From: Leptolyngbyaceae cyanobacterium
GTDB taxonomy: Bacteria > Cyanobacteriota > Cyanobacteriia > Phormidesmidales > Phormidesmidaceae
Reading direction: 5' to 3'
Assembly (NCBI GenBank): GCA_965263355.1
Contig: CBDHHL010000032.1
Location: 320,001 to 384,000, forward strand
DNA: 64,000 nt
Position numbers and translations under genes: made by a program. Below are positions 1-64,000 of the stretch, in pieces. The notes beneath the pieces are model-generated. The model saw only the letters and a program-made list of their open reading frames with translations. It ran no database searches and was not told the DNA's origin. Within the stretch, counting starts at the first letter, position 1, and every line of letters begins with the position of its first letter.

Positions 1-225
1 TTTCTAGGGAAAGCGTATAGACTCCGTCAAGCATGGCCAACACGCGCCATTGCTTTGGTTTTGATGTTTTACATTTGCCTTGCACTAAAGCTGTTGGCAA
101 TATCCATAACACTCACTTCTTATGGGGCTACAGTGTCAGTTTTCTTTGTATAACATAAGTCAGCTCACTAAGAATCATCCTTCCAGCCGTTCGTTCAGAT
201 ATCTCATTACGCTATTCCAAAATCT

Positions 226-429
226 ATGAGCTGGAAGCCTGGTCAATGGGTTGAGTGCCCTCAAACTCAAGAAAAAGGCAAAGTCATACCTCACACAGGT
301 CCCTTGATTTGCATTTCTCTAGGAGATGGAATCACACTCTATGGTTCCTTAACCCTTCTAAAGCACCTGGGTTGGCAGCCTCTGCACCCCAATACTCATG
401 GCTCAAATCAATCAGTTAAGGAAAACTAA
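226..429 (+). CDS. small hypothetical protein upstream of sigma factor
   Basis: 67-aa ATG ORF, co-oriented with and just upstream of the sigma gene; no recognised motif. Confidence 0.5.
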   Translation: MSWKPGQWVECPQTQEKGKVIPHTGPLICISLGDGITLYGSLTLLKHLGWQPLHPNTHGSNQSVKEN

Positions 430-498
430 AATCCCATTTCTCCTTTGAAAGACAGTGAAAGTAAAACGATCTCGGAATATAGATATTTTTTGGACAAC

Positions 499-1458
499 AT
501 GACTACCGTCACATCTGATATAGATTCACTCAGTCTCTACTTTAAAGAAATCAGTCGGGTGCCTCTACTTACCTATGAACAAGAAGTCACCTATGGCAGA
601 GCTGTACAGAAGCTGGTTAAGCTTGAAACTATTAAAGTTCAGCTTTTAGAGACCATCAACCGTGAACCTACTTTAGCTGAGTGGGCAGAGGTAGCCTATA
701 TGTCTATAGAAGAACTAGAGGCAGCACTTAAAGCTGGACAGCAGGCGAAACAAAAGATGGTAACGGCTAACCTCAGGCTGGTGGTATCTATTGCTAAAAA
801 ATACACCCACCAAAATGTTGACCTAATGGATCTCATTCAAGAAGGAACGATTGGGTTACAACGCGGTGTTGAAAAGTTTGATCCGTCTATGGGCTATCGA
901 TTTTCAACCTATTCCTACTGGTGGATTCGGCAAGCTATAGCTCGCAAAGGCCCAGAAGCAAGCCGTGTCGTAAAACTCCCGGTTCATATCCACGAAAAAA
1001 TCAGCAAGATTAAAAAAGCTCAGCGACAACTCGCTCAGACACATGGACGACCAGCAACTTATTCAGAAATAGCCGAAGCTGTCAATATTTGCCCTGACAA
1101 GGTAAAGGACTATGTTGCCTATGCCAGGCGGCCTTTCTCTCTCAACGCATGTATAGGTAAAGACCAAAATACCGAGTTAGGTGAACTTATCGAGGATGAT
1201 GCTCCGTCTCCGGAGGACTTTCTCACCCAAGATTTGCTGCTATCAGATCTGCACAAAACGATTCAACAACTGACACCTGAGCAGCAAGAAGTGCTTTCAC
1301 TACGTTTTGGATTGAACGATGGTAAAGAAATATCATTCGCCAAGATTGGAGAACGATTGAATATTAGTCATCATCAGGCTCGAACAATTGAAAAAAAAGC
1401 TCTCAGATATTTACGTCAGCAGCATAGTAGTCTTCAGGACTATTTTGCGACTATGTAA
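499..1458 (+). CDS. group 2 (RpoD-like) RNA polymerase sigma factor, divergent recognition regions
   Basis: [46 protein letters not shown]-terminal HTH; ATG at 499 preferred over TTG at 445. Confidence 0.93.
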   Translation: MTTVTSDIDSLSLYFKEISRVPLLTYEQEVTYGRAVQKLVKLETIKVQLLETINREPTLAEWAEVAYMSIEELEAALKAGQQAKQKMVTANLRLVVSIAKKYTHQNVDLMDLIQEGTIGLQRGVEKFDPSMGYRFSTYSYWWIRQAIARKGPEASRVVKLPVHIHEKISKIKKAQRQLAQTHGRPATYSEIAEAVNICPDKVKDYVAYARRPFSLNACIGKDQNTELGELIEDDAPSPEDFLTQDLLLSDLHKTIQQLTPEQQEVLSLRFGLNDGKEISFAKIGERLNISHHQARTIEKKALRYLRQQHSSLQDYFATM

Positions 1459-1473
1459 GTTTAATCAACAGCT

Positions 1474-1824
1474 CTAGGAGCCTGTGAAAAATCGATTATT
1501 TTCATGCTGAAAAAGTGGACGGCGATAGAAGGGGATGCAACGATGCCCTGGCTTTCTACCAACCTTCGGAGAAGATACTTTTTCAGAACGCCGTGCATGG
1601 GCAACCTTCAGTGTCCGTCCCATAAATTCGGCCCCATCTAATGCCTCAATAGCCCTCTCTTCCTGAGCAGAAGACTCCATTGTCATTAAGGCAAAGCCCC
1701 GAGGGCGATTTAACCTACGATACATAGGTAAGTTAATGCTGATCACCCGACCATAGACCCCAAAGGCTCTATCTAAGTCCTGTTTCCCTACATCGTAGGG
1801 TAGGTTTCCAACATAAACAGACAT
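1474..1824 (-). CDS. RRM RNA-binding protein (cyanobacterial Rbp family) with basic C-terminal extension
   Basis: MSVYVGNL (RNP2), RGFALM (RNP1-like), AIEALDGAEFMGRTLKV. Confidence 0.88.
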   Translation of the reverse strand: MSVYVGNLPYDVGKQDLDRAFGVYGRVISINLPMYRRLNRPRGFALMTMESSAQEERAIEALDGAEFMGRTLKVAHARRSEKVSSPKVGRKPGHRCIPFYRRPLFQHENNRFFTGS

Positions 1825-1845
1825 CACAATCCCTTAGACTCAACA

Positions 1846-1900
1846 ATTCATCCGGATCTTGATCAAATCACAGATAAGTGACATCTATCTTTCGGTAGAT
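1846..1900 (-). promoter_or_regulatory. rbp promoter: palindromic box ATCTATCTTTCGGTAGAT (1883-1900) + 21 bp + CAAGAT -10-like hexamer
   Basis: Same block and spacing recur upstream of the second rbp gene (2244-2298). Confidence 0.7.
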
Positions 1901-1946
1901 TGTAGAACACATAATCAAGAAGAATTGTGACGAAGTGGCCTCTCCC

Positions 1947-2207
1947 CTAACCTTTTGCCGCAGCGCCACGAGGCTTTGCCTCATTGACTCTTAAGGTGCG
2001 TCCTACCCACTTAGCGCCATCTAGCGCTTCAATCGCGGCTTGTTCATCTGTTTTAGACGCTAATTCTACAAAGGCAAAGCCACGGGGACGACCGGTGTCA
2101 CGCTCCATTGGTAAAGTAACTCGATTAACTTCACCGTATTCACTGAAGACATCTTTTAAATCATGACGAGTGATCTCATAGGACAAATTACCAACATAAA
2201 TAGACAT
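1947..2207 (-). CDS. RRM RNA-binding protein (cyanobacterial Rbp family), no Gly-rich tail
   Basis: MSIYVGNLSY, RGFAFV, AIEALDGAKWVGRTLRVNEAKPR; GAGGAGG Shine-Dalgarno upstream. Confidence 0.95.
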   Translation of the reverse strand: MSIYVGNLSYEITRHDLKDVFSEYGEVNRVTLPMERDTGRPRGFAFVELASKTDEQAAIEALDGAKWVGRTLRVNEAKPRGAAAKG

Positions 2208-2243
2208 GCGGAAACCTCCTCAAAGCAATAACTAAGTTCATGG

Positions 2244-2298
2244 ATTCATTCGGATCATGACCAAATCACAAAGGCTCCGCATCTACCTTGAGATAGAA
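2244..2298 (-). promoter_or_regulatory. rbp promoter: box ATCTACCTTGAGATAGAA (2281-2298) + 21 bp + CATGAT -10-like hexamer
   Basis: 2244-2270 is 24/27 identical to 1846-1872, with the same 10-bp gap to the box. Confidence 0.7.
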
Positions 2299-2394
2299 AA
2301 ATAGAGGATAAATCCGCCTCCTAGGCACATGTTCTGAGAATGGCACCCCACTTTTCTTGTTCGATCTCCCTCATTATTGTCTGGGCTTGCTGTC

Positions 2395-2412
2395 ATCTAT
2401 CTAAGGATAGAG
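2395..2412. promoter_or_regulatory. palindromic box ATCTATCTAAGGATAGAG
   Basis: Matches ATCTA-N8-TAGA consensus; TATAAA starts 21 bp downstream on + strand. Confidence 0.6.
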
Positions 2413-2440
2413 TTATTTGCTAGAACAACCTTTTATAAAC

Positions 2441-2490
2441 AAGGAAGGGGAATCGGCACTAGGCTCCTCGGTCGATTCCCCTTCTTTCAT
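2441..2490 (+). ncRNA. candidate hairpin small RNA (or terminator)
   Basis: 17-bp stem 2441-2457/2471-2487 with two G-U pairs on + strand, 13-nt loop containing CTCCTC. Confidence 0.35.
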
Positions 2491-2671
2491 AGTCAGGAGT
2501 ATTCAGGAGCTAACTGCAGTAAAATATTCATGAAGTTATTTGTTGATTTTCCTCGTTATACTCTTTTGTTGTTTCATCCTCTAAATCAGCAGTTGCAAAC
2601 ATCACAACTCATAGTTAGTGCGTTAAAGCTCAAGTATTCTGCGATGGTTTTATGCAAAGTTTGATGGATAA

Positions 2672-3376
2672 TTAGTCAACTAACCCAGCTCGTAACGCCC
2701 TGACAGCAGCCTGAGTTCGGTCATTTGCCCCCAACTTATTGAGAATATTGCGGACATGGGTTTTGACCGTCCCTACAGTGACGTAAAGCTGGTCAGAAAT
2801 CTCGGCATTGCTGCAGCCAGCTACAATTAGCTCCAAAATTTCTAACTCTCGGTCAGTCAACGGATAGGCTTCTAGTATTTGTTCATAGTTGGGATCAACT
2901 GCACGAATTTCAACGGTGTTTTCGTCAAAATTAACAGCTGTATTCAAAGGTTGCTTCACCCTTGAAAGAACTATACTGGCAATAGCTGGAGCAATCCAAG
3001 CATTACCTTGATAGGTTTCCTGCACAGCCTGAATTAAATTGTCACTCTCAATGTCCTTCGTGCAGTAAGAATCAGCTCCCGCAGAAAAAGCTGCCAGAAC
3101 AGCTTTTTCATCGTCATGCATAGTCAGCATCAGTAACCGAGTTTCGGCCTCTGGTTGCTGCGCTTTAAAGTGCTGAATCAGCTCAATCCCGTCCATATCG
3201 GGTAAACCAATATCCACCAGTGCGATATCGGGGTGTTGGTCCATCAACAGGTTCAATCCTTGCTTACCATTGGCAGCTTCTCCAACAATCTTGAAACCAG
3301 CTTGCCCCAGGGTTGCCCTCAGACCCATCCGCGTTAATTTATGGTCTTCAATCAGGACAAGGCGAATATCGCTCAT
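2672..3376 (-). CDS. orrA: NarL/FixJ-family response regulator (REC + LuxR HTH), OrrA-like
   Basis: LIEDHKLTRMGLR, VDIGLPDMDGIEL, YPLTDRELEILELIVAGCSN, TVKTHVRNILNKL, DRTQAAVRALR; sequence and divergent kinase cluster resemble Anabaena OrrA as I recall it (symbol ~0.7). Confidence 0.9.
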   Translation of the reverse strand: MSDIRLVLIEDHKLTRMGLRATLGQAGFKIVGEAANGKQGLNLLMDQHPDIALVDIGLPDMDGIELIQHFKAQQPEAETRLLMLTMHDDEKAVLAAFSAGADSYCTKDIESDNLIQAVQETYQGNAWIAPAIASIVLSRVKQPLNTAVNFDENTVEIRAVDPNYEQILEAYPLTDRELEILELIVAGCSNAEISDQLYVTVGTVKTHVRNILNKLGANDRTQAAVRALRAGLVD

Positions 3377-3545
3377 AGTTTACTTTTTGCTCAGGTACCA
3401 GATCTAAATGTTAGGTTTAGGGCCTACCCATATGGGTATGAATAAGGTGTTTACGATCTTATATTGCTCGTCTCTAATTGCGTAACTCTGGGCTGTGGAT
3501 AATTACAATGTTGCCCCAGCCGATTAGCCAGCTAATTAGGAGTGT

Positions 3546-5891
3546 ATGTCTTTGACACAGCCATTAACGTATCTAGAACTGGAGCGTTTTTTCTCACTCT
3601 CGTCCAATTTATTAGCAATTGTTGATGAGGATGGCTCCTTTCAACGGGTTAACCCTGCGTTTGAGCAGATACTTGGCTATCGTCCATCAGATCTGATTAA
3701 CCAGTCCTTAATAGACTTTATCCACAGTGACGACCAGGCCGCTATCACAGCAGACATGGCTCGATGGGCTGAGGGTGAACGCATCACTGAATTTCGGGCT
3801 CGATATCGCTGTCAGGATGGAAGGTGGAAATGGTTAGAGTGGACTATCAGGCCCTTTCGGGAGTCAGAAAACCAACCAACGGTGTTCTACTGCATTGCGC
3901 GAGATGTGACTGAGCGGCACCAAATTGCGCATGCCTTACGAGAAAATGAGCAACGCTTCCAGGCGATTTTTAATCAAACCTATCAATTGATTGGATTGCT
4001 GACACCTGACGGTAAAGTGCTCGAAATGAATGAGACTGGGCTGACATTTGGCGGCTTTTCAACCGATGATGTACTGGGTAAGCCGTTTTGGGAAATGCCC
4101 TGGTGGCAGATTTCAGACCAGACACAGCAAGATCTTAAAGCTGCGATCGCAAAAGCTGCTAACGGTGAATTCATCCGCTACGAGGTAGACGTTCTGGATG
4201 CAAATCGCCAGGTGGCCACCCTGGACTTTTCCCTCAAACCCCTGCGAGATAAAACCGGTGAGATTACTCTGCTGATCCCCGAAGGCCGCAACATCACTGA
4301 ACGCAAAGCGGCAGAAGCTAAAATTCGTCAGCTCAATAGTGAGCTAGAAGCACGGGTCGCCCAACGGACAGCTGAAATTCAGCAGTATGTAGATGCTATC
4401 GAAAATATGCAGGATGGCTTTTATCTGTGGCAGCTAGAAAATCCCGCCGATGCCCTCAGTTTTCGGCTGCTGCTGGCGAATCCTGCCGCTGAACAGCTCT
4501 GTGCTGTCCCCAACGAACACGTATTAGGGCAACCCATGGCCGTTGGGTTTCCAAGGATGGTGAATAGCGACTTACCTGACATCTATCGACAGGTGGTCCT
4601 CACACAACAGGAACGGGATTTAGGTAATATCGGCCATGTTCTGCCCACGGGTGAGACTCGCATATTTACCAGTAAGCTATTTCCCCTAGCAGAGCAGTGT
4701 TTGGGGGTATTGTTTGAAGATGTGACGGAACGTCGCCATATTCAGCAGCAGCTCAGCGAACAGCGGGAACAGCTCAAGATCATCTTTGAAAATGCGGGGT
4801 TAGGCATTGCCCGGTTATCATTAGAAGGTCGCTGGTTGAAAGTGAATGAAAAGCTCTGTGAAATTTTGGGCTATTCCCAAGTAGAACTCCTGCAGACCAC
4901 TCGTCAAGACCTGATTCATCCAGCCGATGCCATTGCCAGTCAAGCCTACTATGAGGCACTGCTATCAGGGCAATTAGAAACCACATCCCTTGAGCAGCGC
5001 TATCTCCGCAAAGATGGCACATCGATTTGGTGTCGTGTCACTGCCTCTTTGATCCAAGACGAGCAGCAACAACCCCGCTATTTTATTGCGTTCATCGAAG
5101 ATATCACCGAGCGCAAAGCCGCCGAACTCACGCTGCAACGCCAGAAGAATGAACTGACCAAAACCATGACCAAGCTTGAGAGTCGTAATCGCGAGCTGGA
5201 TCAGTTTGCCTATGTGGCCTCCCATGACCTGAAAGCACCGTTGCGTGCGATCTCAAATCTAGCCACCTGGTTAGAGGATGATGTTGGCGAGCAGCTACCC
5301 TCAGAAAATCAGCGGCAACTAACGTTACTCATAGGGCGCGTGCATCGGATGGAAAAACTTATCGATGGTCTGCTGGCCTATTCACGAGCAGGACGTGGTA
5401 ATCAAACCATTGATACCGTTAATCTCCATCAGTTGCTCAAGGAGCAAATTGACCTGCTAGCACCGCCCCCTACATTCATCATTGACCTTGCGGACGACTT
5501 ACCCACATTCACCACCAACCGTATCCCCCTCATCCAGGTATTCACCAACCTAATTAGCAACGCCATCAAACATCACCATCGCACCGATGGTTCTATTCAG
5601 ATTCGCTGGCAGCCTAGCGGTGATAATTTCTATGAGTTTTCGGTGACCGACGATGGGCCTGGGATTGACCCAACGTATCAAGGTAAAATCTTCGATATGT
5701 TCCAAGTTTTGGAGGCCCGAGATATCGTTGAGAATACGGGCATTGGCCTGGCCATTGTCAAAAAAACTGTCGAGGCAGAAGGCGGCGAAGTTTTTGTAGA
5801 CTCCCAGGTTGGTCAGGGCACAACCTTTCGCTTTACCTGGCCCCAAACCGTTGAGCTATCCCATGAAGCATCTAAGCAGCCTGCAAGTTAA
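3546..5891 (+). CDS. multi-PAS sensor histidine kinase
   Basis: Four PAS/PAC segments (..RDVTER, RNITER, EDVTER, EDITER), H-box ASHDLKAPL, N/G1/G2 boxes. Confidence 0.95.
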   Translation: MSLTQPLTYLELERFFSLSSNLLAIVDEDGSFQRVNPAFEQILGYRPSDLINQSLIDFIHSDDQAAITADMARWAEGERITEFRARYRCQDGRWKWLEWTIRPFRESENQPTVFYCIARDVTERHQIAHALRENEQRFQAIFNQTYQLIGLLTPDGKVLEMNETGLTFGGFSTDDVLGKPFWEMPWWQISDQTQQDLKAAIAKAANGEFIRYEVDVLDANRQVATLDFSLKPLRDKTGEITLLIPEGRNITERKAAEAKIRQLNSELEARVAQRTAEIQQYVDAIENMQDGFYLWQLENPADALSFRLLLANPAAEQLCAVPNEHVLGQPMAVGFPRMVNSDLPDIYRQVVLTQQERDLGNIGHVLPTGETRIFTSKLFPLAEQCLGVLFEDVTERRHIQQQLSEQREQLKIIFENAGLGIARLSLEGRWLKVNEKLCEILGYSQVELLQTTRQDLIHPADAIASQAYYEALLSGQLETTSLEQRYLRKDGTSIWCRVTASLIQDEQQQPRYFIAFIEDITERKAAELTLQRQKNELTKTMTKLESRNRELDQFAYVASHDLKAPLRAISNLATWLEDDVGEQLPSENQRQLTLLIGRVHRMEKLIDGLLAYSRAGRGNQTIDTVNLHQLLKEQIDLLAPPPTFIIDLADDLPTFTTNRIPLIQVFTNLISNAIKHHHRTDGSIQIRWQPSGDNFYEFSVTDDGPGIDPTYQGKIFDMFQVLEARDIVENTGIGLAIVKKTVEAEGGEVFVDSQVGQGTTFRFTWPQTVELSHEASKQPAS

Positions 5892-5935
5892 TCTTCCTTT
5901 GCAAACTAGACATAATCCAGCCTCACAGGAGAAAT

Positions 5936-6005
5936 CTCTATCTAGAGAAAGAAACGGATACCTATCTCAAGAATAAGGACATCATGGCAGACTTAGACAT
6001 ATGCT
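5936..6005 (+). promoter_or_regulatory. two degenerate boxes (5936-5953, 5960-5977) and TATGCT -10 at 6000-6005
   Basis: CTCTATCTAGAGAAAGAA and ACCTATCTCAAGAATAAG, 24 bp apart like the 9806/9830 pair; 22 bp to TAN3T. Confidence 0.4.
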
Positions 6006-6076
6006 AAAACCATCTAGAAATGTCAACAACCATTCCCTGCAGTTAGCCTCCATTACTAAACCATGTCACTGGAACA

Positions 6077-6499
6077 ATGACTCCCAAAGCGATTAACATT
6101 CTGCTGATCGAAGACGATGAAGTGGATGTGATGACTGTCCAGCGGGCTTTCGAAAAAAGCAACGTGGCAAGTCCACTTTACGTTGCCAGTAATGGTTTAG
6201 AAGCCCTAGCTAAACTGCGTTCAGCCGAGAGTGAAATACCGACCTCCCGTCGCCTTATTCTTTTAGATCTCAATATGCCCAAAATAAATGGGATTGAGTT
6301 TCTTAAAGAGCTGCGTCAAGACCCTCTCCTGCAACATATCCCAGTTATTGTCTTAACCACCTCTGCCGAAGAAAAAGATCGAGTGGAAGCGTATAATCTC
6401 CATGTGGCTGGCTACATTGTTAAACCAGTAACGTTTCATAAATTTATTGAGGTGATAGAAGCCCTGAATCAATATTGGATGCTCTGTGAGTTTCCCTAA
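6077..6499 (+). CDS. single-domain response regulator (Rcp1-like receiver)
   Basis: LLIEDDEVD, ILLDLNMPK, VIVLTTS, YIVKP. Confidence 0.95.
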   Translation: MTPKAINILLIEDDEVDVMTVQRAFEKSNVASPLYVASNGLEALAKLRSAESEIPTSRRLILLDLNMPKINGIEFLKELRQDPLLQHIPVIVLTTSAEEKDRVEAYNLHVAGYIVKPVTFHKFIEVIEALNQYWMLCEFP

Positions 6500-7716
6500 T
6501 GAGTACTATAGATGAACCCCTTAGACTTTTAGTGGTCGATGACGATGACGTGGACAAGATGGCCCTACGTCGTGCATTAAAACGCTCGGCACTGCAGTTT
6601 GAACTGCGCGAGGCTAACAATGCCAGGACAGGTGCTGCATTGCTTGAGTCTGAGGCCTTTGATTGTGCTTTTTTAGATTATCAACTACCCGGAGGAGATG
6701 GTCTTACTCTAGTGAAAGGGCTCCGAAACTCTGGTGTAAAAACACCTCTTATTGCCTTAACAGGACAGGGTGATGAGGAAACGGCTGTTAACCTGATGAA
6801 AGCCGGAGTCTCCGACTATTTACCAAAGGCAAAACTCTCCAGTGAAGTTGTAGAAAGAGCGATCCAAAACGCCATTCGTATTCATAAGGCTGAGCAGGAA
6901 GCTGAGCTGGCAAATCAGCGATTGAGGGAAACCAACGCCCTGCTCAGACAACAAAATCAAGAACTGGAACAACAGCGAGAACAAATTTATCGGAAAAATC
7001 TACAACGGGAGGACTTTATCGCTCGCCTCACCCATGATCTAAGAACGCCACTGGTAGCAACGAATCGTGTACTGGAGCATTGCCTGCAGGGTACCTTTGG
7101 TGAGATTGCTGACGATGCTCAAGATGCATTAACAAACATTGCCTCAAACAATCGTAACTTGCTAGCGATGGTCAATACATTGTTAGAGGTCTATCGACAT
7201 GATGTTGGTCGTAAACAGCTAGCCCTATCTAAGGTTTCGTTGCGATCGCTCTGCGAAGACATTGTCCAGACGCTGATGCCACTGGCCCAGGCTAAAGGAC
7301 TTGAGATGAGACTAGATATCACTGAACCCGATCATTACTCTGCCTCAAACAGTGCTCAAAACGCTTATACCCTCCAAGGAGATCGCCTGGAGCTAAGACG
7401 CTTAGTGACTAATTTGGTCGGCAATGCCATCAAATTTACAGATAGCGGCCATGTTGTTGTGCGATTGCGATCGCACAACAATATGGCCGCTAAAACCCTC
7501 ATTCTTGAGGTAGAAGATACAGGACCTGGTATTCCTGAAGCCGATCAGCATCAAATTTTTGACAGGTTTCGGCAAGGTGATCATATGCGTTCTGGCAGTG
7601 GCCTAGGACTTCATCTGGCGCAACGCATTGCCCAGCTCCATGGTGGAGAGATCACATTCAATTCAACTCTGGGAAAGGGGAGTGTTTTTACACTGACGCT
7701 TCCGATAGTGAGATAG
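6499..7716 (+). CDS. hybrid response regulator / histidine kinase
   Basis: N-terminal REC (LVVDDDD, FLDYQLP), H-box LTHDLRTPL, NLVGNAIKFT, GSGLGL; start overlaps the upstream stop. Confidence 0.95.
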   Translation: MSTIDEPLRLLVVDDDDVDKMALRRALKRSALQFELREANNARTGAALLESEAFDCAFLDYQLPGGDGLTLVKGLRNSGVKTPLIALTGQGDEETAVNLMKAGVSDYLPKAKLSSEVVERAIQNAIRIHKAEQEAELANQRLRETNALLRQQNQELEQQREQIYRKNLQREDFIARLTHDLRTPLVATNRVLEHCLQGTFGEIADDAQDALTNIASNNRNLLAMVNTLLEVYRHDVGRKQLALSKVSLRSLCEDIVQTLMPLAQAKGLEMRLDITEPDHYSASNSAQNAYTLQGDRLELRRLVTNLVGNAIKFTDSGHVVVRLRSHNNMAAKTLILEVEDTGPGIPEADQHQIFDRFRQGDHMRSGSGLGLHLAQRIAQLHGGEITFNSTLGKGSVFTLTLPIVR

Positions 7717-8448
7717 TCACTCAGGGATCACTTTTTCAAAGGCAAAAAACTTTTTATTATCTAGCATACCTAAGGGCTTGAAACCCGCACTTGCCATCAT
7801 ATCTAGAAAAATCGAAGAGCTGTAAAAGCCTAACGTGATAACTTCTTCAGCAAGAGTATGCTTACCTTCTTTAAAACAGTAATGTTTTTCAATCGAAAAG
7901 TGTTCTGACGTACCTTTATGTTTTCCTATTGCTTGGGAATAGACAATCCCATTTTCTAATTCGAGGTCTCGATCCTCATGCGGTGGATGGACACTTAACA
8001 GCAACATCCCCCCAGGTTTAAGGTGACTCGCAACGCTTTGCAGTCCTCGAACATCATTTTCTTGGTTGAAAAGATGAGTCCCTAAAAGTAATTCATCCCC
8101 TGATTGGATAATCACCCAGACGCCCCCAGATGAAATCGCAACTTCAAATGTCCGCCCAAGATCCATTGTTGCAACATCACATTCTACGAGTGAAACATGA
8201 TCGGGTAGCCGCTTTTTCGCGATATCTACCATTGCTCGACTAAAATCTATACCCACCAAATCATAGTCAGGATTAACCTTAAGTAATTCCTGCAATAACA
8301 GACCTGTACCAACACCAAGCTCAAGCAGAGTTGTTCTTTGCCCAATTGCTGAATGCACAATTTTAGCTAGAAAGCTGTGATCATAATACCCTCCATCCAT
8401 CAACAAGTCATAATACGTAGCAATCTCTTGATAATGACTCACAACCAT
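7717..8448 (-). CDS. class I SAM-dependent methyltransferase
   Basis: LLELGVGTG motif I, GIDFS, HLKPGG. Confidence 0.88.
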   Translation of the reverse strand: MVVSHYQEIATYYDLLMDGGYYDHSFLAKIVHSAIGQRTTLLELGVGTGLLLQELLKVNPDYDLVGIDFSRAMVDIAKKRLPDHVSLVECDVATMDLGRTFEVAISSGGVWVIIQSGDELLLGTHLFNQENDVRGLQSVASHLKPGGMLLLSVHPPHEDRDLELENGIVYSQAIGKHKGTSEHFSIEKHYCFKEGKHTLAEEVITLGFYSSSIFLDMMASAGFKPLGMLDNKKFFAFEKVIPE

Positions 8449-9062
8449 AAAAAACTCCTATTTATCTTGTCAAACTTATCTAATCAAAGCTCTAAGCCAT
8501 GCATTCTTATTGCATAGGGCTTGGCCATATCCAAACCAGTTTTCGTCTGGGGGGAACTACAGCTTTCAAGTTGAACGGGACTTATTATTGCCGTCATTGT
8601 CATCGCTGCCACAATTCTAAACCCATACCTAGATTGAAAACTGGCGTTATTTCGCTTAAAAACAACAGTTCCACGAGATAAAGAAAGCACATCACAGAAT
8701 TAATTACCGAAAAAACTGCTTTAGAGCAGGGATTCAACCTGACTAGGATGTAACTAATTTTGAAGAACTATTCAGCTTATTTCAGGCTAACATCTTGCAC
8801 ACTATACCAGCAAACGAACCTAAATTCGACGATAACCCGAGAAATCCTGTGTAATAGAATACAAAATCTATCCTAACTAAAAATTGGTGTAAATGCCCTC
8901 GGTACTTAGCAACAGCTACCTTTGCACGGTAGAAATATTCTCATATCTATGAATACAAAGATTGTTCGCTGAATGCCTTTCAATACAAAGAAGTGTTAAA
9001 ACGTTTTTTTGCACTTCCCCCAGAAAAGGTTCAAGCCACAACGAGACAGGGGAGTCTGGTAC

Positions 9063-9208
9063 TGGCTCCGTATAATCATAAAAATGGCTGCAATAATTAC
9101 AGAGAAAGGGTTTCAGTGATTCTCTCTCAAAAAGGCTGTAATCCTTGCATTAGCTATAATCCTTGTCTAATAAGCATTTTGACCGAATCATCTCATTAGG
9201 TAGAACCA
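9063..9208. mobile_element. putative MITE (~146 bp)
   Basis: Ends TGGCTCC../..AGAACCA flanked by GTAC at 9059-9062 and 9209-9212; removal restores palindrome CTGGTACCAG. Confidence 0.45.
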
Positions 9209-9327
9209 GTACCAGCGTGTTTCTTCGAACATGAAAACAACTAAATTTTAGGTCTTTCATGCCTTTCAGAGCAGACTTTGTTGAGCAAACATGTGACATC
9301 ATGTCCCCCAAAAACATACATATTCAC

Positions 9328-9684
9328 TCATACATAGGCGCTGATGCAGGCCAACAGATGATTAAAGGGAAAGGGTTTAGTAATATATTCGTCAGCCCCC
9401 AAGCATAGGACTTGCTCACGCTCATGAGCATCACCTAGAGCTGTCATGGTAATCACAGGCGTCTGTATCCCCTGAGCACGAATTGCGTTGAGAAGCAACA
9501 CACCATCTAGATTATACAACATCAAATCTAACAAAATAAGATCAAATTTTATTGAAAAGATAAAGGATAGGGCTTGCGCTCCATCTACTGCCAGCACTTG
9601 ATAACCCGCATTTTCAAATCCTTTTGACATAAAGACCACAGCTTCAGGCTCATCCTCAACAATCAGAATAGTTGGCACAGTCAC
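9328..9684 (-). CDS. single-domain response regulator (receiver only)
   Basis: ILIVEDE, LILLDLML, MTALG, YITKPF; ORF-track start at 9768 overlaps a regulatory box, so GTG at 9684/9678 is more likely. Confidence 0.85.
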   Translation of the reverse strand: MTVPTILIVEDEPEAVVFMSKGFENAGYQVLAVDGAQALSFIFSIKFDLILLDLMLYNLDGVLLLNAIRAQGIQTPVITMTALGDAHEREQVLCLGADEYITKPFPFNHLLACISAYV

Positions 9685-9763
9685 AATTTTGAGTAATGTT
9701 GAATAAGCTTTATCAATAGCCTTATCGATAATCAGATTTACCATATATAGGTGCTGCCAAACC

Positions 9764-9875
9764 AACATCTACCTTTGGGTAGATGTTAAATTTACCCTTA
9801 TGAACATCTACCCTTGGTTAGATATCAATATCTAACCAAGGGTAGATGATTTAATATCAAGACTTATTCTAGGTT
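9764..9875. promoter_or_regulatory. divergent promoter with three ATCTA-N8-TAGAT boxes (9767-9784, 9806-9823, 9830-9847)
   Basis: Perfect consensus matches; TATGGT 21 bp downstream on - strand, TAGGTT 22 bp downstream on + strand. Confidence 0.75.
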
Positions 9876-10094
9876 AGAAAAGATGCCCCTGCTTTGTGGA
9901 AGCGTGGAAAAGTTCTACTAACATTAATTATCTCTAAATCTTACAGCTCCAGGAATGATACGGGTGTTCTAAATCCAGATTCCTATTGCACAATTTTCTT
10001 CGCCACAACAGCCAACTATCAGTTGAGATTATCTCAGCCTTTATCCCTGTTTAACTGTTTTTTGTTTTTGCAGTCGCAATAATAGGAGAATCCT

Positions 10095-10535
10095 ATGATA
10101 CGTCACGGCAGTACAGTGTCGATTGAATACACACTTACTCTAGCCGATGGTTCGTTTGTGCAAAGCAATGTTGGCAAGGAACCTCTCAGATACGTACATG
10201 GTGATACCAGTTTATTACCTGCCCTCCAGAAAGAGCTTGCAGGTCATGGCGTCAATGATGAGTTCAAGGTACAACTTCTCCCTGAACAGGCTTATGGTCC
10301 CGTAATACCTAGGCTATTCCAGCAGATACCGCTCCAAAAGATTCCGCAAGAAGCACGCACAGCAGGTACCTTGGTACACATCTCAGGAATTAAAAATTTG
10401 GTACGGGTACATGAGATCCATGAAGACGTGGCCGTCTTAGATTTCAATCATCCCCTTGCAGGCAAGAAAATCATCTTCGAGATTCGGATCCTGTCAATAC
10501 ACTCCGGACATGTCCTGAATGGCTACTCAAGTTAA
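10095..10535 (+). CDS. FKBP-type peptidyl-prolyl cis-trans isomerase (SlyD/FkpB-like)
   Basis: VSIEYTLTLADG, PEQAYG, LDFNHPLAGK. Confidence 0.92.
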   Translation: MIRHGSTVSIEYTLTLADGSFVQSNVGKEPLRYVHGDTSLLPALQKELAGHGVNDEFKVQLLPEQAYGPVIPRLFQQIPLQKIPQEARTAGTLVHISGIKNLVRVHEIHEDVAVLDFNHPLAGKKIIFEIRILSIHSGHVLNGYSS

Positions 10536-10657
10536 CAAAGTTGAGCTTACTATAGAATTTAGCAAGGCAGTTTCTACACGTGTTACTCCACTAACGATTT
10601 AAGAGATATTTAAAGTTAGAAAGCGATTAGAGGATCAGTTTAGAGCCAAGCATCTTC

Positions 10658-11015
10658 ATGGCCAGGTACACCCATCTTTTTACTACCGTTGTTCCAGTTA
10701 CCCATCTGCGCCAGTCTCTCGCTGACGTTCTTACAGCATGTGGTCTCAATGTAATCTATGAGGCATCTGGCTATCTGGTTGCCAGGGAAAAGCCTGGCCA
10801 TGTTTCCTACAGTAAACTGGCAACTGTAGAATTGCTAATTGATCTGCACCACCCCCACTCAACCGCAACATCCCAACAATCAAGCGTTTTCTACGACCAT
10901 CAATCTAGTCGTTACAAATGAGGAACTCCCCTTGATGGCTGACAACCACTGCCAGCACATATTCGAAAAAGTTAGCAAGGCGGTGACCACTGTCAGCTTA
11001 AAGACAAATCTATGA
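10658..11015 (+). pseudogene. frameshifted conserved cyanobacterial hypothetical protein
   Basis: MARYT...ATVELLID in one frame; the expected continuation INLVVTNEELPLMADNHC..IFEKV lies in another frame from ~10899 to TGA 11013-11015. Confidence 0.65.
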
Positions 11016-11049
11016 GGCGCTACGCTGCTCAAGATTCTTTTCCCAGAAA

Positions 11050-11102
11050 CTTCAAAAATCTACCTCTGGTTAGATTTTTGAAGCCAAGGCGTCAGCTAAA
11101 AT
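11050..11102 (+). promoter_or_regulatory. box ATCTACCTCTGGTTAGAT (11058-11075) + 21 bp + TAAAAT
   Basis: Box embedded in 13-bp-arm inverted repeat 11050-11083; TAAAAT at 11097-11102. Confidence 0.72.
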
Positions 11103-11257
11103 GCTGCTAAAATGAGGGGTTTTTATAAAAGAAAAATAATGTCAATCATTAATGTCAATCATTCCAATAACTCTGACGCTACCGCTAACTGGTATCGTCC
11201 TGATCAGTTGCGCAAGGTCGCACGCTAAGTCTAGCAACATAACAGTCGCTAGACTAT

Positions 11258-11805
11258 GTGGATATGATCAACTTAATGGCAGTGACGGTTAAGTCTGCAG
11301 CAGGTATGCGAGTTTATCAAACAGTCCAGCGAGAAATTGAGCAGTTAGTAGGCCATATTAATGCCCGATTTGCTTGCTTCGATTGGACGCCTATTCAGCT
11401 ATCTAAGGAACCAATTCCCTACGAAACGCTGATCGCATACATGAAAGCAGCGGACATCGCCTGGATTACGCCCTTAAGAGATGGCCTGAATTTAGTTGCT
11501 AAAGAGTATGTCATTGCCCATGGTGGCCAGGATGGAGTGTTGGTTTTGTCTGAGTTTACGGAGCAGCTGTAGAACTGCCAGAAGCCATACTGATCAATCC
11601 TTACTCAAACGACAACATGTATGCGGCGATTGACCAGGCATTAGCCATGCCAATATCAGAGCAAAAGGCCCGGATGACTTCCATGTATCAGGCATTGTGC
11701 CATTACGATGTAAAACAGTGGGCCAATCATGTATTTCGGGAAGCTAAAGCTCGTTCAGCTGGCATCAAAAAACAGGCACTCGCCAAAGTTCTCGCCTTAG
11801 CCTAA
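11258..11805 (+). pseudogene. ggpS: glucosylglycerol-phosphate synthase (GT20) 3' remnant, frameshifted
   Basis: ADIAWITPLRDGLNLVAKEYV, LVLSEF then frameshift near 11560 to GAAVELPEAILINPYS..AIDQALAMP..YDVKQWA; N-terminal part absent. Confidence 0.8.
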
Positions 11806-11816
11806 TCACAGACTTT

Positions 11817-11856
11817 TCAGACCAGCTCTCTTAGTTTCCCAAGAGAACTGGTCTGA
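11817..11856. terminator. hairpin after ggpS remnant
   Basis: TCAGACCAGCTCTCTT ... AAGAGAACTGGTCTGA inverted repeat. Confidence 0.5.
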
Positions 11857-11974
11857 CCTGTTGCATTAGTTCTTAAACCACATCCAAGTGAGCATCTTAA
11901 GTTTTTTTATAGACAAACCAGTTCTGGACTGAGGTAAGCCCAGTGCTATTGTCATCTATACAGAGTCAGTAAGT

Positions 11975-12937
11975 ATGAAGGGTAATGCCAAGTTGTCTAC
12001 AGACTACGTAAAAACATATCTAAAAGAAATTGGTCGTATTCCTCTTTTAACTCATGAAGAGGAAGTCACCTATGGCAAAGCCGTTCAAAGCCTGGTTTAT
12101 TTAGAAGAACTTCAAACTGAACTTACGAAAGAGTTAGGTCATTCTCCCAGTAGTGACGAATGGGCTGCCGCTGCACGAATCACAGTTGATGAGTTAGAAC
12201 GTCGCATAGGTCATGGCAAGTCTGCCAAAGAAAAAATGGTAGAAGCCAATCTGCGTTTGGTTGTCTCCATTGCCAAAAAATATCTTCAACGCAACGTTGA
12301 GTTTTTAGACCTAATTCAAGAAGGTACGATTGGGTTACAACGGGGTGTAGAAAAGTTTGATCCTACTAAAGGGTATCGCTTTTCTACCTACGCCTACTGG
12401 TGGATTCGTCAATCTATTTCCCGTAGCATCGCTCACAAAAGTCGTACTATTCGTTTGCCCCTCTATATCAGTGAAAAATTAAACAAAATTAAAAAGACTC
12501 AAAGACAGCTCTCGCAGAGTTTGGGACGATCCGCCACTTTTCAAGAAATTGCTGAGGTGACCAACATCGAAGTAGATAAGTTACGCCAGTACCTGTCATA
12601 CTCTCACAAAACCCTCTCCATTGACTTACGCATTGGCGAAAATCAAGACACAGAGCTGAGTGCAATACTTGAAGACGATGGTCAGACTCCTGAAGAATAT
12701 ACCGATCAAGTGTCGCTACAAGAAGATTTGCAGAAACTCATGGCCTCATTGACTCAGCAGCAGCAAGAGGTTCTGGTCCTAAGGTTTGGACTCCGTGATG
12801 GTCAATCAATGTCACTGGCCAAAGTTGGCGATGCTCTAAATCTAAGCCGGGAGCGTGTTCGTCAAATTGAACGAGAGGCCCTAAAGCGGATGCGTCAACA
12901 GCGTGGTATGGTCAAGGCATATTTGACCACTGGTTAG
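11975..12937 (+). CDS. group 2 RNA polymerase sigma factor (SigB-like)
   Basis: [48 protein letters not shown]. Confidence 0.95.
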
Positions 12938-12991
12938 TCAACATTGAAACTCATAAATAACAACATATCTAGAAATACATTCACACATTCC

Positions 12992-13142
12992 ATGGTTCAT
13001 TTGTCAGTCCGCCCCCGCTTCCTGAAACTCTTCAAGTCTGCCCTCGTTTTGCTCAGTGCTACGTTGCTGAGTAGTCTCTCTCCTGATGCAGCCCTAGCCA
13101 ATCCTGTATCCAACTCTCCCCTGACAGAAGGTGTTTATCTAT
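12992..13142 (+). pseudogene. 5' fragment of a secreted hypothetical protein, truncated by IS66 remnant
   Basis: Signal-peptide-like N-terminus (..ALA-NP) ending at PLTEGVYL, where transposase sequence begins. Confidence 0.55.
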
Positions 13143-13926
13143 GAGGACCCCAATCCCTATCGAGTGCAAAAAGTAGACGTGCCCCAGATAAAACCGGTTG
13201 TCGTCGAGCATCGATTTCACCAGTTAGCGTGTGAGTGCTGTGGGGCGTTGACACAGGGCTGGGACGAAGGGGTGATCAACAGTCCGAGATTTGGCGAACG
13301 ACTGACGGGATTGGTGGGGTGGCTTAGCAGTGTCGGTCATCAGTCCCATGGGCAGGTGAAGGACCTGTTGTGTGAGGTGTTTGATATAGAGATATCAACG
13401 GGAGGCATCAATCGTCTGCGGATGGAGTTGTCATATCAAGTCAGATTGAATAGCCACAATATACGGCCAGAGTAAATAAGCTATATGCCTTGTAATTTAA
13501 GGTTTTTCTAAAATTCATAGTGTGGGCCTTCTCAACGACTTGATATCAGAGTCATTGTCAGCCATCGTGGAGAGTGCGGGAGAGTATATTCAGCAACAAG
13601 CCCAGGTGAACATGGATGAGACGGGCTTTCGCCAAGGGAATGGAGATGGCAAGAATCCCCAGAAAAGCAAAGGGTGGTTGTGGGTTGTGGTGCCCCCGTT
13701 AGTGAGCTATTTTTCGGTATTTCTGTCTCGCTCACAGGAAGTTGCCAAAGCGATATTGGGAGACGCATTCAATGGCATTGTGGGCAGTGACCGATGTAGC
13801 TCCTACAGTTGGTTATGCAATGGTCAACGGCAAGTGTGTTGGGCTCATCTCAAACGAGATTTCACCAAAATCGCTGAACGCTCAGGGCGATCCACTAAAT
13901 TGGGAAAGGCCCTGCTCAAACAACAA
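13143..13926 (+). mobile_element. IS66-family transposase internal fragment, interrupted by a MITE
   Basis: EHRFHQLACECCG zinc finger, MDETG, GWLWV, RQVCWAHLKRDF; both ends truncated. Confidence 0.88.
13434..13545. mobile_element. 112-bp MITE inserted in IS66 fragment
   Basis: 9-bp perfect TIR TATCAAGTC/GACTTGATA; TCA at 13431-13433 and 13546-13548; excision restores the transposase frame (MELSESLSAIV). Confidence 0.8.
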
Positions 13927-14331
13927 AACCCACATTCCGCCATTAAATTGGCACATCGGATAATTAATAACGAAGCCAATGGATCACAGCCTCTAAAGAA
14001 GCATGAATTCTCAATAAAACCTAACTATTGAGAATAATCTAGAAATAGTTCAAATGAATTATCTAGGTGCTCAAAGTCTCTATGGAAAAGGCTTTCAGAT
14101 TTAATATTTGATTGTGACAGTTGAGAGTGCGGAATGTCGGACAAAAGCGATTGTTTGAGCGTTGGTATCAGGTCCGAGATGGAGTAGTGATTCAGCAGTT
14201 TGCTAATGGTGGAGACATCAGTTGTGGCAAAAATAGAGCGAGCTAACGTTTTGTCATACTCATCAATGATTTGTTGTTGTAAGCAGACTTGTAAGTTTTG
14301 GCGTTGCATGATGTTATCCACCTATTAGGGC

Positions 14332-16594
14332 TTAAACAACAAAGTTAAAGCCTGTACTAAAATCATTAAGAGCTACATGTTTGAGCAGGGCAATTTGCTC
14401 CAGACCACTACCAGCATTGTAGTACAAACGAGTATCACTGCCAGTATCACTCAAACTATAGTCAGAGGCTGAACCAGTAAGGACAATCAAGTCACCTGCG
14501 CCCAAACTAAAGTCTCTGATAATTGCTCGATCACCATTCTTCGCAGCAGTGTAAAATACATTGATGCCATCTCCAAGAATAAATTCATCGGCTCCTGCAT
14601 TGTCGATGAGAATATCCACCTCATCCGCCCCTTGGGCAATAGAATCGGTTCCCAACAGTTTGTCGTTACCACCCTGGCCACGCAGAAAGTCATTACCCGC
14701 ACTCCCAATCAGCTCGTCATGACTTCTGCCCCCATTGAGGGTGTCATTACCCATGCCGCCAATGAGAGCATCTTTGCCATCGCCTCCATCAAGGCTATCG
14801 TGGCCTACCCCCCCGTTGAGAATGTCATTACCCGCACCGCCATCGATATTGTCGCTACCCCCCTGACCCAATACTCTATCTTTGTCGGCCCCCCCGAAAA
14901 TCGTGTCGTTGCCACTACCACCTTGAATGCGGTCGTTACCGTTGTCGCCGTTAAGGCTGTCGTTGCCCTCACCGCCATGAATAATGTCATTCCCGTCATC
15001 GCCACTGATGGTGTCATCGCCAGTAAGGGCATCAAACGTGTCGGCACCAGGGGTAAGGGTAAACACATCATCCCCTGCGGTAGCCATGGGAAGGGAGGAG
15101 CGACCATACACCACATAGCTAACCCCGCTGAAGGCACCGCCTATGACCTGACGAGCCATGGGTGCCCCAATAATCACATCATCAAAACCATCGCCATTGA
15201 TATCCCCAGCACTGCTTACAGCCCGACCTGAAATATCAGAATAATCGATCCCATTAATGACAAACCCATTTTGACCATTCAAGCTACTTAAGTCTAGGCT
15301 GGCTCCAAAGCCACCCGATTGACCAAACACTACATAGCTTTCGCCAGCACCATTTTTACCATTGGGATCAGCCGAGGAAGCCCCAATAATCACATCGTCA
15401 AGGCCATCCCCATTGACATCCCCGGCACTGCTTACAGACCACCCTGAAACATCACCAGCATCGATACCATTAATAACGAACCCATTGATACCATCCAGAC
15501 TCTTTAAATCTAAGCTAGATTCAAAGCCATCCGATTGACCAAACACTACATAGCTTTCGCCGATATTATTTTGACCGTTAGGATCGGCCAAAGGTGCCCC
15601 AATAATTACATCGTCCAGGCCATCACCGTTGATATCTCCCGCACCACTCACAGAGAAGAAAATACTATTGCGAGTGAAGCCCTTAATGACAAACCCATTG
15701 CTGCCATTGAGATTACTCAAGTTTAGACTAGCTCCAAAGCCGCCCGACTGGCCAAACACCACATAGCTCTCGCCATCAGGGTTTTGACCACTAATGTCAA
15801 AGGAAACCCCGATAATCACATCGTCAAGACCATCGCCATTGACGTCACCAGCACTGCTGCCGGATATCCCCGAATCTATGTCAAAATCGATACCGTTAAT
15901 GACAAACCCATTGGTGCCATTCAGACTACTGAGGTCCAGACTCGCTCCAAAACCGCTAGCCTGACCAAACACCACATAGCTTTTGCCAGCACCAGTCTGA
16001 GCATTAGTAGCTCCGATAATCACATCGTCAAGGCCATCGTCATTGATATCCCCAGCACTGCTCACGGAAAAGCCTGAAAAGTCATTAGCACCAATACCGT
16101 TAATGACAAATCCATTGCTACCATTGAGGTTACTCAAGTCCAAACTTGCCCCAAAGCCACTGGCCTGACCAAATATGACATAGCTTTCGCCAGCATTGCT
16201 TTGACCATTAGGAGCAGCAAAAGGAGCCCCAATAATTACATCGTCAAGGCCATCCCCATTAATATCTCCAGCACCGCTCACAAACGAGCCTGAATAGTCC
16301 TCAGGATCAATGCCGTTAATGACAAATCCATTGGTGCCATCGAGGCTACTGAGATCCAGAGTAAAGCCAAACCCATCCGACTGGCCAAACCACATAGCTT
16401 TCGCCAGCAAGGGTTTAACCGTTAGGATCAGCATCACTAGCCCCAATAATTACATCGTCAAGGCCATCCCCATTGACATCCCCGGCACTGCTTACGGAAA
16501 TACCTAAATAGTCATACTCATCAATGCCGTTAATGGCAAACCCATCGTCAATATCAAGGCTACTGAGATCAAGTGAAGCTGGAAACGTTGTCAT
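14332..16594 (-). pseudogene. FG-GAP (integrin-alpha-like) repeat + RTX Ca-binding repeat secreted protein, inactivated near 5' end
   Basis: Repeated SAGD(I/V)[12 protein letters not shown] and GGxGxD nonapeptides; ATG at 16594, in-frame TAA at 16417-16415, then a frameshift near 16390. Confidence 0.82.
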
Positions 16595-16997
16595 ACTGTT
16601 AGTCCCCCACTAAATTTAGTGCTGTGATGGATAAATCCACTAATGCCTTCTTCTGAACTACTGAGGCGTAACCGCAAAAAAAGACGACATAGTACGGATT
16701 TATACGGAAACAAACTGGCTTAAGAGTTAAATGAGCCAACGTTTTTGTGGGTAATTACCTGAATTTATTTCATCCCCTGATGTTGTCAAGTACTGCAAAC
16801 AACTGAGAGAACGGAATTGGGTTAAGTTGGTTTGCCCGTCAACTAACCAGTCCATGTCATACTTGGCTTGGTTACACAAACAAATCAGTGACATAAAATA
16901 GCTTACGCCGTATACAGGATTAGCACGCTGATATAGGGCGCTAGCTGTCATTTTAAGCAACTAGACGGTACACAAACACAGATGCGAGGTAGCCTTC

Positions 16998-18596
16998 ATG
17001 CGCATTCTCTTAATTTATCCCCTTTTCCCTAAAAGCTTTTGGTCTTTCGATAAAACCCTTGAACTAGTCAATTTCAAGGCACAGCTTCCTCCCCTAGGGA
17101 TAATTACGGTTGCTGCTATTTTGCCTCAGGAATGGGACTACCGTTTGGTTGATCGCAATGTTCGTGACATAACGGAGGCCGAGTGGGAATGGGCTGATCT
17201 TGTATTGCTTTCAGGCATGATTGTTCAGAAAGAAGATTTTGCCGTGCAAATTCAAGCTGCCCATGCTCACGGTAAGCGAGTGGCTGTTGGTGGTCCTTAT
17301 GCTACAGCTATGCCAGATGAGGTGAAAAGAGCAGGCGCAGACTTTTTAATCTTAGATGAGGGGGAAATAACCCTACCCATGTTTGTAGCCGCACTAGAAC
17401 AAGGCGCAACCAGTGGTACCTTTCGTTCAGGGGGAGAGAAACCTGACATTACAACAACACCGATTCCTCGATACGATCTATTAGAGTTTGACGCATATGC
17501 TGAGATGTCAGTTCAATTTTCGCGTGGCTGTCCCTTCCAGTGCGAATTCTGCGACATTATTGTCCTATATGGACGAAAGCCCAGAACAAAGTCTCCTAAG
17601 CAGCTTCTAGCAGAGTTGCAATCTCTTTACGATCTGGGCTGGCGGCGCAGCATTTTTATGGTGGATGACAACTTTATTGGTAACAAGCGGAATGTAAAAC
17701 TGTTGTTAAAGGAAATGAAACCATGGATGGAAGCCCGCAACTATCCCTTTTCCTTTGCTACTGAAGCATCTGTCGATCTAGCACAAGATCTGGAACTGAT
17801 GCAGATGATGGTGGACTGTAACTTTGGTGCTGTTTTTCTGGGTATTGAGACACCGGATGATGAGAGTTTAACGTTGACACGTAAGCATCAAAATACTCGT
17901 AACCCACTGTCTCAAGCAGTAGATACAATTACTCAGTCTGGCTTACGAGTGATGGCCGGGTTTATTATTGGCTTCGACGGTGAAAAAACAGGCGCAGGCC
18001 AGCGCATTGTAGATTTTGTTGAGCAAACAGCTATCCCCACGGCTGTGCTCAGCATGCTACAGGCTCTGCCGGACACCGCTCTTTGGCATCGCTTGATAAA
18101 GGAAGATCGAATTCTGCTTCAGGAAGCCGATATTAATCAGGCAACGCTGATGAATTTTATTCCCACTCGCTCTATTGAAGAGATCACCCACGAGTTTATC
18201 AATGCGTTCTGGACCCTCTACGATCCGATAAATATATTAAATCGCACCTATCGCCATTTTCTGATGCTTGCGGAGGGACAACGTCGCCACTACCAGGGTC
18301 GGAATATTTCTGCTGGTAGTCCTGAGATTAATTGGACGATTCTACGCGCATTTGTTATTGTTTGCTGGAGACAAGGGGTTGTTCGAAAAACGCGTCTGCG
18401 CTTTTGGCTAAATCTGTTCAATATGCTGCGTCGCTATCCCGAGGCAACGGGTAACTACATTTCCGTTTGCGCTCAAGCAGAACACTTTATTGACTTTCGC
18501 GAAATCGTTAAGAAACAGATTGAAACTCAGCTTGAAACCTTCCTAAAACTAAAGCAGGAACAGCAAGAACCAAGGCAGTTACCGCTAGCTTCATAA
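16998..18596 (+). CDS. B12-binding domain radical SAM protein (DUF4070-type)
   Basis: RGCPFQCEFC CxxxCxxC motif, N-terminal PPLGIITVAA/GGPYAT cobalamin-binding domain. Confidence 0.93.
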   Translation: MRILLIYPLFPKSFWSFDKTLELVNFKAQLPPLGIITVAAILPQEWDYRLVDRNVRDITEAEWEWADLVLLSGMIVQKEDFAVQIQAAHAHGKRVAVGGPYATAMPDEVKRAGADFLILDEGEITLPMFVAALEQGATSGTFRSGGEKPDITTTPIPRYDLLEFDAYAEMSVQFSRGCPFQCEFCDIIVLYGRKPRTKSPKQLLAELQSLYDLGWRRSIFMVDDNFIGNKRNVKLLLKEMKPWMEARNYPFSFATEASVDLAQDLELMQMMVDCNFGAVFLGIETPDDESLTLTRKHQNTRNPLSQAVDTITQSGLRVMAGFIIGFDGEKTGAGQRIVDFVEQTAIPTAVLSMLQALPDTALWHRLIKEDRILLQEADINQATLMNFIPTRSIEEITHEFINAFWTLYDPINILNRTYRHFLMLAEGQRRHYQGRNISAGSPEINWTILRAFVIVCWRQGVVRKTRLRFWLNLFNMLRRYPEATGNYISVCAQAEHFIDFREIVKKQIETQLETFLKLKQEQQEPRQLPLAS

Positions 18597-18628
18597 TGAC
18601 GATTCCACTGGTACGAAGTCAGCTAATG

Positions 18629-18786
18629 GGGTATCAGCGTTAGTCGGGAAATTAGACCAGGTAAAAATTCGGAATTTGAAATAAGTCCTCTGGACGACCT
18701 AACGGTACGGAAGTCAGAAGCGGACTGCATTCCAAATTCCGAACTCTGTTTTTTTGGGAAAATCGTCCCGCTTTACGTTGGTACCC
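18629..18786. mobile_element. 158-bp MITE-like element, same family as 21778-21916 (opposite orientation)
   Basis: Imperfect TIRs GGGTATC../..GGTACCC; right end is 20/21 identical (reverse complement) to 21778-21798; internal IR TTCGGAATTTG/CAAATTCCGAA; no TSD visible. Confidence 0.65.
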
Positions 18787-18859
18787 TACAAGTGCTTTGA
18801 TAAAAACGCGATGACACACATCAGCTGGCCATCATAAACTTATTCAACACTGTTTACCA

Positions 18860-19408
18860 TTATCGATGATAAACAGCTGTAATACTTGCACTGTCGAGCA
18901 TATTTGCGCGGATCATAAAACCGACAAGCGCATTGCTTGGATTTTCAGGCAGTTCCAAACGCTCTGTACCCAGCGCATATATCGTAAAGATGTAACGATG
19001 GACTTCACCGGGAGGAGGACAAGCACCGCCGAAGGCAATTGTACCGTAATCATTTCGAATTTCAGTTGCTTCACCAGGTAGGTTGTTATTGATACTCGCA
19101 TTCTGAGCAATAGAGTTTGTAGAAGCTGGAATATTAACAACATTCCAGTGCCACCAGCCTGATCCAGTTGGCGCGTCTGGATCATACACGTTGATGGCAA
19201 AGCTTTTTGTTCCGTCCGGTGCACCAGTCCATGACAATTGTGGTGACTCGTTTTCACCTTCGCATCCAAACCCCTCGAAAACATGGGCGTTTGTCAACAT
19301 TCCGCCTTCGGAGACTGTTGTACTGGTCAAGTTAAATTCCTGCGCAGATACAGGTGATGCGATCATTGTAATGAGCAACAAGCCAAGAGCAGTAAACTTA
19401 CTAAGCAT
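18860..19408 (-). CDS. YbhB/YbcL family (PEBP / Raf kinase inhibitor-like) periplasmic protein
   Basis: Signal peptide, YDPDAPTGSGWWHW, FGGACPPPG, HRYIFT. Confidence 0.93.
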   Translation of the reverse strand: MLSKFTALGLLLITMIASPVSAQEFNLTSTTVSEGGMLTNAHVFEGFGCEGENESPQLSWTGAPDGTKSFAINVYDPDAPTGSGWWHWNVVNIPASTNSIAQNASINNNLPGEATEIRNDYGTIAFGGACPPPGEVHRYIFTIYALGTERLELPENPSNALVGFMIRANMLDSASITAVYHR

Positions 19409-19509
19409 TGTCGTGGCCCTCTCTAACTTAAGTATTGTCTACAGTCTGACTTTAGCAAGGACAGTTTTACTCTACTTCCAGCAATCAAGCAAAAACTATC
19501 GAAAAACGC

Positions 19510-20322
19510 TCAATCTTCTGCCTTGCGTATCTCACTGGGATTGATTCCAAATCGCTTCTTAAACGAATCTGAAAAATAAGAGGGTGTTTTAAATCCACAA
19601 TTAAATGCGATTTCTGAAATTGGCATATCTGTTGACTGCAAAAGGCTAAGACCATGCTCAAGTCTTGTATTCTGCAGTATTTTTGAAAAACCTTGCCCGG
19701 ATTTAGTTAACCAACGCCTCATGGTTGCCTCACTTATCGCAAAGTGATCAGCCACTTCATTGGACCGCCAGGGATAACTTAAATCTGTTTCGATCAGTCT
19801 TCTGACCTTGCTTAGTGGTTTCTCTTCTTCATAAGGTGAGAGATAAATGCCGTTATATTTTAACCAGATCAAAGGTTCTAACAGTCGATGCTGTCTTATA
19901 GGCTCTGGTATTTCTGTGTCGCTCAGTGTGGCCTGAATGGTGTTCAATATTTGGAAAGACTGGCCTATAAGGCCTTGTAAAATTTGGATGCCCGTTGATT
20001 CAGACTTTAATTTTTCGTTGGAGAACACCGTTTCTATCATATGACGTGGAAAGCAAACGCCAGTGGCCCGATAATCATCACCAAGCACGGGGCGATTTTC
20101 CATCGTTACCATAGACCCAGGAGGAAATATCATCACATCTTCGGCATGTCCAATTATTTCACCATTTATCGGACACAGTACCCTTTTGCTACCAACCTGA
20201 ATGAAGAACAAAAATGTGTGTTGAAAATAAAGATCAGTAAACGTAGCTGTCGTTGCCTGAGAGATTGATAGCACAGACACATCTGGGATGGCACCAGCTT
20301 GCGCCTCATCATCTTTTTTCAT
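19510..20322 (-). CDS. AraC-family transcriptional regulator (YbcM-like)
   Basis: C-terminal double HTH ISEIAFNCGFKTPSYFSDSFKKRFG; directly upstream of ybcL-like gene. Confidence 0.92.
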   Translation of the reverse strand: MKKDDEAQAGAIPDVSVLSISQATTATFTDLYFQHTFLFFIQVGSKRVLCPINGEIIGHAEDVMIFPPGSMVTMENRPVLGDDYRATGVCFPRHMIETVFSNEKLKSESTGIQILQGLIGQSFQILNTIQATLSDTEIPEPIRQHRLLEPLIWLKYNGIYLSPYEEEKPLSKVRRLIETDLSYPWRSNEVADHFAISEATMRRWLTKSGQGFSKILQNTRLEHGLSLLQSTDMPISEIAFNCGFKTPSYFSDSFKKRFGINPSEIRKAED

Positions 20323-20652
20323 TAGTTAATCTATATTTCATCCATCTACCTACAATGAAATAGCCAGCTAAAGAAAGTCAATATAATGACAAGCAGCTTT
20401 TGATCGACATCTGTGAAGGCGATACTACAGGGCATGGAATCTATATCGTAAAAGCGTTCAGATACGAGCATTGAATGAGCAGGTGTACCATTAATAGGGA
20501 TGTGTTTGTTGTATCTTTGCATGATTTCATCTAGATCCAGCTGGAGGTAGGCAGGGTTAGACTGGTCAAAATAATGGCTGAATTTGGACCGATAACCGCA
20601 AGTAAAGAAAAAGGATACTATAGTCAATTGGAAAAATTAGCAGATTAGCAAC

Positions 20653-21729
20653 ATGAGCGAGACAATTAAAGCGATCGATAATCTCCACATCACGGGCTAC
20701 GAGGAATTGCCGCCGCCGAATGAGCTGAAGCAGGAGTTTCGGCTGAAGGGGCGAGCACTTGATACGGTGTTGGAAGGTCACCGTGCGGTTAAAGCAATCC
20801 TCGATCGTCAGGAATCGCGGCTAATTGTGGTGGTCGGACCATGCTCAATCCATAATCCGAAAGAAGCTTTGGAGTACGCCCGACGTTTGAAACAACTTGC
20901 CGACGAGCTGGCAGAGGATCTGCTAATCCTGATGCGGGTTTATTTTGAGAAACCGCGGACATCTGTGGGTTGGGAAGGGCTGATTTACGATCCGTATTTG
21001 GATGGCAGCCATCGCATTGACCACGGCATTCGGATCGGTCGTAAGCTGATGCTGGATATTGCTGAAATCGGTTTGCCGATCGCGATCGAAGCGTTGGACT
21101 TGATATCGCCTCAGTATCTACAAGACCTGGTAAGTTGGACGGCAATCGGGGCACGGACTACGGAGTCACCAACACACCGTAAGCTTGCTAGTGGAATCTC
21201 TTCAGCAATTGGATTTAAAAATAATGTGGATGGGAAGCTGATGGTGGCGATCAATGCGATTCGTTCAGCATCTGCGAATCACAGTTTTATTAGTGTCACA
21301 GGCGAGGGCAAGGTGGCGGTCTTTCGGACCGAGGGAAATCCCCATTGCCATGTAATTCTTAGGGGTGGCAAGTCACCTAATTATGATGCCGAGAGTGTTG
21401 CTGCTTGTGAAGCTGCTCTAGCTAAAGCGGGGCATAAGCCAAACGTCATGATCGATTGCAGTCATGGCAATTCCCGTAAGGATTGGCGGAAACAGCTAGA
21501 TGTGTTGAAAGCAGTTTCCCATCAGCTCCAGAATGGGAGTCAATCGATTATTGGCGTTATGCTGGAAAGTAATTTGCAAGAGGGGAACCAACCGATTCCT
21601 GATGACCCTGAAGAAATTCGTCCTGGTGTTTCGATCACTGATGCCTGCGTAGGGTGGGAAATGACTGAAACCGCTTTACGTGAATTAGCGGCAACAGTTG
21701 GCTCTGCATTAAAATCTAGAGCGAGTTGA
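20653..21729 (+). CDS. 3-deoxy-7-phosphoheptulonate (DAHP) synthase, class I-alpha (AroF/G/H type)
   Basis: VVVGPCSIH, MRVYFEKPRT, AIGARTTES, GFKN, MIDCSHGNS, GVSITDACVGW. Confidence 0.95.
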   Translation: MSETIKAIDNLHITGYEELPPPNELKQEFRLKGRALDTVLEGHRAVKAILDRQESRLIVVVGPCSIHNPKEALEYARRLKQLADELAEDLLILMRVYFEKPRTSVGWEGLIYDPYLDGSHRIDHGIRIGRKLMLDIAEIGLPIAIEALDLISPQYLQDLVSWTAIGARTTESPTHRKLASGISSAIGFKNNVDGKLMVAINAIRSASANHSFISVTGEGKVAVFRTEGNPHCHVILRGGKSPNYDAESVAACEAALAKAGHKPNVMIDCSHGNSRKDWRKQLDVLKAVSHQLQNGSQSIIGVMLESNLQEGNQPIPDDPEEIRPGVSITDACVGWEMTETALRELAATVGSALKSRAS

Positions 21730-21777
21730 CATAACAGCTATGGTTTCTGGCGTTGCTAATTTGATTACAACGCTTTG

Positions 21778-21916
21778 GGGTACCAACTTAAAGCGGGAGG
21801 TTTTCCCAAGGATAGATGTCAGAAGTCAGGAGCCAGAAGCCATATCCCTTATCCATTCTGGCTCCTGACTTCTAGATTCCTAGTTAACCAGAATTTCCCG
21901 GCTTGAGTGGATACCC
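21778..21916. mobile_element. 139-bp MITE with 8-bp target-site duplication
   Basis: ACGCTTTG at 21770-21777 and 21917-21924; 21-bp imperfect TIRs (16/21); internal 18-bp perfect IR 21821-21838/21856-21873. Confidence 0.82.
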
Positions 21917-22513
21917 ACGCTTTGTAGCTTTTTCTAGCGCTTGGATATGGTGGGTTTGAGATAGCGATCGCACCATAAGCCAACTAACGTATGTTTGGTC
22001 GGGCTGGGCTAGACTTACTGGCCAAGTGACTTATTTTGACGAATGAATAACTGCTATAGCTTTCAATTCAGGCAAGAACAACGCGTCACCAAAAATGGAC
22101 AAGAGCCCATCAAGCCACTCGCATGGGCGGGTAGTGTCTAACTTGATAACCACTTTTGGCTCTCTAGCAGATATCCATCTTACCCAAAGATTTAGGCTGG
22201 CGACAGGTGTTTGGGAGTGCCTAGGATAAACGCTAAACGACCAACCACCTCAATTGCTGGCTAATTTGCCTGATTCCATAAAGAAGACGTTTTGCCTATA
22301 GGGTTTCTGATTTTTTTGAGTTAGGCACTCTTTTAGATAGGTATGCTGCTCATCAGATCTGCCATTCAACGACACCTGGCAAACCAACAATCTGACCCTG
22401 ATGAGGCTCCTAAAGAAGATGCTAAGAACAAAGTCCAGCATGGCCATCTGACCATGCTGGACCACTAATACCAAATCCAAATTCATTAAACCCGATTAAA
22501 AATGGACAATCCT

Positions 22514-22540
22514 GTAGGGGCACTCCCTTGTGGATGCCCT
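22514..22540 (+). repeat. GTAG-type REP-like palindrome
   Basis: GTAG-GGGCA...TGCCC short hairpin near 3' end of the M50 gene. Confidence 0.45.
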
Positions 22541-22579
22541 TCGATACCGGGTGCGATCAAGCAGGATTTCGTATAACTA

Positions 22580-23707
22580 TTATGCTGGCTGAGGCATCAA
22601 TTTTATTCGCAATAGGTTAGCGATTTCGGACTTCTCCAAGAGACCAACCAAAGCTCCATTTGCCTGAGTAACCGCTAAAGCTTGAGTTTTCTGATTCTCT
22701 AGTTGGCGCATAACATCTATCAATGGTTTATCAGCCTCAACCTCGATTTCCTGTGCAGTCGGTTTCAAAAAGTCCCGAATCTCACAAGTAGTCCAATCAA
22801 CCGACGGAATTGTTTTGAGTATATCTAAATCAATAGTCCCAGCCAGCTGACTGTCCGGATTTGTTACCAAAAATTGCCTCCATGGACTGATGCCATTTGA
22901 AACAATCGCCATATCTGCTAAATCACGAAGCGTATTATCTATGCTGATGATGGGACTATTTTTAAGAACTGCATCAGCCGCTGTAAGCCCTGATAATGCC
23001 TCTTGAACTGTTGCTGATTGTGCAGACTGACCAGCATTTTGCAATATGAACCAGCCGATAATCAATGTCCAGACACTGCCAACGTTAGAAATTCCCAGAA
23101 CAGACAGCACACCTAAAGCAATTGCTGACCAACCAATGATCTGTCCTGAACGACTGGCCCAGCGTATTCCACGGTAACGATTACCGGACAATTTCCAAAC
23201 AGCAGCCTTAAGCACATTACCACCATCCAGAGGCAGCCCTGGGATCATGTTGAAGGTGGCAAGAACCAGATTGATATAAGCGAGTAAGCTGGTAATTGCA
23301 GCGAGTGGTCCAACGATTAAACCACTACTAGCCAACAGTGTTAGCAGAAAAAATAAGGTCAGACTGACGAGAGGACCAGCGACGGCAATCCAAAATGCGC
23401 CAGCGGGTGTTTTAGCCTCATCGTTTAAGCTGGCTAATCCACCAAACAAGAAGAGTGTAATAGAATTGACACTAATGCCTTGTTGTTGAGCTGCAAAACT
23501 GTGACCTAGCTCATGTAGCAGGACAGAAACAAATAGAAGAATACCTGCTACTAATCCTAAAACTAAAGCACTTGCTCCCAACCAGGGAAACTGTGCAGCT
23601 AACCCACCCCCAAAGTTCAAGGTGGTAAGCGCTAGAACAAAAAACCAGGAAATATTGATAAAGAAGGGAATACCAAACAGATTCCCAACACGAAAACTAC
23701 CGTTCAT
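22580..23707 (-). CDS. site-2 protease (M50) with C-terminal CBS-like domains
   Basis: LLHELGHS (HExxH), FNMIPGLPLDGG (NxxPxxxxDG), several TM segments. Confidence 0.93.
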   Translation of the reverse strand: MNGSFRVGNLFGIPFFINISWFFVLALTTLNFGGGLAAQFPWLGASALVLGLVAGILLFVSVLLHELGHSFAAQQQGISVNSITLFLFGGLASLNDEAKTPAGAFWIAVAGPLVSLTLFFLLTLLASSGLIVGPLAAITSLLAYINLVLATFNMIPGLPLDGGNVLKAAVWKLSGNRYRGIRWASRSGQIIGWSAIALGVLSVLGISNVGSVWTLIIGWFILQNAGQSAQSATVQEALSGLTAADAVLKNSPIISIDNTLRDLADMAIVSNGISPWRQFLVTNPDSQLAGTIDLDILKTIPSVDWTTCEIRDFLKPTAQEIEVEADKPLIDVMRQLENQKTQALAVTQANGALVGLLEKSEIANLLRIKLMPQPA

Positions 23708-23800
23708 ATCGGTCTCCTTTCACAAACTTGGAGCTGGAGAAGCCAATCAATCTTCGGCACAATCTGAAAACTTTTTGAAGGCTATTCCCAGCTCACTACC

Positions 23801-23818
23801 AGCGTAACGAATTGTAAA
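23801..23818 (-). promoter_or_regulatory. HLR1-like (RpaB) direct repeat upstream of M50 protease
   Basis: TTTACAAT-TC-GTTACGCT on - strand. Confidence 0.45.
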
Positions 23819-24003
23819 AAGCTTCTCATTTTTTTTGGGTGGTAATTGCCGCCCGTCATTGAGTTCGGTTTAGACGGTTAGCCTAACTCTTATTTCCTGA
23901 GACTCCATTTTCGTGTAGTCACCTACGGAATAAATAGATTTAGGTACACAGCTTAGAACCATCTAAAGATGCAAAATACGTCGAAACATAACTTAACATT
24001 CCC

Positions 24004-24021
24004 TTTAGATTACGTTACATT
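24004..24021 (+). promoter_or_regulatory. HLR1-like (RpaB) direct repeat upstream of rhodanese
   Basis: TTTAGATT-AC-GTTACATT, with further half-sites upstream. Confidence 0.5.
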
Positions 24022-24065
24022 ATAGGCGTCGTTCTTATTAACAGCATCTTTAGCTGTTCAATGTT

Positions 24066-24440
24066 ATGCCCACCCCTTCTATCTTTTTTTCCGTTCCAGG
24101 ACCTCTCAAGGCTCAGTCCACTGTTTTTGAACTCAAAGACCGTCTTGATTGGGGCGAACCTGCTCTGACTATTATCGACGTTAGAAGCAGAGAGGCTTTC
24201 AATTCAAGTCGCATTACCGGAGCAGTTCTAATGTCCATGGACGAATTAGTAATAATCGCCTCTGCATCTCTTGAGTATGAGCGTGATATCTACGTTTACG
24301 GTAGCTCTAATGAGCAGGCTGCTGAAGCTGCCTCAAAACTCCGTAAAGTTGGTTTTCAAAATGTTTCTGAGCTTACCGGTGGCTTAGCAGCATGGAAAGC
24401 AGCTAACGGTGCAATCGAAGGTGCTTTGGCCGCTGCATAG
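24066..24440 (+). CDS. rhodanese-like domain protein
   Basis: LTIIDVR, RITGA, ELTGGLAAW; active-site Cys position reads YVYG. Confidence 0.88.
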   Translation: MPTPSIFFSVPGPLKAQSTVFELKDRLDWGEPALTIIDVRSREAFNSSRITGAVLMSMDELVIIASASLEYERDIYVYGSSNEQAAEAASKLRKVGFQNVSELTGGLAAWKAANGAIEGALAAA

Positions 24441-24734
24441 CACTTGAGTCTCTCAGCCCAGTTTTCTTAATCTTCTAGAAATCAAGCTTCTCACCATAGC
24501 CATGTGGTCTGGTGGGAGCTTATTTCTTTGTAAATGTAATTTACAAAGTAGGCTTGACGCCGCAATTCAATTGTTTCTAGTCAAAGTTATAGCAAACTGC
24601 TGAATGCCTATCTCCGTAGGAGAGTTTGCACCAACAGCAGTTTGCTTTGCACATAGCTATTGCTATTTATAGCTTTCAGCGATCATCAATGCTGTGAACT
24701 ATGTGCGCAAAGCTATATTTCATCAAATTATCCT

Positions 24735-25457
24735 ATGTTCTCTGACCTACCATTACACATATCCCGCAGTTTGTTGATAACAATGGGGACTCAAGTAAGT
24801 GTTCGTCACGCAGAAAGAATTCCGTCCAACGGGGCTATGCTAGTGATTAGTAACCATCGTAGTTTTCTCGATTTACCACTAGTGATAAACGCGTTAGGCC
24901 GCTCAGTTAGATTTGCTTGTCATCACTACATGAGCCAGGTCCCTGTCCTGAAGGAAATAGTCTCCACGTTAGGATGTGTTCCTCTGGATGCACCTGGACA
25001 GCGCCGACAGGTTTTCTTTGAACAAGCAATTGATTTACTACAAACCCATCAGCCTGTTGGTATTTTTCCAGAGGGCGCTCGTCCGATGGTCCAAGCGACT
25101 AATCCAAATGAACTGAGCCAATTTCATCGAGGATTTGCTCATTTAGCACTGCGGGTACCTGTCCAAAAGTTAGCTATTCTGCCAGTAGCTATTTCAGCAA
25201 TTGAAGAGACTATCACCCCAGTGGCACCACTTAAACTGTTTAGTCTGTTTGATCCGTCAGAACCACTTTTCGACCAGTCTGGTTGGCACCCGTCCGTTAA
25301 CTATCATCGTGTAAATCTCTCAATTGGCAGCCCCATTTGGGTTACAGACTCTCTTAGAGAACAGTATCAAGGCAAACAGGCAGGACGATTGGCTAAGGTT
25401 TTAACTCGAGCTTGCCATGGTGAGATCAAGAATCTTCTGCGTGAGGGTTTTGCCTAA
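24735..25457 (+). CDS. lysophospholipid acyltransferase (PlsC family)
   Basis: SNHRSFLD (HX4D), GIFPEG; ATG at 24735 preferred. Confidence 0.92.
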   Translation: MFSDLPLHISRSLLITMGTQVSVRHAERIPSNGAMLVISNHRSFLDLPLVINALGRSVRFACHHYMSQVPVLKEIVSTLGCVPLDAPGQRRQVFFEQAIDLLQTHQPVGIFPEGARPMVQATNPNELSQFHRGFAHLALRVPVQKLAILPVAISAIEETITPVAPLKLFSLFDPSEPLFDQSGWHPSVNYHRVNLSIGSPIWVTDSLREQYQGKQAGRLAKVLTRACHGEIKNLLREGFA

Positions 25458-25463
25458 CAAACT

Positions 25464-26177
25464 CTAGCTTTCTTGGCTCATACTGGCACAAAGTTCAAGA
25501 ATAGATTCTTTAGCTACGGCAGGTAATGTCTGCAGCAAAAAATGTGAGCCAACAATTTCACGAGTTGCCAGTAAGGGAAACGCACGTTTAATTTCTAACT
25601 GTTTTGAGGCTGGCACCAATTGATCATCTGATGCTTTTAGATAGCCAAGTGGTACCGGAGACTTTCTGATTCTCCATAGGTCATTAATACTACGAAGTAA
25701 GTTTAACCGATATGAGATAACGTCAGGCCTTACCAACTGTAGCGTTTCACGAAATGAATCTAGTATTGTTTCTGGACAGCTAAAGCCAAAACAGGCAACT
25801 CGTAAAGGAAACGACGGTATTGGAAAACGTAACAGTAACGGTAGTGGCATTTGCCCGACAAACTCAAGCAATAATGGTTGTGGACTTGTCAAAAAACTTG
25901 CACAAAAAATGATGCCACTGAGTTGTGGATACTCAATTAAGCGAGCAGCAATTGGACCAGCAAAGGATTCGGCAATAAGAATAAAGTGGGTAGACGTTGG
26001 CAGTTGACCTCGAACGATCTCAGTCAGCTGATCGTAGTCTAGTAGACGATCCCGAGGATAGTTGATTACTATGATGTGACTCCTGTCTAAAAACTGTTCA
26101 AGAAAATATGAAAAAAGGAGTCCAGTGCCATCTAATCCTGGAAGTAGCACTAATGTATGAGTTAATGAGCTTTCCAT
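25464..26177 (-). CDS. alpha/beta-fold hydrolase
   Basis: LLPGLDGTG, AESFAG nucleophile elbow, GSHFLL. Confidence 0.85.
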   Translation of the reverse strand: MESSLTHTLVLLPGLDGTGLLFSYFLEQFLDRSHIIVINYPRDRLLDYDQLTEIVRGQLPTSTHFILIAESFAGPIAARLIEYPQLSGIIFCASFLTSPQPLLLEFVGQMPLPLLLRFPIPSFPLRVACFGFSCPETILDSFRETLQLVRPDVISYRLNLLRSINDLWRIRKSPVPLGYLKASDDQLVPASKQLEIKRAFPLLATREIVGSHFLLQTLPAVAKESILELCASMSQES

Positions 26178-26581
26178 GCACCTCAGTCTTATTTGTCAGC
26201 AATATCACCGGTATCAATTCTAAACTCAATAAAGGTGACCTTAAACCCATGGCGTAGTAACACCGCTCCCCTAATATCAGCACTTTCGACAGTTAAGGCA
26301 TGAGTATTAGGGTTCTAAAAATTTCCGTTGCTACAGTCCAAGTCTCCTGCAATAGTGGAGCCTGATAATCAAACTTCACCATTTGCTGTAAACCCATGAC
26401 ACAGCGAAGACTTCCACCGATATTGACTCCTGATAATGAGAACTCTCCCAAAGTAGCATTCTCGCATGCGACATAACCTGTGACTACACGTAAAAGGGAA
26501 CAAACAGCCAAAATATGGACTAATTTTGGGTTTGTTAGCTAGTGCTTATAATCATTCGCCCTAGAATCATAGCCGCCAGTT

Positions 26582-27046
26582 ACTCCTGCCCACAATAAAC
26601 TAGCAAGTGCACTGAATGCACCACTTTGGTTTGGCTTGCGAGGTAAACCCTACAGTGTGTTTGTGACCGATCAGCGTTTATGGATTCCATCGGTAAATCT
26701 TTACACCTATCCTGATGTGATGGTGATTGCAGATCCAGTAGGCCTCAAACCAGGCCGAAAAGACACGGTTACCAATCCGCTCTTAATTGCTGAGATGCTA
26801 TCAGAATCTAAACAAACTTACGATCGCAGCGGCAAGTTTGAAGCCTATCGGACCCTCTCAACATTTCAGGAATATTTGCTGCTCGACCAATATCGTCCCT
26901 ATGTAGAAACCTTTGTGCGCCAGTCAGAGGGCAGCTGGACTTTTACAGTCTATAGCAACCTGGAGGCCATAATTTCGCTTTCTTCTCTAGATATGGACAT
27001 TGCATTGGCTGATATATACGAACAAATACAGTTTGCTAACGCCTAA
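26582..27046 (+). pseudogene. Uma2-family endonuclease, 5'-truncated
   Basis: TPAHNKLA..YTYPDVMV..PLLIAEMLS..KFEAYR..EYLLLDQ; homology runs upstream of the TTG with no start codon. Confidence 0.75.
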
Positions 27047-27235
27047 AGAAAACAGTATCCCTACGCAAGATACAAAACATCTCTTGCTGGTGTACTCTCC
27101 TGGGGATTCCCATTTAAACCGTTCCTCAATAAGCATTAATAACGAAAGGTCTCATAAACCTTATAAAAATCTTTCAAATCCTAGCGCCGACTGTCGCTCT
27201 CCATCTAATAGAAGTGGTCTATTTGTTTACAAACC

Positions 27236-29374
27236 ATGACCCAATCAACATCAGAGGCCTCAGCTTGGAGCTGTCATCAAATGGATGGCTATCGGATTCA
27301 TCAATCCGGTAAACACATCAATGGTACTTTCATGCGAGTGTATGTACCCGATGCAGCGATACAGTCCAATGGGCAGCGTCTTAAAGCAATTATGTATCTC
27401 CATGGGTTTGCCCTATGCATGCCCTCTTTTTATGAAAAACATCTGGAAACGTTAGCCAAGGAACAGGGATATGTGGTCTTTTTCCCTGATTTCCAACGTA
27501 GCCTTTATCCCAATACTCAACCGGAAGAGTCAGACCCAGAACAACCCGAGATCAACAATTTCCAAACTTGGCTTTCTGTGGCTACCCAGAAACCTGGTGA
27601 GGGCAGAAGCTTTCTAGGCGCTGATGATATCCATCCCATTTTTGCTGATATTTCTGAATCGGATGGCGCAGAATTAGGAGGTGGCCTGTCTGAATCAAAA
27701 TGGGTGGCCCGACGCGTTGCCTGGTCATTAGTCCTGATTATTGGTGCTTTGAATATTCTTGGTTGGGTGTTTAAGGAGTATGCCAAGAATTTAATCACGC
27801 TTATATCCACGGTCGGGTTGAGTTTATTTCACCGACCGACGGAATGGCTAGACGATGCGATTGATCTGACGGATAAAGCCTGGGCTGACTTGGGGAATGA
27901 ATTTTATCCCCACTGGGCGGAGGATGACGTGGATGCGTTTGCCTTTGGTCATTCTCTAGGGGGATTAATCGCCCTGAGTCTGCCGTCTGAATTTGAGAAA
28001 AGGCCCCCTGAAAAGCAACGGTTTGCGCCACAACAGATTGTCACGGCTGACCCGGCCCCAAGTACTGAAATGGGGATTCCGGGATTTGCGATCGCGCTCC
28101 TAAAGCTATTTAACGCCCCATTCACCGCTGAACCCATTGAGATTGAAAATACAGGTCCTAGCCTCACCAATCCCGTGGCTATCTTGCACGGTGGTTCTGA
28201 TGAAATCGTTAAGCCAGATGATTGGGTCAAACCCCCAGCCGGCAAACTAGACTCAAACTACGACTGCATTGCCAGTCCAGGCAAAGCCATTTACTTCTCC
28301 TATTCTAATCCTGACGCCAATCTCGTAGCCTTTCACAATCAGGCAGTAACCGACACCAGTTACTACGGCGATGGGTTATTCAAACATTTTGGTGGGGTCA
28401 AAAAGGGTCCCAATAACTACAACTTTCACTATGTTTGGCCCGGTGCAGATAAAATTTTCAAAGGTGATGCCACACCTCAAAACCTACGAGAACACCTGGA
28501 AACAAGCGATTTTCAGATAGGAACTGAACCCCCTTCCGAAGAAAAATCATTTTTTGCCCAATTTCAGCGCATTGCCATCTTTTTAGGAATTGCGTTTCTT
28601 GGGTTGGGGTATATCCTCAGTGTTCTGCCAGAAGTTGCACAACCGCTGGATGCTGAACGAACCTGCATTACAGGGGGTTGGAAGCTGGCGTTAATTCTCA
28701 CACACATTTTGACCTTTGTGCTGATTCCCCTGGCTATGCGGGTGTTCTACCAAGCATTAACCATTTTACAAGCACCAAAGAGTGCCATTTTCGCCTCCCA
28801 GCTGGGGTTATCCTTCATTATGGTATCCATTGCCTCAGAAATTGGTTGGCACGTCACCCAATGTTGGTACTACCAGAATGATTTTACGATGCTGAATTTC
28901 ATGTTTTATTTCTTCTTGATTTCAGCATTTGCCCTCTGGGCCGATGGTTTGGCAAGAGAAAACACCCAAATCACCAAGGTGCTTAACATTGTTTTCGCTG
29001 TAGGTTTGTTAATTGTGTCGATCCTTTATCCCCTAGGGAATATTGTCCAGAACAGTGCCTATAAAGTGCCAATATACATTGTTCTCACCGTGATTTTTGC
29101 AGTGTTGACCTATCGCGGCTATCACCTGCTAAATAAGGATTGGCGGATTATTTTCTTCCCAATCTTTTCCGTGGGGGTGAATTTATTCTTTGTGGCGTTA
29201 CTCGACAAATATGGCGGCAACCCTTATACCAATCCCCAGATTATGAACAATGCGCTTTTCCATATTCTGCACGATTTTGCCGGCACCCTCGCTGGCGTTG
29301 CCATCTTTACCTGGTTAGTTTATGAAAAGAGCCAGCAGGTGATCCAGGCCAGGCGTGAGCAGTTACCAGGATAA
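27236..29374 (+). CDS. alpha/beta hydrolase fused to a C-terminal polytopic membrane domain
   Basis: YLHGF, GHSLGG, ILHGGSD, AFHN; about eight hydrophobic segments in the C-terminal third. Confidence 0.8.
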   Translation: MTQSTSEASAWSCHQMDGYRIHQSGKHINGTFMRVYVPDAAIQSNGQRLKAIMYLHGFALCMPSFYEKHLETLAKEQGYVVFFPDFQRSLYPNTQPEESDPEQPEINNFQTWLSVATQKPGEGRSFLGADDIHPIFADISESDGAELGGGLSESKWVARRVAWSLVLIIGALNILGWVFKEYAKNLITLISTVGLSLFHRPTEWLDDAIDLTDKAWADLGNEFYPHWAEDDVDAFAFGHSLGGLIALSLPSEFEKRPPEKQRFAPQQIVTADPAPSTEMGIPGFAIALLKLFNAPFTAEPIEIENTGPSLTNPVAILHGGSDEIVKPDDWVKPPAGKLDSNYDCIASPGKAIYFSYSNPDANLVAFHNQAVTDTSYYGDGLFKHFGGVKKGPNNYNFHYVWPGADKIFKGDATPQNLREHLETSDFQIGTEPPSEEKSFFAQFQRIAIFLGIAFLGLGYILSVLPEVAQPLDAERTCITGGWKLALILTHILTFVLIPLAMRVFYQALTILQAPKSAIFASQLGLSFIMVSIASEIGWHVTQCWYYQNDFTMLNFMFYFFLISAFALWADGLARENTQITKVLNIVFAVGLLIVSILYPLGNIVQNSAYKVPIYIVLTVIFAVLTYRGYHLLNKDWRIIFFPIFSVGVNLFFVALLDKYGGNPYTNPQIMNNALFHILHDFAGTLAGVAIFTWLVYEKSQQVIQARREQLPG

Positions 29375-29409
29375 TCGTCTGAAGCCCTTTCTAGTGGAGA
29401 TATTTGAAT

Positions 29410-29458
29410 AACGGGTTGGGTTGATTCGGTGCGCTACTGCAATCCAACTCGTTTTTTC
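29410..29458 (+). terminator. rho-independent terminator
   Basis: AACGGGTTGGGTTG...CAATCCAACTCGTT followed by T-run. Confidence 0.65.
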
Positions 29459-29599
29459 ATCCTAAAAATGACATTCTTGTAGATGACCTGTAATACCAGG
29501 AAGTAGTTAACCTAATGCAAATTGTCAATCAACGTATGCTATGAAAGGCTTATGCCTGGTCAGTTTTGCTTGAGTAAGGGGAGAGAGGGCCAACATGGC

Positions 29600-29990
29600 A
29601 GGAGCTAAAGCTTACATCCCAGCTGTCAACAACTGTTGTGCACTGATATTCAGGTTAGGCAAACCAGGTGACACTAACGCTTTATCGTCCACAAATATCT
29701 GTTCAGTGTAGTTTCCATCCACCAGACTCAGGATCAATACCTGTTTGGCAATCGGGTCAGTTATCTAATATTCTGGAATACCCCGTTGAGCGTACTCTTG
29801 ACGCTTTTTTACATAGTCACGCTCTCGCGATTCCTTATTCGTATCACTATTTGACACAATCTCTACCACCAGAGCAGGTGCAGGCATATCCAATTGCACC
29901 AGCGATCTCGGTTTACCTGAGAGAGCAGCCACGCCTGTTTCTGCAAGCACCATCGCGTTTCTACCCATCGAGCAGGTACAAATTCCACCT
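29600..29990 (-). pseudogene. degraded Uma2-family endonuclease
   Basis: PALVVEIVS..RERDYVKKRQEYAQRGIPEY followed by premature stop; boundaries approximate. Confidence 0.7.
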
Positions 29991-30184
29991 GCAGATTCGT
30001 TGTTGGCCTAAGTAAGTCGTGTTATCCCACCTGGGTTCAAACCTTTGGGGTAATTAACATGAAAACAGTTGACGGTACTGATTGGGGTGCGATCGCGTAA
30101 GCTCAGTACAATTACTTATTACTTTGATCTTGAAATCTAATAAACCATTTTTGTCAAGCATATTTGCAATTCGTAATATTTTGC

Positions 30185-30202
30185 GTTACATTAGTTTACA
30201 TA
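30185..30202 (+). promoter_or_regulatory. HLR1 (RpaB-binding) motif upstream of psb34
   Basis: GTTACATT-AG-TTTACATA matches (G/T)TTACA(T/A)(T/A)-N2 direct repeat. Confidence 0.75.
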
Positions 30203-30236
30203 AGAACACACACTTAAGAATCAAGGAAGCCAAATT

Positions 30237-30407
30237 ATGTACACCACTGTTAATGAAACCGGTCAGCTCAATAACTACGCTACCGAGCCTGAGATGTACC
30301 TAGCGTCTTACCCTGCACCTGAGCAGCAGCGCCGTTACCTGCTTCAAGGTGGTCTAGCTACATTGCTTATCGCCATATTGGCGTTAACGGCCCTAGCCGT
30401 TAGCTAA
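30237..30407 (+). CDS. psb34: photosystem II assembly protein Psb34 (Ssl1498 family), 56 aa, absent from ORF track
   Basis: Translated by hand: MYTTVNETGQLNNYATEPEMYLASYPAPEQQRRYLLQGGLATLLIAILALTALAVS. Confidence 0.88.
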   Translation: MYTTVNETGQLNNYATEPEMYLASYPAPEQQRRYLLQGGLATLLIAILALTALAVS

Positions 30408-30464
30408 GCCGTATCTAATCTGCTTCACGACACATTTCAAAATAAAAGTAAGGAGACAAAAGTT

Positions 30465-30695
30465 ATGTTTGGTATCTTGTTAGCTGTCATTATTGTTGGT
30501 TGGGTCGCTGCATCCATCATTGGTACCCAAGCCTACTTCTTTGGAGAGCAGTCCAAACCTATCCATGAGCGCAACTGGAGTTCTGAAAGTTTTGAGGATA
30601 TTGCTAAGTTGGTAACCGGTCGTGACACTGACTTCAATGAGCGTGTTTATCCCTTTGGCGGTGATGCTTACACCAGTAATGCTGCCAATAGCTGA
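30465..30695 (+). CDS. Psb35-related small membrane protein
   Basis: N-terminal TM helix VGWVAASIIGTQAYF then GEQSKPIHERNW; AGGAG SD; operon with psb34. Confidence 0.7.
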   Translation: MFGILLAVIIVGWVAASIIGTQAYFFGEQSKPIHERNWSSESFEDIAKLVTGRDTDFNERVYPFGGDAYTSNAANS

Positions 30696-30750
30696 TAGTC
30701 TTAGCTAGCTGTTGGCAAAAACAACTATCACCTGACAAAGATTTTGAAGG

Positions 30751-30793
30751 ACATTAGTTACTAGGCAATCACCTAGACTAATGTTCTTTTTTT
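30751..30793 (+). terminator. rho-independent terminator of psb34 operon
   Basis: ACATTAGT..CTAGG loop CCTAG ACTAATGT followed by T7. Confidence 0.65.
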
Positions 30794-31143
30794 GTAAGCT
30801 TTCAGCGGGTCTAAGTTTTGAGAGGTCTCAAGAAGCCGAGTACCTGCTAGAGTAAGCCTATGAAAGATAAGGCTCTCCCATCGATACCCACAGTCAGCGA
30901 AGCGGACTGGGAAAAGACACCGTCCAGCGTTAAGACGTTGGTTCTGAGTCTAGTGACAAGAGTCGAACTCAACTACGCGCAGAAAATGAATTGCTCAAAG
31001 AGAAGCTGCAGCGCAATAGTCAGAACTCATCTCAGCCACCATCGGAGGATAAAGCCAAAGGATTTAAGCCGAAGAAACCTCGCAGTGGTCGCTCGCGAGG
31101 AGGCCAATTCGGACATCCGGGGAAAGGGCCGAAGCTATATCCA
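30794..31143 (+). mobile_element. IS66-family left-end remnant, frameshifted
   Basis: GTAAGC left TIR start at 30794; DWEKTPSSVK, then in shifted frame NSQNSSQPPSED..RGGQFGHPG. Confidence 0.78.
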
Positions 31144-31483
31144 TAATAGAGCCTGTTTCATCGTCTTTAGCTGGAATAAATCGAATTAAATATTCGTCAT
31201 AGGATCTAAGGTGTGTAGGCACTTCAAAGCCAAGACAAAAATTAATTACGGTTCGCTGCCAGGTATCAATCTCACCATCCACTAAGTATTCTTTCAGCAC
31301 GTCTAACGCTGGTTTATGATCAATGAAATTCGATTCAAAATGAATGATCCCATAGGGGTTGTGCCTTTTGCCAGCCTTAGGATATCGGGGGCTAGCAGCC
31401 AAGATTTTTATACAGATTATGTATGTCAAAACAAAATCGAAACTGTGTCTTTGCAACTTGGTTGTAGTTCCAGGTTCAAGGAG

Positions 31484-33313
31484 TTACTCAATTTCTGTTG
31501 TAAATGGTAATCGCATGTAAACTCCGTGGGGATCATTGAGGGTTTTCAACAAACTCAATTCTTCTCGCAATTTCATCGCTTCTTGAGAAATTGGATCCTG
31601 AGCCCAGGGCAGCCTAGAGACAATACCTACACCAAAAAGACTTTCAAAAATCTGTTCTTCCAGGGTCGGCGGCTGAGGTAATTCTTGTACCTGCCAATCC
31701 TCTAATTCAGCTGCTTCGGCTGCTGCTGCAATGGCATCATTAAGCCCCCCCATCTGGTCCACCAGGCTAGCCGTTGCTGCATCCGTTCCCGACCACACCC
31801 GTCCTTGGGCTACCTGATTGATTTTTTCTTTGGGTAGTTCACGCCCTTCGGAGACAAGAGTCAAAAAGCGATCATATAAAGTATTGACAAACCCTTGCTG
31901 TAGCTTAAGTTCATCCTCACTTTGGGGACGGCTGACGGTGTCAATGTCAGCTAGCTTAGCGGTTTTGATAATGTCCCAGGTGATGCCGTTGCGATTAGCA
32001 ATTTCCTTGAAATTAAGTCTGAGACCGTATACGCCGATAGAGCCAGTGACTGTAGCTGCTGTGGCAAAAATCTGATCACCAGGGGCAGAAATCATGTAGC
32101 CACCTGAGGCAGCATAATTACCCATGGAAACAATGACGGGTTTCTGCTCAGCTAAAAGTTCTACCTCACGGGCAATGACTTCAGAGGCAATGGCACTACC
32201 CCCCGGACTATTTACCCGTAACACCACTGCTTGTATATCATCATCGTGGCGTACCTCTCGCAATGTGTCTGATAGCCCACCTGATGTGATTAAACCCGTC
32301 GCCATGCCATCGCCATCAACGATTTCACCGTTGGCATATATAACGGCAACGGTGTTGTTTCTGCCTGAGAAATCTGTATCTAAGGTTTGGCTATAGCGGT
32401 AGAGACTGATTTGGGTAAAGTCGTCTTCATCACCATTCCAGTTCTCTTCCTCAGATTGGCCCGTTAGTTTGCGTAATTCGGCTAACACATCATCGTAAAA
32501 GGCTACATTGTCAATTAGCCCGGCAGATTGGGCGTCAGTGGCAGGCAATAAGCCTTGGTTTTCGGCAACAGCTTGAATGGCCTCAGGTGTAGTTTCCCTG
32601 GCTGCGCTAGTGGTAGTTAAAAACTCTTGCCATAGATCGGTGAGCAATGCCTGGGTTTGTTGCTTTTCTTCGGGGCTGCTGCTAGTTCGGGTAAAGGGCT
32701 CAATGGCAGATTTGTAGCGACCTGCCCGCAATACTTGAACGCCGACACCATACTTACTAAGGGCTCCGGCGAGAAACTGGATCTCGGCTCGAAAGCCATT
32801 TAGTTCCATGACACCTGCGGGATTCAGGTACAGCGAGTCTGCTACGGAGGCTAGATAGTAATCTCGCTCACTCCAAAGGGTATTGTTGGCGAGGATCGGT
32901 TTGTCGGAGTCAGTTTTGAATTTTTCCAACGCTGCCCGAACTTCTTTAAGGGTGGCCAATCCGGCATTGGTATTACCGGTCAGGTAAATGCCGGTGATGT
33001 TGTTATCGGTGGCTGCAGCTTCAATGGCCTGCAGGGCACTGTGTAAAGAAATGGAACGATAGGTATTGCCATAGAGGGTTTCCTCTAGGACAATGCTAGC
33101 GCCCGAATAGGGAACGGCGTCAACAATATCGGTGCTCAGATCAAAGACTAAAACTGAGTTTTTTTCAACTTCGGGTTCAACTTCGGTGGAAGCCGAGCTA
33201 ATAAAAAAGCCTGCTAGGCCAATTGCGCCCACACCCAATAGGGCAACTAAGCTGAATAGACCAACTAGGGTGCCAAGGGCACTAGCTGCCGCATATTTAA
33301 GAAAGTCTCGCAT
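31484..33313 (-). CDS. sppA: signal peptide peptidase SppA (protease IV, 67K type)
   Basis: GRYKSAIEPF, LRVNSPGGS, AASGGY, TGSIGV, AQGRVWSG. Confidence 0.96.
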   Translation of the reverse strand: MRDFLKYAAASALGTLVGLFSLVALLGVGAIGLAGFFISSASTEVEPEVEKNSVLVFDLSTDIVDAVPYSGASIVLEETLYGNTYRSISLHSALQAIEAAATDNNITGIYLTGNTNAGLATLKEVRAALEKFKTDSDKPILANNTLWSERDYYLASVADSLYLNPAGVMELNGFRAEIQFLAGALSKYGVGVQVLRAGRYKSAIEPFTRTSSSPEEKQQTQALLTDLWQEFLTTTSAARETTPEAIQAVAENQGLLPATDAQSAGLIDNVAFYDDVLAELRKLTGQSEEENWNGDEDDFTQISLYRYSQTLDTDFSGRNNTVAVIYANGEIVDGDGMATGLITSGGLSDTLREVRHDDDIQAVVLRVNSPGGSAIASEVIAREVELLAEQKPVIVSMGNYAASGGYMISAPGDQIFATAATVTGSIGVYGLRLNFKEIANRNGITWDIIKTAKLADIDTVSRPQSEDELKLQQGFVNTLYDRFLTLVSEGRELPKEKINQVAQGRVWSGTDAATASLVDQMGGLNDAIAAAAEAAELEDWQVQELPQPPTLEEQIFESLFGVGIVSRLPWAQDPISQEAMKLREELSLLKTLNDPHGVYMRLPFTTEIE

Positions 33314-33364
33314 GGTGGGATGGGGAGTGGGATGTGGGTGAAAAGAATGAGATTGGCTTTAAGT

Positions 33365-34426
33365 TTATGGTATGCGCTTAAGCACCTGAGCGTGTTTTAG
33401 ATCCTTAAGATTTCCCTGACCGGTGCAGAATAGGGCGGTTTTGAGTTCGGCAATTAGGATATCGGTGAGGGTATCAAGGGCCGCTTCGGAATGGTCAGCG
33501 GCTTTGAGAAAGGGCAAGGCCATACCGGCAATATCAGCACCCAAGGCCAGGGTTTTGGCTACATCTAAACCGTTACGTAGCCCCCCCGACGCAATCAGGG
33601 GAATTTCGGGTGCGATCGCACGTACCCCAATAATACAGTCAGCCGTAGGTATGCCCCAATCAGCAAAGGTTTGCCCTAAACGACGCTGTTTCACATCTTC
33701 GGCCCGTTCACTTTCCACACGGGCCCAGGAGGTACCCCCAGCCCCAGCCGTATCGATGGCTGAAATACCTACATTAATTAGTTTTTGAGCTAAATTTCCC
33801 GAAATACCATTGCCCACTTCCTTGGCGATTACCGGTACCGGCATTTGGCTACATAGAGTCTCAATCTTAGCCATCAGACCGCTAAAATCGGTATCACCTC
33901 GAGTTTGCACACATTCCTGCAGTGGATTTAAATGCAAAATCAGGGCATCGGCTTCCAACCAATTAACGACCCGCTGACAGTGCTCTAATCCGTAGCTGTA
34001 ATTTAGCTGCACTGCACCTAAATTTGCCAGGAGTAACGCATCGGGCGCATAGCTACGGATATTAAAGGTGGAGGCTAGCTCAGGTTTTTCTACGGCTACT
34101 CGCTGAGAGCCTACACCCATGGCTAAGCCAAATTTCTGGGCAGTGATCGCCAATCGCTGGTTAATCAAGCGGGCTTGTTCTGTGCCCCCGGTCATAGATG
34201 AAATGAGTAACGGCGTGGCTAGTTCCTTCCCAAGAAACGTGGTGCTAATATTCACCTGCCCGTAGTCCAACTCCGGTAGTCCACAGTGGATAAAGCGGTA
34301 GTTTTCCAGCCCCGTAGTGGTCTGGTGACACTGCACATCATCTTCTAAACAAATGCGTAAATGGTCAGCTTTTCGGTCCTGAATCGCGGCAGGGTTGGTT
34401 TTGTCCAAGCTAATGGTTTGGCCCAC
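33365..34426 (-). CDS. fni: type 2 isopentenyl-diphosphate delta-isomerase
   Basis: RKADH, ISSMTGG, GVGSQR, HLNPLQE, KEVGNG, GAGGTSW. Confidence 0.96.
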
Positions 34427-34855
34427 AACGTATTACTGATAGGGTTAATGATCGTTCTTTATATAAAGTAATCCCTAGATTGAATCAATAATTGTTAGTC
34501 AACGTTTATTCACGCTAAAGGTCAGGGCACGTTGGCCGTGTACACAACCGGAGTTTTTCCAACGTAAGCATTCAAAGACTTTGTAAAGAGCTGGTAAAGC
34601 CTGATCATCTTTACTTAAGAACATTATTTCCCAAACAAAGAGATTACAACTGCTTTGGAACAAGCTGGGGAATTAAGCATCTTGATATTCCATAGTGATA
34701 ACGATGATTTGACCCGATGGGTTAACTGTAGGGTGAATACCGATGTGGCCCGGATGTCTGTCATCGGTATCAGGGTACAGAAACTAACTATCTAAAACGC
34801 TGTTGTGCTTTTTCTGAAATAGGTTGGTCTGTTGTGCTGACAGCATTACGGAGCA

Positions 34856-36442
34856 ATGAATTTCACGTTATGGCAACGCCCAAAAATATTAAACACAGAA
34901 CAATTATTGGAAAGGACTATGAGGGATATCGCTAGGAATTTTCAGGTACTGCCGCTAGTGTCTTGGATGGTATGGATGGCCATAGCGGTAATTGCAGCTC
35001 CAGTGATGGCCTTACCTTTAGAAGAAGTCCCTTTAGACGCTATAAATACCCTATCGGAAACGGACGCGGCAGACGATACTACTCTGGTGTCTTTATTGTT
35101 GGCAGCGGCTTCAGAGGACGTGCCTGGAGATGGTAGCTTTGATGATAGAAGCGCTGATGATGAGGACGCTGAAGCCGGTTTTGAGATCGCCGAGTCGGCG
35201 GATAGGATTTTGCTGGTGCAGGACCTTTCTGACGATCTAGCGGACCCTGCAGAGGCTACTGACGATGCTGAAGACGTTGATGTTGTTGAGAACACTGAAT
35301 CAGCAGATGGGATTTTGCTGGTGCAGGACCTTTCTGACGATCTAGCGGACCCTGCAGAGCCATTTCTCTTTGATGAAAATTCTGTTGAAGCATCTGAAGA
35401 AGGTGTTCTTGCTCCGATCTCGGGTACTGAGTCAGTTACAGACGAAACAACAAGTGACCTGACTGAGGTAGAGGGTCCCCTGACACCACCGTCCCTAAGG
35501 CTGCAGACCGCTGCGATTCAAGAGGGCGATGAATTCTCGGCCCGAGCACGGGTCTATGGTCACTATTTTCTAGAATCTAATGTGGCAGTGGTGGGGGCGG
35601 TTGACCTATCCACGGGAGAGGCCTTTTCGGATACGGATTCCACTGGTTTTAGTGTGAGTGAACTTTTTGTGGTGGCATCGCCTCCTGACATGCCTGAGTT
35701 GCGTGGGGCGGTTGGTTTGATCGAGCTGACGTCCTTTTTTGACCGCAATAGCTTTGCTAAAGATAGTTTGACTCACTTTCTTAATCCGGTTTTCCAGACC
35801 AATCCTGCCCTGGCAGCTACACAGCTAGAGTCTCAGCCAGCGGCCTTACTTCACTGGCGACCGATCGATGAGGTCATTCTCAAGGCGACAACGTTTTCGT
35901 CGGGAGGATTTGATGATTTAGAGTTTGATGCGATCGCAGCTGAAATTGGGGTCAATGTTGGCAATTTGATCGTGCGCGGTACCTACGTCAGTGCCACCGA
36001 TGACGGTGATCGGGATGGGATTCCCGAAAGTTTTCAAATTAATCGCAATGGGGTGTTTGGTCCTCAAGAAGGCGATCGCGAAGTGGCCTACGGTATCAAC
36101 GCTGAATGGTTTATTCCGCAGCTCAATGCGGGATTGTTTGGTCGTTACGGTCATCACAGAAACGCTGATCTTGATATCTCAGGGGATACTTACAGTTTTG
36201 GTGTGAACTTCCTGGACCTCTTAATTGACGATGATCGCTTTGGTATTGGCTATGGTCGTGGTCTTAGCGATGATGATCGTCGTCAGGGTAAGCGTCCTGA
36301 TGTATTGGAAACGTTTTATGACATCCGACTGGCACCGAATGCAAGGGCTGCCGTTAGTCTGCAGTTTCGCGATGAATTTTCTGAGACGGTCCTGGGATTC
36401 CGGGTTCGGGCCGATTGGGATTTATTAGAGCTTTTTGATTAA
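34856..36442 (+). CDS. outer-membrane carbohydrate porin-like protein with acidic N-terminal region
   Basis: Signal peptide, D/E-rich linker, FDRNSFAKD..FQTNPAL and amphipathic beta-strands (OprB-like). Confidence 0.7.
   Translation: MNFTLWQRPKILNTEQLLERTMRDIARNFQVLPLVSWMVWMAIAVIAAPVMALPLEEVPLDAINTLSETDAADDTTLVSLLLAAASEDVPGDGSFDDRSADDEDAEAGFEIAESADRILLVQDLSDDLADPAEATDDAEDVDVVENTESADGILLVQDLSDDLADPAEPFLFDENSVEASEEGVLAPISGTESVTDETTSDLTEVEGPLTPPSLRLQTAAIQEGDEFSARARVYGHYFLESNVAVVGAVDLSTGEAFSDTDSTGFSVSELFVVASPPDMPELRGAVGLIELTSFFDRNSFAKDSLTHFLNPVFQTNPALAATQLESQPAALLHWRPIDEVILKATTFSSGGFDDLEFDAIAAEIGVNVGNLIVRGTYVSATDDGDRDGIPESFQINRNGVFGPQEGDREVAYGINAEWFIPQLNAGLFGRYGHHRNADLDISGDTYSFGVNFLDLLIDDDRFGIGYGRGLSDDDRRQGKRPDVLETFYDIRLAPNARAAVSLQFRDEFSETVLGFRVRADWDLLELFD
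35205..35359 (+). repeat. 50-bp perfect direct repeat inside porin gene
   Basis: 35205-35254 = 35310-35359; encodes ILLVQDLSDDLADPAE twice. Confidence 0.9.
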
Positions 36443-36491
36443 TGATTCGTTGGGCAATGCCCATTTCAAAACGGCTTAATTTTTATGATTT

Positions 36492-36512
36492 GGTGGGCAA
36501 TGCTCACCCTAC
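36492..36512 (-). repeat. GTAG-type REP
   Basis: GTAGGGTGAGCATTGCCCACC on - strand; degenerate partner at ~36448-36465. Confidence 0.65.
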
Positions 36513-36540
36513 TTCACCACTCACTATTCACTACTGTCCT

Positions 36541-38802
36541 ATGAACTGGTATCGTCGCCCGCTGGGTTTATGTCTTAGCTTTAATTTACTCGCCACTACG
36601 CCGTTGCTCCTGGCGCAGCCGGTACTAGCCCAGCTGCCTAATTTAGACAATCAACCAGCGTTAGTTCAAGACGCCTATGCATTATTTGAAAAAGGCTGGA
36701 TTGATCCGGCCCTGGAAAAGTTTTTGCAGGCGGTGCAACGCTATCCTGACTCTGTTCCGGCTCAGTTGGGCTTAGCGCGGTCTTATCTTAAACTCGGTCA
36801 GGATACCAATGCGTTTGAAGCCTTTCAGCGGTTGACGGTACTGGAGCCTACAAACGTTGAGGCGTTGGAAACCTTGGGTTTATTAGGTAGCTACCGCTCC
36901 GAGTGGCGGGCAGTGGGGATTGATGCTCTAACGACACTGTTGGCCCAGCCAGGGTATGAGCAAAATGGAGCAGCGCGCTCCCAGCGTGCCCTGCTCTTGT
37001 TCTACGAGGGCCGTCTAATTGAAGCGGTGGCTGACTACGATATCGCCCTAGAGCAATCCCCCAGTTTGGCTACCCAAGTCGGGGCGGCTCAAGTCTTTGC
37101 CTATGGCGGTCGCTCCGCCCAATCTGTTGAGTTATTTGCTAGCTACATTGACGCTGGCCAAACCCTAAAGTTCTACGAAGCCCAGGCCTACAGCTTTGCC
37201 CTGCGTCAGCAGGGGAACCCCAGCACGGCTATTGAAGTACTGCAACCGTTTCTCAATGCCAATGGCGATGTTAACGAACAGGCGCAAATCAAGGCAGAAT
37301 TAGCTACTTCCTATGCGGCTAATGGTGAATATGAACGTGGTTTGGCGTTACTGGATACGATTCAAGGACAGCCCCTGGTAGTGGCGCGGGCGCTCAAAAA
37401 CATGACGTTTTACACCGATGCTCCTGACGTAGAGACTCGAGCCATTGCAGCCTATGAGTCTGTATTGACCCGCTCAAGTTTAACAGTGGGCACTGCCCGT
37501 GAAGCGGCGGCGGCTCTTTCCGCTTACCCCAGTGGTCAGCCGCTTACCCTAGCCACCTACCGTCAGCTGGCGGCCCAGTATCCCGATGACATTAGCCTTT
37601 ATGTACAGGCCAGCATTTGGGAGCGTCAACTGGCACAAATTTCCGCCCAGGAACTGCGACAGCGTCTGTTGGCGGTGACGTTACCTGAAAATCCCACCCA
37701 GCTACGGTACATTGCCAGCAGCCTAGCCAGACTCGATCCCCCCGATGCCGAACTCCTGCCGTTTTATCAGGATGTGCTGGCCGCTACATCTGCAGAACCG
37801 TTTCTCCACTATCGTCTCGGTCAGATTTATTTGCAGCAAAATCAGCTAGAACTGGCCCAAGAACAGTTACGTTTGTATGCTGGCGATGACCCTGCTGTCT
37901 TACTGTTCCAGGCCGAACAAGCCCGTCGTCAGGATGATACCGATACCAGCATTGCTATTTATCAGCAGTTGATCAACAACCCCAGCAGCAACAATGAAGT
38001 GGTGACCGGTGCCCTGCAAGGACTAGCGGGTATTTATCAGGGACAGGGTCGCTATGCTGAGGCATTGGCCATCTATGAAGAAATTATTGCCCTGAACCCT
38101 GGCAATGATGCCAAAATCCTCGGTCAAACCAGTTTGGCCTACCAGGGGAAATTTATCTCAGCGGCAACGGCTGAGTCGGTTTTAGCTCAGTGGATGGCTA
38201 GCCATCCCGCCAATGACAATCCACCTGAACTCTTTAGTTTAGTTGGTGCTTTACCCCCTGATTCCTCCCGTAGTGAGCTGTATGAGTCACTCCTGTTGGT
38301 CAATCCCAACTCCATCGCAATCCGTCAACGACAGATCCAGGTGTTGGCTATGACCGATCCTGATGCAGCTAACGAAGCGGCTGCTCAACTGGTAGCCGCA
38401 AATCCTGATGCGCCTGAAGCTTATTTGCTGCAGGGTCAGATTGCTCAAGATACGGATGATTTGTCGACCGCAGCCAATGCTTATAACGCCCTGCTAGAGA
38501 GTAATCCTGAACAATTTGATGCGATTGTTGGGTTAGCTGGGGTACGGTTCCGTCAACTACGCTACCAAGAAGCCCGTCGTCTGTACGACCAGGCTATTGA
38601 GTTGGCTCCCGATGACATTAATTTACGTCAAGCATCCATTAGTTTGACGGTGGCTCAAGATCGGCCTTTACAAGCCCTAGAAGAAATCAATGCCTTACAA
38701 AGTCAGGTGCCTAATAGTGTTGGTCTGGCCCGTCAGGAATTATTGATTAAGGAAGGGCTACTGCTACATCGTGGCTTTCAGCCTGTTTGGGAGCGTTACT
38801 AA
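36541..38802 (+). CDS. periplasmic tetratricopeptide-repeat protein (BcsC TPR-region-like)
   Basis: Signal peptide from ATG 36541 (the upstream ORF extension runs through a REP), multiple TPR helices, adjacent to GH8. Confidence 0.82.
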   Translation: MNWYRRPLGLCLSFNLLATTPLLLAQPVLAQLPNLDNQPALVQDAYALFEKGWIDPALEKFLQAVQRYPDSVPAQLGLARSYLKLGQDTNAFEAFQRLTVLEPTNVEALETLGLLGSYRSEWRAVGIDALTTLLAQPGYEQNGAARSQRALLLFYEGRLIEAVADYDIALEQSPSLATQVGAAQVFAYGGRSAQSVELFASYIDAGQTLKFYEAQAYSFALRQQGNPSTAIEVLQPFLNANGDVNEQAQIKAELATSYAANGEYERGLALLDTIQGQPLVVARALKNMTFYTDAPDVETRAIAAYESVLTRSSLTVGTAREAAAALSAYPSGQPLTLATYRQLAAQYPDDISLYVQASIWERQLAQISAQELRQRLLAVTLPENPTQLRYIASSLARLDPPDAELLPFYQDVLAATSAEPFLHYRLGQIYLQQNQLELAQEQLRLYAGDDPAVLLFQAEQARRQDDTDTSIAIYQQLINNPSSNNEVVTGALQGLAGIYQGQGRYAEALAIYEEIIALNPGNDAKILGQTSLAYQGKFISAATAESVLAQWMASHPANDNPPELFSLVGALPPDSSRSELYESLLLVNPNSIAIRQRQIQVLAMTDPDAANEAAAQLVAANPDAPEAYLLQGQIAQDTDDLSTAANAYNALLESNPEQFDAIVGLAGVRFRQLRYQEARRLYDQAIELAPDDINLRQASISLTVAQDRPLQALEEINALQSQVPNSVGLARQELLIKEGLLLHRGFQPVWERY

Positions 38803-39115
38803 CTCCAGGTTACCTATAGGCACTGGACTAGGAAAAAATCAAACTCCTCTGCTCAATGCTCTTCATTGGGGTGAGTATTGGCAAAGCGCGCCAGGATGTG
38901 GGCATTAGCTCTATTGCTTGGCACACTGTTCTAAGTGGCAACCAAGAAAACACATAAGCGTTCTAATTTGCTAAGACAGAGTTGCGTACGTAACTTGCGT
39001 ACGTAACTCGTAGCATTTGTAATTGCTCATAGCGTTAGCCTTCAAACGCTGTATACGGTGTATCTGCCCATTGGATAAATTGCCATATTAGGCCAGACAA
39101 AAGGATGGGACAAAT

Positions 39116-40411
39116 ATGTTATCTAGAGCGGTCTCTAAATGGATAACGCGCTGGGGCTGTCTGGCGCTGTTTAGCTTTTTTATCAATATTTCGATTACCA
39201 GTTGTTTGGCTCCTGTGCGATCGCAGGCAGTATTTGAATTGCCTACACAGCTACCCCCTACGATTACAATTGCGACGGCAGCTTCAAGAGTTGACCGTCC
39301 TTTTTTTGAAACCACCTGGCAACGTTATCGCGATCGCTTTATTCAAGCCGATGGTCGGGTCATCGACTGGGAAAACGACGATCAACGCACTACATCCGAA
39401 GGTCAGGCCTATGCCATGTTGCGCGCCCTACTGATCGATGATCGTGAAACCTTTGACCGAGTCTTGACCTGGGGAGAAGAGAATCTAGCGCGACGCGATG
39501 ATGATGGTAACTTACTCGACCATCTTTGGGCCTGGAAATGGGGACCTGATGGGGCACCAGGAGACGCCAAACAGTGGGGGATTTTAGATAAAAACTTTGC
39601 CACCGATGCTGATATTGATGCCGCCACGGCTTTGATTATGGCGGCCCGTCGTTGGCAAAAGCCCGCGTATTTCAACCTTGCCAAAATTAAACTCATTGAT
39701 ATCTGGGAGTTTTCTACGGCCGATATTTCCTTAAAAGACGACCTATCGGGCCGCTATTTGTTACCTGGCCCTGTTGACGCCTTTCATCCATCCCCAGAGA
39801 CCTGGTACCTAAATCCGTCCTATGTCGCTCCCTATGCGTTTCGTCTATTTGCGCAAGTCGACGAGCCACAGCGAGATTGGCTGGAGCTTGTCCATACCGG
39901 CTACAGAATGCTGGAGCAGAGTACCCAAATCTCCGAACTAGGATTACCCAGTGATTGGTTTTTGTTGCATAGCGAGGCTCCCCACTACAGAAAATTGCCA
40001 GTCACAGCCCCGCTTAAAAGTATCTATGGCTTTGACGCCTATCGAGTATGGTGGCGTGTTGCTCTTGACTTGACTTGGTTTAAGTCTCCTCCAGCAGGCC
40101 ACTATTTGAGCAATCATCTCCCAGCTTTGTTAGCGCTTTGGAAACAATCTCAACAGTTACCAGCGCAGATTGATTTAGCAGGTGAAGCTATGGTGGATTA
40201 CGGGGCAACGTCTCAATATGCCATGGTTTACCAGGCAGCTCGTCATCTAGAGGCTGACGTAGCCGCGTCTATCCGAGAAAATAAGCTTATGCTGGCAGAC
40301 CCAAATGATTTCTGGGACGGAGATTCTGCTTATTACACCCAGAATTTGGCTTGGTTGGGTTTATATCCGCCAGAGTGGGTGCCCACCCATTGGTTGAGCG
40401 CAGCTCTGTAA
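39116..40411 (+). CDS. glycoside hydrolase family 8 endoglucanase (BcsZ-like)
   Basis: TTSEGQAYAM, WAWKWG, NFATDAD, LNPSY, GFDAYRVWW. Confidence 0.92.
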   Translation: MLSRAVSKWITRWGCLALFSFFINISITSCLAPVRSQAVFELPTQLPPTITIATAASRVDRPFFETTWQRYRDRFIQADGRVIDWENDDQRTTSEGQAYAMLRALLIDDRETFDRVLTWGEENLARRDDDGNLLDHLWAWKWGPDGAPGDAKQWGILDKNFATDADIDAATALIMAARRWQKPAYFNLAKIKLIDIWEFSTADISLKDDLSGRYLLPGPVDAFHPSPETWYLNPSYVAPYAFRLFAQVDEPQRDWLELVHTGYRMLEQSTQISELGLPSDWFLLHSEAPHYRKLPVTAPLKSIYGFDAYRVWWRVALDLTWFKSPPAGHYLSNHLPALLALWKQSQQLPAQIDLAGEAMVDYGATSQYAMVYQAARHLEADVAASIRENKLMLADPNDFWDGDSAYYTQNLAWLGLYPPEWVPTHWLSAAL

Positions 40412-40432
40412 AACCTGGGCTGTGAAATCCTT

Positions 40433-40972
40433 TTAAGAAGGTTTGAGTAACTCCACCGTATCCTTGGCATCTAGGGGGGCAATCTGCACATTAACAAGTT
40501 CTTCTCGGGCAGTGGGCAGTAATTTACCAATAAAGTCAGGATGAATCGGTAATTGGCGATGGCCTCGGTCGATCAGCACGGCCAGACGAATTAAGTCAGG
40601 GCGTCCATAGTCAAGCACCGCGTTGAGGGCTGCTCGGATAGTCCGACCACTAAAAATTACATCGTCCACTAAGACCACCTTTTTTCCGGTTAGGTCACAG
40701 GGGAGTTCACTTTTGGCTGGGGTGCGGGTGCTAATTTTATCGAGGTCATCTCGGTAAAAGGTAATGTCAAGGGCTCCTACTGGCACCCTAATGCCTTCTA
40801 GCCGTTCCATTTGCTGGGCAATGGTATGGGCCAAAGGCACACCACGCGTATGAATGCCAACCAGGACTAGATCGGCTAAGTGGTCGGTGCGTTCAATAAT
40901 TTCAGAGGCCAACCGGTTTAAGGTACGGCGAATTGCCTCTGCAGAGAGAATTTCAACTACCTGATCGGCCAT
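40433..40972 (-). CDS. pyrR: bifunctional pyr operon regulator / uracil phosphoribosyltransferase
   Basis: [40 protein letters not shown]. Confidence 0.96.
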
Positions 40973-41033
40973 GGTTAAGGCTATAAATAAAGGGATTTAA
41001 TAACCATAACGAAGACTCAATACCTAGCAAGAT

Positions 41034-41465
41034 CTAAACCATAAAGTTTGTGTTTTCTCCCTGGGCAGCTTGCCAGCTACGGGCATCGTAATAGAGTTCT
41101 TCTAAAGAAATCTTGTAAAGGGTTTCCCGTAGGTTTTCCTGGAGTCGTCGCCATAGGGTAAGGGTGACCCAATCCTCAGCTTTCTCGGGAGATACTAGCT
41201 CTAATAGGGTGATGGGTTCTCCGACAGCATCCAGAATTTGGCCTAGATAAATTTGGTTGGGAGCTTTGGCTAGGCGATAGCCTCCCCGTGATCCTCGAAC
41301 CGATTCAACTAAACCTGCACGACGTAGCTGAATAAGTAATTTTTCTAGATAGGGAGCCGGTAGATTTTGGCGTTGGGCAATCAGTTTGACTGATGCTAAA
41401 TCAGGCTGCAAACTCAGATCAAGCATGGCTTTTACACTATAGTGTCCGCGAGTTGTAAGTTTCAT
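41034..41465 (-). CDS. Rrf2-family transcriptional regulator
   Basis: MKLTTRGHYSVKAMLDL, YLEKLL, VESVRGSRGGY. Confidence 0.93.
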   Translation of the reverse strand: MKLTTRGHYSVKAMLDLSLQPDLASVKLIAQRQNLPAPYLEKLLIQLRRAGLVESVRGSRGGYRLAKAPNQIYLGQILDAVGEPITLLELVSPEKAEDWVTLTLWRRLQENLRETLYKISLEELYYDARSWQAAQGENTNFMV

Positions 41466-41722
41466 AGTTGGGGCCGATACTCAGTTAAGTTTTAGGTTTA
41501 GAAACGGCCTAAGGTCAATAGAATATATGGGGGAGAATCAGGGGAAAGTTAACATAAGAAGCCTCCATATTGATTCGACTTCAAAGAAATTACTAGCTAA
41601 ATCAACTCTTAATATAATTATCAAGAAATAAATTCAAACAGTGTGCAAAAACGTATTTGAATCATGTATGATTCTGCTCGTTATATGTTTTCTAAACGTG
41701 TTCGTGTTAGAGATGTGGGTGA

Positions 41723-42124
41723 ATGGCTAAACCGTCAAATTCAAATCCATTAACTGGTAAGACATTACTTAAGAAAGTCAAAGACTTAGAGCATCTCTCT
41801 AGAGAGGAAAAGGCTAAAGCCTGTGGCTATTACACGGTGACAAAGAACGATGTTGTCCGGGTGAATATGATGAAATTTATGAATGCGCTGATTGATGCCG
41901 AAGGCATTCAATTAGACAGTATTCAAACAGGTAATGGTCGTGGTGGGCGGAGTGCCAGTTATCGAATTACGGTGCAGTCTAACGGTAATTTATTAATCGG
42001 AGCTGCCTACACAAAGCAGATGGGTTTAAAGCCTGGGGATGAGTTTGAAATTTCTTTAGGTCGTAAGCATATTCGCTTGAAGCAGCTTAATGTTGATGAT
42101 GATGATGACGATACTGACGAATAA
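41723..42124 (+). CDS. cyanobacterial AbrB-like transcriptional regulator (cyAbrB)
   Basis: LTGKTLLKKVK, KAKACGYY, GRSASYRITVQSNGNLLIGAAYT. Confidence 0.95.
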   Translation: MAKPSNSNPLTGKTLLKKVKDLEHLSREEKAKACGYYTVTKNDVVRVNMMKFMNALIDAEGIQLDSIQTGNGRGGRSASYRITVQSNGNLLIGAAYTKQMGLKPGDEFEISLGRKHIRLKQLNVDDDDDDTDE

Positions 42125-42182
42125 ATGGCAGTATCGCATCATTGTTAGTTAGCTGAATTCTTAGCTTTAATTCAGAAAAATT

Positions 42183-43676
42183 ATGGGGTTGCCAGTAGTT
42201 TTAGATGTTGCCTTAGGGTTGATATTTGTTTACATGGCTCTAGGCTTGATTGCTAGTGAGGTGCAGGAAATTATTAGCACGATGCTGCAATGGCGAGCTG
42301 AGCATCTTAAGTATTCAATTGAACAGCTGTTGGCAGGTGGGGACTCTGCTGATCGTCGGATTGCTAGCAGGTTAGCTGATCAGCTTTATAACAGTCCTAT
42401 GGTGCGTGATTTGAATTACGAAGCCCAAGGGATAATTGCTCGCTCAGCTCGGCAGATACTTCATGTGATTGGTCGTGCCTATCGAATTTTGAGTCGTACT
42501 CGTAATATATTTGGTAGCCAAACCTCTGGTCCTTCCTATATTCCGTCTGATGCGTTTGCGACGACATTAATAGATACGTTGCAGTTGGAAGGATTGCAAA
42601 AGTCAGTGGTTGAGGCTCGACTCAAGCGGTTGCTACAGGAGCGAATTATGCTACCGCTTGGGGATACGTTGCATACCCTGCGAGCAGCTGTTGGTGATGG
42701 AGCCCTACTTGATGCAGAGTTGCGTAATTTGGAAGCTTCCTTAGAAAAAATATTTATCGATTATCGAACCGGTCGCACGGGACTTGCTCAAATTGCTGAT
42801 CGGGTGCTGGCAGAATTAGATCACTTTGCCGATCAGGGGGCTCAGCTCTTACCTGAAAGCTATGGTGCAACTCAGGCGTTTCTGCGGCGATTGAGTTATT
42901 TGCGATCGCAAATAGCTGGTGGTATGGACATGACAGAAGGGTTAGTTCGACAACTACAGCCCACCCTAAAGGAATTACTGTCCCTACTCACCAACTCAAG
43001 TGACCAACAAAACGAATCCTATACCAGCGAACTTGCCTATATTCGTAAAGTCCTGGATGGTAAGTTACCGCTGCGACTACAGGAAAGTCTTAGCATATTA
43101 GCTGAACGAGTTAGCCATCGTACCAATGCCACAGAAGACCAGCTCAAAATGTTTCAGCAGGAATTAGAACATTGGTATGACCGAGGCATGGATCGAGCGT
43201 CTGGTGTATATCGCCGTAACTCAAAAATAGTTGCCATCTTAATTGGTGTAGTAATTGCTGCCGCAGTCAATGCCGATACCTTTTACATTGCTAATCGGTT
43301 AACTGTGGATCAAGCTGTGCGTAGTAGCGTTATCCAAACGGTTAACCAGGCATCGCTAGAAACACTGTCTTCCCCCTCCAACGATACTGGGGCGTTGAGC
43401 AATGATCTCCAATCCCTCGGTGCCGCAGTACAAACTACCTTGTCAGATTATGCGCTGCCCATAGGTCGTTCCCCAAAACTGCTCGCTACTCAAGCTGTTT
43501 TAGAAGCCGATTGGCCCTTCCCAATACCACGGCACTGGCTAGGGTGGATTGTAACGGGGGTAGCTGTTTCCATGGGATCTAACTTCTGGTTCGATGCCCT
43601 CCATCGAGTAACGTCAGTACGCTCAGCCGGTGCAAAACCTTCTAGTTCAACCGCTACTACGTCTGAGCGTCCATAA
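42183..43676 (+). CDS. conserved hypothetical membrane protein
   Basis: Long ORF, N- and C-terminal TM segments, SGPSYIPS, MDRASGVYRRN, MGSNFWFD motifs. Confidence 0.75.
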   Translation: MGLPVVLDVALGLIFVYMALGLIASEVQEIISTMLQWRAEHLKYSIEQLLAGGDSADRRIASRLADQLYNSPMVRDLNYEAQGIIARSARQILHVIGRAYRILSRTRNIFGSQTSGPSYIPSDAFATTLIDTLQLEGLQKSVVEARLKRLLQERIMLPLGDTLHTLRAAVGDGALLDAELRNLEASLEKIFIDYRTGRTGLAQIADRVLAELDHFADQGAQLLPESYGATQAFLRRLSYLRSQIAGGMDMTEGLVRQLQPTLKELLSLLTNSSDQQNESYTSELAYIRKVLDGKLPLRLQESLSILAERVSHRTNATEDQLKMFQQELEHWYDRGMDRASGVYRRNSKIVAILIGVVIAAAVNADTFYIANRLTVDQAVRSSVIQTVNQASLETLSSPSNDTGALSNDLQSLGAAVQTTLSDYALPIGRSPKLLATQAVLEADWPFPIPRHWLGWIVTGVAVSMGSNFWFDALHRVTSVRSAGAKPSSSTATTSERP

Positions 43677-44973
43677 TAGGCAACCAGACGATGAATACCG
43701 TGCCCTTATCCTGTTGTGGTGATAGGTGCTGTTGCAAGGGTATGGGTAGCCATGGCAAGGATGATTTCTTAGACCAAATGGGACTCACTAACTCAATAGT
43801 GCCTCCCATATGGCTAACTAGATCTTTAACAATAGCCAAGCCTAGACCTGTACCAGCAATTGTTCCTTGAGCTTGCACCCCGCGGTAATGCCGCTCAAAT
43901 AAATGGGGTTGATCCTCAATGGGAATGCCTGGACCGCTATCACCAACAACCAAACCTAAATAGTCATCTTTGCGTAAGCCAACCAAAAGCCAGACCCATG
44001 CTTCGGTTGGTGCATACTTGAATGCATTATCTAGCAGATTAGCAATGATTTCCTGTAATGCCTGGGCATCGATAGCAACTAATTCCTTGGGAAAATTTTC
44101 GATGGGTGAATGCCAAAACTGTCGATTTCGTTCGCTAGCTGCTGCAACGGTAACGGTAATTAGCGGTTGAACTACATCCCTTAATAACAAAGGAGTGGGT
44201 GCCAAGGAGCGCCCTAATGCTGGTAGCAGTGGTTTTTCAACAGTGTCGCTATTTTCTGGCAGTAGTAAGGGCGGATTCACCTCTTGAGCAATGTCCGCAT
44301 CTCCAATATCAACAGCTGCATCAAAATCAATCACCAGTTCCTTTAGATGCTGGCTTTCACGCACAATACCATCGGCTAGACGATAGTTGGGGTCATCCTG
44401 AGCAAGACGCCGCAGCATGAGTTTTCCAAACGTACCAATAGCTGTTAAAGGATTACGAAACTGATGTAATAGATTATGGAAAACTTCCGATTGTTCTCCC
44501 TGTAAAGTCTGTTTAGCGTTGAGGCGCTGTCGTAACCATTGATTTTGCCGATCTAAAAAGCAACCAGCTGCCAGACTTGTCGACACGGTTTGTAGATACT
44601 GCTGTTCACTAGCTTCCCAAGGCCGATCTGAGCGCAGCATAACTAGAACACCCATGACCATTTCCTGGTGTATTAATGGCAACACTAGTCTTTCTACGCC
44701 TATTTCTGGATTGGGCTGTTCGATATCAGCTAATTTTCCCGATGATATCGGGGGGAAATCGGATGCAGGTAAGGCAAACTGATTGTTTATTGGCTCAAAT
44801 AAGTCCTTGAAATCATCAGTTTCAGGAACCTGCGCTATGGGAACTAAAATTGGCTCAGATTTTTCATCTACGCCCAAGGTGAGATAAATAACAGATGACA
44901 CCTCGCCAAACGTACGGCGCAATAATTCCAGGTGAGTCTGACATATATCTACTAATTCGGCACTGGCGGGCAT
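43657..44973 (-). CDS. hik2: GAF-domain sensor histidine kinase, Hik2/CSK-like
   Basis: MPASAELVDIC N-terminus, LLHQFRNPLTA H-box, FERHYRGVQAQG, GTGLGL. Confidence 0.8.
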   Translation of the reverse strand: MPASAELVDICQTHLELLRRTFGEVSSVIYLTLGVDEKSEPILVPIAQVPETDDFKDLFEPINNQFALPASDFPPISSGKLADIEQPNPEIGVERLVLPLIHQEMVMGVLVMLRSDRPWEASEQQYLQTVSTSLAAGCFLDRQNQWLRQRLNAKQTLQGEQSEVFHNLLHQFRNPLTAIGTFGKLMLRRLAQDDPNYRLADGIVRESQHLKELVIDFDAAVDIGDADIAQEVNPPLLLPENSDTVEKPLLPALGRSLAPTPLLLRDVVQPLITVTVAAASERNRQFWHSPIENFPKELVAIDAQALQEIIANLLDNAFKYAPTEAWVWLLVGLRKDDYLGLVVGDSGPGIPIEDQPHLFERHYRGVQAQGTIAGTGLGLAIVKDLVSHMGGTIELVSPIWSKKSSLPWLPIPLQQHLSPQQDKGTVFIVWLPIMDAQT

Positions 44974-45261
44974 GATCTTGCCTGGAGTCGGTCAATGAAG
45001 AATTGTCTAAGGTATTTTCCTAATCCGGATAAATTTATTTAAACTTTAACTTTTATCAAGATAACCAGAAATATTACAGCGGGTCGTGCTGCCTCCAATT
45101 TTTAAGACGGTAGTTATCAGCACACTTTCAGCGGATACCCCACAATTTTAAAAGAAGTTGAAAATCTAAGGCACAACCGATATACTTTGCTGGGTTAAGT
45201 GTTTTTGTAACTATCAATACACGAATCCACTACTCACACTATCCATGGGAGGTCAAGCAAC

Positions 45262-45567
45262 TTGGCACGGAGACGCAAGCGTAAAAGCCGTCGTCGCCTC
45301 GAAGGGCGTCGTATTTTAGAATCAGTTCCTCAGTACAGTATCGAGAGTGGAGAAGCTAAGCCTGTCACAGCGGCCCGCAACTTTATCCACTCTGAAGGTA
45401 TTCAACCACCTGCTGTTTTGCTGGTTAAACGTAATGAGCATACCACCGACCGGTACTTTTGGGCAGAAAAGGGATTATTTGGTGCTCAGTATGTTGAAGA
45501 GAACCATTTCTTATTCCCTAGTCTTCGCGCTTTGATTGGTGAAGAAGAGGAAGCCGTTCTTGGCTAG
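45262..45567 (+). CDS. DUF3155 family protein
   Basis: MARRRKRKSRRR..KPVTAARNFI..RNEHTTDRYFWAEKGLFGAQY. Confidence 0.9.
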   Translation: MARRRKRKSRRRLEGRRILESVPQYSIESGEAKPVTAARNFIHSEGIQPPAVLLVKRNEHTTDRYFWAEKGLFGAQYVEENHFLFPSLRALIGEEEEAVLG

Positions 45568-45631
45568 ATAAGGAAGGTGAAGTGCATAGCTAGCACTTCA
45601 CCAGTTCAAACAAAACCTATAAAAGATTACC

Positions 45632-45662
45632 AGGGAGGTGTAACATTTGTGCCTCCCTTTTT
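45632..45662 (+). terminator. rho-independent terminator
   Basis: AGGGAGG..CCTCCCT + T-run. Confidence 0.6.
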
Positions 45663-45755
45663 GGCAGTATTTTTGCCCGTGTCCCACACAGGTTGATGTA
45701 TCAAGTGTGTGGTCAAGGTGGGCTAGAAGCCGTTTATCATCAGCCTTGTTCAAGA

Positions 45756-46298
45756 CTATGAAGCAGTTTCAAAGAGTGCCTCGGCTTTAAGCTGAATGAT
45801 TTCATCCCGATGACCCCGCACAGTCAATTTGCATCCTTGGACAGTATCATCAATGCGAAAAGCAATTTGTTCCTCCCGCTTAGCCTGTTTCCAATAGGCA
45901 ATAGCTGCCATTGGGGCTAATAAAACCAAGGCAAAGAAAACAGCACCGTAACCACTAAATAAGGTAGCCATTACTAATGCGAAGCACATTAGGGCGATGG
46001 CTGCTAGCGAAGCCAAAAAAATTGCCAGAAAAACACTGGGCCTAACAAAACCAGTTAACTTTACCCAGTTGTCAGTGGCATCAGAGCAGGCTGGTTCTGG
46101 CTTATAGGCACGGTTTTTGAAATAGTCGAGTAGTCTTTGGTGTAGAACATCTGAAGATTGCTTTGTCACAAATTCAGCAACTTCAGTTCGATCTTTGGTA
46201 GCTGCCTTCATAAAAAAAAACAACCCAACTCCTAACAACATCGTTAGGAAAAAGGTTGATTGACTGACTGTACTTTCCACAACAGCTATCCTTAGCAA
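45756..46298 (-). CDS. cofactor assembly of complex C subunit B (Ccb1-like)
   Basis: STFFLT..GLFFFMKAATKDR, GFVRPSVFLAIFL, GHRDE. Confidence 0.85.
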   Translation of the reverse strand: MLRIAVVESTVSQSTFFLTMLLGVGLFFFMKAATKDRTEVAEFVTKQSSDVLHQRLLDYFKNRAYKPEPACSDATDNWVKLTGFVRPSVFLAIFLASLAAIALMCFALVMATLFSGYGAVFFALVLLAPMAAIAYWKQAKREEQIAFRIDDTVQGCKLTVRGHRDEIIQLKAEALFETAS

Positions 46299-46410
46299 AC
46301 TAAAACAACAACTACTTAAGCCATCCTGACTATACCTCAGGAATTGCTCAGTAGCTGTTGCTTATGTGTTTGAGGAATCAGATGCTGCTGCTCGAAAATT
46401 ATTTTAAAAA

Positions 46411-46788
46411 TTACGAACTTATGGCTCGACGTCTAGGCGTAGTATTACGCTGACCAAGGATGTAGCGTTGCCAAAGTTCTGCTAGCTCCCGTGCCTTTGT
46501 TTGCCAATCAGGACGTAAGCGATACATTCGACGAGGACGACCACGCCCCTCTACCTTTTTCCAATACCCCATAATGGCACCCTGATTCTCTAAGAATTTG
46601 AGCGCACTGTAAAGGACGGTATCTGACAAACGATAGTCAGGATACTCATTCTCAATCGCATGGATGAGTTCAGTGCCGTAGGAATCGCGGCGTATAAGTA
46701 CCGAAAGAACATAACAAACCGCTAACTCTTTGTTGAGGTAGAGAGGCGGGGGATCTTCAAAAAATTGATAAATGTCTTCGAATTTCAT
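46411..46788 (-). CDS. pex: PadR-family regulator, Pex (period extender)-like
   Basis: MKFEDIYQFF, LNKELAVCYVL, SYGTELI, LSDTVLYSAL, VEGRGRPRRMY. Confidence 0.85.
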   Translation of the reverse strand: MKFEDIYQFFEDPPPLYLNKELAVCYVLSVLIRRDSYGTELIHAIENEYPDYRLSDTVLYSALKFLENQGAIMGYWKKVEGRGRPRRMYRLRPDWQTKARELAELWQRYILGQRNTTPRRRAISS

Positions 46789-47249
46789 GGCGTATTGCTC
46801 CGGCTGCAATAGGGATGGGTTTAAAACAGCTTAATTACCGATGATTTATGGATGGAGCATTTATTATCTTAAGTTTCACTTAATGGAAGTATATATTGTT
46901 CTTTAAATACCTTTAACCTGTGAAGCTCAGTTGTTAATACTGCTTGTTTAGTAAGAGGACATCAACAAAGAGTAGCTTTTCAAGCTAAGCACAAATATCA
47001 ATTGTTGATGGTGTTGTCCTCAAAACTTACATAAAGATTACAGTTCACTGCCCTCACATTGGTATTTCGACAAAAGATTTTATTAAAAAAGCCAAGCTTT
47101 ATTCTAGACGCTAAAAAATACTTCGTGGAAGTGCCGCCTTATATAGTTACTATCCGCAAACAAAATATAGAATTGCTTGAGCTTTGATAATAATTTCATT
47201 ATTTGTTAAACCCTTTGCTTAAGTTCAAGCATCCATATCTGAGCTTTGC

Positions 47250-48650
47250 TCATGGCTCATCTTTGGATGAAGTGGGCTCAACGATCTGGGTTTGAAATAG
47301 ACGTTGACCGTTACGAATAGCGACGAGTTCTAAATCTAAAGGACCTGTAGTAAAAATTTGTTTGCCTGCCACGGCTTCAATGTCTAAGGGGGCACCGTAG
47401 TTTTGCACCTGGTTCAGGAAGTCGATCACAGGCTCACTAAAACCGCCTGCTACTCTAGGATTGTCAACGATGATAATGCCTTCTAGGCTGGCTCTAATCT
47501 GTGCCGTGGTCACCAGGGTTCGTAAGGTTTCCACTAGGGAGGGAGTGCTAGGGTAGGCACTCTCAATAGGAACACGGGCTAAGGTTTCTCCCTGCTCAAA
47601 AATAATGCGATTTAATTTTGCTTGCAAAGAAATTTCTACGCAGGGGGGCTCCTCCTGTTGCACAACACAGGGCTCACCGACGACATAGTTCCCGGAGACA
47701 CCGACTCGGATGACATACTGTTGGCCATCTGTAATATTTCTGGCGGTGTCCCTAACGATTTGGGGATTAATCTGCAAAATTTGGAGAGCTTTATTGGGGG
47801 CATCGGGCCAAATTGCGTTTAGTGCTAACCGGTTGGCTTCAGATAGGAGCCGCTCAATTTCAGCGGTTGCAGCGGTGATCGATTGGGGGCGCGTGATTAA
47901 TAGAGCTAAGGTCTGATTCCGGCTAATGGCTACGTTCCCAGCTCGCAATTTAAGAAATTCTGATTCTAGGCGTTGGATTTCGTCTTCTAAAAAAGCTTGC
48001 TCTGTTTTAAGTCGTTCCAAGGCTCCTTCACGCTGGGCAATGGCGCTATCTCGCTGTAATAATTCCTGATCTCGCTGAGCTAGGGAGCGATCACGTTGGG
48101 CAATTTGGCGTTTGACTTCAGCTTGCTGGCGCTGTAGCACCTGCCGATCTTGCTGCAACCGACCGATTTCCCCTTGGAGTTGAGCTGCTTGTTCGGAGAC
48201 AATGACCAACTGATTTTGGGTTTGTCCAAGCCGTTTTCGAATAACGGTTTCACGTTCAGTGGCTTTATCCAAAAACGTGATCACTTCGGTCAATTCACCT
48301 TCGGCATCAATTTTTTGACGAGTGACTCGATTTAGGGCATCCTCTACGTCGGCTTTAGCGGTTTGAGTGGCGTTTAAGGCAGCTCGTGCCGCTGATAAAT
48401 TCGCTTGGGTTTCTTCAAATTCGAAAAGCCCTTTGCGCAATTGTTCACTCGTGATCAGCAATAGGCCCAGGGTTGATGCTGAAATGACACTTCCTGTCAA
48501 AATGCTGACTAGAGTAGCAGTTTGACGAGGGCGTAGGTTGAATAGCGAAAGGCGTGATTTGCCAACGCGCATGCCAATTCGGTCGCCCACTGTGGCAATC
48601 AGGCCACCGAGGACAAGCACGGTCGCAATTAGAATTAGACCAACGTCCAT
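47250..48650 (-). CDS. DUF3084 domain coiled-coil membrane protein
   Basis: GGLIATVGDRIG..RLSLFNLRPRQTA; typical position downstream of ntcA. Confidence 0.88.
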   Translation of the reverse strand: MDVGLILIATVLVLGGLIATVGDRIGMRVGKSRLSLFNLRPRQTATLVSILTGSVISASTLGLLLITSEQLRKGLFEFEETQANLSAARAALNATQTAKADVEDALNRVTRQKIDAEGELTEVITFLDKATERETVIRKRLGQTQNQLVIVSEQAAQLQGEIGRLQQDRQVLQRQQAEVKRQIAQRDRSLAQRDQELLQRDSAIAQREGALERLKTEQAFLEDEIQRLESEFLKLRAGNVAISRNQTLALLITRPQSITAATAEIERLLSEANRLALNAIWPDAPNKALQILQINPQIVRDTARNITDGQQYVIRVGVSGNYVVGEPCVVQQEEPPCVEISLQAKLNRIIFEQGETLARVPIESAYPSTPSLVETLRTLVTTAQIRASLEGIIIVDNPRVAGGFSEPVIDFLNQVQNYGAPLDIEAVAGKQIFTTGPLDLELVAIRNGQRLFQTQIVEPTSSKDEP

Positions 48651-48744
48651 CTAATGTCCATCAAAGGTTGCAGCAGCACCTGAGCAGGCTCTCGTATAGG
48701 TTACTTGATTGTTTGCCAATGTGGTGATTACAAAGATGATAAGC

Positions 48745-49446
48745 CTAGGCAAACTGCTGGCTAAGGGCAACGGGATCGTGAACGGTTATCTTCTTTTTGT
48801 GAATGGATATCATCGTATCCTGACGCAGATCTCCAAGTAGCCGAGTCACAGTCACCCTGGTTGAGCCAATTGCCTCAGCAATTGCCTGATGGGATAACTT
48901 TAAGTCGATGGTGATGCCGCTACTACTGGGAACTCCAAAATCACGACAGAGAATAAGCAGAAAGCTCACAAGGCGAGAACCCATATCGCGATGGGCCAAG
49001 GTCTCAATCATCATTTCGGTCTGCAAGATCCGCGAGGATAATCCCTGTAGCAACATAATGGAAAGCTCTGGATGTTCCTCTAATGCCTGCTTTACTTGCT
49101 CAATGGGCATGGACATGAGTTCAACCGGTGTAAAGGCAACCGCATGGTAAAACCGATCGGAGCGATTGCCTGTTAATAGGGAGAGAACTCCGAAAACGCT
49201 ATTTTCCCGTAACAGGGCGACGGTAATTTCTTCACCAGCTTCGTAAACTCTGGAGAGCTTGACTGCACCCTTAAGCAAAAAATAAACCCGCTCAGCCGGA
49301 TCGCCAGGAAAGAAAATCGTCTTACCGCGTTCGTAGGTTTCGGCTACAGGAGGAAATGAGCCTGTGGATAGCTGCCTGAGTAAATTGGCAAGAGGTTTCT
49401 CTGTAGTCACGATAGTTGGGGTGTGCGATCGCAAAGCTATGGCCAA
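48745..49446 (-). CDS. ntcA: global nitrogen regulator NtcA
   Basis: [48 protein letters not shown]; true start may be slightly downstream. Confidence 0.97.
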
Positions 49447-49564
49447 GATGTGAACAAGGTTATCTGAGAACTATACGGTCAAACTGAGATTTCAGCATTT
49501 AAACCGGTTAACGGCAACTCAAGCAACCCAAAACTGGGCATATGTCTAGCGAATAGGTACCTCA

Positions 49565-49578
49565 GTAAAAACATTTAC
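49565..49578. promoter_or_regulatory. NtcA box GTA-N8-TAC
   Basis: GTAAAAACATTTAC upstream of ntcA. Confidence 0.5.
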
Positions 49579-49643
49579 TCGTCTTTAATTTAGTAAGGTT
49601 TCTTGACTTTAGACCAATAAAACCCAAGTTTGTCGGAGCTTTT

Positions 49644-49657
49644 GTATCGTGATATAC
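49644..49657. promoter_or_regulatory. NtcA box GTA-N8-TAC
   Basis: GTATCGTGATATAC upstream of ntcA; ntcA autoregulation is established. Confidence 0.7.
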
Positions 49658-49831
49658 CAAATTTTGTTTTCTTGCCAGCTTGCTGGATAACAGATAAGCC
49701 CCCTTAGGCCCTCAACTGAATCGACGGCAAGGCTATTCATGGGGTCCATTTTTCAGTATGCTCCTATGGGCTATTGCAACTGCGTGACCCAAACTAAATT
49801 AATTAATTTTTGATACAGCTCCCATCCAACC

Positions 49832-50608
49832 ATGCTAGACCTGACTGGAAAAAATGCCCTGGTGACTGGTATTGCCAACAACCGTTCTATTGCCTGGGGA
49901 ATTGCCCAGCAACTAAGTAAGGCGGGTGCAAGTATCGGTGTGACCTATCTTCCCGATGAAAAGGGGCGGATGGAAAAGAAGGTCCGGGATTTAACAGCCC
50001 CTTTAAACCCGAGTCTGTTTTTACCCTGTAATGTGCAAAATGAGCAGCAGGTCCAGGCGACATTTGATGCTGTGAAAACGGATTGGGGCAAGTTGGATAT
50101 CCTGGTCCACTGTCTAGCCTTTGCGAATCGAGACGATCTGACAGGAGATTTTAGCAATACATCCCGTCAGGGTTTTCAAACTGCCCTGGATATAAGTGCC
50201 TACTCTCTGGTGAAACTGGCCCAGCAGGCTAAACCCTTGATGGTTGCTGGGGGCAGCATTGTTACGTTGACCTACCTTGGCGGGGTGCGAGTAGTGCCTA
50301 ATTACAATGTTATGGGCATTGCTAAGGCGGCTTTAGAGATGAATGTTCGTTATTTGGCGGCAGAGTTGGGGCCTGGAAATATCCGGGTGAATGGTATTTC
50401 TGCAGGACCGATTCGCACCTTGGCATCATCGGCAGTGGGCGGAATCCTAGATATGATTCACCATGTAGAAGAGGTTGCTCCTCTGCGGCGTACCGTTACC
50501 CAGGCGGAAGTAGGGAATGCAGCAACATTTCTATGTAGCGACTTAGCTTCAGGTGTAACCGGTCAAATTCTGTATGTTGACTCTGGTTATGAAATCATGG
50601 GAATGTAG
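49832..50608 (+). CDS. fabI: enoyl-ACP reductase
   Basis: TGIANNRSIAWGIA, YNVMGIAKAALE, ISAGPIRTLAS; divergent from ntcA. Confidence 0.97.
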   Translation: MLDLTGKNALVTGIANNRSIAWGIAQQLSKAGASIGVTYLPDEKGRMEKKVRDLTAPLNPSLFLPCNVQNEQQVQATFDAVKTDWGKLDILVHCLAFANRDDLTGDFSNTSRQGFQTALDISAYSLVKLAQQAKPLMVAGGSIVTLTYLGGVRVVPNYNVMGIAKAALEMNVRYLAAELGPGNIRVNGISAGPIRTLASSAVGGILDMIHHVEEVAPLRRTVTQAEVGNAATFLCSDLASGVTGQILYVDSGYEIMGM

Positions 50609-50651
50609 CTGCTTCTGTAACCGTTGATTTCTTGTATTGCCCATATTCCCC

Positions 50652-51101
50652 ATGGCAAATTGGCTTGAGCACAGCGTATATGTTGATGTGGAGGCTCCCA
50701 TAGAACTAGTTTGGGCGCTTTGGTCAGATTTAGAGCAGATGCCCCAATGGATGAAGTGGATTGATTCGGTTGAGCTGTTAGCAGATCAACCGGAGATGTC
50801 CCGTTGGAAGTTAGCGTCAGGTGTTTGGGAGTTTACATGGCTATCACGTACGGTAAAAGTGGTTCCCCACCAGATATTGCAGTGGGAATCAGTGGATGGG
50901 CTGCCCAATCGTGGTGCGATTCGATTTTATGGCCATCATCAAAGGAGCAGTACGGTCAAAATGACCCTTTCCTATTCGGTGCCAGTTGTCTTGGCACGGT
51001 TTATGGAAAGTGGTTGGCTACGGAAGATTGTAGACTCAACGTTGCAGGCTGATTTAGAGCGGTTTCGCCAAAAAGCTGAACAGTTGGCCAAGGTAACCTA
51101 G
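50652..51101 (+). CDS. SRPBCC / polyketide cyclase-dehydrase family protein
   Basis: WLEHSV, WSDLEQMPQWMKWI, QWESVDGLPNRG. Confidence 0.9.
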   Translation: MANWLEHSVYVDVEAPIELVWALWSDLEQMPQWMKWIDSVELLADQPEMSRWKLASGVWEFTWLSRTVKVVPHQILQWESVDGLPNRGAIRFYGHHQRSSTVKMTLSYSVPVVLARFMESGWLRKIVDSTLQADLERFRQKAEQLAKVT

Positions 51102-51158
51102 GGTTGCCCTGGGGCAACCCTAGATACCGCTGATGACTCTGGTGTTTTTTGGGCGATC

Positions 51159-53537
51159 ATGAGCTTCGACATGCAGCAGGCGGAGACATGTTTGCAGTCT
51201 CTAGATCTAGTGACATTGTTCAGGGAGGTGTTAGGTTGGTCTGCTCCGTTTGGGGGGCGTGCGATCTCGACTAGGGCCTTCAATCAATCCTATCGAGCCA
51301 ACTGTATCGCCCAGAGAGGTGATGTCAGAATTTGGGAAATTAAGTTGGCTATCCCTGCAAATCTGAGTCTAAAGCTCAAAAGCAGGTTGTATCAAACTAT
51401 TCATAAAAAGTTTCCGCACCCCCTCATTATTTTTATCGATCGCCAACGGTGTCGTAGCCTGTGGCATTGGAAAAGCAGAGCTAATTGCTTTCAATCACTC
51501 GTATTTATTAACCAACAGCCATTAGCAGGATGGCGTGCCCGCTTAGATTACCTGGCCGATTACAATCCCACATGGGGAGCAATAGATTTACAGCCAAAGC
51601 TGATTAACTGTGCTGAGTTTACCCAACAGTTACGGCAGCAGTTAGACCAGTTGGTTGCCAGCATTAATGGCATCAGCGATGGTGGTGATCGACGCTGGTA
51701 TGCAGCTGTGTTATTGCAGCGGTTAATGCTTATTTACCTGTTGCAACGGCGTGGACTATTGGATAACGATATATGGTATCTCCACAATCAACTGGGCAGT
51801 AGTCAGCAGCGACAGCCGGATACTTTTTTTCAGCAAGTGTTGCAACCTCTATTTACCCAGGGATTTTCATTGCCCGTTCTGGAGCGGCCTCGATCTATGA
51901 ACTGGATAGGGGCAGTTCCTTACTTAGGGGATGTATTTTATACCCATCCCTTAGAGCGACAGTATACTCATATAGACATTGCTGACGCACCGTTTGAATC
52001 AGTTCTAGTGTGGTTCGAGTCACCCCTATGGCAGCAAGTGAGCAACAGCTGGCAAGCAAGTACCGTGGGGGCAGCCTTTGAACAGGTGTTAACTGAGCAG
52101 CAACCTAATAATTGGGATGCCATCGAGGAAGGAATAGCAGGCGGCTGTGAGCGACTGCTCGATCAGTTTATGCTCCGTCAGCTTGGCATTGAACCCCAAC
52201 CCTCTGCACCTGATTTTTGGAATATTCTGTTTTGTGGACAGGCAGTTCACCTACGTCGGCTAGTGCAAACAATTCTGCCGCAGTTTTCCTTACTTGACCC
52301 CGCCTGCGGCACAGGCACACTCTTGATGGCCATGCAGTATCGGCTGGTTGATATTTACAGTGTACTGATTGGTCAACTAGCTCATTACCAAGACAGTCAA
52401 CTTGATATTTGGGTCAAAGGATTATACGCAGAGCACCCTTCTCTATTACAAACTATCTATCGGCGGATTTTCAAGTATGGTCTGTATGGTGTAGACATCA
52501 ACCCAATAGCTATTGATATAGCTCGTCTTCAGTTGCTTATGGGTTTAGTTACCATTGCCCAACAACCGCAGGATGTTGAACCGTTACCAAGCCTTGATTT
52601 TAATATTGTTTCTGGTGATAGCCTCGTAGGACTTATTCGTGTAGATGAGTCTGGCTTTGACCGATTGCCAGCTTCAGAGACGCTACTTCAAGGTAATCTG
52701 CTACAACCGTTGGCAGCTGAAAACTATCACACCATTCTCTCAGAAAAAAACATTGCCCTTGAACACTACCGCTCACGATTTAATCTGTTGGAGGAGTTAA
52801 GGCAAGATATTCCCCACTATGCACAATTAGAATTTTTCCGAGAGCAAATTAATTGTTTGGACAGTAAGGCCCAGGCCAAACTTAATGAACTACTACTGTC
52901 GGAGTTTAGTCAAACCCTGGGGATTCAATTTAGGGAAGCTCAACTAGTTACTGCTCCCCGACGAAGGTTGTTACTAGTTGAAGACCTTAAAATTTTGCAA
53001 CCGTTTCATTGGGGATATCACTTTAGCCACATTTTAGAACAGGCAGGTGGTTTTAATTTGGTTTTATCAAGGCCTCCCCAAGGGGTATTTCGGCCTACTC
53101 CCCAAGAATTTTTTCAGCGATTTTTTGACTTGGCCAGTCGAAAGAATATTGATCTTCGTACATTCAAAACGGCCAAGCGTTCGTTACTTAATGCTGATTC
53201 TGAAATTGCCAGTGCTTGGTTATTCTATCAAAGTCAATATTCTTTGTTGACTGACTATTTTTATCGTTCTCCCCAGTACGAGCACCAAAGCCCCTTGCTC
53301 CAGGGCAAACGTCAACGAACTCAGCTACGACGACACTGGCTCTTTATTGAACGATGTTTTCATCTCTTGGCACCCCATGGCGTTTGTGGCTTGATAACCT
53401 CTAATGACATTAAAGAGAGCCCTAGGGGTGTGGCTCTACGCAGCTTGTTAGATAACCACACTGAGGGAGAGATAATGGATTTATGCTATTTAGACCCCTC
53501 TAGTGACCAATGTTTTCTTTGGTTTTGTAAAACGTGA
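51159..53537 (+). CDS. Eco57I/type IIG-like DNA methyltransferase homolog with degenerate catalytic motif
   Basis: LLDPACGTG motif I, LYGVDIN, PLPSLDFNIVSGDSL, PFHWGYHF..GGF, but SRPPQ in place of NPP(Y/W). Confidence 0.75.
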   Translation: MSFDMQQAETCLQSLDLVTLFREVLGWSAPFGGRAISTRAFNQSYRANCIAQRGDVRIWEIKLAIPANLSLKLKSRLYQTIHKKFPHPLIIFIDRQRCRSLWHWKSRANCFQSLVFINQQPLAGWRARLDYLADYNPTWGAIDLQPKLINCAEFTQQLRQQLDQLVASINGISDGGDRRWYAAVLLQRLMLIYLLQRRGLLDNDIWYLHNQLGSSQQRQPDTFFQQVLQPLFTQGFSLPVLERPRSMNWIGAVPYLGDVFYTHPLERQYTHIDIADAPFESVLVWFESPLWQQVSNSWQASTVGAAFEQVLTEQQPNNWDAIEEGIAGGCERLLDQFMLRQLGIEPQPSAPDFWNILFCGQAVHLRRLVQTILPQFSLLDPACGTGTLLMAMQYRLVDIYSVLIGQLAHYQDSQLDIWVKGLYAEHPSLLQTIYRRIFKYGLYGVDINPIAIDIARLQLLMGLVTIAQQPQDVEPLPSLDFNIVSGDSLVGLIRVDESGFDRLPASETLLQGNLLQPLAAENYHTILSEKNIALEHYRSRFNLLEELRQDIPHYAQLEFFREQINCLDSKAQAKLNELLLSEFSQTLGIQFREAQLVTAPRRRLLLVEDLKILQPFHWGYHFSHILEQAGGFNLVLSRPPQGVFRPTPQEFFQRFFDLASRKNIDLRTFKTAKRSLLNADSEIASAWLFYQSQYSLLTDYFYRSPQYEHQSPLLQGKRQRTQLRRHWLFIERCFHLLAPHGVCGLITSNDIKESPRGVALRSLLDNHTEGEIMDLCYLDPSSDQCFLWFCKT

Positions 53538-53621
53538 TGAGGAAATTGCTTTAAATCACATCCAAGTTAAAATCTGTAGAGTCTTCACCAGAAAAACTTT
53601 AGTTCTAGACGTGAGTAAGGT

Positions 53622-54065
53622 TTACTTTGAATAGTCAATAGCTAACCCTAAATCTTTCTCTAAGGTCAAGCAGTTACGACCATCGCCTACCCTCAGTTGG
53701 TAATCAACGCGATCCATTAACTGATGTAAAATCAGCCAACCATAGCCTCCTTCTTGAGGAACCTTTGGATTCGGCGCTTGATAGGTTCTGATATCAAAGC
53801 CATGCCCCTCATCCCAAACTTCTAAAGAGAGGAAACTACCTTCCAATCCAAGACGTAAAACAACAGGAATATCAGGACGATCTTGATGGGCGTGGCGAAC
53901 AACATTGGAATAGACTTCGACGATGACTAACCGCAGTCGACTTTCGACTTTTTTCCAATCGAGATCCCTATCGGTGCCGATTTCAGCCTTGAGTGAACTG
54001 AGTAGCCAATCTTCTACCACCGCTAAAAACTTTAAATCACTGGGGATAGCAAGTTCAGTTTTCAT
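53622..54065 (-). CDS. RsbW-like anti-sigma factor / serine kinase
   Basis: EVYSNVVRHA, EVWDEGHGFD, EGGYGW HATPase boxes. Confidence 0.88.
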   Translation of the reverse strand: MKTELAIPSDLKFLAVVEDWLLSSLKAEIGTDRDLDWKKVESRLRLVIVEVYSNVVRHAHQDRPDIPVVLRLGLEGSFLSLEVWDEGHGFDIRTYQAPNPKVPQEGGYGWLILHQLMDRVDYQLRVGDGRNCLTLEKDLGLAIDYSK

Positions 54066-54068
54066 AAA

Positions 54069-55703
54069 TTAAAACGCTACCTCCAAAGACAAGATAGTTT
54101 GATCGTCATGCTGTTCGTTACTTGCGGTATTTAGCCGGACTAGTAAATTCTCCAGGTCTAACCCATTGGTTTGTTCTAGGATTAGTTGCCACAAGCCGAC
54201 CTCGTGTAGCATGGTTTGCTGGCCATCGATAGTCACTAATGCTTCAGTAATGCCATCGCTGGCTAATAGAAGAGCATCCCCTTTGTTCAGTTGTAGACAG
54301 CCCGGTTGAGTTCGCCATTTAGATAAAATTCCTAGGGGAACATTATTACCCTCCTTTAGATAAGTAGGCTGAGGGAGGGGAGCAGTTCCTTTTGTAAGTT
54401 CTTTTTGTGACCAAACTACCGGGTAAATATGACCTGCGTTGGCATAGGTCAATTTTTGACTGGTGGGACTATATCTCACCAGCACCATAGTAATCATGTG
54501 TTCGTTATTAACCAGATCCGAATGCAGAGCCTGGTTGAGATTAGTCATGACTGTTTCAGGCCCTGGTGGTTCGCTAGCCGATAGTTCTCGCCGTAATAAA
54601 GAGATGGCGCTAGCCATAAATAGAGCAGCAGGGACGCCTTTTCCGGAAACGTCTCCTACGGCTAACCAAATATCACCCTGGGGATGGATAAAAACGTCAT
54701 AAAAATCTCCGCCGACCTCTCTAGCGGCTTGACATTTTGCTTGAATCTTGATTCCAGGGATCTTAGGCCAAACTTGATGAAGCAACTTATGCTGGATTTG
54801 CCTTGCCACTTCCAGTTCAGTGCGCATTTGTTCGGTTTGTCGTTGGATATGGTGGTGAAGTTTGGCATGGGAAATGGCCATGACCACCTGCTCAGCAATG
54901 CTATTAAATAAGGTGACTGTGTTGTTATCCCAGGTGTTGTCAATCTGATATAGGGCGATGGAGGCTAAGGGCTGATCGCGATACGTAAACTTGGCAGCTA
55001 AACGCATCAAAGATTTATCTCCGTAAGGAAATCTATCTAGAATGATGTCTTTGCAAGGGACTCCTGATTCTGCCAAGGTAGTCACTGGGGCTCCTGACTT
55101 CGAGTAAGTTACAGGTTGTGGTGATTCCCCAACTGTGACTGAATCCACCGGATATAAGACGGCGTAATCTGCTTCAAATGCTTGACCTAGCGCTTCTACC
55201 ACTGTCTGTAGAGTGCTAGCGTAATCCAATGAGCGACGAATCGTTGTGGTGATTGAGTTGTATAGCGATTCTTTTTTAAGAGATTGAGATAGGGCACGGG
55301 TGCGCTGCTTAACGATGCGATAGGTATTAGCAGCTTGGTCAATTACCTGTCTCAGTTCATTGGGTTTCCAGGGCTTTGTAATGTACTTAAAGACTTTTCC
55401 TGAATTAATTGCATCCACCAAGTCTTCGACATCGGTATAGCCAGTCAGGACGATGCGGATAGTATCAGGATAGGTTTCGGTGGTAAGGCTCAAAAATTCT
55501 GTGCCGTTCATTTTAGGCATGCGTTGGTCAGAAATGATAATTGCCATTTCGCCATGCTTTTCAAGACAATCTAGTGCGTCTTGACCGCTGCTTGCTCGAT
55601 AGACACGATAGTTGCGCCTAAATGTACGGTGTAGTAGTTCCAAATTGTCGAGTTCATCGTCGACAACTAAGAGTTTGAGCTGTTCATGAGTGATAGAACT
55701 CAT
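54069..55703 (-). CDS. REC-GAF-SpoIIE (RsbU-like PP2C) phosphatase
   Basis: N-terminal REC (ISDQRMP), VGGDFYD, GDVSGKGVPAALFM, YANAGH, SDGITEA, DDQT. Confidence 0.93.
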   Translation of the reverse strand: MSSITHEQLKLLVVDDELDNLELLHRTFRRNYRVYRASSGQDALDCLEKHGEMAIIISDQRMPKMNGTEFLSLTTETYPDTIRIVLTGYTDVEDLVDAINSGKVFKYITKPWKPNELRQVIDQAANTYRIVKQRTRALSQSLKKESLYNSITTTIRRSLDYASTLQTVVEALGQAFEADYAVLYPVDSVTVGESPQPVTYSKSGAPVTTLAESGVPCKDIILDRFPYGDKSLMRLAAKFTYRDQPLASIALYQIDNTWDNNTVTLFNSIAEQVVMAISHAKLHHHIQRQTEQMRTELEVARQIQHKLLHQVWPKIPGIKIQAKCQAAREVGGDFYDVFIHPQGDIWLAVGDVSGKGVPAALFMASAISLLRRELSASEPPGPETVMTNLNQALHSDLVNNEHMITMVLVRYSPTSQKLTYANAGHIYPVVWSQKELTKGTAPLPQPTYLKEGNNVPLGILSKWRTQPGCLQLNKGDALLLASDGITEALVTIDGQQTMLHEVGLWQLILEQTNGLDLENLLVRLNTASNEQHDDQTILSLEVAF

Positions 55704-55867
55704 ATAATCCTGCGGGATATGTGATTTTTGGGCATATTGGGGTCAACCTAGAAAAGATAATCACCCATTCACCCGTATTTATTTACCAGTCAATCTTAGT
55801 GTGCCCAGGGAGATACCTGGAAAACTGTGACTATTTCAATCAAATTTGATGCTTTGTCCAGTAAAAA

Positions 55868-56824
55868 ATGGACGCTAGCACGACTTTAAACTATGGTCTA
55901 CCTAGAGATTTTTGCTGTTTGTTAAGAGCAATGGCTATGTTTCGCTACGCTTATCAACATGGGGCCATAGGTCTGGCTATCGCTTTTTCCCTCTGGGCTG
56001 GAGCCGGGCTGCAGGCCTATGGTCAATCATCGGACAATGCTGTAACTGATGGGCTGGCAAAGTTAGATCGAGCGATTTGTTTGCAACAGTGGCAACAGGC
56101 AATTGATATTATCAGCGGTCTGATTGCTTCTTCAAATGTGTCGTCAAATTATCGTCAAGAGCTTCTGAATTTTAGACGACAGTTACAAGCATGGCAAATA
56201 AGTTCAATGCCACCGAATGTTCAGTCTATTTGCGATCGCACCCTCCCCCTGGTCCTTACCCTAGCTGAACCGGAAACTCCTCCACCCAAGCCTTTGGATT
56301 GGAACCGTGCCTTGGCGATGTTGGCTAATCCTCGCCCCATTATTCAGTTAGACGATAATTTTGAGCCAACAGATAATTTAATTCCCCCCGAGCTATTGAC
56401 GAGTAGTCCAGAGGTATTGGCGGCATTTGCCACACCTATCGATACCCTAGATGGCTTTAGCGTAGTGGGCAATAGTATCAACAGACGACAGCAGGTTTAT
56501 AGTTTTTTAGCTCGCATGGGTGACCGAGTGTCGCTAGAAGTGGATGTTACCCGAGTGCATATGAGCGGTAATCCACAGTTGCTTGTGTTTGATCAAAGCG
56601 GAGGATTGCTGGCTGAAAGCGAGCCAACTGGGCTACAGACCTCCATTCAGAACTTGGTGATGCCTAAAACCGATGTCTATTTTGTCGCCGTAAATCCCCA
56701 AGGAAGTACCCCTGTTTTAGACATCCAGGGGCAAATTGTAGACTGGCAAACCTCTGGCAATACAAGCTTTGACTATACCCTTACTCTGACTGGTGTAACC
56801 CCATATCAGGCGTTAATGCCCTAA
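55868..56824 (+). CDS. secreted hypothetical protein with PPC-like C-terminal domain
   Basis: Signal-like segment; YSFLARMGDRVSLEV..PQLLVFDQSG..YFVAV pattern. Confidence 0.65.
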   Translation: MDASTTLNYGLPRDFCCLLRAMAMFRYAYQHGAIGLAIAFSLWAGAGLQAYGQSSDNAVTDGLAKLDRAICLQQWQQAIDIISGLIASSNVSSNYRQELLNFRRQLQAWQISSMPPNVQSICDRTLPLVLTLAEPETPPPKPLDWNRALAMLANPRPIIQLDDNFEPTDNLIPPELLTSSPEVLAAFATPIDTLDGFSVVGNSINRRQQVYSFLARMGDRVSLEVDVTRVHMSGNPQLLVFDQSGGLLAESEPTGLQTSIQNLVMPKTDVYFVAVNPQGSTPVLDIQGQIVDWQTSGNTSFDYTLTLTGVTPYQALMP

Positions 56825-56829
56825 GGTGA

Positions 56830-57711
56830 TTAAGTTTCAGTTAAAATTCGTTCTGCGAGTCGTAGTTTTGCCGAACGGGCCCTAGGATTTTGCCTGACTT
56901 CTTCTGAGCTAGCCATAATGGGCTTTTTGGTGAGCACTTTAAGGTCTCCATGGTTGCGCAATCCATGTTTGACCAGACGGTCCTCAAGGCTGTGAAAACT
57001 AATAATCGCTAACCTACCAGTGGGGGCTAGCCAGCTAGGTGCCACCTCAATCAGCTGTTCTAGGACATCTAGCTCCCGGTTAACGGCTATGCGAAGAGCC
57101 TGAAAGACACGGGTAGCCGGATGAATACGACCATGGCGATATTTGCTAGGGACGCTAGCTGCGATCGCATCAGCCAGGGCTGTTGTCGTTTGGAATGGGC
57201 GACCTTCTACAATACGTCGAGCTATGCGGCGAGAAAGGCGTTCTTCACCATAATGATAAAAAATATCTGCCAGTTCACGCTCTGACCTATGGTTCACTAA
57301 ATCAGCTGCCGTTAGTGTTTGGGTCGGATTCATCCGCATATCCAGTGCTCCCGGATGGCGGAAGCTAAACCCCCGCTCAGGACAGTCCAATTGAGGAGAA
57401 CTTACCCCCAAATCTGCTAGCACCCCATCAAAGCGCTGGTTAGGAGTGACAAACTCCGCAAAGTTACCATGCCAAAAGGTAACACGGTCACCAAACTCCG
57501 CTAAATTTTGCTGTGCAGCCGTCAATGCCAACGGATCTTGATCCAGGGCTATTAGATGAGTCGTTGGCTCAGTTTTCAGAATCAGGCGACTATGCCCCCC
57601 TCCCCCCACCGTGGCATCAAGATAGTACCCATGCGGTTTAGGCGCTAAACCTGTTAATACCTGCTCCGCTAGCACCGGCTGATGGGCAAAGTTGGTTGGC
57701 GAATTAGTCAT
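56830..57711 (-). CDS. rsmH: 16S rRNA (cytosine1402-N4)-methyltransferase
   Basis: [57 protein letters not shown]. Confidence 0.97.
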
Positions 57712-57868
57712 ATCATCAGCCCCGGCATTACTAACACACCTCGTTGAAATCAAAATCGCATCATACTCTAGTTAGCTCTTTAGTTAGTTCTTTGGCCAGC
57801 TTTCAGCGAAGAATCTTGCTAGAATTCTAGGGCGAATAAGCATCAGAGAATAATACGGCATAGTTTCT

Positions 57869-59053
57869 ATGACACGGCTCGAAACCAGAACAGAGCCCAT
57901 GGTAATAAACCTGGGCCCTCACCATCCTTCAATGCACGGTGTGCTGCGACTCATCGTTACCCTTGATGGTGAGGACGTGATTGATTGTGAGCCTGTGATT
58001 GGCTACCTTCATCGCGGCATGGAAAAAATTGCCGAGAACCGTACAAATGTTATGTTTGTGCCTTATGTTAGCCGCTGGGATTACGCAGCAGGCATGTTCA
58101 ATGAGGCAATCACTGTTAATGCTCCAGAAAAGCTAGCTGATATCGAAGTACCTAAACGTGCCAGCTATATTCGGGTGATTATGCTGGAGTTGAATCGCAT
58201 TGCGAATCATCTGCTGTGGTTAGGGCCTTTCTTAGCTGACGTTGGTGCCCAGACACCCTTTTTCTACATTTTCCGTGAGCGAGAAATGATTTATGACCTG
58301 TGGGAAGCTGCTACAGGAGCAAGATTAATCAATAATAACTACTTCCGCATTGGTGGTGTAGCTGCCGACCTACCCTACGGTTGGGTCGATAAATGTGCAG
58401 ATTTTTGCGATTACTTTTTGCCAAAGGTTGATGAGTACGAAAAACTGATCACCAATAATCCAATTTTCCGCCGTCGGGTAGAGGGTGTGGGCACAATTAC
58501 CCGAGCAGATGCCATTAACTGGGGCCTTTCAGGGCCTATGCTACGGGGCTCCGGAGTGAAGTGGGATTTACGTAAAGTCGATCATTATGAGTGTTACGAC
58601 GACTTTGACTGGGATGTACAGTGGGAAACGGCTGGAGATTGTTTTGCCCGCTACATTGTCCGTGTTCGTGAAATGCGGGAATCGGTAAAAATTATTCGCC
58701 AGGCCCTAAAAGGCTTGCCGGGCGGTCCCTATGAAAATCTTGAAGCGAAGCGAATGGCAGAGGGGCCAAAATCCGACTGGAATGGGTTTGACTATCAATT
58801 TATTGGCAAAAAAATTGCCCCCACCTTCAAAATTCCAGCCGGTGAACATTATGTTCGTCTAGAAAGTGGCAAGGGTGAATTAGGTATTTTTATTGTTGGT
58901 GATAACAGTATTTACCCTTGGCGTTGGAAGATTCGGGCTCCTGATTTTAATAACCTTCAGATTTTGCCTAATTTGCTGCGAGGCGTAAAGCTTGCAGACA
59001 TTATGGCGATTCTGGGAAGTATTGATGTGATTATGGGCTCAGTTGATCGATAA
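57869..59053 (+). CDS. ndhH: NAD(P)H-quinone oxidoreductase subunit H
   Basis: [32 protein letters not shown]. Confidence 0.98.
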
Positions 59054-59061
59054 CTATTAAC

Positions 59062-59814
59062 TTACTTTGAGCTACTTGACTCATCATCAATATTACAGTC
59101 TGTTACCTGATTAACTGAGTTGATATAGCCTTCATGGGCAGTGGAGCCATCAGGATAGGTCACAAAGGCCATATCAGCCTGATCAAACCGAGTGCTTCTA
59201 GTAATGGCATTGTACATATCGGCATAGCGCATATAGGCTTGGCTAAAATTAGCCCCGCTCATATCGGCTGCCCTTAGGATCGTGCCATAGAGACTAGCGC
59301 TTTGAAAGTTGCTATTGACTAACCGTGCTGAACAAAGGTTGGCATCTCGCAATTCAGCGTTGGTTAGGTCGGCCCGCTCAAGATTGGTATATTCCAAGGT
59401 TCCTTGGAGAATCTTGGCGTTGCGTAGATTAGCCCGCACTAAACTGGCTTCCTCTAAATCGGCCCCTCGCATATTGGTGTAGCTTAAATCCGCTTCATCC
59501 AGTTTGGCTTCGCGAAAAATAGTGTTAATCAAGAGGCTGTTGCTAAAATTGGCTCCCCGTAAGTCGGAGCCAAAGAAGTTGGCTCGACTGAGGTCTTGAT
59601 TGCTAAAGTCTTTGCCTCGTAGGTCACAGCTAACACAGGTGTAGTTTGGATGCTGTGGATCAGTCATCGCATCCAATGAATTGCCACGTTGAGTGATGGC
59701 TGCAGCTGAATCACTTGCGCTTGATAGCGCCTTATTGACCCGTGGCAATCGCAGCAGCAGCGGAGCCATAGCGGCAGATACAATCAACAGGGTTAGCAGA
59801 AAATTTAGCTTCAT
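59062..59814 (-). CDS. pentapeptide repeat protein with N-terminal signal/anchor
   Basis: CVSCDL followed by A(D/N)Lxx repeats. Confidence 0.9.
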   Translation of the reverse strand: MKLNFLLTLLIVSAAMAPLLLRLPRVNKALSSASDSAAAITQRGNSLDAMTDPQHPNYTCVSCDLRGKDFSNQDLSRANFFGSDLRGANFSNSLLINTIFREAKLDEADLSYTNMRGADLEEASLVRANLRNAKILQGTLEYTNLERADLTNAELRDANLCSARLVNSNFQSASLYGTILRAADMSGANFSQAYMRYADMYNAITRSTRFDQADMAFVTYPDGSTAHEGYINSVNQVTDCNIDDESSSSK

Positions 59815-60213
59815 AGGCTTTGCACTGTCGATAATGAAGAAAAAAATATCTAAAAGAATAGAGATCTAGAACTTGAGTAGGCTCCCAAATAAGAATAAAG
59901 CTTCTACCATTTATACCTGTCCTACTCAAATGGACGCATAACAGAACAGTCCGTCCATTGACATATGTTTTACCTATCTAATAATCAAAAAAGAATAGTT
60001 TTAGTTATAACTTATCCTATGTTCGGATTGATACCCTGATATTGATTTCTGTTCCATCTAAGCTTCTGCACCTCTATAAGATGTTTGAAGCTAAATGGAT
60101 TTGTTCTCTGGCTTTCTTAAACTGCCTCCTGACGTTGATGGTTTTGGATGGATTGTTTAAGGGGGCCATAGAGGCGCTAACTAAACCTTACGTTATTATT
60201 CACTGATTACAGA

Positions 60214-61014
60214 TTGAATTCCATGGGCTCATCTCCCTTCCGTAGCATTTTCTTACCATCGTTAGTGTCATCGGGATTAGCATTTATCGTTATAACGTTA
60301 CCGTTATCAATGGCTAATTCCGTACCCACTTGGGTGGCCCCTAGGCAATCTCGGGGTGATCTAGTGAGTCCTCTGGACAATTCCGCTAAACCAATTATCC
60401 GTTACATTGGCATTGCAATCCTTGGCAGTGTAGGAACTGGCATGATAACGGCAGATATACTGAGGCGCATTTATCGACGACAACGTGCCTTATCTGCAGT
60501 ACCTACTCCCTTTGATGCTGCCATTGGTGAACCGACTGTTCAGGCGCAACAATTGTCGACTAGCTTTGATGAATCAGCGCCATCTTCTATTGGATTAGGT
60601 AGTTCAATGACATTGAATGGGCAGAGTTTTTTAGCAACACAACTCGCCCCAGGACAAACGGTTGTTCATTTTAGAGGATATACCCAAAATGGTCGTGTAG
60701 ATGGTTTGGAGTTGACACCAATAACATTGGATGACTTGATTCAGCTAGATGCTGATGTGCCTGATATTGATATTCCTATCCTGACGTTTTTAGAGCAGGT
60801 AGAGCCGACACATTTAGATACTGGTAATGCCATGGTGTTTGGTGTACGTTATCAAAATAAGTACTACTGTCTATGGCGCAGTACATCAGACTTAGATCAA
60901 GTAATGGGATGGGCACGACGCCTGATTCGGCAGCATAGAGATGTGATTGTGACTCAGCAACAACATGAGGCGCAGTATTCACTTTGGTATGTTCCACCTA
61001 AACATCTAAGATGA
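60214..61014 (+). CDS. hypothetical membrane protein
   Basis: 266-aa ORF with two hydrophobic segments; no recognised family. Confidence 0.65.
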   Translation: MNSMGSSPFRSIFLPSLVSSGLAFIVITLPLSMANSVPTWVAPRQSRGDLVSPLDNSAKPIIRYIGIAILGSVGTGMITADILRRIYRRQRALSAVPTPFDAAIGEPTVQAQQLSTSFDESAPSSIGLGSSMTLNGQSFLATQLAPGQTVVHFRGYTQNGRVDGLELTPITLDDLIQLDADVPDIDIPILTFLEQVEPTHLDTGNAMVFGVRYQNKYYCLWRSTSDLDQVMGWARRLIRQHRDVIVTQQQHEAQYSLWYVPPKHLR

Positions 61015-61098
61015 CTTGAATACCGATCTGATCAAGGCAAGTATGATAAGCCACCGCATTTACTTATTTATTTATTTGTTTTTTATAGCTAAAGAAAA

Positions 61099-62082
61099 AT
61101 GGCTGATTTATCTTCCCAGGTGATTGCCGCCTATGCCAAGGGACGACGAGATTTTAGCTACTGTCAGATGCAGGCTATTCGGATGTCTCAGTATGTATTA
61201 ACTGAGATTGATCTTTGGGGCTGTAATTTGGCGGATGCCCATTTAGCCGATGTTGATTTTAGCGGCAGTAATTTACGCGGTGCCGATTTGCAACGGGCAA
61301 ACTTGCGACGCACAAATTTTCAAGGAGCTGATCTACGGGGAGCTTGCCTTAGAGAGGCTCAAGTTGACGACGCTAATTTTGAAAATGCGATTGCAGATCA
61401 TCAAACCCAGTTTCCTAAAAATTTTGAACCGTTGCAGGCAGGGGTATGTTGTCTAGGTCCGAAATCTACATTAATTGACTGCAACCTCAGTCAACGTGAT
61501 TTAGGTGGGATTGACCTTAGCTATAGTGATTTAGCTGGCGCTCAACTTGTTCAGAGTAATTTACTAGGGGCTTGGTTAGTGGGTGCACAGCTCACGGAAG
61601 CCAATTTGAGTAATGCAAATCTAAACTCAGGCAACCTTTCCAATGCCAGTTTGCAACGAGCTAAGTTCAAAGGAACGAATTTAACCCGAGCTAATTTATC
61701 TAAGGCAACCCTATTTGGCGTTGATTTAAGTCAGACCACTTTAAAGGAAAGCTGTTTGTCTGGAGCCGTTTGTGATCCTGCCACCCAGTGGCCTGAGGGC
61801 TTTGATTGGGAGTGGGCTGGTGTTTATTGCCTTGGCCCAAATCAATCCCTATGGGCCGCTGATTTAAGTAACCTAGTGTTAATTGGGATTGACCTTAGTG
61901 GCGCAAATCTTGTGGGTGTTAACTTTACAGGGGCAGATTTGTGGGGCGCAAATCTGCAAGGCTGCGACTTACGAGATGCCTGTCTGGCTGGGACTAATCT
62001 ATGGGGGGCTAACCTTATAGATGCAGATCTCACAGGAGCCGAACTAGATACAGCTAATTTAGAAGCCGCTATGCTTTCTTAA
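61099..62082 (+). CDS. pentapeptide repeat protein
   Basis: YAKGRRDFS N-terminus and A(D/N)Lxx repeats with two spacer modules. Confidence 0.92.
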   Translation: MADLSSQVIAAYAKGRRDFSYCQMQAIRMSQYVLTEIDLWGCNLADAHLADVDFSGSNLRGADLQRANLRRTNFQGADLRGACLREAQVDDANFENAIADHQTQFPKNFEPLQAGVCCLGPKSTLIDCNLSQRDLGGIDLSYSDLAGAQLVQSNLLGAWLVGAQLTEANLSNANLNSGNLSNASLQRAKFKGTNLTRANLSKATLFGVDLSQTTLKESCLSGAVCDPATQWPEGFDWEWAGVYCLGPNQSLWAADLSNLVLIGIDLSGANLVGVNFTGADLWGANLQGCDLRDACLAGTNLWGANLIDADLTGAELDTANLEAAMLS

Positions 62083-62117
62083 ACCAAATCCTACTTAAAA
62101 CTTGAGTTCTGTAAAAC

Positions 62118-62879
62118 TCAATATAAAAACTCTTTAGGCTCTGCAGGTCGATTGGTTTGGCGCTCTTTTGGAAAATCAACTTGGTATGGCATTGGCGGTT
62201 CCTCAATCAGGATATGTCGTGTTCCCCAGCCATCATTGTAAAGTTCAGGGCGAGCACTTATTTCATTGTTGACGGGAATATCCAATACTTTTTTCATTTC
62301 TAGATAACGTCGTCCGTCCGTCGTACTTTGTAAAAGTTTTGGTGATACTTTGAGCCCTTGTTGAGCAAGAATACGCTCTAATGTAGTGAGCTGATCCAAT
62401 GGAGTATAGGTAGCCATGATAGTAATCTCATCCATGGGTTCTACATCCATTCTCAACTCTTCTTGATCGAGTTGCCACGTTTCTTTTCTGCTACCATCAT
62501 CAGCCAGCTGTTTAAGCGATAGCTCGCCCTGCCATCGACCATTCTGAACAATGACGACTTGATAGTCTAAGACTGAAAAAGTTGGTTTAGGCTCCACTGT
62601 TTGTTCAGTGGGTGCGAGTTGTCGTATGGCCAAAACATTTAATTCAGTTTGGTTAGGAAAGTTTGCGGTCCCTTGCAGCTCATAAGTGTAACTGTTTCTA
62701 CCCGGTTCCACGGTAAAGTCCATTTCAGCTACAGGTAGACGGTTGATTAAAATAGGATTGTTCGGAGTCTCAATTGCAAAATTGCAACTGCCCAACAATC
62801 CACCTAGACTACTCATCAAGCAGAACAGTTTTAACCTACGGAAATTAGATTGTGTTGTTGGGTTTGCAGGCATAGTCAA
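62118..62879 (-). CDS. hypothetical lipoprotein
   Basis: Lipobox-like LGSC after hydrophobic stretch. Confidence 0.7.
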   Translation of the reverse strand: MTMPANPTTQSNFRRLKLFCLMSSLGGLLGSCNFAIETPNNPILINRLPVAEMDFTVEPGRNSYTYELQGTANFPNQTELNVLAIRQLAPTEQTVEPKPTFSVLDYQVVIVQNGRWQGELSLKQLADDGSRKETWQLDQEELRMDVEPMDEITIMATYTPLDQLTTLERILAQQGLKVSPKLLQSTTDGRRYLEMKKVLDIPVNNEISARPELYNDGWGTRHILIEEPPMPYQVDFPKERQTNRPAEPKEFLY

Positions 62880-63687
62880 TACGATATAAAGTCTTGTCTT
62901 GTAATTAGAGGCCCTAAACCGTTCTTTTGCGATTACAGCCCATTTATAATTCTGCCTAGCTTGGATTTGATTGAGATAATCAAAACAGCGCTATAAAAAT
63001 CGAGTACGGTGCATTCGCCGAGCTAACAGGATAATTTTAATTTCAATTTCAGCATGGTAGGTAAACCTTTATTAGTAATTGAAATTACGTTTTTATCTTT
63101 GCATGACTACTATCGAACCTACAGCTCATTTTGAGAGTAGGGTTGTTCCTGAATAATTAGGTCGATAATTTTCATGGAAAATATATAGAAAATCAGATGT
63201 ATTTAATGCTTCCTTTATAGGGAGATTTGCAGATTGTAAGTCAGTATAACTATTCGAAATCTGTGCAACCCAATTAGATATTATGAATATAGAACATTTA
63301 CATAGGTAATATTATCTAAACCATAACTTGATCTAAGTTGGTCGGATGGCACTGATTATGTCTGATATATGAAGTTGAAAGCTTATAAGAAGTTTTCAGA
63401 TGCATTATTCCTTAAAAATAACACTATCCTTTGCAGCTCCTGCAGGGTGAAGACTAACTATGCGTAGATTAATAAGCTGCAAACCAAATCCTTGCAAAGT
63501 ATTCCCTGGCTGGGGCAAACTTGACCTAGAAGCCTACTAAGGGCTGATCAGGGTTTGCAGATTTTTGAAATGGCAAAACGCCAGTTAAACCACGTCCGAG
63601 TTCAAGCCTGTAGATTCTTTATAGGAAAAACGACCGTCCTGGACGTGGACAAGGTTTAGTTATTTGATTGATTATTTTGACCTAGGT

Positions 63688-64000
63688 ATGTATCTGGGGG
63701 GAGTGCTTACAGCAGTGTTTTTAAGGGTAATTAGAAAACGCCTATTTATTTCGATATTTTTATCTGTCCTATTATCTGTGACAACGTTGGGGCCTAGCAT
63801 GGCTCAGGTGACATCGTCTCCAGGCGCTGCAGATGAGGCCGCAGAAGCAGGAACTGCCGCTGATCGCCGTAACCGTGATGAAGATGGGGCGACTGCGGGG
63901 CGCGATCTTCTCCAAGATGCTCAGGCAGCCGAATTAGAACAGGAAGAGGGGAGTCAATATATTCTTGAGTTCAACCGTAGTCCTGTGGTTGGTACACGGC
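63688..64000 (+). CDS. bcsB: 5' part of BcsB-like cellulose synthase regulatory subunit (runs off window)
   Basis: Open frame from ATG 63688 to window end: signal peptide, acidic linker, then QYILEFNRSPVVGTR, which I recognise as the start of cyanobacterial BcsB-like domains. Confidence 0.6.
   Translation, partial: MYLGGVLTAVFLRVIRKRLFISIFLSVLLSVTTLGPSMAQVTSSPGAADEAAEAGTAADRRNRDEDGATAGRDLLQDAQAAELEQEEGSQYILEFNRSPVVGTR

Follow-up and report, generated by a model that had tools for sequence, protein, structure and literature searches.

An 18-bp palindrome clustered around an orrA-like gene in a Leptolyngbyaceae cyanobacterium is a candidate operator of OrrA-family response regulators

Gene content of the locus

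The stretch of DNA analysed (the window, 64 kb) carries the genes and palindromic boxes listed in Table 1. The regulator encoded at 2672–3376 consists of a receiver domain and a LuxR-type helix-turn-helix domain (PF00072 and PF00196), and its best match in the genome G368 was L144, the gene to which both tested orrA primers match. The recognition helix, TVGTVKTHVRNILNKL, was identical in these two proteins. Three boxes lie upstream of L144, and a divergent arrangement of kinase, receiver, and hybrid kinase genes was found both in the window and beside L144; histidine kinases have been described upstream of Anabaena orrA. Dsp1 was rejected as a close homologue of the PAS histidine kinase, only one 109-aa stretch being alignable at 32% identity, and the adjacent kinase in this respect differs from that of the OrrA system.

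Three paralogues were 60–62% identical to the window regulator and shared its recognition helix, except NfSrr1, and the relatives carry one to six members of the OrrA family. In a quick tree of 87 rows, the window protein sat on a long branch within a clade of 22 that stands separate, although long branches meet in this tree. No box was found upstream of the window regulator itself, where the best score was below 0.

Table 1. Genes, boxes, and other features of the island, with positions in the window
Feature	Position	Strand	Remarks
rbp1, RRM RNA-binding protein	1474..1827	-	candidate target
box ATCTATCTTTCGGTAGAT	1883..1900		CAAGAT at 1861-1856 (-), 21 nt off; upstream of rbp1
rbp2, RRM RNA-binding protein	1947..2207	-	candidate target
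box ATCTACCTTGAGATAGAA	2281..2298		CATGAT at 2259-2254 (-), 21 nt off; upstream of rbp2
box ATCTATCTAAGGATAGAG	2395..2412		lacks a -10 toward a gene; 114 bp upstream of the 2281 box
OrrA-family NarL/LuxR response regulator, 234 aa	2672..3376	-	60-62% identical to the primer-matched orrA gene
PAS histidine kinase	3546..5891	+	divergent from the regulator
box CTCTATCTAGAGAAAGAA	5936..5953		precedes receiver gene
left half-site alone	5960..5977		score 1.8, rank 100; unsupported as a box
single-domain receiver	6077..6499	+	conserved member of orrA neighbourhoods (32/83 loci)
hybrid receiver-histidine kinase	6499..7716	+	
receiver-only gene	9328..9768	-	candidate target; longest ORF, probable GTG start near 9684
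box ATCTACCTTTGGGTAGAT	9767..9784		TATGGT at 9745-9740 (-), 21 nt off; upstream of receiver-only gene
box ATCTACCCTTGGTTAGAT	9806..9823		central in the divergent promoter; identical to the 9830 box when reverse-complemented
box ATCTAACCAAGGGTAGAT	9830..9847		TAGGTT at 9870-9875 (+), 22 nt off; upstream of FKBP gene
SlyD-like FKBP peptidyl-prolyl isomerase	10095..10535	+	candidate target
box ATCTACCTCTGGTTAGAT	11058..11075		TAAAAT at 11097-11102 (+), 21 nt off; precedes 29-aa orphan ORF (11139) and ggpS remnant
ggpS remnant	11258..11805	+	residues ~323-492 only, in two frames; N-terminal two thirds missing
transposase remnants	13131..14031		near the island

The palindrome in the window

ATCTA-N8-TAGAT was the top dyad of the window after HIP1. 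Exact copies start at 1883, 9767, 9806, 9830, and 11058, all within the first 11.1 kb, and the boxes at 2281 and 2395 differ by one mismatch, which bears out the coordinates of all seven main sites in the original prediction. The five exact copies compare with 0.13 expected (Poisson P 2.4e-7, or about 0.005 once the 21,504 dyad tests are allowed for), and the same half-sites at other spacers from 0 to 30 gave just 0 or 1 copy each in the window. When two mismatches were allowed, 34 copies were found against 30.6 expected; since this is chance level, only near-exact copies count. The spacer is constrained as well, the consensus being HTCTAYCT-NN-AGRTAGAD, with positions 7 (C) and 12 (G), inside the "N8", invariant in the six tabulated sites.

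With a combined matrix and a score of at least 12, only the sites at 1883, 2281, 2395, 5936, 9767, 9806, 9830, and 11058 were recovered from the 64 kb. These eight lie within 9.2 kb around the regulator gene and are nearer the consensus than most sites elsewhere. The rest of the window therefore holds no good copy, as had been noted by eye, and none would be expected anyway in the other 52 kb because there are tens of sites per genome. Two degenerate copies had also been proposed; the one at 5936 was recovered, whereas the one at 5960 was not. The description of all boxes as intergenic holds if the receiver-only gene starts near 9684, as is probable, but the ATG at 9768 as start would break it. 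Not every copy is an independent occurrence, because the 9806 and 9830 boxes form one inverted repeat with 20-bp arms and the promoters of the two rbp genes are homologous to each other. The flanks of the 1883, 5936, 9767, and 11058 boxes are unrelated.

Distribution across cyanobacterial genomes

We scanned 201 genomes and compared motif counts with a reversed control. The original prediction had proposed a comparison of genomes with and without orrA, and the motif rose above control only where an orrA-like gene was present: 960 motifs against 527 in the 122 genomes with such a gene, and 103 against 126 in the 71 genomes without one, although these genomes are not phylogenetically independent. 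Eight genomes with weak orrA matches gave 46 against 23. An excess of at least five motifs was seen in 40 of the 122 orrA-positive genomes and in none of the 71 orrA-less genomes, with the same lack of phylogenetic independence, while 30 of the 122 had fewer motifs than control. Genomes without orrA are smaller; even so, the 24 that reach 3.5 Mb or more gave 49 motifs against 46.

The motif occurs about 1.4 times per Mb at one mismatch, mostly in intergenic DNA, and is dispersed over whole genomes. A HIP1-type iterated palindrome was rejected as its identity, the box being rare and mostly intergenic and not abundant throughout the DNA. The "local regulon" of the original prediction thus gives way to a cyanobacteria-wide element spread through genomes.

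The box upstream of orrA and of OrrA-dependent genes

With a matrix built from the window sites only, the 250-bp stretches preceding orrA-like genes gave 20 matches, or 1.0 per kb against 0.06 per kb (80 loci). Of 60 dereplicated orrA upstreams, 24 had a best score of at least 8, compared with 23 of the 342 remaining upstreams in these loci; the window-only matrix was used for this figure because one built partly from orrA upstreams would be circular. De novo expectation-maximization (EM) before orrA-like genes, with no window input, yielded TCnntCttttGntAGATG (log-likelihood 292, against 60–70 for shuffled sequences). Box pairs before orrA clustered at 33 bp (12 pairs), 43–44 bp (4), and 54–55 bp (7), which are whole helical turns. 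Among Pseudanabaena-clade orrA upstreams, 12 of 15 scored below 5 despite an identical helix. With salt, the orrA transcript rose 16-fold in the wild type and 1.8-fold in the disruptant (Table S1, PMC9804601), a weak comparison, the disrupted gene being the one that the probe targets.

In Anabaena, susA, susB, and anaK are OrrA-dependent, and OrrA disruption abolishes or weakens the upregulation of hundreds of genes as well as survival of dehydration (bioRxiv 2021.08.03.454875). De novo EM before sus and anaK genes yielded TcAgtCgtnAGnaAGA (log-likelihood 324, against 61–64 shuffled). At a score of at least 5, boxes were present before 25/30 anaK, 9/16 susA, and 7/12 susB genes (shuffles 8–10%); with the window-only matrix, a score of at least 8 was reached by 8/29 anaK and 6/27 sus upstreams. 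In one-hybrid tests OrrA bound a 500-bp susB bait (PMC13131328), whose best site is TTCATCCCAGAGTTAGAC followed after 22 nt by TACCAT, which is modest on its own as 6% of shuffles reach its score. This fragment was fixed by the second primer, the first sitting in a repeated element with nine copies in G368. The 600 bp upstream of mysA, said to be OrrA-bound (cited in PMC13131328), yielded just a weak match in which the invariant G is missing, with no -10 placed 21–22 nt away. The box preceded treZ, which is often internal to an operon, in 1 of 18 cases.

Control of the rbp genes, the FKBP gene, and the ggpS remnant, as originally proposed, appears lineage-specific. The rbp promoters in the window's order were boxed in 1 of 40 cases, 12 of 74 metagenome rbp loci scored at least 5 without a clear orthologue, and none of the seven rbp rows of the Anabaena Table S1 (PMC9804601) was induced 2-fold. 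The FKBP had matches in 14 of 120 genomes; these were all distant, with best scores below 9 anywhere in those loci, and the nearest within the order were only 31–37% identical. The ggpS promoters were boxed in 11/29 cases against 10% shuffled, with no -10 peak, and the 29-aa ORF before the remnant had no Pfam match and no locus match. A strong box stood at the place of the 5936 box in three of the five closest relatives (L001, L004, L005) and in 6 of 32 orthologous promoters overall.

Spacing to the -10 element

A -10-like hexamer had been described at a fixed distance of 21–22 nt from each box. All seven hexamers exist, but only TATGGT (9767, -), TAGGTT (9830, +), and TAAAAT (11058, +) are TAnnnT elements that face a gene from a good box. 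CAAGAT (1883) and CATGAT (2281) begin with C and hence are not TAnnnT, TATAAA (2395, +) points away from rbp and toward the regulator gene's 3' end, and TATGCT belongs to the unsupported 5960 site. Counted by box ends, a gene-facing -10-like hexamer lay 21–22 nt away at five of seven, three of them canonical. The 5936 and 9806 boxes had no such hexamer at 21–22 nt, the 2395 box is likely an auxiliary site, and no canonical -35 was called at the window box promoters. The chance of at least three TAnnnT among seven gene-facing ends is about 0.002; the offset was picked post hoc and was independently confirmed in anaK and sus.

In these OrrA-dependent families, TAnnnT peaked at a spacer of 21 in 10/25 anaK, 22 in 5/8 susB, and 21–22 in 6/10 susA upstreams. 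Across five genomes, box plus TAnnnT occurred 39 times at 21–22 nt against 20 at 16–17 nt and 19 at 26–27 nt (P 0.002, about 2-fold). Diverse genes follow such sites, about half of the set being expected by chance; 17 of 28 were scanned (among them susB, ppk2, prk, and RNase J), and the set was not counted as evidence. Of 54 near-perfect genomic sites, 5 had TAnnnT at 21–22 nt, no more than chance would give, and 49 were without it, so that "fixed distance" was an overstatement. The strict box plus YAnnnT was absent from five genomes of the window's lineage, and orrA promoters had no sharp -10 peak (4/57 at 22). The inferred class II activator geometry, with the box centred near -42.5, is supported for a subset of boxes, and an OrrA-family operator would often be such a site, but most perfect boxes have no -10.

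Comparison with known systems

NtcA, a CRP-family regulator, acts at class II promoters of the form GTA-N8-TAC-N22-TAN3T, and the LuxR lux box sits at -42.5 for class II activation. The boxes resemble these promoters in placing a palindrome over the -35 region, 21–22 nt before TAnnnT; the sequence is different, and only a subset of window-type boxes has this geometry. NtcA was rejected as the identity of the box by its different sequence and CRP-family membership.

The BldM Group I box, TCACcCgnncGgGTGA, is a footprinted 16-bp palindrome of a Streptomyces NarL/FixJ regulator (PMC4125116). It shares the fixed positions T1, C2, C6, G11, G15, and A16 and a 2-bp centre (T-C...C....G...G-A skeleton), whereas the window box is AT-rich at inner positions and BldM is atypical, unphosphorylated, and from another phylum. 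A non-palindromic motif, ATMAGTAARCYYAAT, has been proposed for NfSrr1 (PMC11962455), an OrrA-family paralogue (its primer matches L145) that shifts the same susB fragment. This motif was rejected as the identity of the box, with no match within three mismatches at any window box; it was not enriched before sus (3/28) and not clearly before anaK (10/30 against 22%). The NfSrr1 helix differs from that of the window regulator at two positions, and the psbA2, psbA5, and ftsH2 probes that NfSrr1 shifted hold no good box.

Interpretation

The closest known system is OrrA (Alr3768) of Anabaena PCC 7120 and Nostoc flagelliforme, with which the window regulator shares 60–62% identity, the helix, and the neighbourhood; the box precedes homologues of the OrrA-dependent anaK, susA, and susB and of orrA itself, and lies inside the OrrA-bound susB bait. 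The rbp pair, FKBP, and receivers of the window, in contrast, are not Anabaena OrrA targets. We consider the box a candidate operator of OrrA-family NarL/LuxR regulators, with a predicted activation site near -42.5 where a -10 follows at 21–22 nt (probability roughly 0.8). Helix, neighbourhood, and co-occurrence thus favour an OrrA-type reader, as originally proposed, but single out no one protein: the binder may be the 2672–3376 product or a same-helix paralogue elsewhere in the genome.

An OrrA-family dimer would bind the 18-bp palindrome directly and, when phosphorylated, activate transcription where the hexamer follows at 21–22 nt; boxes without a -10 may play auxiliary or repressive roles, and orrA would be positively autoregulated in most lineages. 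The island is probably a hot spot in which near-consensus boxes made the two rbp genes, a receiver gene, the FKBP gene, and the transcript that crosses the ggpS remnant part of a salt and desiccation regulon spanning the genome. A bolder version, slightly favoured by the present data, is that the box is the unreported recognition sequence of OrrA, seen as the master regulator of salt and dehydration tolerance in cyanobacteria, that single boxes at -42.5 activate while in-phase tandems (33, 44, 55 bp) serve cooperative autoregulation, and that in the window the regulon is being rewired, with RNA-binding proteins and a foldase taken in. A NarL-family palindrome with class II activation is an ordinary kind of system.

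A published OrrA binding consensus was not found in the literature searched, a scope outside which the two founding papers fall; within it, the regulon is defined genetically or through long-fragment binding, and direct and indirect targets are not separated. A consensus with a set -10 spacing would make direct targets predictable, also in desert and crust cyanobacteria, could supply sucrose production with a promoter part inducible by salt, and calls the NfSrr1 motif into question.

It is unlikely that the box is read by another factor co-distributed with OrrA, acting downstream or alongside, such as another LuxR-type or an OrrA-induced regulator. OrrA does control several regulators and sigB2, the reported OrrA or NfSrr1 targets mysA, psbA2, psbA5, and ftsH2 have no good box, many orrA-positive genomes have no motif excess, and the evidence for OrrA as reader is all correlative; yet the box ranks first among motifs upstream of orrA itself and within the OrrA-bound susB bait, has a NarL/FixJ skeleton, clusters around the orrA gene in the window, and shows no excess in orrA-less genomes. 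Less probable still is a private regulon confined to the island and read only by the neighbouring regulator, which would suit the clustering of the eight strong sites, the regulator's long branch, and rbp and FKBP boxes not conserved in relatives, but conflicts with the motif's conservation among cyanobacteria and its scatter over genomes, with a helix identical to that of OrrA, and with relatives carrying several family members. The idea that local duplication or a mobile repeat left the copies behind incidentally, without a regulatory role, draws on the 9806/9830 inverted repeat, the duplicate rbp promoters, and the transposase remnants, and is largely refuted by the unrelated flanks of four boxes and by the motif's presence at orthologous positions and its de novo recovery, along with a set -10 distance, from unrelated gene families.

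The palindrome in the window

The exact palindrome ATCTA-N8-TAGAT occurred five times in the 64-kb window, where chance predicts 0.13 copies (P = 2.4e-7; about 0.005 once 21,504 tests are allowed for), whereas other spacers between the same arms gave 0 or 1 copy each, which bears out the repeat as real. Two pairs of copies are not independent (9806/9830 and the rbp promoters). C7 and G12 were invariant in all six tabulated sites, so the inner positions are constrained, and the consensus of the tabulated boxes was HTCTAYCT-NN-AGRTAGAD. A combined matrix, averaging the window sites with the de novo motif, placed eight of the originally listed sites at the top in 64 kb, namely the seven full boxes and 5936, whereas the other degenerate copy, 5960, dropped to rank 100. 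HIP1 as the top palindrome and the nearest homologues of the window's regulator, in Leptolyngbyaceae/Phormidesmidales-type genomes, identify the DNA as cyanobacterial.

Boxes and neighbouring features in the window
Position	Feature	Remark
445–1458, 11975–12937	Two group-2 sigma factor genes	One on each side of the island; no strong box before either
1883	Exact box	
2281	Box, one base off	
2395	Box, one base off	− end: no −10-like hexamer at 21–22 nt
2444–2488	Hairpin	
3422–3441	Look-alike in regulator–kinase gap	4-bp centre, GCCTACCC-ATAT-GGGTATGA; not a box
5936	Degenerate copy	+ end: no −10-like hexamer at 21–22 nt
9767	Exact box	− end: TAnnnT at 21–22 nt
9806	Exact box	
9830	Exact box	+ end: TAnnnT at 21–22 nt
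11058	Exact box	+ end: TAnnnT at 21–22 nt
11139–11805	29-aa orphan ORF, then ggpS remnant	
13131–14031	Broken ORFs resembling a transposase remnant (by eye)	Right edge of island
14332–16446	704-aa protein, FG-GAP-like and glycine/aspartate-rich calcium-binding repeats (by eye)	Probably a secreted protein

Spacing to the −10 element

The predicted fixed distance to a −10 element was found at some ends: TAnnnT (4% chance per box end) at three of the seven gene-facing ends and CAnGAT, at 21 nt, at the two of the rbp pair, whereas two ends had neither and the TATAAA beyond the 2395 box faces away from rbp. Lying 21 nt to the right of that box, this TATAAA would start plus-strand RNA at the hairpin, antisense to the 3′ end of the regulator gene. 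A canonical −35 was called at none of the window's boxed promoters. NtcA and LuxR promoters provide the geometry with which the box was compared.

In other cyanobacteria, TAnnnT peaked after anaK boxes at a spacer of 21 (10/25; second peak at 13, 6) and after susB boxes at 22 (5/8), and followed susA boxes at 21–22 in 6/10; neighbour-gene control boxes had no such peak. Across five whole genomes, 39 boxes were followed by TAnnnT at 21–22 nt, against 20 at 16–17 and 19 at 26–27. TAnnnT stood at 21–22 nt in just 5 of 54 near-perfect genomic sites, and the strict box-plus-hexamer pattern was found 0 times in five genomes of the window's lineage.

Distribution beyond the window

A matrix built from the window alone gave 1.0 hits/kb in the 250 bp before orrA-like genes versus 0.06/kb (80 loci), and scores of at least 8 in 24 of 60 dereplicated orrA-like upstreams versus 23 of 342 other upstreams at the same loci. 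De novo EM on orrA-like upstreams, without window input, returned the same motif as its best solution (292 vs 60–70), as did a separate run on sucrose synthase and anaK upstreams from the family of genome G004 (324 vs 61–64); these genes are OrrA-dependent in Anabaena (bioRxiv 2021.08.03.454875). Boxes preceded anaK (25/30), susA (9/16) and susB (7/12), which count as three independent gene families because homologues share ancestry, compared with 43/178 neighbour genes and 8–10% of shuffles; treZ was boxed in 1/18.

Among 201 genomes, with kinship ignored, motif and reversed-control counts were 960 vs 527 in the 122 with an orrA-like gene, 103 vs 126 in the 71 without and 46 vs 23 in the eight with weak matches. 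An excess of at least 5 was seen in 40/122 orrA-positive and 0/71 orrA-less genomes, again ignoring kinship; the motif fell below control in 30/122 orrA-positive genomes, and the box was absent from 12 of 15 Pseudanabaena-clade upstreams of orrA-like genes. The proposed local regulon is thus too narrow, as the motif also precedes orrA-like, sus and anaK genes and, summed over genomes, exceeds its reversed control only where an orrA-like gene is present.

Box pairs before orrA-like genes were spaced 33, 43–44 and 54–55 bp, as would be expected for cooperative binding on one helix face. At L001–L020 (loci), 12 tandem pairs 33 bp apart lie 100–270 bp before the regulator, the second box at the first's expected −10 place; such tandems could turn activation into repression at high occupancy.

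Candidate regulator and mechanism

The published orrA primers (PMC13131328 Table S3) match L144, one of three family members in genome G368; of these it is the closest to the window's regulator, at 62% against 60–61%. The two share an identical recognition helix, both adjoin a divergent kinase, a receiver and hybrid kinases, and L144 has three boxes upstream. OrrA binds a 500-bp susB fragment in one-hybrid assays (PMC13131328), in which the best site is TTCATCCCAGAGTTAGAC, then 22 nt, then TACCAT; mysA gave a weak box score only. The nearest solved relatives of the window's regulator are VraR/LiaR, NarL, ChrA and DevR.

Observed motif, spacing, conservation, co-occurrence with orrA-like genes and the shared helix favour the predicted operator of an OrrA-like regulator, although no box precedes the regulator gene in the window. 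We infer binding, activation and the acting paralogue. With a probability of about 0.8, a phosphorylated OrrA-family dimer would bind the palindrome and, where the box spans about −51 to −34, would stand in for the −35 element and recruit polymerase, while remaining copies would be auxiliary, cooperative or repressive. Relatives carry normal boxes between regulator and kinase where the window has its look-alike, so autoregulation may be lost or altered here.

Beside the primer-matched orrA (L273, G368:C1:3030000-3049000), the PAS kinase and the receiver are both disrupted, and there is a transposase insertion; this could be the reason that Dsp1, a different kinase, turned up as partner.

Comparison with known sites

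The box is real and conserved, operator-like and ordinary in kind; its sequence is probably new, and its likely regulator is already known and important. The literature searched, in its accessible parts (including bioRxiv 2021.08.03.454875, PMC13131328, PMC7760821 and PMC12157317), gave no OrrA consensus, though earlier founding papers or supplements could define the site; text search of the journal version of the bioRxiv preprint (PMC9804601) turned up nothing on binding, a consensus, a motif or a promoter. The fixed letters match those of the footprinted box of BldM, a NarL/FixJ regulator (PMC4125116). NfSrr1, identified by primer match as an OrrA paralogue (L145, G368:C1:3595960), carries a box upstream of its own gene; it reportedly shifts three probes and was assigned a different motif (PMC11962455). 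That motif is absent from the window's boxes, none of the three probes holds a good box, and the motif deserves re-testing against the box on susB and treZ.

Candidate targets

Elsewhere, rbp promoters were boxed in 1/40, and none of seven Anabaena rbp entries in PMC9804601 Table S1 is induced 2-fold. Boxes preceded ggpS in 11/29 upstreams, with no −10 peak; the window's ggpS remnant lacks about the first 322 residues and is split over two frames. Only 5936 among the window's sites is kept in close relatives (3/5), and the window's box targets look lineage-specific. In G368, a box and −10 lie far upstream of prk and ppk2 (L323, L318). With salt, Anabaena prk is repressed in the wild type (0.39) and not in the orrA mutant (1.03) (PMC9804601 Table S1), possibly an indirect effect of OrrA.
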